DNA from: an uncultured archaeon
Lineage (GTDB): Archaea > Iainarchaeota > Iainarchaeia > Iainarchaeales > DATDZZ01
Assembly: GCA_964373795.1 (NCBI GenBank)
Contig: CAYJVY010000018.1
Location: forward strand, 1-11,793
Reading direction: 5' to 3'
DNA length: 11,793 nucleotides
The translations under genes were made by a program, and so were the position numbers. The notes beneath the pieces were generated by a model. That model had not been told where the DNA came from, searched no databases, and saw only the letters and a list, made by a program, of their open reading frames with translations. Below are positions 1 through 11,793 of the stretch, one piece after another (the first letter of the stretch is position 1; every line of letters begins with the position of its first letter).

Positions 1-204
1 GGGCATTGCGCTTGCCGCGCGAGACTACAGCTGAAGGCCGACGTAGGCATCGCGCTCGCAGGCGTGACCACGACTGAATGCCCATACAGGCAGTCGCGCT
101 TACCGGGTTTCGCCCTTGCCGGGCGATCGACACGTCAGGCGTCTCGCATCTGCCTGGCGCCTCGTACTCGCCAGACGCCTCGTACTCGCCGGACGTGACG
201 GCGG
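1..204. repeat. GC-rich mosaic repeat island A, truncated by the left window edge
   Basis: GC-rich block ends abruptly at 204 against AT-rich DNA. Positions 1-37 are the exact reverse complement of 6257-6293 in island C. It contains ctgaaggccgacgt (31-44), also present in island B. It has a tandem 18-nt repeat, gcctcgtactcgcc[a/g]gac, at 159-176 and 177-194, and a hairpin cgccc-ttgcc-gggcg at 111-125. Confidence 0.8.
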
Positions 205-212
205 TTTTAAAA
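205..212 (+). promoter_or_regulatory. TATA-like box (ttttaaaa) about 27 nt upstream of the ATG at 236; probably a leaderless transcript
   Basis: The A/T octamer directly abuts the end of island A. There is no Shine-Dalgarno-like GGTG between it and the ATG. The spacing matches the other genes in the window. Confidence 0.35.
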
Positions 213-235
213 TTGTTTTTGTTTGAAATTAGTGT

Positions 236-877
236 ATGGTTTCATATTCTGAGTTAGAGAAAAGAATTGCTTTGCTTTTAATGCATGGCCCTAAAACCTT
301 TGAAGAACTAGTAAAGCAATTGAATGTTTCTTCAAATGAGTGTTCTAATGCTTTAAAAAAAATGCTTCAATTAAAGGTAGTTGAAAAACAAGGATTCCCT
401 ACAAAATATGCTTTAAAAAAAGATATTTCAAAAGAGGTTAGCAGAAGACAAGAAATTGAATCAAAGGATGAAAACAAGGTTAGATTAAAAATAATAATTG
501 AAGGAAAAGCATTAAATGAAAATTCTTTGAATAAAATGCTTTCACAAATAATTGAAGCATTAAAAAAGGATTCAGATTTTTTATTGTATGACTTTAAACA
601 AGAAACTCCTTTAAAAGAAGGAGAATATTACTCTAATTTCATTGAAGTAAATCTTTCATTAAAAGATTTTTCTGCTATAACAAAGCTAGTGTTCTTTTAT
701 GCTCCTACAAGCATTGAAGTAGTAAAACCAGCTAAAATAGAGTTAACAGCTCAAGACTTGCAAGACTCTTTAATTACAATGACTGACATGGTGCACGCAT
801 ACAGTCAATACATTTTAAAGCAAATGAATAAAGAAGAATTAAATGCATTCAATAAAAAAGTTTACAACAAACTCTAA
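236..877 (+). CDS. Hypothetical protein with an N-terminal winged-helix (MarR/TrmB-like) DNA-binding domain
   Basis: 213-aa ORF. N-terminus LEKRIALLLMHGPKTFEELVKQLNVSSNECSNALKKMLQLKVVEK...YALKK has the helix-turn-helix plus wing pattern. I do not recognise the C-terminal two thirds. Confidence 0.6.
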   Translation: MVSYSELEKRIALLLMHGPKTFEELVKQLNVSSNECSNALKKMLQLKVVEKQGFPTKYALKKDISKEVSRRQEIESKDENKVRLKIIIEGKALNENSLNKMLSQIIEALKKDSDFLLYDFKQETPLKEGEYYSNFIEVNLSLKDFSAITKLVFFYAPTSIEVVKPAKIELTAQDLQDSLITMTDMVHAYSQYILKQMNKEELNAFNKKVYNKL

Positions 878-880
878 CTG

Positions 881-929
881 CCCTTTTTCTTTTTAAAAAA
901 AAAGGTGTAAGCTGCATAAAAAGAAAAAC
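881..929 (+). repeat. Repeat X1: T-run/A-run imperfect hairpin plus aaaaggtgtaag core; likely terminator region of the upstream gene
   Basis: cctttttcttttt/aaaaaaaaagg inverted repeat lies right after the stop at 877. It is an imperfect direct copy (roughly 80% identity by eye) of 1814-1866. Confidence 0.5.
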
Positions 930-932
930 TAA

Positions 933-963
933 TTTTATTCAGGCTTGGAATTAAAAACGTTTT
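933..963 (+). repeat. Repeat Y1: 31-nt perfect direct repeat, left copy
   Basis: ttttattcaggcttggaattaaaaacgtttt is identical to 1761-1791. Confidence 0.9.
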
Positions 964-992
964 CTTATAAATCAAAGATTGTACTCAAAAAC

Positions 993-1000
993 TTTATAAA
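993..1000 (+). promoter_or_regulatory. TATA-like box (tttataaa) for the AbrB/PIN operon, with SD-like gaggtg at 1026-1031
   Basis: The box is 37-44 nt upstream of the ATG at 1037. GAGGTG lies 5 nt before the ATG. Confidence 0.35.
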
Positions 1001-1036
1001 TAAGATTAATCATACTATTCTTACAGAGGTGTTTAC

Positions 1037-1327
1037 ATGAATATTGAAATTACTAAAATGACTTCTCGTGGACAGATCGTCATTCCTCAAGAGATAAGAG
1101 AGAAAGAGCAATTAAAAGAAGGAGAAAAGTTTTTGGTTTTGGACATGAATGGAACAATTGTATTGAAAAGAGTAGCAAACCTTGGAGAAAAAAACTTTGA
1201 CGAATTTGAGAAAACATTTGAATCTCTTTGGAAAACAGCTAAATTAGAAAAGTTAACAGAAAAAGATGTTCAAAAAGAAATTGCTGTGTATAGGAAAGAA
1301 AAATATGTCAATAAGAGTTACACCTGA
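1037..1327 (+). CDS. AbrB/SpoVT-family antitoxin (swapped-hairpin DNA-binding domain)
   Basis: 96 aa. N-terminal TKMTSRGQIVIPQEIREKEQLKEGEKFLVL is the classic SpoVT-AbrB motif. The gene overlaps the downstream PIN gene. Confidence 0.8.
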   Translation: MNIEITKMTSRGQIVIPQEIREKEQLKEGEKFLVLDMNGTIVLKRVANLGEKNFDEFEKTFESLWKTAKLEKLTEKDVQKEIAVYRKEKYVNKSYT

Positions 1328-1715
1328 TACAAATGTTCTTGTCTCTTCCACAATTGTAAAAGGAAGCTCTTTTGAAATTCTTAGACTATCAAAATTAGGT
1401 AAAATAAAACTTGTTCTTTCATTAGAAATTATAAAAGAATTTAAAGAAGTTATTTCAAGACCAAAATTTGGATTTTCTGAAGAACAAATAAGTAATGCAG
1501 TGAAACAATTAATTAGCATTTCTGAAATAATCGTGTCAGTAACAAAAATCAAAATAGTAAAAGATGATAATGATGACAACATTATTTTGTCAACAGCAAT
1601 TGATGGAAAAGCTGAATACCTTGTATCGGGTGATCCGCATTTGCTTAAAATAAAAAACTTTAAAAGCATAAAAATAGTCAAACCATCTAACCTCTTAAAA
1701 ATTTTTTACGAATAA
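1305..1715 (+). CDS. PIN-domain toxin (PIN_3 / TIGR00305-like ribonuclease)
   Basis: Contains IRVTPDTNVLVSS (first acidic motif) and DDNDDNIILSTAIDGKAEYLVSGDPHLL (C-terminal acidic motif). The track ORF starts at 1266. I prefer the ATG at 1305, which overlaps the antitoxin by 23 nt and places the DTN motif near the N-terminus. Confidence 0.75.
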   Translation: MSIRVTPDTNVLVSSTIVKGSSFEILRLSKLGKIKLVLSLEIIKEFKEVISRPKFGFSEEQISNAVKQLISISEIIVSVTKIKIVKDDNDDNIILSTAIDGKAEYLVSGDPHLLKIKNFKSIKIVKPSNLLKIFYE

Positions 1716-1760
1716 AAAAAGTCTTCCAAAAAAAATTGCTTAACTAGAAAGGATTAACTC

Positions 1761-1791
1761 TTTTATTCAGGCTTGGAATTAAAAACGTTTT
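1761..1791 (+). repeat. Repeat Y2: 31-nt perfect direct repeat, right copy
   Basis: Identical to 933-963. Together the two copies bracket the toxin-antitoxin cassette. Confidence 0.9.
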
Positions 1792-1813
1792 TGGACTAAT
1801 TTTGTGCGTCTAC

Positions 1814-1866
1814 CCCTTTTCTTTTTTCCAAAAAAGAAAAGGTGTAAGTTGCCCTAAAAGAAAAAA
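1814..1866 (+). repeat. Repeat X2: perfect 13-bp A/T-rich inverted repeat plus aaaaggtgtaag core
   Basis: ccttttctttttt (1815-1827) and aaaaaagaaaagg (1830-1842) are exact reverse complements. This is followed by aaaaggtgtaagttgc, similar to 900-915. A second aaggtg at 1865-1870 could act as the SD for the next gene. Confidence 0.6.
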
Positions 1867-1869
1867 GGT

Positions 1870-3153
1870 GTGTTTGTGAAAGAATTTGATTGCGATTTGC
1901 ATTTTCATTCTCCTTATGCTGGAGGAGTTTCAAAAAACATGTTAATGCCTTTAATTGCTGAGCAAGCAAAACTAAAAGGCTTGGATGTAGTTGTAACTTC
2001 AGATATTTTGCATAAAGAATGGCTGAAGCATGTCAAAGAACAATTAATTGAGGAAAACAATGTTTACAGGCATAAAAAATTTAATACTGCATTCATTGTT
2101 GGAACAGAAATTTGCTGTAAAGACAGAGTTCATCATTTAATTTATTTTCCTTCACTTGAAGCAGCAGAAGAACTAAAGGAAAAATTTAAAGGCCATGGAA
2201 ACATGGATTCATTTGGATGTGGAAGACCAATAATTCGTTTAAGTGCTGAAAAAATAGCTGAAGAGGTTTACAATGTAGGAGGAATTTTAGGCCCTGCACA
2301 TTCTTTTACTCCATATTTTTCTATTTACGCGCATTTCAATTCATTTAAAGAATTATATGGAGAATTTCATGAAAAGATTTCATTCATGGAATTAGGTTTA
2401 AGTGCTGATACTTTTTTTGCTGACTTAATTCAAGAAAATCATTCAAAAATTTTTTTAACTTGCAGCGACAGTCATTCTCCTTGGCCTCACAGAGTTGGCC
2501 GTGAATTCACTAGAATTAAAATGCAAAAACCTTCTTTCAAGGAATTAAAAAAAGCTTTAGAGTTTGACAAGGAAAGAAAACCTGTTTTGAATATTGGCTT
2601 AGATCCAAGAGAAGGAAAATATCATTGCAGTGCATGCAATGCTTGTTTCACTAAATATTCTTTTGCTGATGCAGTTAAATTGAATTGGAAATGCATTAAA
2701 CCAAATTGCAGAGGACAAATAGTGAAAGGAGTTAGAGACAGAATAATGGAGTTAAGTTCTTTTAAAGAAGAAATTCATCCAGAATCCAGGCCAGAATACA
2801 TTCATATTCTTCCATTAGCTGAAATCATTCAATTAACTTTGAATTTGAAAAACGTTCAAGCAAAAAAGGTTCAAGAAATTTGGACTCAATTCATTGATTC
2901 ATTTGAATCTGAAATAAAAATTTTAATTGACGTTCCAGTTAATGAATTAAGTGCAATAAATGAAGCAGTTGCAAAAAAAATTAATGCCTTCAGGCAAGGA
3001 TTAGTGTTATACATTCCAGGCGGAGGAGGAAAATACGGACAACCATTTATTTGTGACTCAAAACAAGAATTTGAAGAAAAGCAAATTGAACTCGGAGCAA
3101 AACTATATTGCAAAACAGAGGAAGAACAACAAAAAAAATTATTTGAATATTAA
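1870..3153 (+). CDS. Endonuclease Q (EndoQ; PHP-domain/zinc-finger nuclease, TIGR00375 family)
   Basis: Matches I recognise from Pyrococcus EndoQ: DLHFHSPY...SKNM, RVHHLIYFP, GPAHSFTP, ELGLSAD, SDSHSPWPHRVGREF, GLDPREGKYHCSACNACFTKY...WKC..C.G.IVKGVRDRI, LPLAEII and PGGGGKYG. The start is GTG at 1870 or GTG at 1876; the latter sits 5 nt after ggtg. Confidence 0.85.
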   Translation: MFVKEFDCDLHFHSPYAGGVSKNMLMPLIAEQAKLKGLDVVVTSDILHKEWLKHVKEQLIEENNVYRHKKFNTAFIVGTEICCKDRVHHLIYFPSLEAAEELKEKFKGHGNMDSFGCGRPIIRLSAEKIAEEVYNVGGILGPAHSFTPYFSIYAHFNSFKELYGEFHEKISFMELGLSADTFFADLIQENHSKIFLTCSDSHSPWPHRVGREFTRIKMQKPSFKELKKALEFDKERKPVLNIGLDPREGKYHCSACNACFTKYSFADAVKLNWKCIKPNCRGQIVKGVRDRIMELSSFKEEIHPESRPEYIHILPLAEIIQLTLNLKNVQAKKVQEIWTQFIDSFESEIKILIDVPVNELSAINEAVAKKINAFRQGLVLYIPGGGGKYGQPFICDSKQEFEEKQIELGAKLYCKTEEEQQKKLFEY

Positions 3154-3159
3154 ACAAGT

Positions 3160-3942
3160 TCATCTAACGTATGTTAATCCTTCTTTTGGGGTTTCCTCTT
3201 CTTCTTGAGAGGCCTCCATTTGTTCTGCTAATTGCTTGAATGCTTTTTCAATTTCTTTTGCTTCCTTAGTTATTTTGTCTAATTTTACAGTGAAACCATA
3301 TTTTTTCATTAATAATTCTAGTAATGCTTTTGCTGCTCCTGGATCTCCATAAATCAGTTTTGCATTTGTTTCACCCATTAAACAACAGCCTTCCAAGCCA
3401 TGTTGCAAGCCAATTCCAAGCAATAAACCTGCAGCTCCTGAAATCAATCCTTCAGGCTTGTCTTCTTTTGCTCCAACTTCAGTAAACTCTGTTAAAATTT
3501 TTTTACTAGTTGCTGCAACAATTATTTGAGGATTGTTTTCAAGCCTTGCATCCCCAACATTTAATCCAGCTAAAGTAATAATTTTTGCAACCCCAAGTTT
3601 TTTACATGCTTCAATAATTTTTTCTGCAAACTCAAAGTGTTCTTCAGCAGATCCAACTCTATAATCCAATGCTGGTTGAACAGGGCCAGCCAAAAAAACA
3701 AAGTCTTGATCTTTTAAAGAATAATAATATAATTCGTCTTTAATTAATTCAATTAAACCATTCTTTGTATGCACTGAAGGAGGAAAAGAATCAGAAAAGA
3801 TTTCAGCAAACTTTACTGCCTTAAATTCTTTCAATAAATAATCTACAACTATTTTTCCAACTAATCCAATTCCAGGCAATCCAGTAAACATTATTGCATT
3901 TTTCAGTTTTAATTCTTTTAAAAATTTTATTTTAGTAGGCAT
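3160..3942 (-). CDS. PAC2-family proteasome assembly chaperone-like protein
   Basis: MPTKIKFL...FTGLPGIGLVGKIVVDYL...FLAGPVQP is typical of the archaeal PAC2/COG1938 family. The track ORF (to 4077) extends 45 codons through GC-rich island B. I place the start at the ATG at 3942, where AT-rich codon usage begins and a TATA-like box lies about 30 nt upstream. Confidence 0.75.
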   Translation of the reverse strand: MPTKIKFLKELKLKNAIMFTGLPGIGLVGKIVVDYLLKEFKAVKFAEIFSDSFPPSVHTKNGLIELIKDELYYYSLKDQDFVFLAGPVQPALDYRVGSAEEHFEFAEKIIEACKKLGVAKIITLAGLNVGDARLENNPQIIVAATSKKILTEFTEVGAKEDKPEGLISGAAGLLLGIGLQHGLEGCCLMGETNAKLIYGDPGAAKALLELLMKKYGFTVKLDKITKEAKEIEKAFKQLAEQMEASQEEEETPKEGLTYVR

Positions 3943-3968
3943 ACATAAAAAATAGTTAGTGAAAAAGA

Positions 3969-3975
3969 ATTTAAA
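3969..3975 (-). promoter_or_regulatory. TATA-like box (tttaaat on the minus strand) for the PAC2-like gene
   Basis: It directly abuts the left edge of island B and lies about 30 nt upstream of the minus-strand ATG at 3942. Confidence 0.35.
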
Positions 3976-4066
3976 CCCGCGCGCAAGGTTCAGTCCTTGA
4001 AGCGCCGAGCAGCCGGCGAGGCTGAAGGCCGACGTCAGCCCCCGTGCTCGCGGGACGCAACCGCGT
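3976..4066. repeat. GC-rich mosaic repeat island B
   Basis: 66 of 90 bases are G/C by hand count (3976-4065), against 11 of 60 in the flank 3901-3960. Positions 3984-4026 match the reverse complement of 6303-6345 at 42 of 43 positions. It contains the hairpin cagcc-ggcga-ggctg (4010-4024) and the palindrome ggccgacgtcagcc (4027-4040). Confidence 0.85.
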
Positions 4067-4108
4067 TCAAAGTACAAAACATTGTAGCTGGCGGTGAACT
4101 TTCCAGCA

Positions 4109-4116
4109 ATTTAAAT
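4109..4116 (+). promoter_or_regulatory. TATA-like box (atttaaat) for priL
   Basis: About 28 nt upstream of the ATG at 4141. Confidence 0.35.
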
Positions 4117-4140
4117 TTCTTTTCATGCACTACTTTTTTT

Positions 4141-5187
4141 ATGTTGACAGTTAAAGAATTAAGGTTTGCTCAAAAATATCCTTTTACTTCAATTGCAAAG
4201 CAAATAGTGAAAGAAAAAAATCTTTCACTTGAACAAGTTCCAGAACAAGTAATTAAGAGAGCTGCTTTAATGATTTCTTTTGCTGATAAAAACAAGCTTT
4301 ACTTTCAAGAACAAATCTCTGAATCAAAAGAAATTTTGGAACAAGAAGTTCTGGCTTTTCCAATTGCAAAAATATTGCTTTCCTTGCAGTCAAACCTGTT
4401 TTTAATTGAAAAATTTTCTTTCATGATTGGCAAGTCAACCTTTAAATACATTGAATTAGAAAAAGATAGAACTCAAACAATGCTGGATTTAGCTAAGGAT
4501 TTAGAAGTAAAGTTTTCATTAGCTCAAAGAGAGGATTTTTTTGTTTCAATGGATTTACTTGAATATTTGAAAGGAAGTTTTAAAGAAGAATTCATGAAAT
4601 TAGTGAATCAAAACCTTGAAAAAGGAAGAATTTATTTAAAAGGAAATGATTTTGCAAGATTTTTAAGCGAAATAGTTGTAGAAAAAATTTTTTCATCCAT
4701 GCCAGTGGATATTTCAAGCATTCCAGACTCATATAAAGAAATTTCTTCACAGTTAAGCCAGCAAATGCATTTAATTCAAAGAAAAGAATTCACTGAAACA
4801 TTAACCGGAACAGTTGATGTAAACGCTTTTCCTCCTTGCATGACTCAAATTTACTCTGATTTAATTGAAGGAAAAAACGTTCAACACTTAGCTAGATTTG
4901 ATTTTGCTTCTTTTGCAGCAGCAGTTGGAATGCCTGCAGAACAAATAATTCAATTATACTATAAAACCCCTAATTTTAATGAAAAAACTACTAGATATCA
5001 TGTTGAAAGACTTGTAGGAAAAAAGGGTGGAAAAAAATATTCTGCTCCAAGTTGCGTAAAAGTTAAAATTCATGGATTGTGTCCAAATCCATTAATTTGC
5101 ATTCAAGAAAGCATTGTTCACCCAGTGCAATTTTATAAAAAGCATTACAAGAAAGGAGCATATAATGCAAATGAAGATAAAATTTGA
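4141..5187 (+). CDS. priL: DNA primase large (regulatory) subunit PriL
   Basis: The C-terminal Fe-S cluster signature is present: FPPCMTQIY plus YSAPSCVKVKIHGLCPNPLIC. Overall length and architecture fit archaeal PriL. The track start at 3997 lies inside island B; I prefer the ATG at 4141. Confidence 0.85.
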   Translation: MLTVKELRFAQKYPFTSIAKQIVKEKNLSLEQVPEQVIKRAALMISFADKNKLYFQEQISESKEILEQEVLAFPIAKILLSLQSNLFLIEKFSFMIGKSTFKYIELEKDRTQTMLDLAKDLEVKFSLAQREDFFVSMDLLEYLKGSFKEEFMKLVNQNLEKGRIYLKGNDFARFLSEIVVEKIFSSMPVDISSIPDSYKEISSQLSQQMHLIQRKEFTETLTGTVDVNAFPPCMTQIYSDLIEGKNVQHLARFDFASFAAAVGMPAEQIIQLYYKTPNFNEKTTRYHVERLVGKKGGKKYSAPSCVKVKIHGLCPNPLICIQESIVHPVQFYKKHYKKGAYNANEDKI

Positions 5188-5231
5188 AATCAAAAGTAAA
5201 AAATTAAATAATAATAGGATTATATTCTTTC

Positions 5232-6170
5232 ATGGTTTTAGATCAACTGCCTGAAGCAGCATCAAACTTTGTTAATGCAGCTTCAACAAATTTATCTGAA
5301 TTGTTTCCATTCTTTTTAGTAGTAATATTTATTCTCCTTGTTTTATTCTTGTTTTACAAAATTTTGTCTTTAATTATTTTTAGAGCATTAAAAGTTGTTG
5401 CAGCTGAAAAAGATCAACAGCTTTTCATGAGTATTTGGAGTTTTTTATACTATTTTATTGCATTTAGTTTTCTGTTTCTAGCTTTTTCCGGATCGTTTAC
5501 TGGATTAGGGATTGGAATAGGATTATTTACTGCTGCTTTGGGATGGGCTTTGCAAAAACCAATTACTGGAATAGCTGCTTGGCTGTTAATTATTTTTAGA
5601 AAGCCATTCAAAATAGGTGACAGAGTAATAATTGGAGGAAAAAAAGGAGACATTGTTGACTTGAATTTGTTTTACATTGTATTAAATGAAGTTGGAGGCG
5701 GAGGAACACTTGAAGGAGAAGAAAGAAGTCAAAGAAGAATTTTAATTCCAAACTACAAAGTATTCGATGAAGACATTGTTAATTATTCTCTTGTAAGTAA
5801 TTTAGTTTTAGACTCAGTTGAAGTATTAATTACTTATGAATCAAATTTAAAGCAAGCAAAAAAAATTTTGCTTGACACAGCTGAATCCATTACTCAAAAA
5901 TTTATTTTTAATACTCAAACAACCCCATATGTAAGAGCTTCATTTAAGGATTCAGGGGTTTTACTGAGTTTAAAATATTTAGTTACTGTAGAATTAAAGT
6001 CTCAAATAAAGTCAATGATTACTGAAGAAATTTTTGAAAAAATTAATAAAAGAAAAGATGTAGAAATAGCTTACCCTCATTTAGAAGTAGTCTATAAAGG
6101 ACAAACAAAACGTCGCCGTTCAGCTTGCGAAGCTGAGTCGAAAGCCGGCGAAGCTGAGTCGCTCATGTGA
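5232..6170 (+). CDS. MscS-family mechanosensitive ion channel
   Basis: N-terminal transmembrane helices are followed by ALQKPITGIAAWLLIIFRKPFKIGDRVIIGGKKGDIVDLNLFYIVL, the MscS pore-helix and beta-domain signature. The last 19 codons and the stop codon are encoded by island C. Confidence 0.8.
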   Translation: MVLDQLPEAASNFVNAASTNLSELFPFFLVVIFILLVLFLFYKILSLIIFRALKVVAAEKDQQLFMSIWSFLYYFIAFSFLFLAFSGSFTGLGIGIGLFTAALGWALQKPITGIAAWLLIIFRKPFKIGDRVIIGGKKGDIVDLNLFYIVLNEVGGGGTLEGEERSQRRILIPNYKVFDEDIVNYSLVSNLVLDSVEVLITYESNLKQAKKILLDTAESITQKFIFNTQTTPYVRASFKDSGVLLSLKYLVTVELKSQIKSMITEEIFEKINKRKDVEIAYPHLEVVYKGQTKRRRSACEAESKAGEAESLM

Positions 6171-6369
6171 GTGGCCAATATTGGTATTCAGCTTCAAAGG
6201 CTTAAGGTTTCGCGCCTTGCGACGTTACACCCGTCGAGCACGAGGGGTCACGTGACCCTTCAGCTGTAGTCTCGCGCGGCAAGCGCAATGCCCACGTGAG
6301 CATTCAGCCTCGCCGGCTGCTCGGCGCTTCAAGGGCTGAACCTTGTGCGGGCGTGACAGCGCGTAACGG
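6111..6369. repeat. GC-rich mosaic repeat island C, a composite with inverted arms
   Basis: It shares a 37-nt exact block with island A (6257-6293), a 43-nt block with island B (6303-6345) and a 33-nt block with island D (6232-6264). Its left arm (6119-6170) resembles the reverse complement of its right arm (about 6293-6340). It contains palindromes gggtcacgtgaccc (6245-6258), aatgcccacgtgagcatt (6287-6304) and ccaatattgg (6175-6184). Confidence 0.85.
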
Positions 6370-6377
6370 TTTTATAA
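6370..6377 (+). promoter_or_regulatory. TATA-like box (ttttataa) for priS
   Basis: It directly abuts the right edge of island C and lies about 28 nt upstream of the ATG at 6402. Confidence 0.35.
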
Positions 6378-6401
6378 CCTTTTTTTTAAAGAAGTTATTT
6401 A

Positions 6402-11793: not shown

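Follow-up and report, generated by a model that had tools for sequence, protein, structure and literature searches.

The gene for an MscS-type channel in this DPANN-type archaeon takes its last 19 codons and its stop codon from a repeat element, a reading that is well supported by comparison of the DNA with other copies in the genome and of the protein with its orthologues. The element belongs to a genome-wide family of non-coding, lineage-specific, GC-rich mosaic hairpin repeats. The island in which the gene ends (island C) is likely to consist of two opposed, probably nested, non-coding copies of this family, of which the reverse copy gave the channel its stop codon and a tail that is probably tolerated.

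The window analysed is the whole of contig C18 (11 793 nucleotides), one of the 28 contigs of a 1.29 Mb genome with 30.5% GC that is 95.8% complete. The names of homologues indicate DPANN-type archaea, e.g. Woesearchaeota and Diapherotrites. Four GC-rich islands (A–D) break the AT-rich window (Table 1). The aIF2-alpha and PCNA genes are also near the channel gene and are convergent to each other, with island D between them. A tRNA scan of the window gave no tRNA. The AT-rich spacer between MscS and PriS (32 nt), with its TTTATAA and its T8 run, resembles a promoter region and may serve as one. Positions 6371–6414 and 9449–9492 form a direct repeat (D10; 75% over 44 nt) that lies upstream of PriS and aIF2-alpha, reaches into both starts and contains TTTATA/TTCATA, a T-run and then TTTAATGAAT; it is probably a common promoter and start context. 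Elsewhere in the window a perfect 31-nt direct repeat, TTTTATTCAGGCTTGGAATTAAAAACGTTTT, was seen at 933–963 and 1761–1791, 828 nt apart, with a second repeat (85%) upstream of it at 895–928 and 1832–1865.

Table 1. Positions of the features discussed (window numbering unless a contig is given).
Feature	Position	Strand	Basis or remark
Island A, family copy	1–217	-	Truncated by contig end
Island B, family copy	3975–4060	-	Divergent PAC2/PriL spacer; limits approximate
PriL	4126–5187		Gene 5' of the MscS-type channel
MscS-type channel ORF	5232–6170	+	312 aa; TGA at 6168–6170
MscS conserved body, 293 codons, 29% GC	5232–6110	+	Pfam MS_channel_2nd; includes final beta-barrel strand motif IAYPHLEVVYK
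Island C	6111–6369		259 nt
Island-encoded tail RRRSACEAESKAGEAESLM and TGA	6111–6170	+	Translation, family alignment, unrelated orthologue tails
Conserved terminal S-E module, consensus CAGCCTCGCCGGCTGAACGGCG	6114–6135	-	Faces outwards into MscS; genome pattern map, 45 S-E modules
Two tandem S hairpin units	6121–6161	-	Starts 6121 and 6142, 21 nt apart; hold the EAES-encoding repeat
Degenerate P2-type palindrome GCTCATGTGAG with the TGA, then degenerate hairpin module CCAATATTGG	6161–6184	-	Pairwise alignments
Putative decayed S-like and K-like modules, lower-GC centre	6186–6219	+	By-eye comparison with family copies; no BLAST match
Forward core copy T-P1-Q-P2-S-E'-R	6218–6350	+	Source of right inverted arm; BLAST, module map, alignment
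Putative GGGCGTGAC-type fragment	6346–6369	-	Like far end of reverse copies (C11, C3, C4 ends); module map and end comparison
AT-rich 32-nt spacer 5' of PriS	6371–6401	+	TATA-like TTTATAA 6371–6377; T8 run 6380–6387
PriS, DNA primase small subunit	6402–7628	+	3' neighbour of MscS; Pfam DNA_primase_S
Island D, family copy	10285–10434	+	Convergent aIF2-alpha/PCNA spacer; E end 2 nt from PCNA stop; limits approximate
Gene ending in family copy	C1:5999–6313		Tail TPSSRRG, then stop
Gene ending in family copy	C1:131037–131690		Tail QFSRRG, then stop

The channel was assigned with Pfam (PF00924/MS_channel_2nd, E = 3.7e-12), and its 312-residue translation ends ...VVYKGQTK followed by RRRSACEAESKAGEAESLM and the stop. 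An earlier note, made from the letters of this DNA, had the AT-rich frame run straight into the island at 6111; base composition agrees, with 29% GC up to 6110 and 61% in the island that follows (60% over 6111–6170). The coordinates of that note proved right to within a few bases throughout. In an alignment with Escherichia coli MscS, query residues 280–290 correspond to residues 270–279 of the 286-residue protein, the last beta strand of the cytoplasmic vestibule, and the alignment extends to residue 279–286 of 286 at query residue 290–298. The MscS fold is complete before base 6111, because this alignment covers the last beta strand upstream. The orthologue alignment that the note had proposed as a check was also run. 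In 11 orthologues (23–48% identical) homology ends in the junction region, just past AYPHxE(v/i)(v/l)(f/y)K and a few residues; their tails of 4–25 residues are unrelated to one another and to RRRSACEAESKAGEAESLM. An EAES-type tail in an island-free orthologue was found in none of 528 homologues.

The DNA of the tail gave a matching result. The 57 nt from 6114 to 6170, TGA included, align to family copies (C5:56970, C4:39185, C11:43165 and C1:6285) with scores of up to 88, compared with 20.7 ± 3.9 for shuffled sequences, and the claim that the last 19 codons and the TGA are island sequence was thereby upheld. The motif EAES occurs twice in the tail because a 12-nt direct repeat, GAAGCTGAGTCG, at 6129–6140 recurs at 6150–6161, 21 nt or seven codons further on, so that the duplication is repeat-encoded as had been proposed. 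Near 6160 island C carries a 1-nt insertion (GAGTCGCTCA compared with GAGTGCTCA in the best-matching family copies); the TGA of the palindromic module therefore falls in the MscS frame and the tail is 18–19 codons long. According to the frame analysis, the equivalent frame in canonical copies stays open for 47–68 codons, and the tail would run for about 30 codons more without the insertion. Selection for a short tail may lie behind the insertion, or chance. Two further genes of the genome end 6–7 codons within family copies, MscS having the longest element-derived tail of the three.

These observations also bear on the proposal of an ancestral or functional coding tail whose likeness to the island is secondary. 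The frame is open, and the indel that shortens the tail is a possible hint of length selection; however, the same DNA occurs about 30 times at non-coding sites in both orientations, the tail is present in no orthologue and the step from 29 to 60% GC falls exactly at the junction. We give this proposal almost no credence.

Clustering of all GC-rich islands of the genome linked 39, about 30 of them with clear homology among themselves. The family islands have 60–70% GC in the 30.5% GC genome and are mosaics of a few hairpin modules in a polar order, (K)-S-T-P1-Q-P2-S-(S)n-E, at times followed by R-E. The commonest module is the S unit, CAGCCTCGCCGGCTG, a hairpin with a 5-bp stem that occurs 81 times in 36 islands (three mismatches or fewer allowed; the reversed genome gave two as a control); P1, P2 and T are the other palindromic modules. 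The four bases 5' of S are CACT, GACT, CCTT or GCTT, and those 3' of it AACG, CGAC or CTCG. Tandem S units are spaced by 21–22 nt (23 adjacent pairs genome-wide). One end of the family is sharp, consisting of ...CAGCCTCGCCGGCTG(AA/CT)CGGCG with AT-rich flank immediately after it. Of 26 multi-unit islands, 24 are unidirectional; the two mixed ones, island C and the island at C16:14965, are mergers of copies. Four contig breaks (the starts of C18, C5 and C8 and the end of C7) fall in family copies, as is expected for real repeats. The end of C7 and the start of C8 are both built of tandem 21-nt S units, TTTCAATTCAGCCTCGCCGGC; these contigs may therefore join via a longer S array that the assembler did not resolve.

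Island C had been described in the earlier note as a composite with inverted arms, and the alignments confirm it. Positions 6118–6183 match the reverse complement of 6286–6341 at 48 of 69 aligned columns, with a local score of 49 compared with 17.6 ± 3.5 for shuffled sequences (maximum 39, n = 1000). The less GC-rich centre is likewise as described, 6171–6230 having 48% GC and the palindrome CCAATATTGG at 6175–6184; 6231–6369 has 66% GC. Read as modules, the island is E< S< S< P2< (6114–6172), the decayed centre, T> P1 Q> P2 S> E'> R> and the GGGCGTGAC-type piece. Its forward core is 89–94% identical to copies on C2, C3, C4, C1 and C5. The arms are inverted because the S, E and P2 modules are shared by two oppositely oriented copies, and since only two of the 26 multi-unit islands mix orientations, the apparent terminal inverted repeats of island C come from two opposed copies. 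A younger forward copy is probably nested in, or abuts, an older reverse copy, the nesting parse of 6161–6217 and 6346–6369 being drawn from weak similarity.

The note had likened the 259-bp block to a single MITE with imperfect terminal inverted repeats, that is, an element transposing as a unit. Inverted arms of about 55–65 nt at both ends and the ability to fold back are what such an element would have. On the other side, a BLAST search of the genome gave no second copy of the 259-bp composite; its left and right parts recur separately, and the arrangement is therefore not a MITE mobile as a unit. The family is moreover polar, the S-E terminus standing at one end of a copy only, and its multi-unit islands are with two exceptions unidirectional. 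No target-site duplication was visible by eye, and the genome holds no insertion sequence with matching ends that could be its parent. The single-MITE interpretation was dropped as very improbable.

A fold check was run on the block, which folds back on itself as predicted in the note. The RNA has a minimum free energy of -124.3 kcal/mol (z = -4.75; none of 200 shuffles was as good) and the DNA a z of -2.80. The fold-back arises incidentally, from the S, E and P2 modules that the two copies share in opposite orientation. It might alternatively be taken for the reason why the island is there, namely as a selected RNA-level 3' stabiliser, terminator or insulator of the MscS transcript that shields the PriS promoter, the overlap with coding sequence being incidental. 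The very stable fold is in keeping with this, as are the T8 run after the island, the seven E-termini genome-wide that overlap a stop codon or come within 5 nt of one, and the established stabilization of upstream mRNA by bacterial REPs (reviewed in PMC3733652). The distribution of the copies is not. Copies in tandem, divergent and convergent spacers number 16:6:4, indistinguishable from the genome background of 779:185:200, and on this match of spacer classes the idea that copies favour the 3' over the 5' ends of genes was rejected. In tandem spacers the copies are not biased towards either orientation with respect to transcription (7 versus 8), and there are copies in divergent promoter spacers and one within a tRNA intron. 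Eight core copies covary weakly, at two of 34 pairs, both in an ACGT-centred palindrome, with a term of +0.13, the divergence between these copies being too small for more. A scan of 5900–6600 for bacterial-type promoters and terminators was empty, and the only Rfam match in the whole window, chrB-a, was below threshold (30.1 versus 43.9 bits, E = 0.063). A selected RNA element at this site is thus considered unlikely.

No family copy was found inside a gene body in the genome survey. One copy of 85 nt (E< S< P1 T< S<) with sharp borders lies in the AT-rich 116-nt intron of tRNA-Ser(CGA) (C8:43926–44133), which is at the canonical intron position; it is harmless because it is spliced out, and it shows that the family includes a discrete insertable unit. 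The other long tRNA introns of the genome have 21–40% GC and AT-rich tandem repeats. Further copies abut tRNA-Pro and tRNA-His, and another lies between tRNA-Ala and the 16S gene; about three main islands were observed near tRNA genes where 1.6 were expected, a rough count that is not significant, and the association with tRNA genes is suggestive only. The spacer mix, the orientations, the absence from gene bodies and the tRNA intron together are what selfish or neutral insertions would leave after filtering by selection, and argue against a dedicated role as terminator or stabilizer.

The copy in a spliced tRNA intron recalls another possibility, that the block in MscS is itself excised from the transcript in the manner of an intron (the archaeal splicing endonuclease could be the enzyme), leaving the mature MscS mRNA with another C-terminus. 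In-silico deletion of 256 or 259 nt brings the MscS frame to a TAA at 6400–6402 that overlaps the PriS ATG, and deletion of 255 or 258 nt brings it to a stop at 6375. Each of these outcomes is one of three frames, however, so the TAA is reached by chance in one of three. The splice sites in the tRNA belong to the tRNA, the family copy there being cargo only, and most copies lie between genes, where their removal would serve no purpose. Removal of the block from the mRNA is accordingly regarded as extremely improbable.

The interpretation as two opposed family copies was set against related genomes. Identity to the nearest MscS homologue is 47%, and its protein cluster is a singleton. No island-free allele (empty site) of the MscS end was found among the collected proteins, species genomes and metagenome contigs; the GTDB order sample contained no close relative, and a 24-mer taken exactly from the 3' end of MscS matched no metagenome contig, so that no strain variant was found there either. 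MscS directly follows PriL in this genome (G000), in G023 and in G013. In G023 the order PriL-MscS-x-PriS is kept, with one gene between MscS and PriS, and MscS ends there in an ordinary TAA with no island. In G001, the only genome of the same family, PriL overlaps PriS (ATGA; locus L049, G001:C99) and there is no MscS. From its presence and absence after PriL, MscS has seemingly been lost from, or inserted into, the primase operon. From composition, homology to the family and the point where orthology ends, we infer that an insertion event lies behind the present end of MscS.

The 22-nt S-E terminus at 6114–6135 is identical in G001, although PriS is only 54–56% identical between the two genera and the G001 islands (L031–L036) are otherwise built of different hairpin modules. 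In another family of the order, islands of two genomes end in a variant terminus, CAGCCCCGCCGGCTGCTCGGCG. Islands of G089 and G095 (L023, L024 and L027) likewise have different hairpin modules, yet a near-identical 22-nt S-E module; many hairpin modules in the islands of these two genomes and of G001 have GATC-containing loops. Four genomes have the module (G000, G001, G089 and G095), and roughly 190 are without it. In searches with the terminal 22-mer, the species genomes gave the same-family MAG only, apart from one chance match in an actinobacterium with 67% GC; the metagenomes gave one contig, near-identical to a G001 locus, and the viral contigs two chance matches in GC-rich phages. The conservation of the 22-mer suggests constraint as a recognition site, or horizontal spread. 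As a tentative proposal, one that we think rather less probable than its negation, the terminus may be the recognition site of a mobilizing or binding factor unrelated to transposases, in which case DPANN archaea would have their own class of REP-like mobile hairpins.

Candidates for a mobilizing enzyme were sought in the genome. For Y1/RAYT transposases, the genome (95.8% complete) had no PF01797 match at E <= 0.01; the control matched in six of 14 genomes. IS110 is absent from the genome. There is a single TnpB ORF locus (C1:138961–140118) and a single DDE insertion sequence (on C27). Both were rejected as parents of the family, their ends sharing nothing with it. A by-eye check of sharply bounded copies (the tRNA-Ser intron copy and other islands) gave neither a target-site duplication nor a target motif. 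The genome has two tyrosine recombinases. A tyrosine-recombinase ORF of 421 residues (C8:50791–51246) stands about 700 nt from a tRNA-Ser (C8:49993–50078) and may mark an integrated element.

The sequence of events that we favour is as follows. The older reverse copy would sit with its conserved terminal module directly on MscS codon 294–295, and the native stop would therefore be gone or displaced. Translation is predicted to continue through the two S units of 21 nt each, which encode EAES twice, and to stop at the TGA in the palindromic module. The protein most likely tolerates the predicted tail of 19 residues as a disordered extension on the underside of the cytoplasmic vestibule, where it is presumably harmless. 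The family itself would spread as a non-autonomous, hairpin-dependent element, REP-like or like the GC clusters of mitochondria, with a putative trans-acting factor recognizing the S-E terminus. If so, a selfish repeat has in this archaeon remade the end of a housekeeping membrane protein and left its fold untouched. For annotation, C-terminal tails in these genomes, and N-terminal extensions from starts inside islands, may be repeat-derived, and contig breaks fall at the repeats. Only the conserved terminal module, for which no transposase was recognized, could open up something new. Were an own REP-like class of DPANN archaea to be real, mobile hairpins would remodel gene ends, tRNA introns and promoters.

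A literature search gave no published description of this family; REP-like repeats are on record for archaea in a generic survey, though not for DPANN (PMC12306157). Among known systems, the family resembles the bacterial REP/BIME elements, including the GTAG- and CGTC-tagged ones, which are short GC-rich imperfect palindromes in tens of copies, form mosaics, are mostly intergenic and occasionally overlap ORF ends (PMC3733652). It has the imperfect palindromes of 20–40 nt in many extragenic copies that characterize REP/BIME units (81 S units in 36 islands). It differs in its archaeal host, in being GC-rich within a 30% GC genome and in having no RAYT gene in this genome, although CGTC-type REPs are likewise without a dedicated transposase (PMC3733652). 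The REP tags were not seen at S units: GTAG does not occur, and CGTC occurs only as part of the T module. REP units alternate in orientation, whereas the family units are in tandem in one orientation (21–22 nt period; 24 of 26 islands). The PATEs and REPINs derived from IS200/IS605 are similarly polar, with hairpins near both ends and without terminal inverted repeats or target duplication; unlike them, the family has no Y1 transposase in its genome, and the ends of the TnpB element are dissimilar.

The palindromic GC clusters of yeast mitochondria are also GC-rich hairpins in an AT-rich genome that merge and shuffle into composites, and they are non-autonomous and fast-changing (PMC4478555). 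Islands of 60–70% GC with variable module order and number, and the mergers at island C and C16:14965, correspond to this description. The yeast clusters differ in belonging to a eukaryote organelle, in having single units of 30–50 nt and other sequences, and in the target-site duplications reported for them (PMC4478555).

For the coding overlap, the earlier note had pointed to the Rickettsia palindromic elements, which are palindromic repeats translated within host proteins. The likeness holds in so far as the tail is repeat-encoded. It fails in that Rickettsia elements are inserted in frame inside genes and read through, and are not GC-rich islands, whereas here the extreme 3' end is replaced or extended by an element that caps the gene and gives the stop; no family copy is an in-frame insertion read through on both sides within a gene body. 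Closer precedents are the QMITEs of Coxiella and the REPs at ORF ends (PMC5896051, PMC3733652). About 10% of intragenic REPs are at ORF ends (PMC3733652). QMITE1 and QMITE2 of Coxiella burnetii are small non-coding repeats that, like the present family, supply C-terminal residues (33 at most) and a stop codon; they overlap gene 3' ends, all insertions in functional genes being at 3' ends, and EnhC gains a 33-residue tail (PMC5896051). Unlike this family, they are bacterial and classical MITE-like elements with inverted ends, and the sequences are unrelated (PMC5896051). The capture of gene ends by repeats, known from Rickettsia, Coxiella and enterobacteria, is thus extended to DPANN archaea; since events of this kind occur in bacteria, the present case is real but fairly ordinary.

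What the first reader, a model, noticed from the sequence alone, without database searches (positions are those of the whole stretch)
6232..6264. Fully compensatory substitutions in an ACGT-centred palindrome between island copies
C 6232-6264 (cgtcgagcacgaggGGTCACGTGACCcttcagc) and D 10361-10393 (cgtcgagcacgaggGCCGACGTCGGCcttcagc) are identical at 27 of 33 positions. All six differences lie in the two arms of the 14-nt palindrome. They convert GG-GTC-ACGT-GAC-CC into GG-CCG-ACGT-CGG-CC, so three stem pairs change (G:C to C:G, T:A to C:G, C:G to G:C) with complementarity fully kept. Island B carries a third variant in the same slot next to CTGAA (ggccgacgtcagcc, 4027-4040), with one mismatch. 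A fourth, longer palindrome of different sequence (aatgcccacgtgagcatt, 6287-6304) occupies the equivalent slot after another ctgaa/ttcag junction. Conservation of symmetry rather than of sequence argues for selection on, or a mechanism acting through, a hairpin. That could be an RNA stem, or a single-stranded DNA hairpin of the kind recognised by REP-associated Y1 transposases. It argues against a fixed protein-binding site.
Basis: seen in the sequence. Interest (0 to 1): 0.8.

Follow-up and report, generated by a model that had tools for sequence, protein, structure and literature searches.

The report
GC-rich hairpin repeat clusters, DPANN archaeon
The palindrome is one hairpin unit in a family of GC-rich, shuffled hairpin-cluster repeats scattered between the genes of a very AT-rich DPANN archaeon; they resemble bacterial REP/BIME elements and yeast mitochondrial GC clusters, and no report of such elements in these archaea was found.

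Summary
C 6232-6264 and D 10361-10393 match at 27 of 33 positions, and all six differences are mirrored and complementary.

The palindrome is the top of an 8-bp stem with an ACGT loop. The foot of that stem overlaps a conserved TTCAGC. Five copies in the window keep the stem with different sequences: 87.5% of cells are paired, and 4 of 8 pairs changed on both sides. A second hairpin family also covaries.

The context explains it. The contig is about 30% GC, is CpG-depleted, and comes from an Iainarchaeota-like archaeon. It carries four intergenic islands of 59-68% GC. These are mosaics of short perfect hairpins, about 4.5 times more than in shuffled sequence.

A distantly related archaeon (SerRS 61% identical) has similar islands that end in an identical 24-nt module. 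Its islands differ in module content between assemblies that encode an identical SerRS. Nine loci from other relatives have none.

The best reading is a REP/BIME-like or GC-cluster-like family of hairpin repeats whose units are exchanged as blocks. Islands B and D also sit at the ends of an apparent inversion.

Whether the hairpin acts as RNA or as single-stranded DNA is unresolved. No transposase was found.

The parts
1..206 (.). Island A. 67% GC. The contig starts inside it. Its first 37 nt are the exact reverse complement of island C 6257-6293.
   Evidence: (I3)
3975..4076 (.). Island B. 68% GC. Lies between the divergent PAC2 and PriL genes. Its modules run in the opposite orientation to those of C and D.
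   Evidence: (I1, I2)
6109..6373 (.). Island C. 59% GC. Lies between MscS and PriS. Its left part (6118-6170) is a diverged inverted copy of its right part (6286-6345), so the whole island can fold into one long hairpin.
10278..10434 (.). Island D. 68% GC. Lies between the convergent eIF2-alpha and PCNA genes.
6242..6261 (+). Slot hairpin, copy C: GAGGGGTC-ACGT-GACCCTTC. 8-bp stem including one G.T, with an ACGT loop. The foot overlaps TTCAGC at 6259-6264.
10371..10390 (+). Slot hairpin, copy D: GAGGGCCG-ACGT-CGGCCTTC. TTCAGC lies at 10388-10393.
   Evidence: also present in Logan contig L003
4024..4043 (-). Slot hairpin, copy B: GGGGGCTG-ACGT-CGGCCTTC. It has three G.T/T.G pairs on this strand. 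TTCAGC lies at 4021-4026 (- strand).
33..52 (-). Slot hairpin, copy A: CGATGCCT-ACGT-CGGCCTTC. Degraded, with three unpaired cells. TTCAGC lies at 30-35 (- strand).
6286..6305 (+). Second slot in island C: CAATGCCC-ACGT-GAGCATTC. It has the same register to ACGT and TTCAGC (6303-6308) but different arms.
6305..6319 (+). TCGCC-loop hairpin CAGCC-TCGCC-GGCTG. Further copies lie at 4010-4024 (-), 10334-10348, 10390-10404 (one C.A mismatch) and 10410-10428 (7-bp stem). A diverged copy lies at 6140-6158 (-).
10410..10434 (+). Terminal module TTCAGCCTCGCCGGCTGAACGGCGA, made of two interlocked hairpins. 24 of 24 nt are identical to the right end of an island in the distantly related archaeon (L260 7905-7928). 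An inverted partial copy forms the left end of island C (6111-6125).
187..203 (+). GC-only hairpin CGCCG-N7-CGGCG at the right end of island A. The same type occurs once in every island (4003, 6311, 10418). The homologous hairpin at B 4049-4065 is CGCGG-N7-CCGCG, which is one compensated pair.
10355..10373 (+). Perfect 7-bp hairpin CTCGTGC-GTCGA-GCACGAG, present only in D. At the same place C (6226-6244) reads TACACCC-GTCGA-GCACGAG and cannot pair. This is a block difference that creates or destroys a hairpin.

Best explanation
**What it is.** The ACGT-centred palindrome is one hairpin unit: an 8-bp stem with a 4-nt ACGT loop, and a foot that overlaps a conserved TTCAGC. It belongs to a family of GC-rich, CpG-rich repeat clusters that sit between genes in a very AT-rich, CpG-poor Iainarchaeota-like (DPANN) genome.

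**How the clusters are built.** Each island is a mosaic of short hairpin units in either orientation and is bounded by GC-only hairpins. Units come in variants that differ in stem sequence but stay self-complementary, or that keep the stem and vary the loop.

**The C/D difference (inferred).** The two copies most likely carry two ready-made variants of the same unit. These would have been swapped in as blocks by short-tract recombination or by hairpin-templated copying. Three stepwise compensated point mutations are less likely.

**Why hairpin potential persists (inferred).** I infer that the elements spread or are homogenised through a single-stranded, folded form. Single-stranded DNA handled by a trans-acting nuclease or transposase is the leading candidate, as for REP/REPIN and IS200/IS605-type elements.

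**Side effect (inferred).** The islands serve as substrates for recombination. Islands B and D are inverted copies and flank a segment that is inverted relative to the gene order of relatives.

**Status of each step.**
- Shown: the repeat family, its mosaic build, the hairpin enrichment, the covariation, the variation between assemblies, and its restriction to this lineage.
- Inferred: mobility, the single-stranded DNA form, the enzyme, and a real (not assembly-made) inversion.
For: **Composition and placement.**
- Four islands of 59-68% GC lie in a window that is 31% GC overall (30% outside the islands). CpG observed/expected is 1.3-1.4 inside the islands and 0.36 outside.
- All four islands are intergenic.

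**Shared modules and hairpins.**
- The islands share modules in both orientations: exact runs of 37, 32 and 23 nt, and 44-61-nt homologies at 87-93%.
- There are 53 perfect hairpins (stem of at least 5 bp) against 11.6 in dinucleotide-preserving shuffles; the maximum in 500 shuffles was 24.
- Folding z-scores are -3.0 to -4.6 on both strands.

**Covariation.**
- Slot hairpin: 87.5% of cells paired, and 4 of 8 pairs changed on both sides.
- TCGCC hairpin: pairs AU:6/CG:3 and CG:4/UA:3, with a covariation score of 0.32 against 0.20 in shuffles, reached by 9 of 500.

**Enriched motif.** TTCAGC occurs 10 times in the islands against 0.6 expected.

**A second lineage.**
- Archaeon SMAG_U8205 has the same kind of islands, ending in an identical 24-nt module.
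- Its SerRS is only 61% identical to its best non-self match. That match lies on a contig from the sequencing run that also holds the window organism.
- A CGCCG-N4-8-CGGCG hairpin occurs in every island of both lineages. It never occurs in about 100 kb of nine loci from relatives.
- The syntenic loci of relatives have no islands.

**Variation between assemblies.** Six assemblies of the second species encode an identical SerRS, but the island beside it differs. It varies in unit content, has a 48-nt boundary polymorphism, or is replaced by other sequence.

**Copy number.** Short-read contigs, and the window itself, end inside islands. This implies more copies elsewhere in the genome.

**Gene order.**
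- Relatives have PCNA-PriL and eIF2a-PAC2 adjacent.
- The window has PAC2(-)|B|PriL and eIF2a|D|PCNA(-).
- B and D share 52 nt of inverted homology.

**Published parallels.**
- Yeast mitochondrial GC clusters show the same palindromic build, merger and shuffling of units (PMC4478555).
- REP/BIME elements show mosaic clusters of hairpins in alternating orientation (PMC2817692, PMC3733652).
Against: - No transposase, RAYT or TnpB gene lies in the window or in the 12.8 kb of L259. The rest of either genome could not be read.
- No empty site with a clean insertion footprint was found, and no target-site duplication, so mobility is inferred rather than shown.
- Only five slot copies and nine distinct TCGCC-hairpin copies were available. 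Several share ancestry, so the shuffle controls overstate significance.
- Island A has no excess of perfect hairpins (2 against 1.8 expected).
- Strand polarity is inconclusive, so an RNA role is not excluded.
- The inversion rests on one metagenome-assembled contig. The longest exact B/D repeat is 23 nt, which makes a mis-join unlikely but not impossible.
- Copy C of the palindrome has no independent assembly.
Confidence: 0.6

Rival explanations
1. The hairpins act in RNA. On this reading the islands are transcribed with neighbouring genes, and their stable GC-rich stem-loops protect transcript 3' ends, stop transcription or regulate flanking genes. Selection on RNA stems would then keep the arms complementary.
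For: - G.U pairs are tolerated on the TTCAG/TCGCC strand: 6 G.U cells against 1 C.A in the slot, and 3 U.G against 1 C.A in the TCGCC hairpin.
- Most islands that lie downstream of a gene on the same strand fold better, and with more G.U pairs, on the sense strand. The margin is 1-11 kcal/mol for W_C, L259a, L259b, L264 and L260a; L260b is the exception.
- Bacterial REPs are known to work this way in mRNA (PMC3733652 abstract).
Against: - Units occur in both orientations within one island.
- The islands sit in divergent (B), convergent (D) and tandem (C) gene contexts.
- Island content differs between assemblies that encode an identical SerRS next to the island.
- There is no Rfam match.
- The G.U excess traces to about 5-6 independent events against 2. 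Islands A, B and D show no strand preference.
Confidence: 0.2
2. The symmetry is a mutational by-product with no selection and no mobility. On this reading, stalled replication at GC-rich palindromes causes intrastrand template switching or gene conversion, which copies one arm from the other. Palindromes then stay perfect and change in blocks.
For: - The C/D differences are blockwise: three adjacent bases per arm, within identical flanks.
- A 7-nt block (five differences) makes a perfect new 7-bp hairpin in D (10355-10373), where C cannot pair.
- Many stems are perfect rather than merely good.
Against: - This does not explain why 59-68% GC, CpG-rich DNA exists at all in a CpG-depleted genome of about 30% GC.
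- It does not explain why a 24-nt terminal module is identical in a lineage whose SerRS is only 61% identical.
- It does not explain why the stem is retained, imperfectly and with wobble pairs, in diverged copies.
Confidence: 0.12
3. The palindromes are double-stranded DNA binding sites for dimeric proteins that read an ACGT core, such as a regulator or a restriction-modification enzyme. On this reading, arm variation reflects different or relaxed specificities.
For: - The ACGT centre is invariant in all five slot copies.
- ACGT occurs 10 times in the islands, counted once per site, against about 2.8 expected.
- The variants contain CACGTG and GACGTC, which are classical symmetric sites (own knowledge).
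Against: - The arms differ at 3 of 5 inner positions while the flanks are identical, so no single specificity fits.
- Most other hairpins in the islands have non-palindromic loops (TCGCC, AGGA, TTT, GGTT, ATAAA), which a symmetric duplex site would not need.
- Wobble pairs outnumber C.A mismatches on one strand.
Confidence: 0.05
4. The islands are an assembly artefact or contamination: GC-rich fragments from other organisms joined into an AT-rich contig.
For: The source is a metagenome-assembled contig. Contigs break at the islands.
Against: - The same island-gene junctions appear in independent assemblies: L001 and L002 for island A, and L003 for island D.
- Six assemblies from different samples carry islands in the second species.
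- The units are absent from plasmid, phage and viral collections.
- The 24-nt module matched no GC-rich genome apart from one unrelated coding gene family.
Confidence: 0.03

Closest known systems
Bacterial REP / BIME / REPIN elements (repetitive extragenic palindromes, mobilised by RAYT Y1 transposases)
   Same: - Short GC-rich hairpin units with a conserved short motif at the foot.
- Intergenic location.
- Clustering of units in alternating orientation into mosaics.
- Stems that vary between sub-families while staying paired.
- Island C as a whole is an inverted doublet, like a REPIN.
(PMC3733652, PMC2817692, PMC3337134.)
   Different: - The foot motif is TTCAGC, not GTAG or CGTC.
- The units are far more diverse within a single cluster.
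- The contrast with the host genome is extreme (59-68% against about 30% GC).
- No RAYT gene was seen.
- REPINs are stated not to have been detected in archaea (bioRxiv 10.1101/2021.07.10.451892).
Yeast mitochondrial GC clusters, and repetitive hairpin-forming elements (RHE) of fungal and sponge mitochondria
   Same: - GC-rich palindromic clusters in intergenic DNA of a very AT-rich genome.
- Substitutions concentrated in loops.
- Merger and shuffling of units.
- Variation between strains and involvement in recombination.
- A neighbouring homing endonuclease has been proposed as the mobilising enzyme. In the second archaeon a LAGLIDADG gene lies between two islands.
(PMC4478555, PMC2800124.)
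   Different: - The host here is a cellular archaeal chromosome, not an organelle.
- The sequences are unrelated.
- The AG target duplication of yeast clusters is not seen.
IS200/IS605-derived palindrome-associated elements (single-strand 'peel and paste' transposition)
   Same: - Hairpins near the element ends.
- A conserved 5-6-nt motif beside the hairpins, which could serve as a cleavage or target site.
- No terminal duplication.
- Tandem arrays would arise if an element end recreates the target.
(Mechanism from own knowledge and PMC6006769; this is an inference.)
   Different: - No TnpA or TnpB gene was found in the available DNA.
- The target motif is unverified.
- TTCAGC lies in stems, in loops and in flanks rather than at one fixed position.
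MITEs reported at high density in some DPANN genomes
   Same: - Small, non-coding, intergenic repeats without a transposase.
- In the second archaeon the island ends are imperfect inverted repeats: CGCCGGAAAGATCCGGCG and CGCCGGCTGAACGGCG.
(PMC11602168.)
   Different: - No target-site duplication was found.
- The internal content is a variable mosaic rather than one conserved sequence.
- The base composition is far from that of the host.

Membership tests
REP / REPIN-RAYT | Short (20-40 bp) imperfect palindromes that are repeated and extragenic | tested here: met
   Hairpin units of 14-21 nt recur in four intergenic islands. The genome-wide copy number is unknown.
REP / REPIN-RAYT | Conserved unpaired GTAG or CGTC tetranucleotide at one end of the palindrome | tested here: not met
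   The recurrent motif is TTCAGC (10 sites against 0.6 expected). It overlaps the stem foot in the slot hairpin. Neither GTAG nor CGTC is consistently placed.
REP / REPIN-RAYT | A single-copy RAYT (Y1 HUH transposase) gene flanked by the repeats | not testable with these tools
   There is none in the window or in L259/L260.
REP / REPIN-RAYT | Doublets of two inverted REPs that fold into one long hairpin (REPIN) | tested here: inconclusive
   Island C folds this way: 6118-6170 pairs with 6286-6345. Islands B and D do not.
BIME | Mosaic of hairpin units in alternating orientation, joined by a small set of conserved linkers | tested here: inconclusive
   A mosaic with both orientations is shown. 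The only recurrent joint is TTCAGC, and no fixed linker set was defined.
MITE | Terminal inverted repeats plus target-site duplication | tested here: inconclusive
   The ends are GC-only hairpins and are partly inverted repeats in L260. Both L260 islands are flanked by the same 13-nt direct repeat, CCTGGTGCCTAAC, so it is not an ordinary duplication. No flanking repeats are seen around the window islands.
IS200/IS605-type palindrome-associated element | Subterminal hairpins, no inverted terminal repeats, and insertion 3' of a fixed 4-5-nt target | tested here: inconclusive
   Hairpins lie at the ends. No empty site was available to define a target. The L259/L260 boundary polymorphism is a 48-nt indel, not a clean insertion.
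Known RNA families (Rfam 15) | A match reaching the family's gathering score | tested here: not met
   The window gave only chrB-a at 30.1 bits against a 43.9 cut-off (E = 0.063). The L260 islands gave nothing; only a neighbouring tRNA matched.
Mitochondrial GC clusters / RHE (an analogy, not a homology class) | GC-rich palindromic clusters in AT-rich intergenic DNA whose units merge and shuffle between strains | tested here: met
   See, compared with PMC4478555. The host is an archaeal chromosome, so this is a resemblance in behaviour only.

The most novel reading that the evidence does not exclude
These islands would be the first REPIN/BIME-like hairpin replicator system found in archaea. 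This system equally resembles mitochondrial GC clusters. The family would consist of GC-rich single-strand hairpin elements that a trans-acting nuclease spreads and homogenises within an Iainarchaeota (DPANN) lineage; candidates are a Y1 HUH enzyme or the LAGLIDADG endonuclease seen between two islands. It would be shared across deeply diverged members of that lineage, would vary between conspecific strains, and would drive inversions at replication-gene loci.
Probability: 0.35. Interest if true: 0.7.

Novelty: new variant of a known kind. Interest (0 to 1): 0.55.

Why it matters
**A possible extension to archaea.** REPIN-type hairpin repeats are described as a bacterial feature not yet detected in archaea. 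GC clusters are described as an oddity of organelles. If this is a comparable system in a DPANN archaeon, the phenomenon reaches a third setting. That would offer a natural comparison for how such elements arise, why they hold a base composition so far from their host's, and which enzyme moves them.

**Practical consequences.** The islands break short-read assemblies of these genomes. They extend or distort gene calls; for example, the MscS tail and two false upstream start codons lie in islands. They may also mediate inversions. All of this matters for binning and for reconstructing DPANN genomes.

**A possible strain marker.** The islands are hypervariable, so they could serve to distinguish strains.

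Tried and rejected
**Large scans that returned little.**
1. Metagenome scan with CGTCGAGCACGAGGN{8,16}CTTCAGC. All 120 hits lay in GC-rich DNA (52-74% GC).
2. Viral-collection scans with five patterns. They gave only chance hits or nothing.
3. Genome-collection scan with TTCAGCCTCGCCGGCTGNWCGGCG. Three hits were one gammaproteobacterial coding gene. One hit was a true relative (L251 = L260).

**Attempts to find islands through spurious ORFs.**
4. A 1083-aa concatenate of island reading frames found nothing. A 56-aa frame of island C also found nothing among 1.8 billion representatives.

**Other sequence searches.**
5. BLAST of islands C and D against plasmids and phages gave no match.
6. Rfam gave no family.

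**Searches in relatives.**
7. Contigs of PriS and SerRS homologues (L252-L258, L265, L268) have conserved synteny but no islands.
8. An independent contig for island C through the MscS protein is not on record.

**Tests that were inconclusive.**
9. Strand polarity was tested with G.U against A.C counts in the long inverted repeat of island C (3 against 2) and with folding energies of both strands of nine islands. Both were inconclusive.

**Ideas considered and rejected.**
10. C/D-box sRNA, because CUGA motifs are present: there are no C boxes.
11. CRISPR: there is no regular repeat-spacer pattern.
12. Hyperthermophile-style GC-rich RNA genes: the islands are repeats with variable content and match no RNA family.

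Full report
**1.

C 6232-6264 reads CGTCGAGCACGAGGGGTCACGTGACCCTTCAGC. D 10361-10393 reads CGTCGAGCACGAGGGCCGACGTCGGCCTTCAGC. They match at 27 of 33 positions.

The six differences are GTC>CCG in the left arm and the mirrored GAC>CGG in the right arm. A fifth, degraded copy lies at 33-52 on the - strand.

If six differences were placed at random among 33 positions, three mirrored complementary pairs would arise with probability of about 1e-6. This is a post-hoc figure.

**2. Anatomy of the unit.**

I aligned the five copies on ACGT and on the downstream TTCAGC, without gaps (A2). They share an 8-bp stem around a 4-nt ACGT loop. The three outer pairs use the TTC of TTCAGC.

The formal count on this stem gave:
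- 87.5% of cells pair.
- 4 of 8 pairs have changes on both sides.
- The covariation score is 0.51 against 0.32 in shuffles, reached by 6 of 500 shuffles.
- Sliding the partner by 1-3 columns drops pairing to 35-55% and double changes to 0-1.

So the stem is kept with different sequences. The number of copies is small, and C, D and B share ancestry in their flanks.

**3. Context: islands in an AT-rich archaeal contig.**

The window is a complete MAG contig from NCBI. Its genes are:
- PriS, PriL, GINS, PCNA, eIF2-alpha, S27e, PAC2 and MscS.
- An MJ0538-like protein.
- A MazE-PIN toxin-antitoxin pair.

The best PriS relatives are 53-56% identical and are labelled Diapherotrites or archaeon.

The background is 30% GC, with CpG observed/expected of 0.36. 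Four intergenic islands (1-206, 3975-4076, 6109-6373, 10278-10434) are 59-68% GC, with CpG observed/expected of 1.3-1.4.

The islands share modules in both orientations. Exact runs reach 37 nt (A/C), 32 nt (B/C) and 23 nt (B/D).

They are packed with short perfect hairpins. Over eight islands there are 53 with a stem of at least 5 bp, against 11.6 in dinucleotide shuffles (maximum 24 of 500). Island A alone shows no excess. Folding z-scores are -3.0 to -4.6 on both strands.

TTCAGC occurs 10 times against 0.6 expected. It lies at hairpin feet, in loops and in stems.

**4. Other hairpin families behave the same way.**

- The NNNNN-TCGCC-NNNNN hairpin has stems CAGCC/GGCTG, CCGTC/GACGG and CCGTT/GACGG. 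Two pairs covary (AU:6/CG:3 and CG:4/UA:3). The score is 0.32 against 0.20, reached by 9 of 500 shuffles.
- A terminal hairpin is CGCCG-GACGTGA-CGGCG in island A and CGCGG-GACGCAA-CCGCG in island B. That is one compensated pair.
- Some units keep the stem and vary the loop. An example is CGACG-N7-CGTCG in C and D.

**5. How C and D differ.**

Across the 47-nt C/D homology, all 11 differences fall in three blocks. One block is the 7-nt loop of the CGACG hairpin. In D this loop is exactly complementary to the downstream GCACGAG and makes a new 7-bp hairpin at 10355-10373. In C it cannot pair. The other two blocks are the two 3-nt arm segments.

Unit variants are also re-assorted:
- The right-hand neighbour CTGTAGTC... 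follows the GGTCACGTGACC variant in C.
- The same neighbour follows the GCCTACGTCGGC variant in A.
- CCTCGCCG... follows the slot in D and in B.

This fits exchange of ready-made hairpin variants, or hairpin-templated copying. It fits three successive compensated point mutations less well.

**6. Relatives.**

The one useful collection hit was archaeon SMAG_U8205 (L251 = L260, 34% GC). It has two islands of the same kind. One of them ends with TTCAGCCTCGCCGGCTGAACGGCG, identical over 24 nt to the right end of island D.

Its SerRS has a best non-self match of only 61% identity. That match is on a contig from run ERR3478686, which also holds the window organism. The two island-bearing lineages therefore appear to be each other's nearest sampled relatives, yet they are deeply diverged.

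A CGCCG-N4-8-CGGCG hairpin is present in every island of both lineages. It is absent from about 100 kb of nine loci from relatives. Syntenic loci of other relatives have tightly packed genes and no islands.

**7. Variation within a species.**

Six assemblies encode the identical SerRS of the second archaeon. The first ~200 nt downstream of SerRS are nearly identical, but the island beyond differs:
- L260 and L261 carry one version.
- L259 lacks 48 nt at the island's left boundary.
- L263 and L264 carry different internal units. L264 then continues into other flanking DNA.
- L262 has no island at that point.

The second island of L259 and L260 shares its two ends but has different middles.

Small differences between orthologous units are mostly in loops (AAGA/GAGA, TTCA/TTCAT, AGGA/GGGA). 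There is one C>T change in a stem, and it gives a T.G pair. A LAGLIDADG endonuclease gene lies between the two islands.

**8. Rearrangement.**

Relatives have PCNA-PriL adjacent and eIF2a-PAC2 adjacent. The window instead has PAC2(-) | island B | PriL(+) ... eIF2a(+) | island D | PCNA(-). Inverting the B-D segment restores the ancestral order.

B and D are inverted copies, with 52 nt at 87% identity centred on the slot palindrome. The longest exact shared run is 23 nt, so an assembly flip is unlikely. It is not excluded, because only the PCNA side of island D is confirmed by a second assembly (L003).

**9. RNA or DNA?**

On the TTCAG/TCGCC strand, wobble pairs outnumber C.A mismatches (6 to 1 cells and 3 to 1 cells). 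These trace to about 5-6 events against 2.

In the long inverted repeat of island C the count is 3 to 2.

Whole-island energies slightly favour the sense strand where an island follows a co-directional gene. Islands A, B and D show no preference.

There is no Rfam family. Units in both orientations, all three gene contexts and variable content argue against a specific RNA gene. A REP-like role in transcripts remains possible.

**10. Verdict.**

The finding is real, and its core reading is supported: a hairpin, not a sequence, is what is kept.

It is best placed as one unit of a lineage-restricted family of GC-rich mosaic hairpin repeats. Their behaviour matches bacterial REP/BIME elements and mitochondrial GC clusters (PMC3733652, PMC2817692, PMC4478555, PMC2800124).

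It fails the REP tag test, because the motif is TTCAGC and not GTAG or CGTC. The RAYT test could not be run.

I found no description of such elements in DPANN archaea. REPINs are stated not to have been detected in archaea.

Mobility, the single-stranded DNA form and the enzyme are inferences.

Noticed in passing
window 3160-4141 and 9480-11158, compared with L252, L255, L256: The gene order implies an inversion of the roughly 6.3-kb segment between islands B and D. Relatives have PCNA-PriL and eIF2a-PAC2 adjacent. Here PAC2(-) abuts PriL across island B, and eIF2a abuts PCNA(-) across island D. B and D share 52 nt of inverted homology.
   Followed up: partly
window 895-963 and 1761-1865: A MazE-type antitoxin gene (1037-1327) and a PIN toxin gene (1266-1715) are bracketed by a perfect 31-nt direct repeat (933-963 and 1761-1791). 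An 85% identical 34-nt repeat lies beside it, in swapped order. This looks like the footprint of a cassette insertion or duplication.
   Followed up: partly
window 6109-6170: The MscS-like ORF (5232-6170) loses similarity to its homologue after residue 289. It ends with about 20 residues encoded by island C, so the island has replaced or extended the gene's 3' end.
   Followed up: partly
window 3943-4077 (-) and 3997-4140 (+): The mechanical ORFs 3160..4077 and 3997..5187 start at TTG codons inside island B. The likely true starts are ATG at 3942 (- strand) and ATG at 4141 (+ strand). GC-rich islands inflate ORF calls on both strands.
   Followed up: no
window, all DNA outside the islands: CpG is strongly depleted outside the islands (85 observed against 233 expected). 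Inside them CpG observed/expected is 1.3-1.4. These are literally CpG islands in an archaeal genome. The contrast implies recent origin, constant renewal or strong constraint.
   Followed up: partly
L260 6574-7941 (= L259 11466-12812): A free-standing LAGLIDADG endonuclease gene (Pfam LAGLIDADG_3, 27.5 bits) lies between two islands. Both islands are flanked on each side by the same 13-nt direct repeat, CCTGGTGCCTAAC. The second island begins about 30 nt after a tRNA gene.
   Followed up: partly
window 1, 10371 and 11793; L001-L003: The contig starts inside island A. Independent Logan contigs end inside islands A and D. This points to further copies of the units elsewhere in the genome. L003 and the window also end at the same base (11793) inside a gene, which is unexplained.
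   Followed up: no
window 11344-11413: A G-rich stretch (AGGGGGGAAGAGGGGAGC...GGCTCCGCCCTCGTC) lies in the long AT-rich spacer between PCNA and the last, truncated ORF. It is unlike the islands and has no Rfam match.
   Followed up: no
window 7668-8620: Two small ORFs with hydrophobic N-termini and no Pfam match lie between PriS and GINS. In all relatives examined, PriS and GINS are adjacent.
   Followed up: no
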